64,000 nt of DNA from Narcine bancroftii. Taxonomy: Eukaryota. Positions 1 through 64,000 of the stretch are shown one piece after another. Each line of letters starts with the position of its first letter. Positions within the stretch are counted from its first letter, which is position 1. The DNA lies in the NCBI RefSeq assembly GCF_036971445.1, contig NC_091469.1:460598001-460662000 (forward strand). Direction: 5' to 3'. A program made the position numbers and the translations under genes. A model generated the notes under the pieces. The model searched no databases and was not told where the DNA came from. It saw only the letters and a program-made list of their open reading frames with translations.

Positions 1-834
1 ATAATTAATAAAAGCATTCAGATTCTTCAAACTGCCCTTCTTGCACTAATCATGGACAACTCTGATAGCACAAAAGGATTGTCTGCATTATTACAAGTCA
101 CTTTTTTGCCACTCAGATTTTTGTGAATATCAAGGAATATTCCTTGTCTTTTTTAAAAATTCAATTAAGTTATAGGTACCAGTTTGGCTGCTGGAAGAAC
201 AGTGGTGCAGATAAACACTGTATAATGTCTACTATAACAAACACATTATCATTAACATTTTTGCATTGCACATTACATTGAGAAACAAAAACGTGGCTTC
301 ATATCCAAGATGTTATTATTCAAAGTTTACTGTTTCAAAATTCTTCCTTTTACACAAGTCACAACAGCTTTGACATGTTCTCCATCAATGCATTTCTTTG
401 AAATATCCGGAAAAGTGTTTAATAGGCCAATCGATGCGAGACTTCCCTGATAACAAGACAGTAAATTATTTTTTTGCAAACAAACATCATTATTGGAATG
501 CAGAGTTATGTCTGATGTAAAAGTACTATTGAGATAGCTGCCGACTTATTTCCTGTTTGGTGATTGGGTTATTAAAGTCTATATGCAGGATATCCCAGTT
601 TAAACTTGAAAGTTTATTTACAGTGGGTTCCTGCCCAAGGTGTGCTCAAAGACAAAACACAATATCAGGAGAATGATCAAAGTGACTTCCAAGCAGCGAT
701 CGATGCTGCTGCCCTCAAGAATATCATTTGTTTTTGATTTCCAAGCGCAAAATGTGTATATGTTACCACACAGAGTGATGTACAGGAATAATAGGTTTCT
801 GCTTTCTGCTTACTTTAATTGGAATTTAAATATA

Positions 835-1050
835 AATTTAGTCATATAGCATGATAACAGACCCTTCTGGCCCACAAGCCCATGCTGCCCAATTACATCC
901 AATTGACTTGCAACCCCATGTGTTTTGAAGGGTTGGAGGAAACTGGAGCACAGGGAGATCGTTCAAACTCCTTACAGATAGCACTGGATTCTAAACCCTG
1001 TCGCCGGCACTGTATTAGCATTGCGCTAACCGCTATGCTAACACTACCAC
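835..1050 (-). mobile_element. tRNA-derived SINE (HE1/V-SINE-like)
   Basis: Minus strand reads GTTAGCATAGCGGTTAGCGCAATGC...GAATCCAGTGCTATCTGTAAGGAGTTTGAACG (A/B-box-like head plus central core). Homologous to copies at ~9.1, 19.5, 36.1, 58.7, 59.2 and 62.7 kb. Confidence 0.75.
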
Positions 1051-1184
1051 TTTAACAGGGCTCGCAAAACAGAGGTATAGGTTTAAAATAGTTGGTTGAA
1101 GCATTGGAGAAGAGATGAGGAAACCCTTTTACAACTTATGAATGATGCGGTTTTGGAACTCACTGCCAGAAAGGGGGTGGAGGC

Positions 1185-1507
1185 TGTGACAGATTATGTT
1201 GTATTCTATATTGTTTTAAAGGAGATCAATTGTGGCAGGTTTTTAGAGCAGGTGACATACAAACACTTCAGAACAGATCTCATTTAAAATACTGGAGCTC
1301 TGCTCAAGCCAGACAGGCCCAGCTCCAAGCACCTTTGCAAAAACTTTGAAGAGTGCCCAAAAGACTTCACTAATGGATTGTTGTTTTGAAAAGCAACAGA
1401 TGAAAGAATTCGGAGGAGTAGATCGGAGCCGCAGGTTGTCCCGAGTGGAACTTACTGTTCTAAGAAGGTTACGTGGTTTTGCAAGCAGAGAGTCAAAAAG
1501 GCTTTTC

Positions 1508-1544
<37 letters not shown>

Positions 1545-2232
1545 AGTTTTGCAGTGCTACATCAGCAGCAGCAGCTGGTACTGGAATAGGACAAGCTGGC
1601 AAGCTTGTGGAAAAAACCCATTTTGAAGAAGGGTTGTGAGTTCTTAGTTCAACCTGGTCAAACCCTTTATGGTCCATACAAGAGGAGAGGACTTGCGGCC
1701 TAATGTTTCACTTGAAATAAGGGAAACAAAAAGGAAGTCTGTGGTGACCTGAAAGAAAAAGGTTGTCATCTGGAACACCCTGATGGGGCAAGTTTCTTCG
1801 GCAAGACACTGACGTGGCTGATAAGAAGAAATCAGTTTGTGTCCAGTGAACAACAAATATCTCTCTGAAAACTGACAAGAACCTTCCTGAGTGGTAACCA
1901 TTTATCTTTCAAGCACCAAAGCCTGGAGAACTTTATAAATATTAAATTCTGTGCACAGTATAAGAATTGCCTGCAACTAGTAAACTTGGAGGAGTGAGAA
2001 GTGAGATTGGACTGTGAATCAAAGAACTTTTCTAAAATTGCACACACACATTAAACAACGTGCACTTAGAATTAGAAGGGGTTTAAGTTAGGTTAAGTAA
2101 GTTAATAGTAATAAGATAATTGATCCTGTTTTCATGTTTAAAGAAAATTAAAAACAACTTTTGTTTAAGTAACCATTTGTCTTGATGAATTTCTGTTGCT
2201 GCTCAGTTTTGGGGTCCTCTGGGCTTGTAACA
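1185..2232 (+). mobile_element. Solo LTR (~1.05 kb) inserted in a CR1 3' fragment
   Basis: Termini TGTGACA...TGTAACA; 4-bp TSD AGGC/AGAC (1 mismatch); flanks rejoin into a typical CR1 3' sequence (GGTGGAGGC|AGAAATC). Confidence 0.75.
1511..1542. repeat. (GA)16 microsatellite inside the solo LTR
   Basis: Read directly from the sequence. Confidence 0.95.
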
Positions 2233-2394
2233 AGACAGAAATCTTCACTGCATTTAAAGAATACCTGGACATATTTTTGAAGTGCTATGACCAAGAGTTG
2301 CAAACCATTGCTGGAAAGTGGGAACATTTTCTGATCAGTGTCGATATCGTGGAGAAAGAGCCTCTTTCTTTGTTGCAAATTTGTCACGATTCTA

Positions 2395-2915
2395 TGAAAG
2401 TCTGCAGATGCTGTGATTGTAGTAAAAAACACAGAAATGCTGGAGGATCTCTGCAGGTCCCTTATCATCCATAGGAGGTAAAGATATATAACTGACTTTC
2501 AAGCCTGAGCCCTTAATCAAGGTATGTGGGTATACATGTGTGGTGATACATGTTTCCTCCATTATATATAATTATGATTGACTACTGTATCTATGAAGCT
2601 GGCCCTCCCACTGATGACTCATACCCTATAACTCATCCCCTGTGGTCCTGGACCATAAAGGTTGAGCCATCTCTCCCTTCCCGCCATTCCTACACCTGGA
2701 TCTGGGCCAGCAAGGTTCTTCTGTACATTAAAGCCTATCGTTCCCTCTGCCTAATATTTGTGTTTACTAGTAGTGCACTACAACATGAAAATTTAACATA
2801 GAAGTAACTGTCAGAGATATTTTCATGAAGGGTTCAGACCCAAAATGCTGTTTTTTTTAAATCTTTGCCTCCTGTGGATGCTGCGAGACGTGCTGAATTC
2901 CTCCTGTGTTTTTAT
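2395..2915. mobile_element. Penelope-derived terminal repeats in inverted arrangement, interrupted by a solo LTR
   Basis: 2395-2525 (AAAGTCTGCAGATGCTG...GCCTGAGCCCTT) is mirrored by 2820-2915 (ATGAAGGGTTCAGACCC...GCTGAATTCCTCC). The same motif adjoins Penelope GIY-YIG sequence at 32.6 kb. Confidence 0.6.
2539..2782 (+). mobile_element. Solo LTR (244 bp), short Gypsy type
   Basis: TGTGGTG...CACTACA termini; perfect 5-bp TSD ACATG (2534-2538, 2783-2787); ATTAAAGCC poly(A)-signal context as in the LTRs at 20282 and 44250. Confidence 0.85.
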
Positions 2916-3189
2916 TGTCAGGATTCGATCATTTCTTCCCAATTTTAAAAATCCTCCTGTCACGTGTTTCAATGTTAAATTTTCAAGTGTAATAAAGAAC
3001 TTTATTATCTATCAATAACCTTGGAAAAAAGGCAGACAACGTACATTGATAGTCCTGCCAATTAGGTCATCAAATTTTTAGCTTTGAATACCAGGGCAAT
3101 CTCCACTCTTCTTCAACTAGTTCCATGGGAGGGTTAATATCCACCATTAAGAAGAATGAGTGCAGGGGCAGGGAGGTTGTGACACAACT

Positions 3190-3630
3190 GTTGGTGAAAC
3201 AGCTCTTGGAGAATTGCGCTCAGTTTTGGTCTCTAAGCTGTAGGAAAGATTGAAGCCTGGACTGGAGGGCTTGAAATATAAAGGAGAAGCTTCTTCGGCT
3301 TGGACTGTTCTCCCTTCATTGAAGGATGCTAATGGGGCAAATAATAAAGTTTAGTAAAATCATCAGGGCCATATTTATGGCCACAGCCTTTTTCCCCAGA
3401 GTGGATGAATCTAAAACCAGAGGTTTAGGTTGAAGGGAAGATTTAAAAAAGGATTAAGGGGCATCTTTCACAGACAGAGGATGGGGAACATACTGCCAAG
3501 GAAAGTGATGTTGGTGAGGACAATTCTTACATTCAACAGACATTGAGAGAGATATGGGTAAAGCACAGGCAAATGGAATGAGCTTAGTTGGCATAGATAA
3601 GATGTCCTGAAGGGCCTGATTACAGGGATG
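3190..3630 (+). mobile_element. Old CR1 LINE 3' fragment
   Basis: Degenerate match to the CR1 ORF2 C-terminus and 3' UTR seen elsewhere (CAGTTTTGGTCT...AGGAAAGAT; CTGAAGGGCCTG). Confidence 0.6.
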
Positions 3631-3724
3631 GGATTGGTGTGAAGAAAGGAGGGCAGCCCTCATGCCTATAGGATTGTACTCCCCCCACCCTTCCCCTCTC
3701 CCCACCATCTTATTCAGATGCCTC

Positions 3725-3760
3725 ATACATTGATGAAGGCCTCAGGCCTGAAATTTTGTT
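3725..3760 (+). ncRNA. Penelope-type minimal hammerhead ribozyme core (C3U variant, disrupted)
   Basis: TTGATGA-AGGCC-TCA-GGCCT-GAAA (3730-3753) matches the CUGANGA/stem II/GAAA layout with a perfect stem II. Confidence 0.45.
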
Positions 3761-4434
3761 AATCCAAGATTCTTTTTATTGCCATGTAATATTGCACAAA
3801 AGATTCAACATCAGCAGAAATTGCACAGTGGCCCTGAGGGTCAGAGAAAGACGAGCAAAAGAAAGTCCGTTCAGAGTCACTGAAGGTCCATGGATTTGCT
3901 CTCATAGTCTCTGCAGCCACGCGGACTTCAGTCCAAATCAACGGTAACACAAGTTCCAGATCCAAACTTCTGACACCATCGGAAAGCCCTCAGCACCCCT
4001 TCACATCTTGGTTCTGATATCTGGTACCCATTTAGTCAGTCTCAAGCCATTCTCCAGCAGTCAGCAGCCTGGTGAGTCCTTTGACACCAGCAGTCCACAG
4101 TCTGTGTGGGTTTCTCACCTTGAGTCACTGACAGCCCTTCAAGATTCACCACCTCTGTATTCTTCAGCCAGAGAGCCCCTCACTGGTCCACCACTGTGGT
4201 CACCATCTTGGAGGATTTTCTCCTTTGCCTCTCCTTCTCAACCGGGTGGGGGGGGGGGGGTGTGGGGTAGGTAGGGAGAGATCTTTCCTTTACTGGTACT
4301 CTGCACCAGTACGCTGCTTCCCTGGAGTCTGGCCACTGCCAAACACAGGCACCACTCTCTTGGGCCCAGACCCCACTGTCGCAGAATTTTAAAATAAAAC
4401 ACTGTCAATCCCTTTAACGGGCTGTTTACAGCCT
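3761..4434 (-). mobile_element. Non-coding ~0.7 kb retro-like element (related to 33395-34125)
   Basis: Shares TCTTTCTCTGAC...GCAATTTCTGCTGATG...AATCTTT and an ATAAA...ATCTTG tail with the 33.4-34.1 kb copy; splits a Penelope repeat. Confidence 0.5.
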
Positions 4435-4661
4435 GGTTATGTATCTTTATCTTTGCTACAAAGAACACTACTAAATTTCTCCAGCTTTTTTGCATAAACT
4501 ACATTCACAGCATTTGCAGAATTTTCTTGTTTATGTTTCCATGAACCTGAATGGGCAGGAAAGAGTTTTCTTAATTTTTCATGCAAAGAAACCCAACACT
4601 ATCTCAATTACTACTGTCTCACTGACATCTACTATGTGATGAAGTGCTTTGACATGTTGGT

Positions 4662-6150
4662 TATAGAAACATAGAAACATAGAAAATAGGTGTAGGAGTA
4701 GGCCATTTGGCCCTTCAAGTCTACACCACCATTCATTTTGATCATGGCTGATCATCTGCTCAGTACCCAGTACCTGCCTTCTACCCATACCCCCAATCAA
4801 CTTAGCCACAAGGGTCAAATCTACCTCCCTCTTAAATATAGATAAAGAACTGGCTTCAATTACTTCCTGTGGCAAAGAATTCCACAGATTCACCACTCTC
4901 TGAGCGAACATTTTTTTTTGCTCATCTCAGTCTGAAAAGACTTCCCCCTTATCTTTAAACTGTGACCCCTGTTTTTAGTTTTCCCCCACTTTCTGCATTT
5001 CGCCTGTCCAAACCCTTAAGAATTTTATACATTTCTATAAGATCCCACCTCAATCTTCTAAACTCCAGTGACTATATGCCTAGTCGATCAGCCTTTCTTC
5101 ATGTGTAACTCCTGCCATCCCTGGTATCAATCTAATGAACCTTCTTAGCACAACTTCTATGGCAAGGATGTCTTTCCTCAGGTAAGGAGGCCAAAACTGT
5201 ACATAATACTTTAGATGTGGTCTCACCAAGGCCCTGTATGGCTGCTGTAGAACCTCTCTGTTCCTGTAGTCAAATCCTCTTGCTATAAATGCCAACATAC
5301 CATTTGCTTTCTTCACTGCCTGCTGTACCTGCATGCCCACTTTCAATGACTGGTACACAGTGACACCCAGGTCTCGTTGCATCTCTCCTTTTTCTAATTG
5401 GACACCATTGAGGTAATAATCTTCTTTCCTGTTCTTGCCTCCGAAATTGATAACCTCACATTTATCCACATTATATTGCATCTGCCATGCATTGGCCCAC
5501 TCACCTAACTTGTTCAAGTCACCCTGAATCCACCTAGCATCCTCTACACAGCTAACCCTGCCACCCAGCTTCGAGTCATCTGAAAACTTGGAGATGCTGT
5601 TTTCTATTCCCTCATCTAAGTCATTGATATATATCATAAATAATTGTACCCCACTCGTCATTGCCTGCCATTCTGAAAAGAACCCATTTATTCCTAATCT
5701 TTAGTTCCTGTCTGTCAACTAATTCTCTATCCACCTCAATACCATCCCTCCTATACCATGTGTTTTATGCGTGTACACTAAATCTTGTGTGGGACCTTAT
5801 CAAAAACCTTCTGAAAGTCCAGATATGACCACATCCACTGGTTCTCCCTTATCTACTCTACTAGTTACATCTTCAAAAAATTCTATTAGATTCGTAAGAC
5901 ATGATTTTCCCTTCATAAAACCATGTTGACTCTGTCCAATGATACCACTACTTTCCAAATTTACTGCAATTGCATCTTTAATAACTGACTCTATCATTTT
6001 CCCCACTGCTGATGTCAGGCTAACTGGGTCTATAGTTTCCCATTTTCTCTCTCCCTCCCTTCTTAAAAAGTTGGGTTATATTTGCATCCCTCCAATCCTC
6101 AGGAACTAATCCAGACTCAAAAGAATTATGGAATTAATCAACTCTTATCT
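4662..6150 (-). mobile_element. CR1 LINE, 5'-truncated, degenerate RT
   Basis: ORFs 5800-6006 (SQHGFMKGKSCLTNLIEFFE) and 5080-5661 (YINDLDEG...KFSDDSKL...LVRPHLKYYVQFW); (CTATGTTT)n tail at 4662-4685. Confidence 0.92.
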
Positions 6151-8070
6151 CAGGAAGGACTATTGTCACACAAGTCAACTGCAGATACCATCTTGCTGGT
6201 ACTCCACTCCCCATTAGATCACCTAGACCACAGGAACACCTATGCCTGGTTATTGACTACAGCTAGGCATTAAACATCATCATACCAGCAAGACACCTCA
6301 CCAAGATAACAGATCTGGGACTCTGTTCATCCCTCTGCAACTGGATCCTCTACTTCCTCATCTGTAAGCCCCAATCAATGCAGGTTAGCAACATAACCTC
6401 TTCACTGACCATCAACACTGGAGCACCCCAAGGGTGTGTATTAAGTCCCTACTCTATTCCCTGTACACCAATGTCAGTGTGGCCAAGTTCAGCTCCAACT
6501 CAATCCACAAATTCACTGACATGATGGTGAGAACAAGTTTGGAGCCAAGAAGTAATGGGTCCTGGACACGGTTTATTAACAAACATTGGTCTTAATTTAC
6601 AGGTGGGGAAATTGAAATAGGAATCATACTCAGATACATAGACATTGACACAACACAATTATCTGCTGGTTAATCACTGATAATCATATCTTGATACACC
6701 ATTGCTAATTGCAACTCCTGATTGTGAAATGAGGGTTAAACAAACAGTACGCACTTCCCACAGGCATGGTACACAAAGTAACTAAAATGTCTAAATCTGG
6801 TTACAACCTACAACTGGTGAGGCACTACAGACTTCCACAGGTGCATGCCACAAATAGCCCCCACCCTGTAATGGCATACACCTCACAATTGATTCTCTAG
6901 CATCGTGCACAGCTCACAACCTAGATCAGACCCTTCAGAGTTGGTCTTCCAAGGTCACCCATGGTCCACAATTTGGAATGGAGCTCAGGGATGCCTCAAG
7001 GGAACAAAGAGGGTGATCTGTCCCACATGTTGTACTTTATGCTGGAGCTGGCTAGAGGGGCAGCCCAGAGGCAACCACGTGACCATGAAGAACCAATTGC
7101 TTGGCAGTCTCACCAGCAAGTAAATCTAATCTTGATTGATATGAGGAAATGACTTTCAACCTGCCTTGTCAGATGACCCTCCAGGAGAAAGCATATTGAA
7201 GTTCCTGTGTTGGAGCCGTTTCTTGTCTGGCCTATTAGATAATCCTTCGGATAACACAGTGTTGGATGAATAACTGGAAATGATGAGTCGGAATACAGGA
7301 TGGTGATCGAGAATCTGGTTGGATAGGTCCAGAACAAAAATATTGCTCTCAACTTCACCAAGAACAAGGAGCTTGTATTTGATTCTGGGACAGAAAGGCC
7401 GAGGGACAACACACCTGTCTGCATTGATGGGATGGAGGTGGAGCAGGTCAGAACCTTCAAGTTCCCTGTGAGTCCATATTGCAGAAGACCTTTTATAGAC
7501 CCAGCATGTTGGGGAAACTGATGAAGACACACCAATGCCTCTGCTTGCCAAGGAGTCTGAGGAGATTTGGTTGAATACCTATCAAACTTCTACAGGTTCA
7601 ATGTGGAATGTTGCATCACTGCCTGCTTTGGAAATTCAAGAGCCCATTCAGAAGGCCATAGAAGGTAACAAACATTGCCAGGTCCATCACAGGCTTCAAA
7701 CTCCCATTTAATTAAGACATCTATGTGAGGCAGTACATCAAGAAGGGAGCCAAAATCCCTGTCACCCTGGTCACAATCTCTTCTCCCTTCTCACACAGAA
7801 GGTACAGAAGCCTGAAAACCAGCACCTCTAGGTTCAAGAACAGTTTCTTTCAAGCAGCTGTAAGATACTTCAAACCTTGCCTTGATATGCTAATTATGGC
7901 TGTCTGCACTGTTGCATGTCCTTTTTCTTGGCCTAAGTTCACTGTGAATATTTATTACCTATCTTATGTATTTATGTATCAATTGTTTATTATTAGTTTT
8001 TTTTGATGAGTACCTGTTCAGCTGAAGCCAGTAAAAGTTTTAGTATAATGCATATGACAATAAAGTCATT
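6150..8070 (+). mobile_element. Rex-Babar LINE, degenerate, interrupted at ~6521-7249
   Basis: Reads GAPQGCVLSP...KFTD[insert]DNT; later TSRFKNSFF; ends GACAATAAAG. Confidence 0.8.
6521..7249 (-). mobile_element. LTR-like insertion splitting the Rex RT catalytic (FADD) codons
   Basis: Rex sequence stops at AAATTCACTGAC and resumes at GATAACACAG; minus-strand AATAAA near the left end; clean termini and TSD not found. Confidence 0.45.
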
Positions 8071-8279
8071 ATCAAGAGCCAACAATGAGCAATGCATCTA
8101 TCTTCCTTCATAAACAATATATTTAAACATCACAGAAAGATTCAGCATGCACTGAAGTCATTCCATCAATCTTGCCTGTGCTTGTACTTTAGATACATTT
8201 TGCTGTTCTTCTGACACACTAATGTTTCCCTATATTGCAGTATGCTTCTGCTGGACATATATTTTTCCAAAGTCCCTGT

Positions 8280-9065
8280 TGCAGAGGAGCTGATTGTTGA
8301 CTTCAGGAAGGGAAAACCAGGGTGTACAGTGATCATTGGGGAATCAGAGATGGAGAGCGTGAGCAAATTTAAGCTCTTGGGAATCATTATCTTGGAAGAT
8401 ATTTTTTGGACTCAACACTCTAATGGCATAATGAAGAAAGCACATTAGTTCCTCCATTTCCTCAGGAGTTTGCAGAGATTTGGTATGACATTGGAAACCC
8501 TGGCAAATTTCTATGGAGATATGGTGGAAAGTGTGTTGACCGGCCCCATCATGGTCTGGTATGGGGTCACCAATACCCCTGAAGCATAAAGCCCTCCAAA
8601 TGGGAGTGGACGCAGTCCAGGACATCACAGGCAAATCCCTCCCCACTACTGAGTACATCTACAGGGAATGATGCCATCGGAGGACAGCAGCAATCATCAA
8701 ACAGCCACACCACCAAGCATATGCTCTGTTCTCGCTGCTGCCATCAGGAAAGAGGTATAGGTGGCACCAGACTCACGCCATCAGATTCTGGAACTGCTGC
8801 TACCCCTCCACCATCAGACTCCTCAACAACAAACTCAATCACAGACTCATTTAAGGACTCTTACTTGTGCACTTTATTGATTTTTGTTTTCTCTGCACAG
8901 ACATTTTGTTTATGTTTCTTTATTTCTTTACATGTGCACGTTGAGAACAGTTTTTTTTTTAAACTACCAATAAGTGGTAATTCTGCTTTGCCAGAAGGTA
9001 AAAGAATCTCAGGGGTGCATGTGTGGTGTCATGTATGTACTCTTGACAATAAATCTGAAATTCAT
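8280..9065 (+). mobile_element. Rex-Babar LINE 3' fragment
   Basis: ELIVDFRK...ESVSKFKLLGIII; LLPSGKRY-like segment; GACAATAAATCTG end. Confidence 0.8.
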
Positions 9066-9071
9066 TTCTAC

Positions 9072-9320
9072 AGGGCAGCACAATTAGTATAGCAGTTAAC
9101 ACAATGCCATTATAAGCATCAGATTCAAACCTGGCGCTGCCTGTATGGAGTTTGAACGTTCTGTCTCTGACTGCATGTGTTTCCTCCAGGCTTTCTGCTT
9201 TCCTTCCACTTTCAAAAACATATGAGATTTTAGGTTAATAGGGGTATTTTGGCAGCACACTCTCAGATGGGCCAGTTGCTGTGTTGTATGTTTAAATGTT
9301 AAAAAAAAATTAAAAAATTA
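9072..9320 (+). mobile_element. tRNA-derived SINE (HE1/V-SINE-like)
   Basis: TTAGTATAGCAGTTAAC...GATTCAAACC...GGAGTTTGAACGTTCT; AT-rich tail. Confidence 0.65.
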
Positions 9321-9519
9321 AATGTACTTCAGTCATATTCACTTGCAAGATTAATAGAAACATAAAACTTTACAGCACAGAACAGAAACAGACCTTTTGG
9401 CAATTTAGCATGTCAAGTACTTTCTGGCTATTATTCTGCCGAGTCCCACTGACCTGCACTATGTTCACATCTCTCCTTACCCCCTCTGTCCAAATATTTT
9501 CTTCAGTATTCACAAAAGG

Positions 9520-9835
9520 ACCTGGATCACGATGAGGTCAGAATAGAACAGGCCTGTGTGCTGGACAATGTTGAGGTTAAGGAAGAGGAAGTGTCCGAAA
9601 CAAAGATTAATAAGTCCCCAGGGCCGGATGCGACACATCCCAGGTTGCTGTGGGAAGTGAGGGAAGAGATAGCTGGGGCAGTGTCTATAAACGTTAAGTC
9701 CTCTTTTGCCACAGGAGGATTGGAGAATGGCAAAAAAAAGGTAATAGGGAGAATCCTGGGAATTATAGACCAGTGAGTCTCACGTCAGAAGTGTGCAAAT
9801 TATTGGAGAGGATTCTTGTATAGGATCTATGAGCT
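9520..9835 (+). mobile_element. CR1 LINE ORF2 fragment (pre-RT)
   Basis: KINKSPGPDATHPRLLWEVREEIAG and NYRPVSLTS motifs. Confidence 0.8.
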
Positions 9836-10216
9836 TGACAGGTTTTGGCAGCAGACAAAGCAATGTAGAGTTTTGTCTCCTGGTAAAATGATTAATGATT
9901 TTAATAGTTTTCTTCACCATTCAGAAAAAAAAAGTTTAGTTTAGTTTAATTTAGAAATACAGCAAAAATACGGTTTCTTCTGCCCCACAAGCCCATGTCA
10001 CCCACTCATATATCTAAGTAACCAATTCATCCTTTGTGACTTTGGAACATTAAATCAATTAAAATTGAATTAACTATTCAAAGAAAAAAATGTTTTCACA
10101 ATTATAGTTAATTAAAACACACAATACACTTCAAAATAATTAAAAAAAAAAAGAATTAAACTAAAATGTTTGTTTTAAATATCACCTACTCAATATACAG
10201 TCTACAGAAAGAGAGT

Positions 10217-10710
10217 CAACATGGCTTTGGGAAAGAAAGGTCATTCCTCATGGGTTTGGGAAGGAAAGGTCATTCCTCAACATGGCTTTGGGAAGGAAAG
10301 GTCATTCCTCAACATGGCTTTGGGAAGGAAAGGCCATTCCTCATGGCTTTGGGAAGGAAAGGTCATTCCTCAACATGGCTTTGGGAAGGAAAGGCCATTC
10401 CTCATGGCTTTGGGAAGGAAAGGTCATTCCTCATGGCTTTGGGAAGGAAAGGTCATTCCTCAACATGGCTTTGGGAAGGAAAGGTCATTCCTCAACATGG
10501 CTTTGGGAAGTAAAGGCCATTCCTCAACATGGCTTTGGAAAGGAAAGGTCATTCCTCAACATGGCTTTGGGAAGGAAAGGCCATTCCTCATGGCTTTGGG
10601 AAGGAAAGGTCATTCCTCAACATGGCTTTGGGAAGGAAAGGCCATTCCTCATGGCTTTGGGAAGGAAAGGTCATTCCTCAACATGGCTTTGGGAAGGAAA
10701 GGTCATTCCT
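10217..10710. repeat. Minisatellite, 16 units of 32/29 bp, (CAA)CATGGCTTTGGGAAGGAAAGGYCATTCCT
   Basis: Parsed unit by unit: ten 32-bp and six 29-bp units, no spacers. The unit corresponds to the CR1 RT 'QHGFxKxRS' codons. Confidence 0.95.
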
Positions 10711-11359
10711 CATGAGCCTGAGATATTTTTTGAGAAGGTAACAGAAGAAATTGCTGAGGGTCGGACAGTAGATTTGGTCTATATGGATTTTAATAAGGCA
10801 TTCACCAAGGTCCCCGTGAGAGACTTTTTGAGAAAGTTATGAGGCATAGGATCCATGGAACCTTGGCTGTGTGGATAAAAAAAAAATACTTGCATGTAGA
10901 AAGGAGAAAGTAGTAGTGAAAGGAAAGTATTCTGCTTGGAGATCAGAGACTAATGGAGGAATGCATGGATCTGTTCTGAGACCCCTGCTCTATGTGATCT
11001 TAATAAATAACCTGGATGAAGAGGCAGAAGTTTGCGAATGATACGAAGGTGGGAAGAGTGGTGGATGATGCTGAAGATTGTCGTAGGTGACAAAAGGATA
11101 TAGACAGGACACAGAGTTGGGCAGAAAAGTGGTAGATGGAGTTCAGTCCAGATAAGTGTGAGGTGATAGGTTTTGGAAGGACAAACCAGAAGGCTGTGTA
11201 CAGAGTTAATGGTCACTTATTTAGGAGTGTGGATGACCAGAGGGACCTTGGGGTCCAAATCCATATATCCCTCAAGGTCGCCACGTAGGTGGTAGGATAT
11301 TTAAAAAGAAATATGTTGGGCTTCATTAATGGGAGACTGAGTTCAAGAGTCAAGAGGCC

Positions 11360-13772
11360 GGTGTTGGGTGGGGGGGGGGTGGTGGGGTTGGATGGCAAGA
11401 TGGCATAAAGGTGCAGTTCCACCTTTCCCCAGTTAGACTTACAAATACCCGATTTTAAAAGTTGTAAAAGTGGTTAAAAATAGTACTTACAGACTTTGGA
11501 ATAGTGGAGGATTAAAATGGCTACAAACAGGAAGAAATCAAAAACTCAATTACAAAAGAAACTACCTTATAAAAGTTTTGAAGAATTGAGGCCTACCTAC
11601 CAAGTTGAAGCCACGGAGTCACTGACTGGAGCTCCCAAGCCTCAAAGGACCCCTGCTTGGCTGAGTATTACACCAGCGCTGATCATGCATCCACAAGATG
11701 GTGCCAGTTCTGTGATGAGCTCAGCCGGCCCTGACTCATGCCCCCGTGAACCCGGGTGTGCGGGTGGATCGGCCGAGCGGGGACAGACGCATGAGTCCGC
11801 AGTAGTGCCTGGTGGTCTAGTGGCACACAGTGTAGCGTGGGAGGATGCACCTGTGCAGTCGACAACTCTTCCGGGCATGCGCAGTGTGTTGCGAATTCGG
11901 GAATTGTTAGAGAAGTTGTGGGCTGTGGGGGAACCTGAAAGATGGCGGGCTGGCGAGGTCGGCACGCTGTCAACAGGTATCCAGACCCGCAGCCACAATG
12001 GAAGAGGAATCATCGTGTCAGAAGAGGAAGAGAGCCCAGCGCTATTGGAACCAACACAGGAAGAATATATGGGGGCTGGAACCAGAGAATGAAGGCCTCA
12101 AAGGGAAGTGATGGAACCCTGAATGGATTCTGTGTTTACTATATTGGAAGGGATTGCTCATCAAATGGAAAACATGTCGATGCAGATGTCAACACAGATA
12201 AATCAATGGTTGATGGAAGTGAAAACTAAAATGAACAATATGTGTGAAGAGATGACTTCTAAGAAGAAATTATGACTGTAGTTAAAAGTGATGTTAGTAG
12301 ATGTATAAAAACAGTGGACACTGTACAGGATAATTAAAAAAAAATTGAAGAAGCCTTTTTTGAATGTAAGAACCAAGTGAATCGCAATAGAGTAAAAATG
12401 GAAAGAGTGGAGAATTCTTTTGTGGATTGGGAGATTCAGAAGAAGTAATTATTGAAGAAGATTGATTCATTAGAGAATCAAGGTTGAATAAATAATGTAA
12501 AAATAGTAGGTCTTCCAGAAGATATGGAAGGTTCAGATCTGGTAAAGTTTTTTAAGAAATGGATTCCTGAGGTACTGGGCAATGATTTTTTTCCAGATGG
12601 TTTGGAGCTAAACTGGGCCCATAGAGCACTGAGGAAAAACCCGTTTCCAGGTCAACCACCATGAGCAGTTTTGATTCGTTGCTTGAACTATCAGGACAGA
12701 GAAATTATATTACGAATTGTGGTGAAGAAGGCAAGGCAAAATCAGACTCCAATGATGGTTCAAAATAACACAGTGTTTTTTGATGCTGATCTGAGTCAAT
12801 AAATTATTAGAAGGCGCCGAAAATTTAATTCAGCAAAAGAAGTATTGTGGTGAAAGGGTTATAAATTCGCTTTTCGTTACCCGGCTGTATTGAAAGTTTT
12901 TTGTGGGAATTTTCAATCTCAATTTTTTGAAAATGATCAGGATGCATTAATTTTTGCTAATTCATTGCCAGATTTACGAGGAAGTGGACGGTCGCCATTA
13001 TCGTCGCCTTGAAGGAGGGTAAATGGCAATGGAAATGGGAAGAATGGGAAACACGGAAAGAGTGGAAAGAAAGTTGAACTGACGCAAAGTCTTCTTGATA
13101 TTGAGGATCCGGAACAATCATTGGGACTGGAATCATTGGGTTGAATATATTTGATTAAGTACTTTGTGAAAGTCTAACTGGGGGAGCGGCGGGGTGGATG
13201 ACACTGAGACCTTTAATAGTTATCTGCCACTAGTGGGTTTTACCACACCCAGATTTTTAGGGAGTTATTACTTCTTAGTAGTTTGTTGGGGGGGGGGAGT
13301 ATATTTTTTTTATTTCTTTGACTTTTTGGAATTTTTATATAGGGGAGGGTTTAGAATATTAAGGGAATTAGAAAGAGGAGTAATATTTTATAGTAGTATG
13401 AAATATATTATTAAATTGAAGAAATTTCTAATTGAACTTTGCAACTTTTATTGTCCAGGGTTTGTATAATCCAATTAAGCGTAAACGAGTATTGGCTTAC
13501 ATAAAAAGAATGAAAGTTGATATTGCTTTTATGCAAGAAACGCATATGACCGAAAAAGAACATTTGAAATTGAAGAGAGAGTGAATTTGGAAATACTTTG
13601 AAATATTGTACATATTCTACGTTTTATTTTTATATTTGGCTCCCCTTAAGGGGTCTGGCTGAAGGGGAGAGAGGTTGGGAAGGGTTTTTTGTTTTTTTAT
13701 ATGCAAAAATAGTTTTTTTTTTCTGTTATTTTTGATTGTAAGTTAAAATATTTTAAATAAAGTTTTTTGAAA
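11360..13772 (+). mobile_element. L1-clade element with 5' UTR, decayed ORF1, a stub of ORF2 and 3' UTR (internally deleted)
   Basis: ORF1 from ATG 11517 to ~13144 with L1 ORF1 motifs (NNVKIVGLPE, AHRA, RYPAVLKV); endonuclease stub NPIKRKRV...DIAFMQETH ~13460-13583; AATAAA and A-rich end; 15-bp TSD AAGAGTCAAGAGGCC/AAGAGTTGAAAGGCC. Confidence 0.85.
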
Positions 13773-14169
13773 AAGAGTTGAAAGGCCATGTTGGAACTCT
13801 GCAAATCTCTGGAGAGATGACACAAAACATTGTGTTCAGTTCTGGTTACCTCATTAGAGGAAGGATGTGGAAGCTATGGAGAGGGTGAAAAGGAAATTTA
13901 TCAGGATGTTTTCTGGATTGGAAAATAAGTCTTATGAGGCAAGGTTAGCAGAGCTGGGACGTTTCTCTTTGGAGGGAAAAAGGATGAGAGGAGACCTAAT
14001 AGAGGACTACAAGATTATGAAAGGCATAGATGGGGTGGACAGCCAGCTCCTTTTTCCCATGGCAGGAATAGCAAACACCAGAGGACATATGTTAAAAAGT
14101 AAAGGGAGGAAAGTTTAGAAGAGACATCTGGGGTATCTATTTTGTACACAGAGAGTTGTAGGTGCCTGT

Positions 14170-16226
14170 CTTTGGCTTGGCTTCGCGGACGAAGATTTAT
14201 GGAGAGGGTAAAAGTCCACGTCAGCTGCAGGCTCGTTTGTGGCTGACAAGTCTGATGCGGGACAGGCAGACACGGTTGCAGTGGCTGCAGGGAAAAATTG
14301 GTTGGTTGGGGTTGGGTGTTGGGTTTTTCCTCCTTTGCCTTTTGTCAGTGAGGTGGACTCTGCGGTCTTCTTCAAAGGAGGTTGCTGCCCGCCAAACTGT
14401 GAGGCGCCAAGATGCATGGTTTGAGGCGATATCAGCCCACTGGCGGTGGTCAATGTGGCAGGCACCAAGAGATTTCTTTAGGCAGTCCTTGTACCTTTTC
14501 TTTGGTGCACCTCTGTCACGGTGGCCAGTGGAGAGCTCGCCATATAACACGATCTTGCGAAGGCGATGGTCCTCCATTCTGGAGACGTGACCCACCCAGC
14601 GCAGCTGGATCTTCAGCAGCGTGGACTCAATGCTGTCGACCTCTGCCATCTCGAGTACTTCGATGGATGTTGAGGATGGAGCGGAGACAACGCTGGTGGA
14701 AGTGTTCTAGGAGCCGTAGATGATGCCGGTAGAGGACCCATGATTCGGAGCCGAACAGGAGTGTGGGTATGACAACGGCTCTGTACACGCTTATCTTTGT
14801 GAGGTTTTTCAGTTGGTTGTTTTTCCAGAATCTTTTGTGTAGTCTTCCAAAGGCGCTATTTGCCTTGGCGAGTCTGTTGTCTATCTCATTGTCGATCCTT
14901 GCATCTGATGAAATGGTGCAGCCGAGATAGGTAAACTGGTTGACCATTTTGAGTTTTGTGTGCCCGATGGAGATGTGGGGGGAGCTGGCTGATGGGGGAC
15001 CTCAGTTTTCTTCAGGCTGACTTCCAGGCCAAACATTTTGGCAGTTTCCGCAAAGCAGGACGTCAAGCGCTGAAGAGCTGGCTCCGTCGCGCATGCAGCC
15101 ATCTTCAACGCAAACTCCGGGAGATCCAAAATGAGTGGTGGACTAGCCTCGCCAAACGAACCCAGCTCAGCGTGGACATTGGCGACTTCAGGGGTTTCTA
15201 CGAGGCTCTAAAGGCTGTGTACGGCCCCTCACCCCAAGTCCAAAGCCCGCTGCGCAGCTCAGACGGCAATGTCCTCCTCAGCGACAAGATCTCCATCCTC
15301 AACCGATGGTCAGAACACTTCCAATCTCTTTTCAGTGCCAACCGCTCAGTCCAAGATTCCGCCCTGCTCCAGCTCCCTCAACAGCCCCTAAGGCTAGAGC
15401 TGGATGAGACATATAAGGCAATCGAACAACTGAAAAGTGGCAAAGCAGCAGGTATGGATGGAATCCCCCCAGAGGTCTGGAAGGCTGGTGGCAAAACTCT
15501 GCATGCCAAACTTCATGAGTTTTTCAAGTTTTGTTGGGACCAAGGAAAACTGCCTCAGGACCTTCGTGATGCCACCATCATCACCCTGTACAAAAACAAA
15601 GGCGAGAAATCAGACTGCTCAAACTACAGGGGAATCACGCTGCTCTCCATTGCAGGCAAAATCTTCGCTAGGATTCTACTAAATAGAATAATACCTAGTG
15701 TCGCCGAAAATATTCTCCCAGAATCACAGTGCGGCTTTCGCGCAAACAGAGGATCTACTGACATGGTCTTTGCTCTCAGACAGCTCCAAGAAAAGTGCAG
15801 AGAACAAAACAAAGGACTCTACATCACCTTTGTTGACCTCACCAAAGCCTTCGACACCGTGAGCAGGAAAGGGCTTTGGCAAATACTAGAGCGCATCGGA
15901 TGTCCCCCAAAGTTCCTCAACATGATTATCCAACTGCACGAAAACCAACAAGGTCGGGTCAGATACAGCAATGAGCTCTCTGAACCCTGCTCCATTAACA
16001 ATGGCATGAAGCAAGGCTGTGTTCTCGCACCAACCCTCTTTTCAATCTTCTTCAGCATGATGCTGAACCAAGCCATGAAAGACCCCAACAATGAAGACGC
16101 TGTTTACATCCGGTACCGCACGGATGGCAGTCTCTTCAATCTGAGGCGCCTGCAAGCTCACACCGAGACACAAGAGAAACTTGTCCGTGAACTACTCTTT
16201 GCAGACGATGCCGCTTTAGTTGCCCA
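14170..16226 (-). mobile_element. RTE-clade (BovB-like) LINE with 5' inversion
   Basis: 3' part on minus 14170-~15084 (FTYLGCTIS, QLRWVGHVSRM, CSHC..RIRLVSH zinc motif, GCCAAGCCAAAG tail); 5' part on plus ~15084-16226; perfect 14-bp TSD TTGTAGGTGCCTGT. Confidence 0.93.
15084..16226 (+). pseudogene. RTE reverse transcriptase segment (open frame within ORF 14956-16242)
   Basis: KAAGMDGIPPE, NYRGITLLS, QCGFR, FVDLTKAFD, GMKQGCVLAP, LLFADD motifs; truncated just after FADD by the inversion. Confidence 0.9.
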
Positions 16227-16664
16227 TTGTAGGTGCCTGTAATGCCTTACCAAGGATGGTGGTGGAGCTGAAACATTAGGAGCATTTAAGAGACCCTCAA
16301 ACATGCACATGAATAGAAGAAAAATAGAGGGTTAAGGGGTAGGGAGGGTTTAGTATTTTTTAAAGAACATATGGGTCGGAACAACATCGAGGGCCAAAGG
16401 GCCTGTACTCTGTTGTAGTGTTCTATGTTCTAAATTGAGTCATATTCACCACTTCAGGTGGCAACTTGTTGTTCACTCCCACACATAAGAAACAAAATGT
16501 TAATTGTGATTACAGTAATTCAGAAGGCAAATGGAATTCTGGGCTTCATAGTAAATGAAGAGAACAAGAGAACCATAGAAAACAGTCCCTCTAGTCTGCA
16601 CCAAAATATTATTCTGTGTAGTCACGCTGACCTCCACCCAGTTAATCGCCCTCTATACTCACAA

Positions 16665-17618
16665 TCAACATCTCTTCCTCACTGATCATCAACACAGGTG
16701 CACCCCAAGGATGTGTGCGTAGCCCACCGCTCTACTCATTATATGCCTATGACTGTGTGGCCAGGCACAAATGCCATCTACAAGTTTGCTGATAACAACA
16801 CAGTTGTTGACAGAATCTCAAATGGGAATGAGAAAGCATACTGGAGGGAGATAGATAAGCTCATTGAATGGAGTCAAGACAAAAAGCTTGATCTCAACGT
16901 CAACAAAACCAAGGAGATGATTGTGGAAGTCAGGGGAGCACGACTCATTCCTCATCAAGGGGTCAGTAGTGGAGAGGGTCAAAAACTTCCAATTCCTGGG
17001 TGTCAACATCACCGAGAATCTGTCCTGGAGCCTCCACATTGATGCAATCGCAAAGAAGGTTTGCCAGCAGCTATAATTAGTGAGGTGTCTGCAGAGGTTC
17101 AGTATGTCACTGAAGACTCTCGTAAACTTCTACAGGTTTACCATAGAGTCCATTCTGACTGGTTGCATCACTGCCTGGTACGGAGCCACCAACTCTCAGG
17201 ACAAGAATAAACTCCAGAGGGTTGTTAACTCAGCCTGCGACATCACAGGCACCAGACCTCACTCCATCAAGGACATCTACATCAGGCGGTGTCTTAAAAA
17301 AAGCAGCCTCTACCCTCAAAGACCCTTACCACCTAGGCCATGCCTTCTTCACTCTGCTGCCACCAGGGAAAATGTTCAAGAGCCTAACGACAAGCACTCA
17401 GCGGCACAAGGACAGCTTCTTCCCCGCTGCCATCAGATTCCTGAATGATCAATACACTTGTTGTGCACTGTTATTCTATTATTATTATTTGATTTTGATT
17501 TTTTAATAGAAATCTCATGAGATGGTTATCATATGTATGTTTTCACTATGACGCTGCCACAAAACTCCGAATTTCTTGACTTGTTCATAACAATAAATCC
17601 TGATTCTGATTCTGATTC
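16665..17618 (+). mobile_element. Rex-Babar LINE 3' part inserted in a minus-strand CR1 3' end
   Basis: YKFADNNTVV, LNVNKTKEMIV, FYRFTIESILTGCITAWYG; (ATTCTG)n tail. Confidence 0.85.
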
Positions 17619-17619
17619 C

Positions 17620-18020
17620 TGATACCCTTCCCATTCACGTTGCCTGCACAAGTTTTTCTTAAATGTTCAAAATGAGCTCACATTCACCACTTCAGCTGGC
17701 TGCTCGTTGAAAGCTCCCGCTATCCTAACATTGCTCTTAAAATGTTTCCCTCTCACCCCCAATCCATGTCCTCTGGTTTGCATCTATTTTTATGGGAAAA
17801 AAAAGCCTACTTGCATTTTCTCTATCTATACTTCTCGTAATTTTGTGTACCTCAATGAAATCTCCCCTCATTCTTCTTTTCTCCAGGGAATAAAGTCCTA
17901 ACCTGTTTAATTTTTTTCCTTGTAACTCAGTTCCTCAAGACCCAACAACATCCTAGTAAATTTTCTCTACACTGCACACCATATCCAAATATGGCCTCAC
18001 CAATATCTTATACAACCTTT
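17620..18020 (-). mobile_element. CR1 LINE 3' fragment
   Basis: Homologous to 28040-28424 and 41760-42635 (CCAGGGAATAAAGTCCTAACC). Confidence 0.75.
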
Positions 18021-18509
18021 TTTTTTTAACTTAAATTCCCAATAACTTTGAGCAATGAATGCTTTAGTACATTCAGATTCAGAGATAACCACAGGAATCC
18101 TTCTGGTAATATGAGCTACAGGTTAGCCAAAGCACGTCAGTTATAACCTGCTGAATTATTAAATAAACATGGTAAATAGGGAATAGAACTGGAGATACTG
18201 TAACTCACTGCACACACTTAACAAGTACAACTTCCCTGCGAGTGAGAACAAATAATACATACCAAAGAATTTTTAAAATGAAAACGTGTACATTTTGCAT
18301 ATTGATATTTGCACTACATATTTCAGAAAAACATGCACAGAGCAATGACTTGGGAGGGAGAAGAGAGTATGGCTCGTGCGGGATGAGTCCTTCGATAGGC
18401 TGGGTGCTTTTGTGAGTCAAGAGGAAATATAGATGGGGTTGATGGAGGGGACAGGGCACTTGTGAGCTTGTCTGAGTCACTCGGCAGCAACCTGAGTAGG
18501 CCAACGCCC

Positions 18510-19305
18510 ACACCACTCAGTGATGCCTCTTGACAGGATACTTTCAGTGGGTGCGTCTGTAGAAGATGTTAAGGGATGCAGGTGAAACACAAAATTCCCT
18601 CGTGCTTCGAAGGAAGTAGAGAGGCAGGTTTGCTTTCTTGATGTCGTGTTGACGTGGTTTGACCAGGACAGGTTGTTGGAGGTGTTTCCACCTCAAAAAT
18701 TAAAGATGATTACCCTCTCCATACCAGTGCCATTGATGCAGACAGGAGAGTGAACTCTTCCTCTTTCCTGGAAGTCTAAATCCTACTCTTTAGTTTTGTT
18801 GACATTGACAGAAAGTTTGCTGTCCTGGTACCATGCCTTACATTCTGATTCATCACTGTTTGGGATCCGGCTTATGACTGTGAATTCACGTGCAAATTTA
18901 AAGATGGAGTTGGAGCAGTGTTTTGCCATACAGCTATGGATAGACAGCAAGTAGAGGACTGAATATACAGTCTTGTGGGGCCTCAGTATTAAGAATGGTT
19001 GTGGGAGTGATCCTGCCACAAATCTCACTGATTGCAGTCTGCAGGATGGACAGGAAGTCATGGATCCAATCGCAGAGAGGGCTGCTGATCCAAGGTCATG
19101 GAGTTTGGGAATGACTCTCTTTGGGTTGATGCCGATGAAGGCGGAGCTGTAGTTAATGAATAGTACTCTGACATTAGTGTCCTTGTCCACATATGGCAGA
19201 GTTGAGTGTCAGGTCAGGGAGATGGCATTTGCCTTGACCTGTTGTGGCAGTAGGTGTATTGTTGTGAGTTGGGCTTGGTTGGGAGGCTGGAGTTGATGTT
19301 AGAGA
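18510..19305 (-). mobile_element. Rex-Babar RT fragment
   Basis: ORF 18783-19190: VRVLFINYSSAF...IFKFA...LSVNVNKTKE. Confidence 0.8.
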
Positions 19306-19439
19306 TCACACACCACCAGATTCCCAGGACAGATTATTTCTTACTGTTATCAGAGTCCTGAATGAACCTCACATGAGTAAACAAAAAGCCTTTGCTTCAT
19401 TCTAACTGATCTCCCTGTAACTTTACACCTGTACTGTTT

Positions 19440-19640
19440 TAATTTAATTTAGACATGAGCCCATGTAGCCAAAATACCCCAATTAACACAATCCCTGTAG
19501 ATTTTGAAGGGTTGGGGGAAATTGGAGCACCCAGAGGAAGCCCACACAGATACGGGGAGAAGGTACAACTCCTTACAGACAACCATGTCGTTGATGCTGT
19601 AACAGCGTGACACTAACCACTACATTAACTGTGCCATCCA
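19440..19640 (-). mobile_element. tRNA-derived SINE inside a Rex 3' end
   Basis: CCCACACAGATACGGGGAGAAGGTACAACTCCTTACAGAC core, as in the other SINE copies. Confidence 0.65.
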
Positions 19641-20281
19641 ACTGTTACCTTGCTGCACTCTGTATAGGTTAACAACCTGGATGACGCATAAAACAAACTT
19701 TCTCATGGTGGCAATAAACTTGAATATAATTCAGCAGAGTATATTCAGGAAGTGAAAATAGACTAGAGTTTCTGATCCAAACATACACAGTGACAAGGAG
19801 AATATATTAATTCATCATAAACTACACCAAAGGAGAAGATTGAACTGAAGTCGCTAACTGCCACACTTTCGCAAGGTTTGTTTCTCCAGAAGAAGTTGAG
19901 GGGATTTGGAGGAAGTCTTTCACAATCAAAAGACTTTAGGTTCAGTGCAGAGTTAGCAATAAATATATCATGTTTAAATAATAAATCAAAGGTGTCATGA
20001 AGAAATAAAATATTAATTCAACAGTGGGTTACTGTTAATCTGGAATACATTGCAAGGATGATGGAAGCAGAATTAATGATAATTTCCAAAATGTTTTTGT
20101 TGAATATTTGAAGGGAAAACATTTTCAATCAGTGGGAATAAATTTTATATATTTGGAAATGTGGAAGAAAATTGTTTTTCTCTTGAAGATAAGGAGAGAG
20201 CATGATCGGGTAGTACCAGATGCTTGAGTTAAAAGAGATGAAATACAGGGATGTAAAAAGGAATTTGTTGGTAAAAGTAGT

Positions 20282-23200
20282 TGTGGCGGTACACAACCAG
20301 CCTACTGAAGGGGCAACCTCTGTACCTGCAGGAGTGTAAGGGGACAGGACAACACCTGGCTGGCTGCCAATCAGTCGGCCTGAATATATCCCTCTGGGAT
20401 ATAAGACTGTGCCGGCCTCCCAAAGACTCACACTGAGTTGCTGCAGACACAGCCAGCCTGGCTCTGTGGAGGTTTTTGTGGATTAAAGCCTGTTGTTCAG
20501 ACTTTACCTTGTGTGTGTCTGATTCTGTCTAACAGCGCATCACAATTTAATCCACAAAATTTTACCATGGCTGCCATGGAAAAACTCCTGTGCGCAGGGA
20601 GCCTCGAGGTCAACCCATGCCACCTGGAAGCCCAGACATGCTTCAAGATCTGGCAGCACGTGGTTGAAGCATTCATCGAGGCACATGACGGCAACATCTT
20701 GGACTCTGATCGGAAGAGATTGGTCCTACTCCGGTCAAAGCTGGGTCCCCGAGCCTTCCAGGTAATCAAAGGCTGCACCACGTACAAGAGCACAATGGAA
20801 ACTACTGAGAACTTGTGCAAGCCCCTAATGAATGTGGTCTGTGCAAGGTACCTCCTCAACACCCGAGCCCAGCAACCCGGGGAGATGGCTGAGTCTTACC
20901 TGGGACATTTGCAAGAGTTGGCCCAACCGTGTCTGGCTGAACCCGGGTTAGGTGTAGAGGAGGTCAGGAGGCTGATCCGGGATGCCTTCGTCCGAGGGCT
21001 ATGCTCGAAGGCCATCCAACAGAAGCTGCTGGAAGACAACATCTATGCCCTAACCAGGACTGTGGAAGTATTCCAAACCCTGGAAGCAGCAGCCCTGCAC
21101 GTCAAAGCCTTAAATTCTGGTTTTCCCCAGACTCCCTCATGGCCCTCTCACACTGCAGCTGCAGCCCCAGGCCAAGCTGGGGAGGAGAAGGTTGCTGTGG
21201 CAGGTGCCCGGCACCTCTGTAAGTACTGTTGGTCCCGGTGTGGGTCAGATCGATGATCACCCAAAATTACCCAGCTAGGAACCTGCATTGTTCCCAATGC
21301 AGCAAGAAAGGCCACTTGGCAAAAATGTGCCTCTCTAAAACTGCTGCCACATCAGCAGCCCTATATGACCTCCCTACCTCCCCTGCAGACACCCCCACGT
21401 GCGCATTCTGGATGGCGCCATTGTCCCCGCGACGACTTCTGTCTTCCCCGACTTCGACCGCTCAACATCTGGCCCCACCAGCAACTGTTGCAGCATGTGT
21501 CCTGAGCATCTGCACCAGACCTCTCCGTCCCCGCTTGCTGAGAACTACAGTGACATCACTTCTGGCTCACGGCATGACGTCACTTTCGGCTGACATCACT
21601 TCTCTGGCGCAGCAGACATGGCTGGGGAAGGAGACCAGCTACGCAGCGGCTCCCTACGTGCCACTGCCATCTTGGGCCAGGCAGTGCCTGACACATAGGG
21701 CCTCTGTAGACGTTGAGAATGATGTGGTCAACACAGGCAATGACCAGTCCACCCTACCAATGCTCCCCATGCCTCCAGGTGCCATCAGCTGCCGCACACC
21801 GCACCCAGCAACTGATGGGAATGTGGTCAACACGGGCGATGACCAGGCCACCCTATTGACGGTCCCCTCACCTGCAGAGGCCATCGGCTACCGCATGCTG
21901 TAACTCACGACCGATGTCGACGTGGTCAACACGGGCGATGACCAGGCCACCCTATCAATGCTCCCCATCCCTCTGGATAGCGATGACTCTGACTCCGAGA
22001 TGGTCCTGGCCGCCACCACGCTGACCAGGGACATTCCCCATGACCTCAGATGCTTGATGATGGACGTGCGAGTCAAAGGGCAGGTAACAAAGTGCCTGTT
22101 GGACAGTGGCAGCACCAAGAGCTTCATTCATCCAAGTGTGGCCCACTCCCTAAGGTTAAAGTTCCACCCCACCACCTGCAAGATCACCCTCGACACCAAG
22201 GATAAGACTATTGGTACCCTCAGGTACTGCTCGGTCGATATAACAGTGGGAGGGGAGATTTACACAGGATTCAGGTTCCTGGTCATGCCTAAACTCTACA
22301 CACCACTCCTCCTGGGCCTGGATTTCCAGTGCCACCTACAGAGTGTCACCCTTGCCTTCGGGGACCACAACCTCCACTCACATTGCACAGCACGCCAACC
22401 TACCAGCCCTGGTCAAACTGCGGCCTATCCACACTGCGCATCACCCCAACGGCACTCTTCCCACATCTTGCACTAGGCTGCAAGCCGAACGCCACCAGAA
22501 GTAGGCACTATTGCGCTGCAGACAGGGACTTCATCAAGGCAGAGGTGCGCCAACTCCTGGCGGAAGGCATAATAGAGCCCAGTAACAGCCCAAATAGAGC
22601 CCAAGTCCTGGTGGTCAAAGGGGGAAGTAAGCCAAGGATGGTTGTGGATTACAGCCAGACCATTAATCGGTACATCCAGCTGGATGCCTACACCCTGCCG
22701 AGGATCACCGACAGGGTCAATGAGATGGCCCACTACCGGGTTTTCTCCACGATTGACCTGAAGTCAGTGTATCACCAAATCCATATCCAGCTGAAGAACA
22801 AGCCCTACACTACCTTTGAGGCAGACGGATGCCTGTACCAGTTCCGCCGGGTTCCTTTTGGGGTCTCTGTCTTCCAGCGGGTGATGGATCAGATAGTAGA
22901 CCAGCATAAGCTGAAGCAACATTCCAATATCTGGATAACGTCACTATCTGCAGCCATGACCAGCAGGACATCGATGCTAACCTGGAAAAATTCCTCCAGA
23001 TGGCCGCGGAGCTGAACTTCATTTACAACAAGGAGAAATGTGTGTTCACTCCCACCCGCCTCGCTATCCTGGGGTACATCATGGCCCATGGCGTTGTCGG
23101 CCCAGATCCAAAAAGGATGCACCCATTAATGGAGTTACCTCTCCCCCCCATGCTAAAAGCCCTCTGCAGGTGCTTGGGCCTGTTCTCTTATTACTCGCAG

Positions 23201-23645
23201 TAGGTCCCTCACTTCTCGGACAAGGTCCGCCCACTTGCTCAAGCCACAACTTTTCTCCTCCCACCTGAGGCACAGGCAACCTTCACCCACATCAGGCAGA
23301 CATCGCAGACTCCACTATGCAGGCTGTGGATGAGGACTTCCCCTTTCAGGTGGAGAGCGATGCCTCCGAGGTGGCCCTTGCTGCTATCCTCATCCAAGGT
23401 GGGGGCTCCCTGTCACTTTCATTCCCCAGGAGGTCGACGACTGGAATGTCATTCCCAGCATGGCTCACGTCCCTGGGACCGGTGCTTCTGCATAAGCATG
23501 TACGGACACATAAGGCCGAAGCCCTGGTGGAGCAGGTTTTCCTCCTTCATGCAAACCACAATTATGCCTATGTTAGGTTCGGCAGTGGCAAGGAGGACAC
23601 TGTCTCAACCAGGGACCTGGCAGCAGCAGGAGCACCCAACACTCC
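20282..23645 (+). mobile_element. Gypsy LTR retrotransposon A (5' LTR, gag, PR, RT, partial RNase H, IN C-terminus; no matching 3' LTR)
   Basis: LTR 20282-20544 (TGTGG...TCACA); gag ORF to 21256 and CSQCSKKGHLAKMC knuckle; LLDSGS protease; RMVVDYSQTINR/FSTIDLKS RT; VESDAS RNase H fused to FPRRS...TVSTRDLA. Confidence 0.9.
21712..21975 (+). repeat. Three ~100-bp-period imperfect repeats in the gag-protease spacer
   Basis: GTGGTCAACACRGGCRATGACCAGKCCACCCTA at ~21724, ~21823 and ~21922. Confidence 0.85.
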
Positions 23646-25137
23646 ATGCCAAGTGGGCAAGGGGACTGGTAGTGGCTGGGCAAACACCTAGCCATGCTGC
23701 TGCCATGGTGTGGGATGAAGGCCCCCCCCCCCCAATATCTGCCACTCTCATCAGGAAGTGAGTGCCCTGAGAGGCCTGTCTGAACGACGGATGATTGGCA
23801 ATACCGTAGGCGACACCAGAAGGGGTCAATGGTGGCACCATCCTATGGTAATTGGTAGTGACTGCCATCTAGGTCAGGTTTTCTGCCCTCCCAGAATGGT
23901 ACCTACATGGCTGGCGACAGTGGTACATCTTGGCCTGGGGTCAAGGTTTGTTAGTGAGTGGGCACTAATTGTGGGTATCTGTGGGAGAACCTTCGTGCAC
24001 CACTTTACAGGAAGTGCAATGATGACTGGTGCCTTGGCAGGCTATTTAGTCACCATCGCATGTCTCAACCTTAGAGGGGTGGTCTTGCCCCTCATGGGAC
24101 TGGTGACCAAGAAAACAGTCCAGGAAGACATTACACTCCTGAAGGGATCGAGTGCATGGAGCAGGGAGCACCCGCTCAAGTTTGCAGTGCTGAGGTGAAG
24201 TTCGGCAATGTCACCCTGCTGGTGATCCACAGAGACACAAATGCTCTCTGGAGTGAGCATTGTGGGGGGGGGAAGCTCTGTGGTGGCGAAGCTTCTCGTG
24301 CATCACTTACTCTGACCTGGACCAGCCTCCCCTCTGGTCCTCCCTAACTGGAGGTGGCCCCTAAATAATCTATCTTGTGACCTCTACCAAACACCCCCCA
24401 ACCCCACCCATCCCCCAGGGGAAGACTACCCTTCAGGCTGTTCCTCTTCTTGATATTGCAGATCATCCACTAGCAAGAAATATTGTAAATATTTCATAAG
24501 CGCTCAGTAATGGCAGCATCCCCAGTCTCCCCATTAACAGACATTAATTCTTTATGGGGTGAGTGCTTCAGGAGTTTTACTTAAAAGCTATTAATTTCGC
24601 TTGAATCCTCCTGGCTATTAACCAACACAGGCATATGTGGCCCTCATTTAAAGGGGACCTGAACAGGAATGGCTCCCTCTGTGCTGAGGGGGCGTCTAAA
24701 TGTGAAACCAAAGTGTTGGATGTGTGAGCCAAGAGAAGCCTTTGGCATTTTATGGATGACCTTGCACTGTTGCTCGCAGATGTTGGTGGTAAAGGGTACA
24801 CATATATGCCAGCTAAGCCAGAGAAACTAGGCATTTGAGTCAGTGACAAGACAATTTTCTCTTTCTCCCCTCCCCTCTGACACTGGGGAGCAGCACCCAC
24901 AGCACCCTGCTCCATCGGGAACACAATAAACCTGTTTAGTCGGGAGGGGGGAGCTGGTGAGGCGTTGTCATTGTGTTTGATATTGTGCCTTGTCCAGTGT
25001 ACTTGTGTATATATTGATCCATTTGATATGCATCTTTATCTTTATTTTTATAACTTTTATACTTTTATACTGTCTAGAAACCAGTTATTCATTGTATTTT
25101 TAGTAATTGGGGAGTTATGTGATTTCTGAGGGGGGAA

Positions 25138-25743
25138 TGTTATATGTGGAGGAACACATGGCCTCCCTGTTGGTCTGGAATATTGTGGGTCACGTGACCT
25201 CCATGTTAAACTTATTTGGAAGTCACATCACTTGCCCATCAAGGTTGGACTCTGGCCACCCATTAATGCACACCTTCCTGTTGGCTCATTTAAATTACTT
25301 AGCATCATCCTTGATTAGACGCCCAGCTCAGAATAGTATAAAACATTGATGCATAGCACATTTCTTTCTATCTACCTTGTGGTCCAAGCCCCGGACATCG
25401 CTCCACACCAGGTTGCTATTGTGGACATCGCTGGAAAATTCATGGGTAAGGTGTGCAATACACTGAAGCTGAACTATAGTACTGTGATAGATCAGTACCT
25501 TCAGAGAGCTATACCCCCATTGATACAGGGAAACAGCAGTGTGTTTGAAAGTCCCTTTCTGTAAAGTGTGCACATGTGCGTGAGCGTGTAGGAGATAGGC
25601 AGCCATGGGTATCAAAGTCCAACTTGTGTCCAATGTGTATGTCTATATACTGTAGTTGTTTAGTAGTAGAGTAATTAAGTATCATTTGACGTTCTGCCCT
25701 GTTGTCTCCTGTGCGTTAAATTAAGTTACCTGTAATTATAACA
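25138..25743 (+). mobile_element. 3' LTR (606 bp) of a second LTR element, preceded by a polypurine tract
   Basis: Perfect TGTTATA...TATAACA termini; GAGGGGGGAA immediately upstream; TATAAAA box at ~25337; unrelated to the LTR at 20282. Confidence 0.75.
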
Positions 25744-25869
25744 CGTATTTAGACTAATCTCTCTGTAAACCTTCCTAATTTGATACTCTTTCAAACACAA
25801 CAGAGTCCCAGAACAGATCCCTACTGAATAACTCAAGTTAATAAATTCAAGGCAGAATGCAATCCACCT

Positions 25870-27920
25870 CATAATTCCCTTTGTTTTCTGCAGGCAAACC
25901 AATTCAAAATCCAAGCAGCCAAGGTTCCTTGGATCCCATGTCTCATGATTTTATGAATGACCCCACCACAGGGGACCTTGTCAAACACTCCAGTAAAATC
26001 CATGTTCTCCACATCCACCAAATTCCCTTGATCGATTTCCTTTTTCAACTCCTTGAAAAATTCAATTAGATTAAGGCATAACCTGTGTTACAGAGTTCTG
26101 TGCTGTGTATTGGCCTATGTGTTATGTGGTTTTATGTTAAAAAGTGACAGTTTGCCTTAGAGAGCCAAGGTGAAGGTGGACTGCTGAGAGAGTGGGAGAT
26201 GGACTGAGCATGTGCAAAAAATGATCTACAAATTTCTGGACTTGGATGATAAACCACCACTGGGGGTGCTGTGGAGTGGAAAAAGGACCAGAGCATGAGT
26301 CATTGTCTGGAAGACAGTTTAGAATGTTGGGCAATTTAAAAGGGATGAACATTCTGGAGGCAGCCAGAAAGATCCGGACCAAGACATTGTTCCTCTCTCT
26401 GCAAGCAACACAAGAAGACAACTTTGAATTTTGTGCTCTCTCTCTCTCAAAGATCTTTTGGCTTCAGTTTACCAAACAAACTGAATTTTGTTTATGATCT
26501 TTGGTTCGGTTGAGATCGAAATTTTGTGAGTCTTGTGTTTGTTTTGTGTCTAAGTTTTTCTGTGGGCTGGTTGGAAATATAACTTAGAGTTTAATTGCAT
26601 ATGTTATATTTAGTCTGGGCAATTTATTAGTTTTACACTGTTATAGAAATTTGCATAGTAACCAGTGAGCATTGTTATAAAAGGGAGGATTTTGAATTAA
26701 AGTTTGAAGGTGAAATTTTTGTTAATAAAGTTCATCTTTACCCCTGTGTGATCTGCCTTCATTGTGGTTGCTGGTTTGATCTTGTAACACCTGTCTCGTA
26801 CAAAAAAATACTACAGTGAGTATCTCGGAGTAAACAATTGCTCTTGCAATGCTTGTAAAACCTGCCCCTAGGGATCCTCTCCAAGAGTTTGCCCACCTCT
26901 AATGTAAGACTCATTCCGCCTCTTACTTTTTTAAAGAAGGGGATGACACTTTAACACTTATCCAATCCTCCTACAGCCAGGGAGGATGTAAAGATCATCA
27001 ACAGTACTTCAACAATTGCTTCCTTTGCTTCCTGTAATAGCCTGGGGTACACCCCATCCACTCTCGGGGATTCATCTATCCAAATATTTTGCAAGAAGAT
27101 CCAACACTTTCTCTTTCTTAACCTCGACATGCTTCAGCACATTAGCTTGTTCTGCACTGACCTCACATTCACCAAGGTCCCTTTCCTCAGTGAACACTGA
27201 TGCAAAGTATTCATTTTTGACCTCTTCTGCCTCCAGGCACATTTCCCCCTCTTTACCCCTAATTAGTCCTATCCTCATTCTCATCATTCATTTGTTCTTT
27301 ATGGATGTGTAGACTGGCTCATGGTTTCCTTAATTCTACTTGTGAAAGTCTTCTCAAGCTCTTTATAACTCTTTTTTTAAGCTCTTTCCTGGCTACCATT
27401 TTATTCTCATGAGCCCTTCCTGACTTTTTCTTCCTAAATCTTATATATGCCTCCTCCTTCTTCCAGACTAGCTGTCCCACCTCTCTTGTCAACTGTGGCT
27501 TCTTTACCCTCTCATATTTTCCCTTCTCAATGGGACAAATTTATCTAGGTCTTCACATGTGGTCCACATACATCATCCACATTACTGCTGTGCATTTCCC
27601 TGAGAACATCTGTTCCCATTTTGCACTCTAAGATTCTGCCTTGTACCATGGTAATTAACACTTCCTCAATTAAACACTTTCCCATTTTGACTATTCGTAT
27701 CCTTGTCCATAGCTATGCTGAATGTTAGGGAGTTGTGGTCACTGACTCCAAAATGGTCACCCACCAAATGCTTTGTCACCTGACCTGGTTCATGACCTAG
27801 TACTAGCTCCAGAAAGGAGTTTGCTTATCCGCATGCTGTGACAGGAATCCTTTGTGGACCCACCTGACAAATCCTGCCCTATCTGAACCTTTTGCACTAA
27901 GGTGGTGCCAGTCAACATCT
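25870..27920 (-). mobile_element. CR1 LINE ORF2 (EN to early RT), degenerate, interrupted by a solo LTR
   Basis: NEYFASVFTEE motif (ORF 27072-27287); colinear CR1 sequence on both sides of 26086-26789. Confidence 0.75.
26086..26789 (+). mobile_element. Solo LTR (704 bp)
   Basis: Perfect TGTTACA...TGTAACA termini; perfect 4-bp TSD CCTG; AATAAA near the 3' end. Confidence 0.85.
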
Positions 27921-28039
27921 TCAGTTAGAGATAAGCAATAAATAAATTCAACTGCCTCCATCTGACAACATTCACTTTTTTTTTAAATCTTACCCCCTCT
28001 CTCCGTCTCTCTCTCTCTTTGGTTTCTGTCTATCAAGTC

Positions 28040-28424
28040 ATATAGTACATAGAATCATAAACCCCTTCTAGTCTATGCTGATCTATTTTTCTCACCTATT
28101 CCCACCGACCTGCACCCAGTCATAGCCCTCCAAAACTCTCACATCCATGTATTTGTTCAAATACTTCTTAAATGTTAATCTTGAGCCTGCATTAACCACT
28201 TCAGCTGGCAGCTTGTTCCACACTCCCACCACTCTGCTTGAAGAGCCATTTATGCCCCTAAACTTTTCCTCTTTCTCCCTCAATCCATGTCATCTGCTTT
28301 GTATCTCACCTACCTTCAGTGGAAAAAGCCTACCTATATTCTATCAGTCTATCCCTCTCATAATTTAAAATACCTCAATCAAATCTCCTCTCATTCTCCG
28401 ACATTCCAGGGAATAAAGTCCTAA
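28040..28424 (-). mobile_element. CR1 LINE 3' end
   Basis: RVVGVWNKLPAEVVNAG..FKKYLNKYM motif. Confidence 0.8.
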
Positions 28425-30640
28425 TGTAGCAACTACTGCAGTAGAGCTACTAAATCAACACGCATACACAGGGTTAGTCAACCAAAGACTGTTTATTTGA
28501 GTTGGCCATGCTTCTTTTATATTCCTCCCATCCCTGGCTCCACCAGATGGGGGTGTGGGGTGTGGTGAAGTCACTAAGTGTTTGCCGCCAATCTGTGGGA
28601 CTGGTGGGTTTAAGGTATACACAGTGGGAACCACACGCTGCCTAGAGGAAGGCATATCAATCTGGTGTGCTGTTAATCAGCATGCAGTTCTGCACGTACG
28701 TGGTCCATTACCTATGTAAGTGCATAGCAGTCTGGCCCGCGGCTCCATGCATTCACTGGTAAGCTGCATTGGTGATGGTTCACGATACCATGCTGTGCAC
28801 CCACTTGGCCCACTACGCAGCCGCTACACTACACCCCCCACCCCCACCCCCCCAGAATTGTCGCCTAAAACCAATGAACTGGCTGCATGAACCTTAGGTG
28901 GACTTTATCATCGCCTCGGCTGGGGGCAAAGAATGGGGAAGTAGGATCCACATGTGGAGGCTTGAGTCTGTCCACACTAAACAGTTGAGAATGCCCCCCT
29001 TCATGTCTAAAGTATACACAAACCCATCCTTCTTAACCTCACAGAAAGGGCCCTATTATGGCCATTGCCATGGTGCTCCTGGGACCTATCTGCGCACAAA
29101 CATAAAGTCAGAGTCGAGGAGAGGTGGGGGCCCATGCCACTTAGGGGTTCCATGCCAGTTGTTTGGAATAGGCTTGCTAACTGTGAAGCCGTGTCGAAGT
29201 TGGTAAAGAACATTGAGGTCAGAGTTGGACGAGAAGTGAATATCCCCGGGAACCAAGAGGACTAAACCATAAGCATCTCTGTAGATGATGCAGGCACATC
29301 TTCCTTGGGAATGATGTGCACTCCCAGTAGAACCCACAGTAACTCATCGATCAAGTCGAGCCCAGTGCGTCGAGCTTTGAGTGTGGTCTTGAGTTGTCAG
29401 TGGAAATGATCCACAAGACCATTAGATTGTGAGTGGTATGCTGTAGTGTGATGCAGTTGTGTGCCACAAAAGCGCACAAGGGCAGTCCATAGCACAGAGG
29501 TGAATTGCGCTCTGCGATCTGAAGTTATGTGTGTCAGGACAACAAATCTCGAGATCCAATTGACAATGAATGCTCTGGGGCATGTCTCAGTGTCGCTGGA
29601 TGCCAATCGGATGGCCTCTGGCCAGCACGTGAATCAGTCTATGACCATTAGGATGTATCTCAGGTTTTGAGATTCTGGCAATGGTCTGACCAGGTCTACA
29701 TGTGCATGTTCAAAACGCTGGTGCACTGCCGGGTAAGGTTGGAGAGATGCTTTGGTGTGCCCCTGAATTTTTGAAGTCTGGCAGGAGGTACACGTCCAGG
29801 CCCACTGCGCAACTTTTTTTTTTCGACTATGCCATATGTACTTACTTATCATGAGCCAGGGATTGGCAATGGGCATTGACAGATGGTTCAAGAAGTGTGT
29901 CCGCTGCCGTATCTGAGGTGTTAGTGGTAAGTGCCAGGGCAGTGCTGGGATTAGGATGCGTGAGCATTGCTGCATTGGCCAGAGCATCTTTGGCAGTTGT
30001 GATTGCTAGCTCTGCCTCTGTGATCAAATTAACCCCCCTTGAGCTTCGTGGCGAGGAGCTGAAACAGTGGTTGACGAATGTCAGCGGGTGCTGGAATGAA
30101 CCGGTGATAGAAATTTATCATGCCCAAGAATTTCTCCAGTCTCTTAATGGTGATAGGCTTTGGAAAAGCACAGAATGTGTCCTCTTTGCCGGATAAGGAA
30201 AAGACGCCCTTGGCCATAATCTTGTCACCCAAGAAATCGATGGTTGACTTGCCAAATTGATATTTGCTAGGGTGGATGGTAAATCCGAATTCTTCCAGCC
30301 ATCGGAACTTGCGGCGTAAATGCAAGTGGTGATCTTGTTCATTCTGATTGGCAATGGAGATGTCATCTCAGTAGATGTAACCAAACTCCAAACCCCTGTC
30401 CAAAGTGTCAATAAGCTGCTAGAATGTTTGAGCAACCCAAAAGGCATCCTAAGGAATTCAAATAGCCTGAAAGCAGTAATAATTGCTGTTTTGGGAATGT
30501 CAAACTCATGGACTGGGATTTGATGGTATCCCTTGACAAGATCGACTTTGGAGAAAACATTGCAATTGTGCAGATGGGCAGCAAAATCTTGCATATGAGG
30601 AGTTGGATGAATGAGGGTGAAATCATTATGCTGACACCAT
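28425..30640 (-). mobile_element. Gypsy element (CsRN1-like), 5'-truncated: RT, RNase H, IN and 3' LTR 28425-28828
   Basis: FSKVDLVKGYHQIPV...FLRMPFGL; FLGMINFYHRFIP; HVDLV.PLP; TTAYHSQSNGLV; G-rich PPT; TGTAGC...GCTACA LTR termini. Confidence 0.85.
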
Positions 30641-31419
30641 GCCACCAGACTTTTTATTCTCCCTCCCGTACTCCTTCTTTATGCTGTTTGACATGCAGCC
30701 AGTGACGGGGGTGTCATCTGCAAACCTATGAGTGATTTGGGAATATACTAAGGGGCAGAATACACAGGCTTGAAGGTCAGCAGTGCTGAGGATTATCATG
30801 GATGAGATGTCATCATTGAGATGGGCAGAATTGGAGGCAATATCAAATAGGTTAAATCATTAATGTGTCTTGAAATAAATTTATTGACCCTTTTTGTGAA
30901 TAAAAGCGGTGTCAGCAAAGGGATTCCTTTCTGCACAATTCTTTATTTGTTGGTTTAAGCAAAGCATCTTGAAATGAATGCTGGAGGCTTAAGCTTCTGT
31001 CTGGTTATCTGTTATTGCTGGAATCATAATAGCCTCTATGGTGAATGTTAGGATGATCAAACTAGAATTGTTATGTGTATAAAATATGTTGTGTTATAGA
31101 ATCATTGAAATATTATTAAATGATTGGAGGCCAATTGGCTCATCAGATCCACCCCTATCAGTTTGAGCACTTGGTCCGCTCACATTTCTTCAAATATTGG
31201 CACTTTCCAAAGTGGTGAGAATTAAAAAAGTCCAAGACAAGCTCAAGTTTCAGGGGCAGCGTTCCAGAGAAAGATCAGTAAGAAAAAAGCCAAGGCAACA
31301 TTGTTTTACAGTCTCTGTCTCCCATCCATCTTCATGCCCACCATCTTCTGGCCAAGAATCCTTTGTCTCGCTGCAAATTTTTCTATCCTTTGTATTTGAT
31401 CTAAGTCCTTAGTTGTATA

Positions 31420-31930
31420 AGATATTGGTAAGGCCAAATATGAGGTATTGTGTGCACTTTTTGTCACCCAATGACGGGAAAGACATCAAAGAGTGGAGAA
31501 GATTTACAAGAATGTTGCCACGACTCGAGGAAATGAGTTAAAGGGAAAGGTTAAACAGGTTAGAAATTTATTCCCTGGAGTGTCGCAGAATGAGGGTTAA
31601 TTGAATGGCAAAATTATGAAGGGTATAAATAGAGTAAATGCAAGTAATCTTTATCCACTGAGGTTTGGTGAGACAAGAACAGAGGACCTCGATTAAGGGT
31701 GAAAACTGAAATGTCTAAAGGGAAAATTCAGGGGTATCTCTTCACGCAGAGAGTGGCGAGAGTGTGGAATGAGCTACCAACTGAAGTGGTGAATACAGGT
31801 TTGATTCTGACTTTCAGGAAAAAATTTGGTATGGGTGCATATCAATAGGACCGGGCAAAATAATACTTTGACTTGGACTTCAATAGCCAAAGGGCTTCTT
31901 TTTTTGCTGTAGTGTTCTGTGGTTCTGATT
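31420..31930 (+). mobile_element. CR1 LINE 3' fragment
   Basis: YKILVRPNMRYCVHF and FTQRVARVWNELP readings; TGTTCTGTGGTTCT tail. Confidence 0.8.
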
Positions 31931-32309
31931 TTTGACCACTTGGCTAATATCCATTTTAATTTCCTCTCATTTATTGAATATGTCATATTTGATGCAGGAC
32001 TATATCAGAAAATCCAGGTTGACCACATTAAAAGCACTGCTAGTCTTGCTTCATCCTAAGGAAATCAGCTTTGAATGGTGTTTATCTTTGATTAATACGT
32101 GCCATTTAAAAAAAAACGATTTGATTACCTCTGAGAAATGACTCCAAATACTTTTTCCCCATAAGTTACATTAAATGGCCAATGACGAGATTTGTAGATT
32201 TTAAAAGAGGGAGAACAGAGGCCCAGAGTTTTAAGAGATAGAAAAGAGGTTATTTTTAAAATGAGAGAATGGAGGGAGAAAACAGTTTTAAAAGGAGATA
32301 GGACAGTAA

Positions 32310-33390
32310 CCCAATGAATATGCACTCAGAAATGAAACTTTTCAACAAGATTCTACCCCCAAATACACATCCCCCTCCTTCCCCTTTCAGCATTTTGCTC
32401 CCTTTGTCCTCTTCTGTTGTCTGGGCTGGCACTTCCCATGAGGTGAAACTTCTAGACCTTTCATCTTCTCCCTTCTGCCATCCAAGGACCCAAGCAGATT
32501 CTTCAGGCAATGCAGGGATTCTCTTGCATTCTTCCAGAATAGTGAACTGCATTTGGTGTTCCCTTTGTGGCCTCCTCAAAACTGCAGAAGCCCAACAAAG
32601 ACTGGGTAAATGTGAGTGGAACACAAAAGTCTGCAGATGCTATGATTGCAGTTAAAACTCAGTGAAATACTGAAGGAACTCAGCCGGTCTTGCAGCATCC
32701 ATAGGAAGTAAAGCTATATTACCAGTGATTTGGGCCTGAGCACTTCTTCAAGGAATAAGCAAAGAACAGGAAAGTATAAGAATAAATAGACTGACACTTG
32801 AGGGGAGGGGGGGTGGGGGAAACAATCCAGACCAATAAAAAGTGTTAATTGGATATGATAAAAAGAGAAGTGATTCTGGCTCTGTGAAATTGGTTTTATG
32901 ACTGCCATCTGCAGTCCCCAGGAGTGACACTCTATGTTTCTACTTGCCTGCCTCTTTCACTCACCCTCCTGTTTTCACTCTAACCATTCTATCCGTTGCC
33001 TTTTGTATTGTTACACTGAGGTAAATGCAAGCTCGAGAAGCAACTTCTTTCTGGGCACTCTACAGCCTTCCGGGCATCTCTAGCTTAGAGAGCTAATTTT
33101 CGTTCTGTTTGTACCAGAACTGGCAATTGAAACATCAACATTGATTTTGTTCAGTTTTTCTTTTTTGTATAGTCTGGCTTCCTGGGCATTTTCCAAAGAA
33201 CCCGTTGCACAGACATTAACTACTCGTCATTTGGCCTTGACCTACCTACTTCCTTTGTTCCATTCATTCCACTGCCACACCTTCTCTGCCATTTAAAACT
33301 AGCTTGTTTTTTTTTCTTTCAATCCTAGTCATGATGAAGACTCCTGAATCAGAAATATTAACTGTTTCATTTTCCACAAATAATGCCTCA
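32310..33390 (+). mobile_element. Penelope-like element remnant (GIY-YIG region and 3' end) with a nested inverted Penelope end at ~32620-32920
   Basis: QGPKQ...SSRIVNCIWCSLCGLL (cf. typical SSNVIYCIRCSRCGLLYIGET) and KLEKQ...LGTLQPSG; degenerate TGATGAAG...GAAA at ~33332. Confidence 0.7.
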
Positions 33391-33394
33391 AATA

Positions 33395-34125
33395 AAACAT
33401 GGCTGCAGCTGGTGTGGATCCACGGAGAGCAGGGAGCAAGGATAGAGCAATCCCTTGCCAGGTGCAGCCTTCCAGTCCGACTGCTCCAGTTACGTACAGG
33501 CTTTAAACAGGATATGAGGGGAGGGGGGTGGTGGGGGATGGCAGCGCCTATTTTCGACAGCAGCCTCGAGAGATTGCGGATTCCAGGCAAGCAGAGGACT
33601 GGCACAGAGCATCAGAAAACAGGGAGACCACCCTCTGTTTGAGAAGGAGAAGCAGAGAAAGTGACCCAGAGGATAGTGACCATGGCAGCTGACCAACGAG
33701 GCGATTTGAGCTGAAGAAAACACAGGCAGCGGGTGTTGGTGACTCAAGGTGAGGAACCCACACACTCTACTGGCTATTGGAGACTGGGTCGAGACTGACT
33801 GAAAGGAGACCAAGTATACGAACTCGGATACGAGAGGGTGCCAAGGGCTCTGAGGCGGCTTCCTGATTATGTCAGAGGTTTGGATCTGGAGCTCGCGTTG
33901 CTGATGGTTTGGACTGAAAGTTGTTTGGTTGTAGAGACTATAAGAGCACTGAAGGTGAATCCACGGACACTCAGTGATTCTGGGGGAATCACTTCTGCTT
34001 CTCTTTCTCTGACTGTAAGGGATGCCGGGCAATTTCTGCTGATGTCAAATCTTTGTCTGGTTATGATAGACCAAAATAAATTTCATTTAATATCACATGA
34101 TGATAAAATGATCTTGAATCGTGAT
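33395..34125 (+). mobile_element. Non-coding ~0.73 kb retro-like element
   Basis: GC-rich body beginning AAAACATGGC; 3' end shared with 3761-4434; ATCTTGAATC tail. Confidence 0.5.
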
Positions 34126-34889
34126 CTGGTGAGCTTCCAGTATTTTATATTACACTATTAGTAATTTTCCAATCCTCCAGTCATCACTTCTGTAGCCAGG
34201 ATTTTTTTAAAAATGTAAGATTGTTTCCCAAAATTTCAAGTTTCCAATTTACTTATAACAATTATCAGTGGATGAAAAACTATATATTTATTGCTGCAGG
34301 GTGTATTTGATAATAACCTGAAACATACAATCCGTAATTGAATAATTGGCAGTGCTAAACCTGCTTTAAAATTGAAATATCCTTGAAATACAGACCATTT
34401 AATTGACACAAATAGAAAAAAAAATCACTGCACTGGCTGGAAATCTGAAATAAAAGCAGAAACTGCTGGAAATGCACAAGTCGAGCAACATCTGTGGAAA
34501 AGGAAAGAGAATTTTTTTTTAAACTGGAGCTGAAGATGGAGAAAAGATGGTGAAAATGAAGGAAATACCTGTAAGAGAGTGAAACCAGGGCTACTATGGG
34601 GATAGGTTGTGATTGATGGGCTAATGGGGTCAGTGAGAGTGTAATAAAGTCAAACAAAAGTGTTTAAAATTGTATGAAATCAGGACTGTTGGGCATAACC
34701 AGCAGGTCAAATAATACTCATGGAGAAAAACTCAGCCAATTGCCAGCATTGTCCTCTATTGTGTGCTGATTTTGAGATTATTATTCCTATCTGATTTTAT
34801 TGAAATAGCAGAATAGATTGAAGATAATGGTGGTTGAAAGGTAAATACTGAGAGCACAGATTTCCCTCACTGTTACAGGCTTGAGTCTT

Positions 34890-35870
34890 GATGAGAATCA
34901 TCGAGTTGTATAGCAGAGAAACAGGCCCTTTGGCCTAACTCATCATGCCTTCTGTTGTGTCCAACTGAGCTGCTCCCACTTGCCAACATTTGACCCATAT
35001 CCTAAACCTTTGTTGTCCATATATCTGTGTAATTGTCTTTTAAACATTGCTCTCACAGCTCACTCTATATTCCCACCGCCCTCTGTGTCATAAGATTTCA
35101 GGTCAGGTACTTCCTCTCTCACCTTAAATCTAGATTTAGGTTTCCTGCTCTGGGAAGACGAATGTCTCAATTCATTTTAACTCTGCCCCTCATGATTTTA
35201 GTACCACTGTCAGATCATCCATCAGCCTCCCACACAAAAGAAAGTATCGAGCTATCTAGTGTTTCCTTGCAACTCGAGCTTTCCATTCCCTGTAGCAGCC
35301 TTGTGAAGGCTTCCACCCTCCCTTCCAGCTTAGAACTACTGCACAATTCAGAACCTTCGGCCCTCAATGTTGTGCCAACCCATATGTTCTTTAAAAAAAG
35401 TGCTAAAACCTACCTACCCCGTAACCTTTTTTTCTCTTCCATCCATATGCTCATCTAGGAGCCTCTTAAATGCCGCTAATGTTTCAGCCTCCACCACCAT
35501 CCCTGGTAAGGCATTTCAGGTACCCACAACTCTCTGCATAAAAAAAACGTAACCTTGATGTGTCCCCTAAACTCTCCTCCCTTCACTTTGTACTCATGTC
35601 CTCTGGTGTTTTCTATTCCTTCTCCTGGAAAACAGGCACTGGCTGTCCACCCTATCTATGCCTCTCAGAATCTTGTAGACCTCTATTAAGTTTCCTCTCA
35701 TCCTTCTACGCCCCAAAGGAAAATATCCCAGCTCTGCTAACCTTTCCTAGAATATGTAAGACTTATTTTCCAATCTGGGTAACAGCCTGGTAAATCTCTG
35801 CTACACCCTTGCCAGAGCTCTTAATGGCATCTTACCTCTGGTTGGGCCACCACAGTTATGCACAATACTG
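34890..35870 (-). mobile_element. Two nested CR1 3' fragments
   Basis: ACAGGCCCTTTGGCC and CCTTCGGCCCTCAATGTTGTGCC 3'-end motifs; RVVGT.NALP reading. Confidence 0.7.
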
Positions 35871-36084
35871 TGGATTATGATGAAATGACAAGACAGCTAA
35901 AACTGAACCAAGGCAAAAAATACTTCTAGTTTCTTGCTTGGGTGTTGATCTAAGAAAAAAATGCACATAAATCTCCCACCTCTCATTATCAAGGAATTTT
36001 AATTTCATGTTTCGTCTGTGCAAGCACAATAGTTGGTGAACAACCAGCCAATGAGAAACAAAAATTCGACCCTGTAGGCTTGAG

Positions 36085-36420
36085 TGGCTCAGTTAGCGTG
36101 GTGGTTAGTGCAATGCTGCTACAGCGCCAGCGACATGGGTTCGAATCCGGTGCATAAGGAGTTTGCACGTTCTCCCCGAGTCTGCATTGATTTCCTCAGG
36201 GTACTCTGGTTTCAAAACTTATTGTCATGAACAGGTCACAACATTTATTGTCTTGCAGCACCCTCAGAGTGCAAATTTTCATATAGTCACTTTTACGACA
36301 TTAATTTTTTTAAAAATTCCTTCCATCTTTCAAAAATGTACAGGGGCTGTAGGTCATTTGGGTGTAATCGGGTGGCATGGGTTTGTGGCTGGCTGTATAT
36401 CTAATTTTTTTTTTAAATGC
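36085..36420 (+). mobile_element. tRNA-derived SINE with a short Rex 3' end inserted (~36220-36320, minus)
   Basis: TTAGCGTGGTGG...GGTTCGAATCC B-box; AGGAGTTTGCACGTTCTCCCCG core. Confidence 0.75.
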
Positions 36421-37989
36421 ACAGGCTGATATTAATATGGAGAGAACATACAAATTCCTTTCAGGCAGCAATGGATTGTTGACCAAAAGGGCTTGTGCTA
36501 TGCGGTATGTCTGCATTTATTAAAAATTTACTGTCAATTTGTTTTTAATAGCAAAACAATGGTGAGCCCTACCCTAACATAGAAAATAGAATATAGAACA
36601 TTACACCACAGTACAGGCCTTCTAGCCCACAATCTTCTGCAGTGTTCAAATTTTTTTAGGCTTTTACAGCTAATTCTTAACAAATTAATTATGGGTCCAT
36701 CATTCCCATGGCTCAGGTATCCCCAATCATATGTTATCATTGTGCAATCTGGACATTCCCAATAAAACCTGCCACAGGAAAGGTTAACATTAAGTTGATG
36801 TATGAACAACTCAGTTGGCCCTGTGGTCTGAGCTTGTTGTTTCATTTCTCAAGTAACTGCATCCTGCTTGAGAACTGGTGAGACCATCTGCTGAGGAGAG
36901 AGGTCCAGGCTCACCTGCGCTAATGGTTTGCTGTGGCCAGCAGCTTGGAATAAGCTAACTTGCAGTACCATTGGAATCGCTGGCCGACCTTGCGGAATGT
37001 GTCATGAGCGATGCATGCCGCGAGCCTTCTAAGGCGATTGCTAGCTGCCTTTTTAACCACATTCCACACCTACAAGAAACGTGTGCTTCACTTCCTGAGA
37101 AGAATATAGACGTTAATTTGGCTGTCCTGTTTTCCACAAGGATCTGCATTGATGAACTAAATCAATCAGCTGTTTTTTTTTCTCACCATGATATTTTTGT
37201 AAGAATCAAAGGGAAGGAACCTTAACTTCCTGCAGGTTTAGCTGTCTTTATTGATTTCTATAGATCTAGTCAGTTTTAACTGCAAAACCCACCTCCATAA
37301 ACTAGACAGACATTCAAGCACCTGTCCGTTCCTGTGCAATTCAACAGGTGTGAGGCTCTTTGTGCTGCCTTGAAATGGAAAGGGACCTGTCAACAGCATC
37401 ACCATTGTGGTATAATTGTACTTAATCTAACATGTTCCCCATAGCCAATTTGTGATGGAAAGTTAAACAAAACACCGAAGGAACTTGGTAGAATTTTAAT
37501 AGATATTGCAATGGTGACCTGACTCATCTTAGATTGAAACTAAACACACTCTACTGAAGGAACACAGCAGGATCAGTGGGGGAAAGAGAACGGTCGATGC
37601 TGACCCTTTATTGAGACTGGGAAAATGTAGTGAGCAGTAAGATGAAAAGCTTTCTTTTATTTGCTGAAGTGAATGCAGGTCTAACAATACCCAAGATAAC
37701 CATAGAACCATCGAAATAACGTACAAAATTATATTGCCATTCTTTAATACTGGATTAGTGAACTCCCTCTCCAAAAGTTTTCCATTCATCAGAAGGACTG
37801 CAGCAGTTTTTAAAGAAATTTGGGTCACTGTGAAATTCTCAACGGCAATAAGGAATTTGCATTAAATGTTGACCTTGTCAGTGATATCCAATAATGAATT
37901 AAAAATGAATAAGCAGTAAAGCAAAAACAAAACTGGAGCAGGCCATCTATTCTCTCAAGCCTATTGAATAAGATCAACCTTACAGAAGA

Positions 37990-38290
37990 ACTTTGCCAAC
38001 ACCTGGTAATTGTGGTGAGATATGCATCCCATCACGGCCTATGAAACAAAGTCAGGAAGAATCAAAGACAATAGCATGCCCCTCGCTGATCAGTTCTATG
38101 CATTCTAAGGCCTCTGTATTAACATCTGGTTTGATAGTTTCATGTGCATCTGCATCCAAGGTCACTCAAGGCCTTCCTAAGAGTGAACCCATGAGGGATG
38201 GAGTCCCTGGCTGTGTCCTGTGAACATGCACAAACCAGTGGGAGGGAGTATTCACTGACACTTTTAACCTTTCCCTGGTGTATGGTAATA
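37990..38290 (+). mobile_element. Rex-Babar ORF fragment
   Basis: DGVPGCVL*TCTNQ..GVFTDTFNLSL reading. Confidence 0.65.
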
Positions 38291-38309
38291 TTTCAAGGAT
38301 TATTCTTTT

Positions 38310-41300
38310 AGGACCTACCTGACCTCCTCTGCCTCTCTTTATCCCCAATCGGTTCTACCCTCACCCTCATCATCCTGTCCTTTACAGTATGTATAGAACA
38401 CCTTAGAATTTCCTTAGTCCTACTTGCCAAAGAAATCTCGAGCCCTCCTAAGTCCTTTCTTAAGTTCCTTCCTGCCAAAAATATAATTTTTATTAGTGCC
38501 TCCGGACTTTCGCTTTCAAAGCATTATAAATGCTTTATTCTTCTCCTAGCTGCCCCACCTCTCGTGCCATACCTGGCCCCTTTACCTAACCATCCTTTCC
38601 CTGTCTCAGTGGGACAAACCCATCCAGGATCCTGGTCTCTAAACATTTCCGATGTGCATTTTCCTGAGGACATCTCTTCCCAATCTATTCTCCCTAGCTT
38701 CTGCCTCATCCCTTTGCGACTTGACCTTCCCAATTAACAATTTTACCATTTCATCTACACGTATCCTTGTCCATAGCTATGCCAAAGCTATGTGGTCACT
38801 GTCACTGAAATGCTCACCCCCCAAGAAGAATGTTTGCTGGCCACCTCCATTACCCAGTAGTAGATCCAGTACAGCTTCTCCTCCATTCAGCCTGTGTCAG
38901 GAATCCTTCATGGGCACACCTGACAAGTTTTTTTTCCCCATCTGAACTCATTGCACTAAAGGTGCCAGTCAATATTAAGGAGGTTGAAGTCTCCCATAAC
39001 AACATCTTGTTTTTATTTTTGCGCCATTCTAAAATTTGCCAACATATCTGCTCCCCGGTGTCCTGGTAATTATTGGGGGCTTACATAATGCTCCCAGTTG
39101 ATTGATTGCTCCCTTCCTGTTTCTGACTTCCACCCACAATGACTCAATAGAAAATCCTTCCACTACTTCATCCTTTTCTGCAGCTCACTCTATTCCTGAT
39201 TAGCAATTTATTCCACGATCTCTCACTCTTTTCTCTATCCTTTTTGAATATATATCAGCCTATCCTGTCATTTTCGTCTGTGATGGGCTCATCATTGTAA
39301 TTCTGTGTACTGATCCATGCTCTCAATTCATCGCCCTCATTCACATATTTCAACCCATCCAACTGACGATATTCATGCTCCATCCACTGCCTGTCCTTCC
39401 CCAAAGTCTCTTACTTTTTCCACTTACTGCACCATCATCTGACCTAACACTCAGGTTCACATTCCCCTGCCTATCTAGTTCAAACCCTCCCCGACACTTT
39501 GAGCAAACCTACCTGCCGATGGGCTCTTGGTTCCTGCCAATATTCAGGTGTCTGCCGTCCAGATCGCAAATGATCCAAAAATTTAATCCCCTGTGTCCTG
39601 CACCAAATCTCCAACCATGGATTCATATGCCATAACCTCCTATGCTTGCCCTCACTGCTGCCTGGAACAAGCAGCAGTCCAGTGCTTACCACTCTTGATG
39701 TCTGTTGTGAGTGAATAAACAGGTTTGGTAGGCCTCAAAGGCAAGGACACTGAACACAGTTTTGATATAGGGAAGGATTTTATTTACAGAAGGCAAGTGT
39801 GGGAAAANNNNNNNNNNNNNNNNNNNNNNNNNNNNNNNNNNNNNNNNNNNNNNNNNNNNNNNNNNNNNNNNNNNNNNNNNNNNNNNNNNNNNNNNNNNNN
39901 NNNNNNNNNNNNNNNNNNNNNNNNNNNNNNNNNNNNNNNNNNNNNNNNNNNNNNNNNNNNNNNNNAGTGAAAATTCACAAGGATGCACCGTCAGCCCTTG
40001 ACTCAGTTCAGGCACGGCTCTGTGCTACAAGGGACACTAATTAAATGCTTCCAACCTTTTTAACAGATCACATCTGACCAACAGTTTCTCCAGTATGCTT
40101 TTACATTTCTAGGCCTGGAGTGGGGCAAAAAGAGAGATCAAAGAGCACATGGCACCTTATTAGTGCTGGAAGAACATGCCCACATCATTTACTGGGGGCC
40201 AATAGTTCAGTGGCAGGAGGATTAATCTAATTATGACAACCAATGGCCCAAGGCCAAGTACAGGCAGGTTGGAGAGTGCAGTCCAGGTAATTTACATGTG
40301 CCCAACAGCAAGGTGTGCACTAATGGGTGGGGCGGAACCAAACCTTGATTGGCAGCTAGTGCGTCCTCTGACTAGTTAGGGGGCAGCCATAACCCTTCCC
40401 AATACAAGGCCCTGCTCTTCAGCTTCCTTCCTCACTTATTTTCCAGGACCTCACTGTTTGCCTATCAATGTCATTGGTACCAACAAGTGCCATGACCTCT
40501 GGCTGCTCATTCTCTCTCTCAAAAATACCATAGACATGATTAGAGATGTCTCTGACCCTGGCACCTGAGAGGCCACATACCATCTAAAAGTTTAGATCTT
40601 TCTCATGGAAGTTCCTGTCTGTTAAACTAACCAATAAATCAAATCAAGCCACCTTCTTTATTTTTCATTCAAACCATACTCACATGGCAAAGACAAAATA
40701 ACATTTGTCCAGGACCACAGAGCATATTTACATAATATTAAAATATTAAGAAAAAGTCCATGGTTCACTGTCCACCTATATTTTGGGAATTCAAGAGCCT
40801 GATGGCTTGGGGGTAAAAAAAAACTGTTGCCCAATTATCATCACTAAGGTTCGCCTCCCCTCGACCCTTCCCTTCTGAGCCACAGAGGCATACTCTGTGC
40901 CAGAGACCTGGACACCATTGCTTTTCTCTGATAGGTCATTTCCCCCCACACCTTCAAACGGTATGCTTGTTATTGATGGGGAATGTCCCTGGGGTTCCTT
41001 CAACTAACTGCTCATCCCCTTTACCTTTCCTGATTGTCACCCAGCTACCTGACTCCTACCTCCGAGGTGTGCAGTGTCAGCGTCAGAACAAGTCTAATCG
41101 AGGTGGGGGGGTATTAGGGTAACCGCGGGGGGGGGGGGGGGGGTGGGCACAAACTGATGTTCGAAAACTCAGTCAGCCAGGGATGGGGAGGTGAGGCAGC
41201 AGGTGCCATACCTGCCATGAACCTCTTCTATTAGTGGCTGTCATATTTCCCCTTCCCTCTGACATAACAAATGAGCATGCTTATAGCAGATAGAGACAAA

Positions 41301-41600
41301 ACAATGTGATGCCAGTGCTGTAGGTGGGTGGGGGGGGGTGCACAATAACTTGTTTGGAGGGGCATAGCCCATGAATGACACTCCCCCCACCCATGATGCT
41401 GAGCCTGGAGGTGGGACTGCCCCTCGATAACCTGCCTATCTCCCCTTCAGGCTCTCGAATGATCCTGAGTTCAACCAGCTCCAGTTCCCCAACATGTTCC
41501 TTTGGGAGCTGCAGCTGGATGAACTTCTCTCAGGTAAAGTCATTAGAGATATTATGCTGTTCCATATCTGATAAGATATCACCTAACTTGCTGCCATTCC
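38310..41600 (-). mobile_element. CR1 LINE 5' half (ORF1 with esterase domain and ORF2 endonuclease), fragmented, spans the gap
   Basis: MNPWLEIWCRTQGIKFLDH (esterase-like); VGGNDLSE...VAQKG; IQLQL..EHVGELEL..ELRIIRE; GDFN and SDH endonuclease motifs near 38.8-39.0 kb. Confidence 0.7.
39808..39965. other. Assembly gap (158 N)
   Basis: Run of N. Confidence 1.
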
Positions 41601-41759
41601 CACTGCTCACTCTATGCAATACATTTTTTTTTTCATTCAAATTAAGAAGGGAAAGATTTGATTACTAAGTTATGTTGGAGCCATGTGGAAATTTGTATTA
41701 TTATCCTATTTTCATTATGCATATTAGTAGATTAGTAACATGAGTAAAATTTGGATTTA

Positions 41760-42635
41760 GTACCATAGAACATGACAGCACAGAAACAATCGCCTTCGGC
41801 CCTTCCAGTCTGTGCCAAACCATTTTTTGCCTAGTCCCACAGACCTACACCCAGTCCATAGCCCTCCATACCTCTCCCATTCATGTACGTGTCCAAATTC
41901 TTCTTAAATATAAAAATTGAGCCCGCATTTACCACTCTGTGTGAAGAAGTACCCCCACATGCTCTCCCCAAACTTGTACCTTTTCACTCTTAATCCATGT
42001 CTTCTGGTTTGTATCTCACCTACTCTCAGTGGAAAAAAAAAAGTCTAGTTACTCTGTCTATCCCCCTCATAATTTTAAATACCTCAATCAAATTTCCTCT
42101 CATTCTTCAACAGACCAGGGAATAAATCCTAACCTGTTCAATATTGCCCTGTAATTCAGTTCCTTAAGTCCAGACAACATACTAATAAATCTTCTCTGCA
42201 TCCTTTCTATCTTATTGATATCTTTCCTGTAGTTAGGTGACCAAAACTGCACACAATACTCCAAATTTGGTATCACCAATGTCTTATACACCTTTAACAT
42301 AACATCACAATTGCGGTACCCAAGATTTTGTTTTATGAAGGCCAATATGCCAAAATCTCTCTTTACAACCCTATTGATCTGTGACATCACTTTCAGGGAA
42401 TTATTTAGCTGTATTCCCTGATCAACCTGTCCTACCACACTCTTCAGAACCTTACAATTTACAGTGTAGGTCCTTTCCTGGTTTGACCTTCCAAAATATA
42501 ACACCTCACATTTGTCAACATTAAATTCCATCTGCCATTTTTCAGCCCACTTTAAAAAATCTGATCCAGATCCCTCTGCAAGTTGAAAACCTTCTTTGCT
42601 GCCCACACACCTCCAATCTTAGTGCCATCTGCAAT
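41760..42635 (-). mobile_element. CR1 LINE 3' part
   Basis: ORF 42100-42606: WQMEFNVDKCEVL...YKTLVIPNLEYCVQFWSP; 3' tail. Confidence 0.9.
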
Positions 42636-43399
42636 TATTTATCAATTCTTTGCTGAGTCAAGAGGGCTATTTCCACTCATTCCACTAATTGAGGAATAGT
42701 TACGTTCCCTTGCTGGGCGCTGCTTTATGAACAATGATATAATGAATCTCTGCTTTATCCCCAGATCCTCCTCCATCTCTCTGCTGCCTATAATTTGCCT
42801 GAAAACTTTTTTTTAGCTTTGAGTTTGAGACAAGCCTTCCATATTCCTTCCTCTGTAAATCTGAGCTCATCTCAGACATTGTACCCTGCTCTCTAACTTG
42901 GATCAAACCCAATTCAGTCATTGCTCCTTTGCCTGATGACTGTAATGGATTATAATATTGGGAGAATTTTGGTAAGATTAGTGCATTACATACATACACA
43001 CGTTTTAAAACAAATCTTATTTGAAAGACTAGAGAATTCATATTCGATAACATTGCAGGATTTCTGGAGAATGTGATGCACATTTCACAAGTAGGTGCTA
43101 ATTGAACTGATGTCATAAAATGAATGGACTGGAGACACTCTGGGCTATTGGAAGGTCTTTTCAAGGGGTTTGACAGAGCACACAGAAAGGTCACTCCTGT
43201 GTTTTGCTTATCTAAGATAACATCTTGACCCAGAAGCAGAACTCTTATTCTTATTCCAAGAGAAACATCAGACAGAGAGGACTTCCAGCCATCCACTGCT
43301 CTGAAAATTTCTGTTTCCAGCAGAAACTTAAAACTTTCCTATCATGTTCCTATCATGTAGATATGACCTATTTTTGTGATCTCCTGTCATATTTTGTCT

Positions 43400-43805
43400 A
43401 TGTCAAGTATACAAAACCATGATGTGCAACATATCATTGTAAATTCGTTTTCTGCATTCTTCTCTGCTGTCTTCATTGCCGTCAGTGCGAACATGGACAT
43501 CATGGAAATGCAGAATCCAGGCAACTGGAATTCATCAGTTCTGACTAACTATTGTTGGACACTGACAGGAGAGGCATCAGAAGCTGAGAATAAATGAAAA
43601 TCAGTAGCAAGCATTTTTAGGTCAGTTGAATACAATGAATTAGCGTCATCGTACAACTAAATATGCTAAATTCAATAAAAGTTAATTTAATGTGATACAG
43701 CAAATCTGAAATTAGCTTTGTGTTCAACTTGACATTGTCTATCATAATCCCCAACAGTGTTTCAGGAAGCAAACCTTTTGAAAAATAATTGTTGTAGGAT
43801 AATGT
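43400..43805 (+). mobile_element. DNA transposon 3' remnant (probably Chapaev-3)
   Basis: MEMQNPGNWNSSVLTNYCWTLTGEASEAE; homologous over ~350 bp to 62900-63330. Confidence 0.6.
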
Positions 43806-44249
43806 GGCTCCCAAGTAAGCAAGACACAAACTTCAATGTTTTCAACCTTGTTCTTTGAACCCTTTTTGTAATCATTGCCTTTTGTGGTCTCTGTCATCTC
43901 TTCCAGTTTTGAAATCTTGTTCAACTATGGCGGATGTGGCTCAAAACTGTTTGGAATTCTTTCCCTAAAACTCGTTGCCTCTCTCCCACATCTTTCTTCT
44001 CAAAGATGCTCCAGAACATCTATTCCTTACACGTTTATCCTAACACCTCCTTTCAAGTTCAATGTCAAATATGTGTCTTTATCTCACTGCTTTAAAGAAC
44101 TTTAGAAAATTTCACAGTATGGGACATGCTACTTTTGCTGTCAAAAGCTTGCTTCTTGCACTTTGAATTCAGATGATGTCATCCAAGTGTATGCATCACA
44201 TTTGGAGTGGCCAGTCAGGCTCATTGATTTTATTAAAATGTTCTTGTGA

Positions 44250-47200
44250 TGTGATAGTACAGATTCTATCACTGATGTATATATGTATATATTGTAATAT
44301 AGGATGGCTATGATTGGCTGAGAGTGTAGCCACACCTACTGGCAGGTCTTAAATGATTGCTCCTAGCCAGATCCAGATCATTCTGGACTGGTCGACCTAC
44401 ATGTCATATGCTCCAATATTTTGTTAATAAAAGCCTTGGTTTTGATCAACAAGTCTTTGATTCTTTCGATGTGCACTAAAATAAAATTATTAACAAAAAC
44501 TTTTATTGGGATGGAGCGTATGCTGTGACCGGAACACCTTAACATTGACCCGCAGTCAGCTACTGCCCCAAATGACTTCAAGCACTGGGTGAGGTGGCTC
44601 GAGGCTTAGCTACAGCCCTCTGACTCTGCCGTGGTGGAGGACAGCCATCGACTGCTAGTATTGATGTCTATGGTGTCCCCAAGGGTCTACGAGAACATCC
44701 AGGATGCAGCCACCTACACAGCAGCCATGAAGGTGCTGAAAGGACTCTACGAGCGACCATTAAACAGGGTCTACGACCAGTAAACAGGGTCTACGCCCAG
44801 TACAAGCTAGCGACCAGGAGGCAACTGCCTGGTGAGTCCTGTAGAGCTTACCACCAAGCACTAAGGTTACTGGGCAGAGCCTGTGGCTGCACAGACAGAA
44901 CTGCAGCTGAGATCACCGATGATCTCATTCGGGATGCTTATATGGCTGGGGTCCGATCGAATGAGGTGAGGCAGTGCCTGCTAGATCAAGGGGGAGAAAA
45001 CCTAGAGGAAGCGACCCGGATCGTAGAGACAGTCTTAAGTATGGACACTTACTCTTCATGCCATGAAGTGAGTAGGATGCCTGCTCTTAACCCTACTACA
45101 TTCAAACATCTCTTCATCAGAGCTCTCATTCAATGAAAGTGAGGACTCAATCGCGCAGCAGCGTCTCACATCACTGTGCAGGCGCCGCACACGGAAGGGA
45201 CACTCCACCTTCGCTGCAATGACGTTGGCCCACTTGGACCACCCACTCGAAGCAACGGCCACGCAGGCCCCGGCCCCGACCCCACTAACGGCCGCCCCAC
45301 CTCCGACTCAAGTTCGGCTGCCCCAGCTTCAGCTCCAACCTCAGTGATGGTCATCTCAGCTCTGACTCTGGTGATGACCGCCCCAGCTCTGATCCCGGCC
45401 CTGACTTCAGCAACTGCTGCTGCCAACCAGGAACCTGCTGCCTCCACTACCACCGCCACTGATGCTGCCAACCAGGTACCCACTGCCGCTACTGATGCCA
45501 CTGACCAGGTACCCACTGCCGCTACCGCCGCTGACTGCCCAACCAACTGTCCCACCGCCGGCTGCAAGCAGCAGCCCCAGCCATTCGCCACCAACAGCTC
45601 CAGCCCGACTGCTCCAGTGACGTCATCACGCACACGTAGTGCATTTCAGGCCCAATACTGAGTGATGACATCATGCAAGACTTCACACAGGTCGCTGCAT
45701 CATTGACCCAGGACCAGAACTTCTCCCACCCCCTCACAAAACGATGGAACTGATTAAAGTGCACGGACACTGTACTAATTGCTTATTTGACTCGAGGTCA
45801 ACTGAGAGTTTTATCTGTCTTGACCTGGCCCGCTGTTGCGGACTGGTCATCCTCCCCACTGACCAAAAGATTTCATTGGTGACCAGATCACACTCGACTG
45901 GGATAAAGGGGTATTGTGTGGTGACCCTGAAAGTCCAGGGCATTACATTTACTGATTTTTAACTGTTAGTCCTCCCTCAACTGTGCGCACCAGTATTGCT
46001 GGGACTGGATTTTCAGTGCCAGTTCTGAATCTTTTCCCTGCACTATTGGGGGGCCCCACTCCCCACTCTCTGTCTGTAACCATTCCACCCTGAAGACCTC
46101 CTGCCAGCGACAGCCCACACCACCATCGCCCGTGCCCCACTTGTAGCCTCTCCACCCTCCGGTTGCTCCTCCAGCACTCTTCGCAAACCTCACCCCTGGC
46201 TGGAAACCAGTGGCCACCAAAAGCCGGCAGTATAGTTGCAAAGACAGGAAATTCATCACAAGCGAGGTGCGCAGACTGCTGGACGAGGTTATTATCGAAC
46301 CCAGCTCAAGTCCCTGGAGGGCCCAGGTGGTAGTTGTTAAAAATGGGGAGAAGCTGCGGATGGTGGTTGACTACAGTCAGACAGTCAACTGCCTCACGCT
46401 TCTGGACGCGTAACCCCTTCCATGGATCACAGATGTGATGAATCAGATCACCCAATACCGTGTGTTCTCCACCATTGACCTATCACCAGCTCCCGATCCG
46501 CCAAAAAGACCGACCTTTCGTGGTCTTCGGAGTGAACGGGCAGCTACACCAATTCCTCAGGGTCCTTTTGGGGTCACAAATGGCGTCGCGGTATTCCAGT
46601 GGGAAATGGACCAGATGGTAGACCAGAACGGGCTAACAGCTACTTTCCTGTACCTGAAAAACATCACCATCTGCGGCTATGACATGCAGGATCTTGATGC
46701 CAACCTCGAGAAATTTTTTCAGACAGCGATTTGGCTGAACTTAACCTACAATTTCGACAAGTGTGTCTTCCAGACCACTCAGCTCGCAATTCTAGGTTGC
46801 ATGGTGGAGAACAGGGTGGTAATGCCGGACCCTGACCGCATGCATCCATACTTTCATGGACCTGCCACCACCCCCACACCCAAAGGCACTCATACGCTGC
46901 CTGGACTTCTTTTCGTACTACGCCCAATGGGTTCCACACGATGCCGACACGGCATGCCCACTTATCAAGACCACCTCCTTCCCCCTGTCAACCGAAACCA
47001 GAGTGGCCTTTGACCACATCAAATTGGACATCGCCGCTGCAACACATCACGCCATCGACGAGTCCATTCCGTTCCAAGTAGAGACTGATGCATCCACCTA
47101 GAACCAGGCCGGGCAGCCAGTAGCCTTCTTCTCCAGGACCCTACAGAGTCCAGAGAGCCAACACTCCTCTGTCAAGAAGGAGGCCCAGGCCATAGTCAAA

Positions 47201-48855
47201 GCGGTACGTCATTGGAGGTACTACCTCATTGGGAGGTGCTTTACACTGCTGACCGACCAACGCGCGGTCTCGTTCATGTTTATCAGCACCCACCAAGGTA
47301 AGATTAAGAACGACAAGGTCGCTAGGTGGAGAATCGAACTCTCCACCTTCAATCATGTCATATTGTACCAGCCTGGTAAGCTCAACGACCCGCCAGATGC
47401 GCTCTCCAGGGGGACTTGCGCCAACATACAACTGGACAGGTTGCAGAGTTTCCACGAGCAGCTCTGTCATCCAGGGGTCACTAGGTTTGTGCACTTCATT
47501 AAGGCCCACAACCTGCCCTACATGGTCAAGGAGATTTGTTCCATGACCCAAGCCTGCCCGGTGTGTACTGAGTGCAAGCCCCACTTCTTCCACCCAGAGA
47601 ACACCGACGTCATCAAAGCCACCCGGCCATTTGAACGTCTAAGAGAGGACTTCAAGGGGCACCTACTGTCGACCAACCGTAACACCTACATTCTTTTGGA
47701 GATCGACGAGTACTCTCACTTCCCGTTCACTGTGCCCTGCTCAGACATGACTGCCTCCTCAGTCATAGAGGCCTTGCAGAACATCTTCGGCATCTTCGAG
47801 TATCCCGGTTACATCCATGGTGTCCGGGGGTCCTCGTTTATGAACGCTGAGCTGCGGCAGTACCTCCTGGAGCATGGTATTGCTTCGAGCAGGACCACCA
47901 GCTGTAACCCATGCAGTTATTGGCAGATCGAACAAGAGAATGCCACCATCTGGAAAACGATCACACTTTCCCTCCGGTCCAAAGGCCTCCCCACCGTTCG
48001 CTGGCAGGACGTCCTCACTAGCGCCCTACATTCCATCCACTCCCTCCTATGCACCGCGACGAATGCCACTCCCCATGAAAGGATGTTCTCTTTCCCAAGG
48101 AGATCCAAATCGGGAACAATCACGCCAGCGTGGCTCAAGGTTCCTGGACCTGTCCTCCTGCGGCACCATGTCTGGTACTCAAAAATGACCCTCTGATTGA
48201 CCGGGTGACGCTACTCCATGCGAACCCACATGATGCATACATTGAGTACCTGGATGGGTGGGAGGACATGGTCTCTGTAAGGGACCTAGCCCAAGCCAGA
48301 TTGGACCCGGCATCGCTCCCAACCCAACTTCCTCCAAATCCTTCACCCCTAGGTCACATGCTTGAATAGAGGAATCAGCACCACCCCAACAGCGTTATTA
48401 GCAACAACTCGGGCCAGCCTGTTGACAACACCATTGGGGAATTGAGCGAGGCGGTGTACGCACCCAACAATCCCGCCAGTGACACGACTCCAGTGGCCCC
48501 AATCCCAGCACCACAGTGGTCGTTCCGGACGATCAGGCTGTTACAGACCCTAACCTCCCACCAGTCTTTCTCTCTCCCCCCCCCCTTTTTTTACAGTCCC
48601 TCCATTCAGTTCTCAAAGGTGTGAATGTGATAGTATGGATTCTCTCACTGATGTATATATGTGTATATTGTAGTATAGGATGACTGTGATTGGCTGAGAC
48701 CGTAGTCATGCCTACTGGCAGGTCTTAAAGGGTTGCTCCTAGCCAGATCCAGATCATTCTGGACTGGTCGACCTACATGTGATATGCTCCAGTCTTTTGT
48801 TAATAAAAGCCTTGGTTCGGATCAACAAATCTTTGATTTTTTGACATGCACTACA
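44250..48855 (+). mobile_element. Gypsy LTR retrotransposon B, full-length but decayed
   Basis: LTRs 44250-44480 and 48626-48855 (about 24 substitutions and 1 indel by eye, ~10%); perfect 5-bp TSD TGTGA; gag from ATG 44511; LFDS protease; RMVVDYSQT RT; VETDAS RNase H; H-H-C-C integrase in ORF 47276-48196. Confidence 0.95.
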
Positions 48856-48860
48856 TGTGA

Positions 48861-49454
48861 TTGATAGCTGTTTGTGTTATAACATGATACTCTAATGTGG
48901 CCCCTCCAGTGGGAAGCTGGTTGGAAGCTACCATATTTGTTAGTCAAGGTTTCGACCAGCCACACTGTGAACTCACCTTGCCACTTGCTCCTAGTTTGGG
49001 GATATCTAGGCTGCTGTACTGATCACTAGGGGGTGTAAAAGCCCAATATGAGGAGCAGCTGGGTCTCTTTTCCCTGATAAATGAACCTGAGTTCCACTTG
49101 CTGTAGACTCAATCCCAAAGTGTGTGCCAGTAATGGGAGGGTGGGCTTATTGTGGTGCACACTAACAGCCCTGTATTATCTTCCAATTAATCAGTGCCAT
49201 ACCTGCACTGGGTATAGAGGAGTGATGGATACTGTTGTTCTGTCTTTCTTCTATCGAATATTTTACAGGGTTTGTAGGGGTTATCATTTTAGATGCGACT
49301 GCATTGCTTCTGCCTTGTCTGAGTGAGTGAGTGACTGAGTGAGTGGTCCCTGTGGCAACTTTTCCGTGGCATGCAAATAAAACCCTTTTGTTACAATCAA
49401 TCTGTGTCCACACTTGTTGCTTCTCAGACCTGCAGAACTTGTTCCTCACTCACA
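48861..49454 (+). mobile_element. Possible LTR-like repeat
   Basis: TAAAAG box, AATAAAA at ~49377 and a TCACA end; no TSD found. Confidence 0.35.
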
Positions 49455-51030
49455 AACACACACCACACACACAAAGATGTTCTAATTTCTAAAGCTATTC
49501 AGCAATTAAATAAATGTTTTTGCTTTGCTTGTCAGCCATGCTGAAACCTTATCCCAGCTTGAGTAGCCAATAATAATAAAGACTGCAGTCCACACATTAA
49601 GTAAACTATTTCTGTGCTCTCATATCTGATTCTTCATTATTGAGGTTTGGAATAATCCTGTGAGCCAGCTTAAAGCAGAAGATCCTCTCTTATCTCAGAT
49701 ACTCTGTCCACGGCTCAAAACACAAGTACTTTTCGCTTCAGCAGTAGAATGCTTCTTTATATTGATTGGTAAGTCCTTGAAGGGTTGGTAGAAGCAATAT
49801 CATGAACCATTATAAAATGCACCAAGGTTAAAGATACCCTTATCTGAAGATAATGTCAATAGAAATTGCCCCTTGATTCTGAGTCCTTTAATGAACCTGT
49901 GAAGGATTTTTTTGTTTAGGAATTCTCCAATAATTCACAGGAGACACAGCCCCTTGGTAGTCTCAATTTCTTAGTGGAGGTTGAAAAAGCTGATCTTTAT
50001 CAGGTTATCAGTAGAAATTGAATAATGAGTTGAAGTGCTGTGCGAAAATAGAGATGAAAGTCAGTCAGGTGATAAAGTAGTGAGAGGTAGGTGTGAGCCA
50101 ATGCAATGAAATCAGGAGTTCAAGTTTTCCTCAGCACTGAATAGATTATGAGCCTGGAATAGTTGGGTGCATATTTCCACAGTGGGACTGCAAACTGTTA
50201 ATGGGACATTAAATTTGCCAATTGAACTGATGTCACTTTTCTTGTTCCTTTAAATGATGTTGATTTTAATTTGTTAATTGTTCATTTCACCAACTTTGAA
50301 GCTGATAGGTTATGGGGATTTGTAGATAGAGGATTTAAGATTATGGGGAGCAGACAGGTAAATGGAGCTGAGTCCACGGCCAGATCAGCCTTGATCTTAT
50401 TGATTGGTGAAGAAGGCACAGTGGACTCCTTCCCCTATATTTTTATGCTCCTATCAGATACATCATTGTTTGGTCTGTTCAAACAGGACCAGTTCTTTTG
50501 TGACGGCAGTATCAGCTGGTATTTTCAGGGATTTTAATTTAATTTAGAGATACAGAATGATGATAGGCTCTTCTGGCCCACGGGTCCATGCCATGTAATC
50601 AATTTTAATCTTCAAGCCCTGTATGTCCTTCCAACATACGAGGAATCCAAAGCACCTGGAGGATTTGTCAATGTAAACTTCATGAGCATAAATAAAATTG
50701 AATTAATCTAACTTACGACAGTCACCATCGGATGTCCTGCCAAATATCCATGAGAGTGAATATTGCTTCACTCCTTGTCATTTGTATCTGAGTGTGCAAA
50801 ATGGCTTCCATTTGCCTTCCCACACTAACAACCGCTGAAAAGTATTGTCACTCCTGTCCTCTCATTTGTACTGACTGTGTTGTTTCAGAAATTGCCCCAA
50901 ATATGGAGAGGGGCAGATTGGAAGAAATGAGCAGGAATCTTCCTCTGTTGGAACTCCAACTTGAAAAATAAAGCTCTAGTCTTCAATATGAGTTTTATTT
51001 CATCAGCCAGAATCAAGGGAGTTTTCAACA

Positions 51031-51631
51031 CATAAGATGGCAGTATCTCAATATGATGGCAGCCATTCTTTTAAGTTTAAGTTAATGATTTAGTGAAGTA
51101 TTGAACCATTTGTAAGTCCAGTTAAATATATCCTTTCCAAGGATTGGACAAGATTGGTCTTGTACACTGAATCAAACCCTTTATTGAGGAATTTGCATGT
51201 TATACACCATTATTTCTTGCTTTACTGAGACAAAAACCTTCACACTCCACCTACCAGATCAACCAGCTAATCTATTTGTTTTGGTTCAAAATAGTTTGGA
51301 CCCTTTCTTTTGAACAGGGGCTCTTCACACACCCCTCATGTAAAGTGCTCTCCCTTCTGCCATCTGGTAGGAGGTACAATAGCACATGAGTCCTTAAGTC
51401 CAGATTGGGCAACAGTTTTTTTCCCCAAGCCATCAGGCTCCTGAATTCCCAGAATGTATGTGGATAGTGCACCATGGATCTTTACTATATATGTCTTAAT
51501 ATTTTAATATTTCAATGTGTTCAACTTCCATTCCAATTTATATTTATGTAAATATGCTCCCTGGTCCTGGAGAAACGCTATCTTGTCTTTATATTGCGAG
51601 CATGGGATGAACGATAAATAAAGGTGACGAC
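51031..51631 (+). repeat. Left arm of a ~600-bp inverted duplication (flank plus Rex 3' end)
   Basis: Near-identical reverse complement of 61192-61798; ORFs 51272-51475(-) and 61348-61551(+) are almost the same. Confidence 0.95.
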
Positions 51632-53256
51632 CTTTATTCACTGCTAGCTAATTAACAATTATTTTCACAAACTGGCACATAATTCACAGAGATTGCTGAA
51701 ATCTGGCTGATCCAGCAGAGCTTTGCTTCAGGGGAGACACATAGGTCTAAGGATACAATAATGGTAATGATGGAAGAATTTGGTGTTGAATTTCAATCAT
51801 ACTGTACTTGAAACAAGATTTTAATTCTAGTGCAGGGTGCAAGATGTTCTGCACTCCCTCACATTGCTTATCTTAATAAAAGGACACCGTGAAAGATCTA
51901 ATGAAATCTAAAATAAATAATTTGCAAGTTGTATAAAGGTGTTAATTGCATGAATGAACACTTAATGTTTAGTCAAAAAGCTATGGCATCACACTGATAA
52001 GCATAAGATTATGATGTGTAAAAGTTATTTTTAATCAGACTGCAGAGACGAGTTAGCAATAACTTAATTTGATTGGAGTTTAAGTGAAGCAAAATATTTG
52101 AACTCCACATGACTGACACTGATCTGGAAAGAGCAAGGTCAGTTTCCACATTCCTCCCAAGTAGCACCATAGAACTCGACAGCACAGCAACTGGCCCTGC
52201 AGCCCATCCAGTTCATGCCAAACTATTATTCCGCCAAGTCCCATTAACCATGTGAACATAGAAGTATGGAGAGGTGGCAACAAATTCACAATGTGGCATA
52301 ATCTTTTACAATTATTGTTAAAAAATCTGTGCATACTGAAATGACTCATGGAGAAAACTCCAGAGAAAGCACGGGAAGTACGCCTCAGTCTCTCGTTAGT
52401 AATTTTCATAACATCCATCTTTGTTCGTTCCTTGACCAATGGATGAAACCAACCAGGCTCCTAACATCAAGTTCAGATGAGAATGTGTTGAAGGAAATAA
52501 GTGAGCTTATTTTTAGTTCAACCATTGACTGTCACATCCAGGGAGATGCATGCCTTTCAGACAGCATGTAAAAACCTAATTGCCTCATCTTTCAAAATGT
52601 CAAAAGTCATCTCCCTGTGTGTTTTTTTTTAGGAAGTCAGATCTTTAATAATGTTGAATCTCCTCTCAATGTAACTAATGTACGGTAACCTCACTGTTAA
52701 GTCTCGTCCTAAAATTACTCCAAAGTGCCTGCCATCAAATGAAGAGAGGAAATTCGGTAATAGTTCAATAAAAATTTCAAAACTTTCAGCTGTGTCACCA
52801 TGCACAAAATGATCAAATTATATGCAAGTCTTGCCATGGCTGATTCTCTTTTAGAGCCCTTTGACCAAAATCTATTAAGGTGTGTTTTACCCAAGTGCTT
52901 TACCCTTTCGAGAGAGAAAAAAAAACGAAGGACACAGGTCAAATCCCAATACAAACGCAGCTTTATTTTCACACACAGTCAACCATACTTTTGTTTGTTT
53001 GCCCAGAAAGGCATGCAAAGTGATGCCATTCATGCCCCAATCAAGAAGAGAGAAGCAAAATAGAGTCCCTTCAGGGACCCTCTGTCAGTGGATCCCACCA
53101 CACTCTCTGCTATTGCCACTTCTTGTGCTCCTGTAAGCTCTGAAGCCACACGGCCTCCTGCCTGCTCCAGCAATGAACCTGAGCTCCAGGCATCCAAGTC
53201 ATCCTCCTCGGCTCCTGATTGCAAACCCCAGATACGATTAGGAAGCTGTCAATGCC

Positions 53257-55536
53257 TGAACTTTTTATTTAAAGTCTTAGAGAAATTTAACTTTGGTCCC
53301 TCTTTTATTGGTTGGATACAATAAACCAATAGCCAGGGTATTGACAAATGGTCAGATCTCGGAACCTTTTAAATTAACTCATTCAACTCGACAAGGTTCT
53401 CCTTTGTCTCCAGCTTTATTTGCATTACCTTTAGCACAGTTGATACGACAAAATACACAGATACAAGGTATGAGAGTTTTAGATGAGGAGTATAAAATTA
53501 ATCTATTTGCTGACGATGTACTGGTGTATTTAACAAACCCAGCTCAGTCACTTTTACATTTGAAGGAATGTTTAATACAATATGGATCTTTGTCTGGATA
53601 TAAAGTTAACTGGGAAAAAAGTGAAATTTTACCGATAGGTGAAGGAGATTATTCAGTTTATAAGAATATTACTAATTTGAAGTGGACTGATCGAATTAAA
53701 TATTTGGGTATAAATGTGAATGTTGACTATCTTTATATAAATTCAATTATGTACTGTTAATGAAAAAATCAAAGCTGATTTGATTAAGTGGAAGGATCTT
53801 CCTATAAATTTAAATGGAAGAATAAATACAATCAAAATGAATATCTTTCCATGTATACAATATTTGTTTCAGTCAAGTTAAATATTTGGGTATAAATGTG
53901 GATATTGAGTATCAATCTTTATATAAATTAAATTATGTACCGTTAATGAAAAAGATCAAAGCTGATTTGATTAAGTGGAAGGATCTTCCTATAAATTTAA
54001 TTGGAAGAATAAATACAATCAAAATGAATATATTTCCATGTATATAATATTTGTTTCAGTCAATTCTGTGTTTACTTAATAAGAATTTTTTTTTGAGATT
54101 TAAATAAAATGGTAAGGGAATTTTTATGGAAGGGTAAATTTCAGAGAGTAGCTTTGAATAAGCTAACCTGGAAATATGCATTAGCGGGATTACGCTTACC
54201 ACATTTTCAAAATGATTATGAGGCATCTCAATTTAAATTTATTAGTTCATTAATGGATTTGGAACAGCCCCCTAGTTGGGATAAAATTGAGATGGTGAAT
54301 AGTTCTGAATTTGAAATACATCAATTTTTGTTTCGGTGGAATTTAAATTTATTACAACAATATAATGTGCCTATACTAAAACATTTAATGAAGTTATGGA
54401 TGAAGAAAAATAGAATGATAGGTTCTAAGGGTAAATAATTGACTTTAACACCATTATATAATAACCAACTTATTCCTTTTTCAATGTATAATCAATGTTT
54501 ATTACATTGGAAATCTAAAAGTATAAAAAGATTGGGGGATTCTTTTAAAGAAGGTCAATTTTTATCCTTTAATCAAATGAGGGAAGATTTTGGTATTAAT
54601 GAGAATTCTTTATTTATTTATTATCAACATTGATCCCTAGTAAAACAAATATTTGGTAAAGATATGATTTTACCTAAATTGACTAAATTTGAATCTTTTC
54701 TTGTGATTGCACCAAAGAAGGGATATATTTCATTGATGTACCAAATATTACAGGAAAGTATGGAAAAAAAGGGATGGGATAGATCTAAGATTAAATGGGA
54801 AAAGGATATTAACCTTACTTTTTCTGAGGATGATTGGTTAGATATCTGTCATGATCATGTTACTAAATTGATAAATGTTCGTTATATAATGGTTAACTAG
54901 AATTTTTTTACATCAATTGTATTTAACACCTAAAAAGTTAAAAAAAATATGGTTTTAGTGAATCAGATTCTTGCTTTAGATGTGGTAATTCAGTTGAAAC
55001 TTATTTTCATGCTGTTTGGTTATGTGTACATATACAATCTTTTTGGAAAGCAATTCAATTGTTTTTGGAACATTTGTATAAGATCAAAATACCTCTGGAC
55101 CCGACAATATTTTTGTTGGGTGAGTTGAATCCTTTGAAAGATTTGGGATTAGACAAATTTCAGATTGCTTTTGTATACTTAGTTACAAAAAAAATGTATA
55201 GCAAGTACATGAAAAAATGCTAATGTGATTGATATTAATAGATGGCAAAATGAGATGAAAACTTGTTTGGTAATGGAAAAAATCACATGCTTTACATGAT
55301 AATTATTCTTTTTTTCTTAATAAGTGGTTTTTATATCTAGAATATTTACATTTAGATTTTAGTAAATAGATTTCAGGTTTGTTTTTCTTTCTTTGGCTCT
55401 CCTAAAGAGGAGGAGTGGGGGGGTTCTTCTTTCTTTTTCTTTTCTTTAATATAATTTTTTTTAGTCGTTCATAATATGTATTTTTTTTACTGTATGTAAT
55501 AACTTTGTTGAATGAATAAATAAAGTTAATAAAAAA
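53257..55536 (+). mobile_element. L1-clade LINE, 5'-truncated ORF2 with poly(A)
   Basis: TRQGSPLSPALF, LFADDVL, IKYLG, GLRLPHF, CFRC..H..WLC zinc motif; 17-bp TSD AGGAAGCTGTYAATGCC (53240-53256, 55537-55553). Confidence 0.92.
53696..54063 (+). repeat. ~185-bp tandem duplication inside L1 ORF2
   Basis: TTAAATATTTGGGTATAAATGTG...TTTGTTTCAGTCAA at 53696-53876 and 53878-54063. Confidence 0.9.
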
Positions 55537-56023
55537 AGGAAGCTGTTAATGCCCAAGGCACTTCAGGAGTCCTACTTGTCATGCACACCCTACACGAATT
55601 GGATAACAAGTATTTTATTTTTGATGATTTCCAAACTTCTAGGTACAACCAAATCTGAGGAGTTTGCCATTGTCTTCAATGAAATATAAGCTATAAGAGC
55701 TTAACAGATGAAATTTGAAACTGGAAAATGCAAAGCATTACCCTTATGTAGGAAGAATGGCAAAAGGCAACATAAACAAAGGACCATGGTTTCCAAAGTG
55801 GTACAAGAACAGAGATTGAAGTAAAAGACAAAATTCTGTTGACACAGTGGTTGAATTAAAAACCTCGAATGCTGCTGAGTTTCTCAAGCATTCTGTGCTT
55901 TTACTAGAACAGCGATCAGTTAATATGACAAAATCATAGAGAGATACAGCATAGTAACAGGCCTTTCAGCCTAGCAAGTTTGCGTCAATCACCAGCTATC
56001 TATTTGCATATTAATATCACATT

Positions 56024-56902
56024 TGCGACAGAATTGTGTTATTAATCTTTAGTTATATATTTCTTAGTAAAGGGATTTTGTGGATGGACAAGGACACACA
56101 GACACTACAAACCCTTACACACAAAAACCATTTTAAAAGTCAAAATGTCTGCTATGTCATTGTTGGCTGAAACTGTGCAAACAGCCATAAAAACTTAAGT
56201 GATTCTTGATTGAAACTAAGACAATAGTATTTGCTGAGAGATGGCATCTGTTCAAACTAGCAAATTCTTGCTTTAATGACCTATGTAGACTGGCCGGTAT
56301 CCTTTGCCCACGGTTTTTTATTTGAAGTGGAGTTGAAGAAACTTCAAAGACAGCAATGAGGTCATGTCATGTGATTTTGACATTTCAGAAAAAAAAAATT
56401 AATTTTGCATCAAAAACAGAAATGCAGTAGCCTCTGGTTAGAGAGGTACTGTTCTTGTTGTATTCTCTTTACCATGGGAGATACACAAAATCAGTGGGAA
56501 GGAACAGCCACTTCTGTTGTTTCACCATGTCCATTTCTCTGTGCCCACTTCATGTAAACCTTGCCAGGGTTTGTAGAAATGATCATGCAGAGATCACAAG
56601 TATTGTAATCTCCACGTAAGAGAGGGAGATCATTCACATGAAGAAACAATTCTCTGAAAACAACTCTACAAGAATTTTGTGAGTTTTGAGAAGTCTGACA
56701 CCTCACACCTTCTCCATAATTATTTTTGAGCAACAATTTAAAGAATGGGAGTTTCAACACAAAACTGACTGAACTTTAAAAATTGATTAGAGTTAAATTT
56801 AGAGTCAAGTAAGAGGTGTTATATTATTTTAATTTAAAAATATTGTTTCGATAATACCATTGTCTTGGTGATTTTCTATTGCTGCTGGTCTGGTATGTAA
56901 CA
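56024..56902 (+). mobile_element. Solo LTR (879 bp)
   Basis: TGCGACA...TGTAACA termini; perfect 4-bp TSD CATT; 3' end (AACCATT.GTCTTG.TGA.TTTCT.TTGCTGCT) resembles the LTR at 1185-2232. Confidence 0.85.
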
Positions 56903-57014
56903 CATTGAAAACAAAATTTTATCCCCTCCCCCATCAAAATCTCATCAATCCCCTTGAAGTTAAATAAGAAGCTCACAGTATTACAAACGACCCCAGCATC
57001 TGCAATCTTCTAGG

Positions 57015-57155
57015 AATGAAACACAAAAGTCTGCAGATGCTGTGATTGTAGTAGAAACATAGAAATGCTGGATCAACTCAGCAGATCTTGTAGTGTTTTT
57101 CAGAGGTAAAGATATACACCTGATATTTCAAGGCCTGAGCCCTTCTTCAAGGGAG
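57015..57155 (-). mobile_element. Penelope terminal repeat with a hammerhead-like core
   Basis: Same sequence family as 2395-2525 and 32620-32755; minus strand TTGAAGA-AGGGC-TCA-GGCCTT-GAAA. Confidence 0.6.
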
Positions 57156-57399
57156 CCTACCCTATGTTACACTCATCATTTCCTAATATATTCCACCACT
57201 CAACTACTCATGAGGGGCAATTTACATGGCCTATTAGTCCACCAACCAGCACATTTTTGGGATGAGGGAGGAAAACAGTGTATCCAGAGGAAGACCACAC
57301 TGTCACAAGGCAAGTACGCCTACTCCAAACAAAAAATATCCAAAGCCAGTCTTCAATCTTGAGTGAAATTGTGGCTCGACCATCTGCACCACTCTGTCA

Positions 57400-57730
57400 C
57401 CTGTCTCTGGAGGGTCTTTCTAGGGTTACGTGCAGCAAACACCAGAGAATAACTACTTAAGGTGAGTAGAGGAAAGTTTAGGGAAGATGTCTGATGTATA
57501 TTATCTTACACATACCAGTGGGTGTCTGGAATGCATAGCTGGGGGTAGTGGTGGAGGCTGGTGCAATGGGGATATTCTTACATAGGCACATGAATGTAAG
57601 AAATAGAGAGGTTTATGGATGTAAGATAAGGAAGGATTAAATTGTTGTGGAGTAGGTTTATATACGCCAGCACAACACCGTAGACTGAAATGCCTGTACT
57701 GTGCTGTAATGCTCTAAATTCAATACTCTA
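57400..57730 (+). mobile_element. CR1 3' end
   Basis: Similar to 14060-14160 and 16240-16430. Confidence 0.65.
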
Positions 57731-58619
57731 TGTGTATTGTGCATTGAAAGTAGCAGGGTACTTTGAGAATGTAGTTTTAAAAAATCACATGGGATTTTAG
57801 CTTTATAAATTTTGGGACATGCTCATGATGATAAATTCTGATTCTAAATAGAGGCTTGGCGTGAAAGGGCAATCAAATCAATGTTCAGCTTTATTGTCAG
57901 AGTGAATACATGACATCTCAGACAACATTGAGATCCTTTTCCCTGTGGGTGAATCAGAACTACCACTTATTTGTGGTGCAAAAAAAACTGAAATCAAGAA
58001 GACACATACATAGATGTAAACAAACTGTGAAGTACAGAGAAATAAAAACTTTTATAAAGCTTTGGTTCAGCCACAATTCTCATCATCATACCTAAGGCTA
58101 TCAGGGAGGAAAGGGTTAGGATGATGGGTAGCAGGTGTATAAAGTGCAGCACAACATTGGGCTCTACACTGTGCTGCAGTGTTCTCTGAAACATGCAAAG
58201 GTTGTAGAAGGGATGCTTTGTTTAAGTATTTCTGATCAATGCATGATCAAGACAAAGGATGTAGGACATATTTCTCCTCAAAGCATTTCCATCACATTGG
58301 AGGTTTTAATGCTACCGAGGTCCAAAGGCATTATGAGGTGGGAGTTAGAAGGTGGGAGTTGGAGGCCAGCTTCTCCCATCTCATGATGTCTATGTCTGCT
58401 TTCTTGACAGCCAGACATTCCACAGTGACCAATATGCAACTGGTAGTCCAGAATAGACCCAAAGTGGTACAGGCGAAGTCTTTGTGTTGGACAACACTGG
58501 AATTATTGATCCAGACCTTTATTTTCCCTTTTGAGAAGGCTACATGTGCTGTGCTCAAATTACTCATACTTCTCATTTTACTATCTTCTTAAATAAAAGT
58601 CAAATCATTTTCATTCTGA

Positions 58620-58885
58620 ACTGTCAAATTAGAATTGAACCTGAATAATATATATATTTTCAAAATTCTGGCACACGAGCCGACACAGTCCAATTATACC
58701 CATGTGACCAATTCACCCACTTACCCTGTATATTTTTGGAACATGGGTGGAAACCAGTGCACGCAAAGGAAACACACTTGGATACAAGGAGATCATGCAA
58801 AATCCTTACAGACTGTGGCAAATTCAAACCCAGGTCGCTGGTGCTGTAATAGTGTTGTGCCCACTGCTGTGCTAACCCTGTCACC
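58620..58885 (-). mobile_element. tRNA-derived SINE
   Basis: CCTTACAGAC...ATTCAAACCCAGGTCGCTGGTGCTGTAA...GCTAACC. Confidence 0.7.
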
Positions 58886-59139
58886 ATTTTTTTCTTCCTC
58901 CTCTTCTTCATTGACTTATTTCTGCACTCTGATTTTATTGTTTCCAAAGTGACAAGAGATTAATGTGACAACCATAGACATTTCCGCATCTGAGTCAGAA
59001 GGTGCCTGATAAGGCAAGTAAGTAGCTTAGGAGATGGTGCATTCCTTCTGCCATTTGTGCATGGCTTCAGGGTGCTCCCATTGATTCAGTCCTGAATGGA
59101 CTTTGAGGAGTTAGTTTCTCACAAAAATTTTGAAAGTTT

Positions 59140-59455
59140 AAAAAATTTTTTTAAATGTAGACAAACAGCACGGTAACAGGGCATTTTGGCCCATGAGTGC
59201 ATGGCGTCCAATTTACACCCCACTAACCCACACCACCAGTATGTTTTGAATGATGGGCGGAAACCAAAGCCCCCAAGGAAAACCCACGCAGACATGGTGT
59301 TCTTTGCACAGATCAAATAATGTTAACCAGCCAGTCATGGTTTAATTGCTCCTCATGTTTACAAACTCTTTACAGACATTGTGGGATTCGACCCCTAGTC
59401 CCGATCGCTGATGCTATAAAGACATTGTGCTAACCGCTATGCCAAGCATGCTGCC
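59140..59455 (-). mobile_element. tRNA-derived SINE carrying a 65-bp foreign insert
   Basis: SINE core interrupted at 59298-59362 by an exact copy of 60600-60664. Confidence 0.8.
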
Positions 59456-61191
59456 ACAAATAAATCTTTGTCAAATTAACAAATCTTTTCCTCAAGCCGC
59501 TTGATAATCCCTTGAGCTTGAAGTAAAGTATCTCTTTTGGGATTCTTGGACATGTAGTGGAGACCTTACCCATGACACTTCTAGTGATGTCCAGAGTAGT
59601 GACCTGGCTTGAAGTGATGTCCGGGACTTGGACCACGAGGCAGAGTGAAAGAACGTGCTGTGCTTTGCTGTTATATCAGTGCAAATCTGCGCTTCTAGCC
59701 AATAATTTAAATTAAATCAAGGTAATTTAAATTAGCCAACAACAAGCTGGAGTCCAACCTTGATTGACAGGTGATGTAAATTCCGAATAGGTTTCAGACA
59801 GGGAATCCATGTAACTACCCACATTCCAGACAGGCATGGAGGCCACGTTTCCTCCACACAAAACAGGACGGTAGATAGATTCAAGTTCCTGGAAGTGAAC
59901 GTTTCTAAACCCTGCTTCAGGAGTGAGAATGAAAAGGGAGAAAACCAGTAGTAAAGATAAAGGAATGGGTTCATGGTGATAGGTGAAGGAGGGGTGAAGG
60001 ATGATGGACAGGTGAAGTCCAATAGGGTGGAATTAGGAGACAAAGACAGATGTAAAAAGATAAAGAATGGGGAAAAGGGTGGGAGGGGGGGCAGATGGAA
60101 CCAGGAGTGGTGGAACAGATGGGCTATTTCCTCTGTTCTCATGTTCTTTCAAATATTATCCTCAAGATTTTGGAACTGCAGGCAAAATTAGGACGTGAAA
60201 TCTCTGCTCTATTGCTTTTGTGGTAAATTTTCTCCTGAAGAACATAGAAAAGTGGAATCGAGAATGGAAGAACCAAATCAAAAACAGCAAAGTTGTCTTG
60301 ACTCTGAAGTCAGTTCTTTTTAATTCAATTTCTAGAATGGAACTAATGTCCCTTATGATTTCCACGACTCTGACAGGAAGGAGCCACCCTTTGCATTTAA
60401 CAAAGTCATCAACCTCACTCATAACTTTTTATGTACAAATCTACTTACGTGGAAATTGTGGAGAAGCCAAAAGACACTGGAATTGCTTTTGAAAATTCAG
60501 CATCAATTTTATATCTTGCCTATGGAACAATAAAACAACTTGTTGGAAAAATTGAAAGAGAAAAAAAAACAGGCATGAGTAAATCCAATTAAAAACTACT
60601 GTTCTTTGCACAGATCAAATAATGTTAACCAGCCAGTCATGGTTTAATTGCTCCTCATGTTTACCTTTCATCACCTCATACCAAATAAACCTCTTTGAAC
60701 TTTAGACACTTCAATGGTTCTTCCCACATTAGGCAAATAACAAGTAGAAATTGATCCAATTTTTATTTAATTAGCTCGTTACATGTTTAATTATCTTGTG
60801 GTGGGGAAAAAATATGTGTACTCAGTGTAAGCTGTCAGACTGACAAGCAAATTGGGTTTTATCTGATCTGTTTCTAAATTCCATTCTCTTGCCTCAGTTC
60901 ATTGGCCTTAATGGCCTTGTCACACAAAATTAAATTATGACTTTGAAATAATGTATCCAATTTGTACTTTGTACAGAGACTGATATGAAAACCCGTTTTT
61001 GAGAAAGGTAGACTGAAGGGAGTAGCTGTGGGATTATTTCTTGGGGAAGAAAATTGTTTTGTTTGTCACTGGAAATGAAGCCACTATTTTTTGGTAACCA
61101 ATGGATACACAAGGTAAATATATCAACATGTGCCCAGTTGTCAATTCAGACCAGCCTCAACCTGTTGTTCCCATGAATCACCTCAAGTCAA

Positions 61192-61798
61192 GTCGTCACC
61201 TTTATTTATCGTTCATCCCATGTTCGCAATATAAAGACAAGATAGCGTTTCTCCAGGACCAGGGAGCATATTTACATAAATATAAATTGGAATGGAAGTT
61301 GAACACATTGTAATATTAAAATATTAAGACATATATAGTAAAGGTCCATGGTGCACTATCCACATATGTTCTGGGAATTCAGGAGTCTGATGGCTTGGGG
61401 AAAAAAACTGTTGCCCATTCTGGACTTAAGGACTCAAGTGCTATTGTACCTCCTACCAGATGGCAGAAGGGAGAACACTTTACATGATGGGTGGGTGAAG
61501 AGCCCCTGTTCAAAAGAAAGGGTCCAAACTATTTTGAACCAAAACAAATAGAATAGCTGGTTGATCTGGTAGGTGGAGTGGAGGGTGTGAAGGTTTTTGT
61601 CTCAGTAAAGCAAGAAATAATGGTGTATAACATGTAAATTCCTCAATAAAGGGTTTGATTCAGTGTACAAGACCAATCTTGTCCAATCCTTGGAAAGGAT
61701 ATATTTAACTGGACTTACAATTGGTTCAATACTTCACTAAATCATTACTTAAACTTAAAAGAATGGCTGCCATCATATTGAGATACTGCCATCATATG
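61192..61798 (-). repeat. Right arm of the ~600-bp inverted duplication
   Basis: Reverse complement of 51031-51631 with a 7-bp insertion; the LINE (GACTT)n tail continues at 61183-61191. Confidence 0.95.
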
Positions 61799-62514
61799 AG
61801 ACATTCTTTGGACAATTTGAATGGACATAGTCATCAGGTAAAAAAGGTTTTTCCATCAAAATAGAATAATAGGTCCCACAGTTTGAAGACAAATCTATTT
61901 GGTAATAAGAGGGCGAGAACCCCAAAGACTTTCTCAACCGAGAGGCTGCCCTGATTACAAGTTTCCTTGGCTCCATTTGACCCCACAATAACTTTTTCAG
62001 TTTCACCTTCATCAAGTGGTGTTTGAAACCACCGTGCACCAACCAGGAAACAACAAGGCCTCTAGACCACGTGGTCTCCCTCATGAAGGTAGCGCTTGTC
62101 TGAAAGGAAACTCACATACTTAAATATGCAGTCACTTCTTCCACATGTGGGCAGAGGACGACATGCCAGAGGACTGCAACTCATCTGTGGCCATCACCGG
62201 GAGATGTCACTGTTGTCTGCCACAGTGCTGGGATCCTTCTCAACCACATCTTTCCAGCTGATGAAGAAATTCTCCCAGAATTACATCAAGAGACCTATTG
62301 TACATATTTTATGGATAATTTATTATGATTTTTATGGATTTTGTGTTGCTGTATATGAAAATCACTGCAACATTTTTCTATCACATAACATCTTTTAGAT
62401 ATAACCTATTTCTGTGATTTCCTGTCATATTTTAAGACTTCTAATATATTGCCCACAAAGCAAGCTGTTTTGCTCAGTCCAAGCATGCTCGGGCTTGCAC
62501 TCAGTTCAGGTGTT

Positions 62515-63335
62515 AGTGAGGCCGGAGAAAATAGCATGAATAGCATTTAAAGATGTTATGGAGAATTTTCTTGGCAACGACAGAGCACCAAACTACATCC
62601 AGCTGATTGGCAAAATGCTTCAGGCATTCAAAATCATTGAGCAGCAGTGGTTAGCGCAACACCTTTATAGTGCCAGCAATTGGGACCAGGGTTCGAATCC
62701 TGTGCTGTCTGTAAGGAGTTTTTAACGCTCTCCCCATGTCACCGTTGGTTTTCCCTGGGGGCTCTGGCTTCCTCCCACCCTTCTAAACAAACTGGGGGTG
62801 TAGGTTAATTGGGTGTAAATCGGGCGGCACGGACCCATGGGTCGAAATTGCCTGTTACCATGCGGTATATCCAAATTTAATTTAAAATTTAAGTGCAACT
62901 TGTCATGAAATTTCATGTTCTGCATTTTCACTTGGACTTCTTCCCTGCTGATCTTGGTGCAGTCAGTGACAAACACCGTGAAAAATTCCACCAGGACGTT
63001 GCAACCATGGAAAAGCAGTATCAGGGCAACTGGAATCCATTAATGGTGGCCAATCATTGTTGGATACTGACAAGAGAGGCATCAGATGCTGAGCACAAAG
63101 AAAAATCAGTGTCAAAACACTTTTAGGTCGATTGAACTAACACATTGTGCCAGCATTATTATGCAATTAAACATGCTAAATTCAAGAAATGTTAATTTAA
63201 TGTTTCTCCAGCTTCCAACTTGATACAGAAAATCTGAAATCATTGTTGTGTTCAGCTTGAAGTCGTGCATCATAATTCCTACTTGTTTTTAATAGGGAGC
63301 TTATCTTTTGAAAAAACATTGTGGCCCAGGGTAAT
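62515..63335 (+). mobile_element. DNA transposon transposase C-terminus (probably Chapaev-3), split by a SINE
   Basis: AFKDVMENFLGNDRAPNY...[SINE]...HFHLDFFPADLGAVSDKHREKFHQDVATMEKQYQGNW. Confidence 0.7.
62640..62891 (+). mobile_element. tRNA-derived SINE inserted in the transposase
   Basis: AGTGGTTAGCGC A-box, GGTTCGAATCC B-box, TTTAAATTTA-type tail. Confidence 0.85.
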
Positions 63336-64000
63336 CACTAGTTTATAAATCCATGATATATTCAGGGAGCAGAATCTACAAAATAGGGCCTTTTTTTGAC
63401 ATTGTGAAATTCTCTCACTTTTATCAACCGATATGACTATGAAGGATCGTTCTAAAATAGGGAATGTCCTAAATATACATCTGCAACATAAGAAAATGCA
63501 AGAGCTGAGCCCAACTAACAAGGACTCAACCTAGTGCAGCACAGAGTCAGGTAAGGACGTGTCATCTCTCCACCCCTTTTCTCAATTAATCTCATTGCCA
63601 TATTGCACTTCACCTGCAGCCTGCTGCCCGCTGAAATGCCGCTAAGCTATGGGATGAATGGGAAAGTGATAGACCTACATCCTCCTCCTTTTGAACCAAG
63701 ATCATTCCAGTCTTGGTGACTGATCTTCAACATGCCAACCACATCTGCATGTGGACATGTTTGGCCAAGTTCTCCATTATTGACAACTTAGTTGAGGTAA
63801 GGGTGAGTAGGAATTATATCCACAAATTAAAGGCTCTTCACCATCCTGCCCTTGCCATGCCACACTGTCTCCCACAATAGAAGAAGTCTACACTGAGATG
63901 CTGGAAAATGTACACCCCCTCTGCATTTCCCTGGAACCTTTGCTCAGTAAAAGTAGACCACACTGAGGAATTACACTATCACTTTCAGTGCAGTAGCTGT

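Follow-up and report, generated by a model that had tools for sequence, protein, structure and literature searches.

The family A element and its leader

The window, a stretch of 64,000 nucleotides of the Narcine bancroftii genome, carries on its forward strand two families, A and B, of one Gypsy clade. The 5' LTR of family A spans positions 20282–20544 (263 bp, TG...CA). The window copy has no 3' LTR, and the LTR limits are therefore taken from other copies in the genome; they are shared with solo LTRs flanked by 5-bp duplications and with 3' LTRs preceded by a polypurine tract. Of 30 family-A LTR matches, five (the window copy among them) have the same primer-site sequence after them, and three have a polypurine tract before them. 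The remaining 22 are mostly solo LTRs, flanked by matching 5-bp target duplications. The base equivalent to 20544 is the last one in all 30.

The coding region is a remnant. The likely gag (20576–21256) is followed by a broken protease, a reverse transcriptase (RT) with a YLDN motif and the start of RNase H (21904–23431, from Pfam and the motif), and then by a C-terminal remnant of integrase (23419–23651), which is mapped to longer family copies and has no 3' LTR after it. The window copy has an internal deletion that stretches from RNase H to the integrase end. The earlier note placed the gag start 7 nt past the primer-binding site, at 20567. An ATG at this position is the minority state, present in 7 of 30 family-A copies against ACG in 17 (counted from the alignment), whereas the in-frame ATG at 20576 coincides with the start of homologous proteins and agrees with the copy alignment. 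ATG 20567 is therefore probably not the ancestral start. The gap between gag and protease holds a 99-base repeat in three copies (21722–21976), which is also present in other family-A copies.

When the RT motif is aligned to the YLDD of Ty3 (window 22910–23200; relatives P0001–P0120; L183 and L184), Y[LVI]DN is found in 82 of the 120 relatives and YLDD in 27; 11 are unread. Young copies whose LTRs are identical also carry Y[LVI]DN, so the change from Asp to Asn does not seem to rule out activity.

Elsewhere in the window, at 25128–25400, a TG-starting sequence comes after a polypurine tract. By the repeat search it is not similar to the LTR of either A or B, and it is probably a 3' LTR that belongs to an unrelated element. 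Further inverted repeats, perfect over 12–14 bp and with arms about 170–250 bases apart, lie at 25540–25799, 2786–2985, 9940–10165, and 62384–62560.

The family-A LTR contains an arm, the candidate self-primer, at 20474–20487, with ATTAAA at its end (20482–20487). The putative primer-binding site, 20546–20559, is antisense to the arm and is separated from the LTR end by a single unpaired A. In the window copy, the two segments are exact reverse complements over 14 nt, as previously claimed, and no further Watson-Crick pair forms at either end. Across the family, the claim holds for 13 bp only: only 6 of 30 copies have the 14th pair, and it does not covary, as the LTR base changes while the primer site stays the same. 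Therefore, the family-wide stem is 13 bp, and copying of the primer would not extend fully to the edge, which speaks against the route of self-priming proposed below. A perfect stem of 13–14 bp is scored by script in 16 of 30 copies and at least 11 of 13 pairs in 22 of 30; both counts are lower bounds, as the script anchors failed in three copies and were misplaced in two. In the predicted leader fold, the arm pairs with probabilities of 0.72–1.0, and an inner stem (20488–20495 with 20530–20538) stacks on the helix of arm and primer site. As a lineage-wide feature, such an inner-stem "pretzel" is not supported, being present in 14 of 35 loops compared with 28% of shuffles.

A canonical primer-binding site was looked for, and TGG directly follows the LTR in none of the 30 aligned family-A copies. 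The longest match of the primer site to a host tRNA is 5 nt in a partial set of 28 distinct tRNA genes covering about ten amino-acid types. Both results agree with the statement of the earlier note that the element has no tRNA primer-binding site. In approximate dinucleotide shuffles of the LTR, none of 20,000 gives a stem of at least 12 bp, compared with the observed 14 bp. When the same frame is slid along the window, 5 of about 9,000 positions reach at least 12 bp, real elements among them.

The stem in Gypsy B and across the clade

Gypsy B (44250–48855) has two LTRs and a 5-bp duplication. Its arm lies at 44419–44432 and its decayed primer site at 44487–44498, in the same design as family A with a different sequence. 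With the window copy decayed at the junction, 29 of 30 copies are scored. Perfect stems of at least 12 bp are present in 20 of the 29 and at least 11 of 13 pairs in all 29; none has a primer site that starts with TGG. The arms of its subfamilies differ by a one-base insertion or a substitution, and in most copies the primer site shows the matching change; a few copies are discordant. The possibility that the stem is an accident of one copy is rejected, as it is kept in family copies, recurs in Gypsy B, and beats the shuffles.

A young relative of Gypsy B (L176–L195, G000) is present in many copies, with open frames of about 1400–1540 codons and LTR pairs up to 100% identical, which suggests recent activity. 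Among 20 stretches around young relatives, an LTR pair could be resolved in 17, and each of these has a stem of 14–16 bp. Near-identical young copies differ at the pairing edge, at primer-site positions 15–16 (L177–L195), where three variants give 14, 15, and 16 bp, as if the edge were rewritten during replication. Contigs of four runs, guessed to be RNA, cover the leader of a young family-B copy but reveal neither a start nor an end nor a clear poly(A) junction.

A pattern search of the genome that fixes only four pairs of the stem returns 2549 sites, compared with 33 in the reversed control. From the first 100 sites listed, 59 chosen by eye as unlike family A were taken, and 46 of them are followed by gag-like sequence; these 46 loci form about 20 rough families. 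At pairs 7–14, arm and primer site match at a mean of 6.5 of 8 positions within an element, compared with 3.5 of 8 across families. The paired fraction is 0.74 at position 14 and then falls to 0.22 at position 15 and 0.13 at position 16, the last two below the cross-family level. Pairing ends sharply at 13–15 bases across the lineage.

Relatives on public contigs come from few data sets and fall into about 13 families, grouped by eye. Sequence upstream of gag is available for 33 of 85, and these were tested. Perfect stems of 12–17 bp are found in 20 of the 33 and shorter stems in register in five; the other eight have no stem in register. The junction ...AAA / (G or A)CC and the start CA-A-TTT are common to nearly all of these outside relatives. 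The complementarity, far from being absent in most related families, is found in about 20 further families of this genome and about 13 on public contigs, and the proposed covariation of LTR and primer site is borne out by the compensatory changes in the B subfamilies and by the excess of within-element over cross-family pairing. The self-complementary primer site is a lineage trait and not chance.

The named relatives of the clade come from rays, catsharks, a sea anemone, a whipworm, and a rotifer relative; none was found among viral contigs. Full Gypsy elements of the clade (L171–L175) also occur inside contigs filed as bacterial genomes, probably by host contamination.

Three other Gypsy clades of this genome serve as controls. 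Their RT/RNase H identity to the clade is 26–33%, compared with 47–76% within it, and a long branch separates them from it in a tree that holds only this clade and these three. The 5' LTR ends are readable in 12 of 20 control loci. In all 12, TGG lies no more than a few bases from the LTR, and a self-stem comparable to that of the clade is absent.

Predicted transcription start, polyadenylation signal, and proposed route of priming

On the sequence evidence, the position of the site directly after the LTR, the lineage-wide covariation, and the clade-specific controls make it well supported that the stem supplies a self-primer, one of the roles that the earlier note proposed. We consider it very probable that the primer site serves tRNA-independent self-priming in some form. 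For the exact route, we favor with less assurance a local fold of the arm, an RNase H cut after ...AAA, and extension across the LTR end. In this route, transcription would start near 20430, and the arm would fold onto the primer site. By analogy with Tf1, the RNase H of the element would cut after ...AAA (20487/20488), and RT would extend the cut 3' end past the unpaired A and through the end of the LTR. Strand transfer would use the overlap given by the sequence between 20488 and the poly(A) site. When the primer is copied during plus-strand synthesis, the primer site would be rewritten, which would produce the covariation. As a side benefit, the helix would conceal the signal of the 5' LTR in those families whose arm ends in a poly(A) hexamer.

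The start site is predicted from sequence motifs. A CCAAT box (20367) and a TATA-like box (20400) form a predicted promoter at 20367–20405; the TATA-like box, noted earlier at about 20400, is confirmed as TATAAG. An initiator-like motif at 20428–20434, 30 nt after this box, places the putative start near 20430. With motif sets picked after inspection of the sequences, 17 of 22 family representatives show a TATA-like motif 55–100 nt upstream of the arm (about one in shuffles), 15 of them with an initiator-like motif 25–40 nt after it; at 22–38 nt before the arm, the motif is found in 0 of 22. Because the box and the initiator spacing put the start upstream, the arm probably lies inside R, about 44 nt from the predicted cap and not at the cap.

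Since the arm is probably inside R, the earlier claim that the stem can form only at the 5' LTR stands for the local hairpin, but pairing with the 3' copy or with a second RNA would also be possible. The primer may come from the R copy of the arm at the 3' end, or from a second RNA, pairing over long range or between molecules with the primer site. Both ends of the RNA would contain the arm, as it lies downstream of the predicted start and upstream of the poly(A) site; covariation is equally predicted, and solo LTRs are abundant. However, such a primer must outcompete a local hairpin whose pair probabilities are close to 1, and the poly(A) tail must be removed, for which no precedent was found in the literature examined. 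We regard this source of the primer as unlikely.

A start at the arm itself, with the first 13–15 bases of the RNA as the primer in the geometry of Tf1, would fit the sharp pairing edge at the pyrimidine-T boundary and the variable primer-site positions 15–16 of near-identical young copies. The TATA-like motif is, however, missing at the distance that suits such a start and frequent farther upstream, which makes a cap-proximal primer improbable.

The helix may instead serve solely to hide the 5' poly(A) signal, with priming by something else. Repression of the 5' signal of HIV-1 by structure is a general assumption in the available text of PMC5961354. AATAAA or ATTAAA forms the end of the arm in families A and B, in 8 of the 13 outside families, and in 42 of the 46 loci of this genome, a figure biased by the search pattern. 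In the other five outside families, the stem is present and its arm lacks a canonical hexamer; in two of them, a hexamer lies 5 and 26 nt downstream. Moreover, the partner of the arm is always at the priming position, and no alternative primer site is seen. A role in masking alone is therefore quite improbable. Masking of premature polyadenylation, as suggested earlier, is plausible in family A, where the hexamer is paired in the predicted fold. Because the five hexamer-free families keep the stem, masking is not its general cause, and it appears to be secondary at most.

Priming by a tRNA fragment or another small host RNA, with an incidental match to the LTR, is highly improbable: the tRNA screen covers 28 distinct genes only, but the site varies by family and follows the LTR of its own element, which a conserved host RNA cannot explain.

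Returning to the self-primer that folds locally, its length may be tied to the geometry of the polymerase. The two active sites of Ty3 RT are about 13 bp apart (PMC5371799, in the text available), a spacing close to the stem of 13–15 bp, and by this analogy the spacing could set the stem length. A fuller picture, held tentatively and short of an even chance, is that of an animal-wide non-chromovirus clade with independent self-priming, in which an arm internal to R is cut at the end of the hexamer, the helix both blocks polyadenylation and primes, and the stem length is set by the spacing of polymerase and RNase H.

Relation to known self-priming elements

Self-priming is proven in Tf1 of fission yeast, whose primer consists of the first 11 bases and is freed by RNase H (PMC7175516); otherwise, it is inferred mainly for chromovirus relatives and a plant Copia lineage. 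Tf1/sushi chromoviruses are described as self-priming, and the same is predicted of the plant Tcn1 and TAR elements (PMC6317226, PMC4600332, bioRxiv 10.1101/2022.12.06.519325, PMC6934838). Skipper elements have neither a tRNA site nor an LTR match (PMC5006619), and a plant survey reports tRNA primers in its non-chromoviruses (PMC6317226).

The present elements have the features of Ty3/Gypsy: TG...CA LTRs, a target duplication, a polypurine tract, and the order PR-RT-RH-IN. Like Tf1/Tf2 of Schizosaccharomyces pombe, Tj1, and the Tf1/sushi group, they have no tRNA site and an LTR-complementary primer site directly after the 5' LTR, with the same domain order (PMC7175516, PMC4600332, bioRxiv 10.1101/2022.12.06.519325). 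They differ in lacking a chromodomain and in a stem of 13–15 bp compared with 11. Their arm is probably internal to R, whereas the primer of Tf1 is the 5' end of the RNA. In addition, the arm often ends in a poly(A) hexamer, the AAA/GCC junction is conserved, the RT motif is mostly YLDN, and the three-duplex "pretzel" is not general. No chromodomain is found at the integrase C-terminus in the window pieces, in four long relatives, or in the domains precomputed for 120 relatives. A search of the genome for Chromo gives 16 matches. A protein atlas returns only generic RT/RNase H clusters.

From the missing chromodomain, which is the sole basis, we infer that self-priming in this clade would have an origin independent of Tf1/sushi. 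The proposed self-priming works like that of Tf1, but the clade is not filed as a member of Tf1/sushi. Named metazoan Gypsy clades include Mag, CsRn1, Cigr-1, and MolGy (PMC6238403).

The Tcn1 chromoviruses and the plant TAR Copia elements are predicted to be self-priming from LTR complementarity of at least 10 bp located 0–5 bp after the LTR (PMC6317226), which the clade also shows; their lineages and hosts are others. As in the 5' poly(A) hairpin of HIV-1, a hexamer near the 5' end of the RNA is held in a helix; in HIV-1, however, the helix is within the LTR and priming is by tRNA, whereas in this clade the partner strand is the primer site itself (PMC5961354). In the open full text, including PMC3601003, PMC2864245, PMC6238403, PMC12440569, and PMC13524379, no self-priming was found for a non-chromovirus animal Gypsy clade.

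Annotation rules that need a tRNA match miss the elements of this clade. The clade also offers a natural covariation series for testing how RT uses a self-made primer, and its elements may evade the 3' tRNA fragments through which primer sites are targeted. If self-priming is true of this abundant and separate animal clade with young intact copies, independence from tRNA would have arisen again, with a different geometry.
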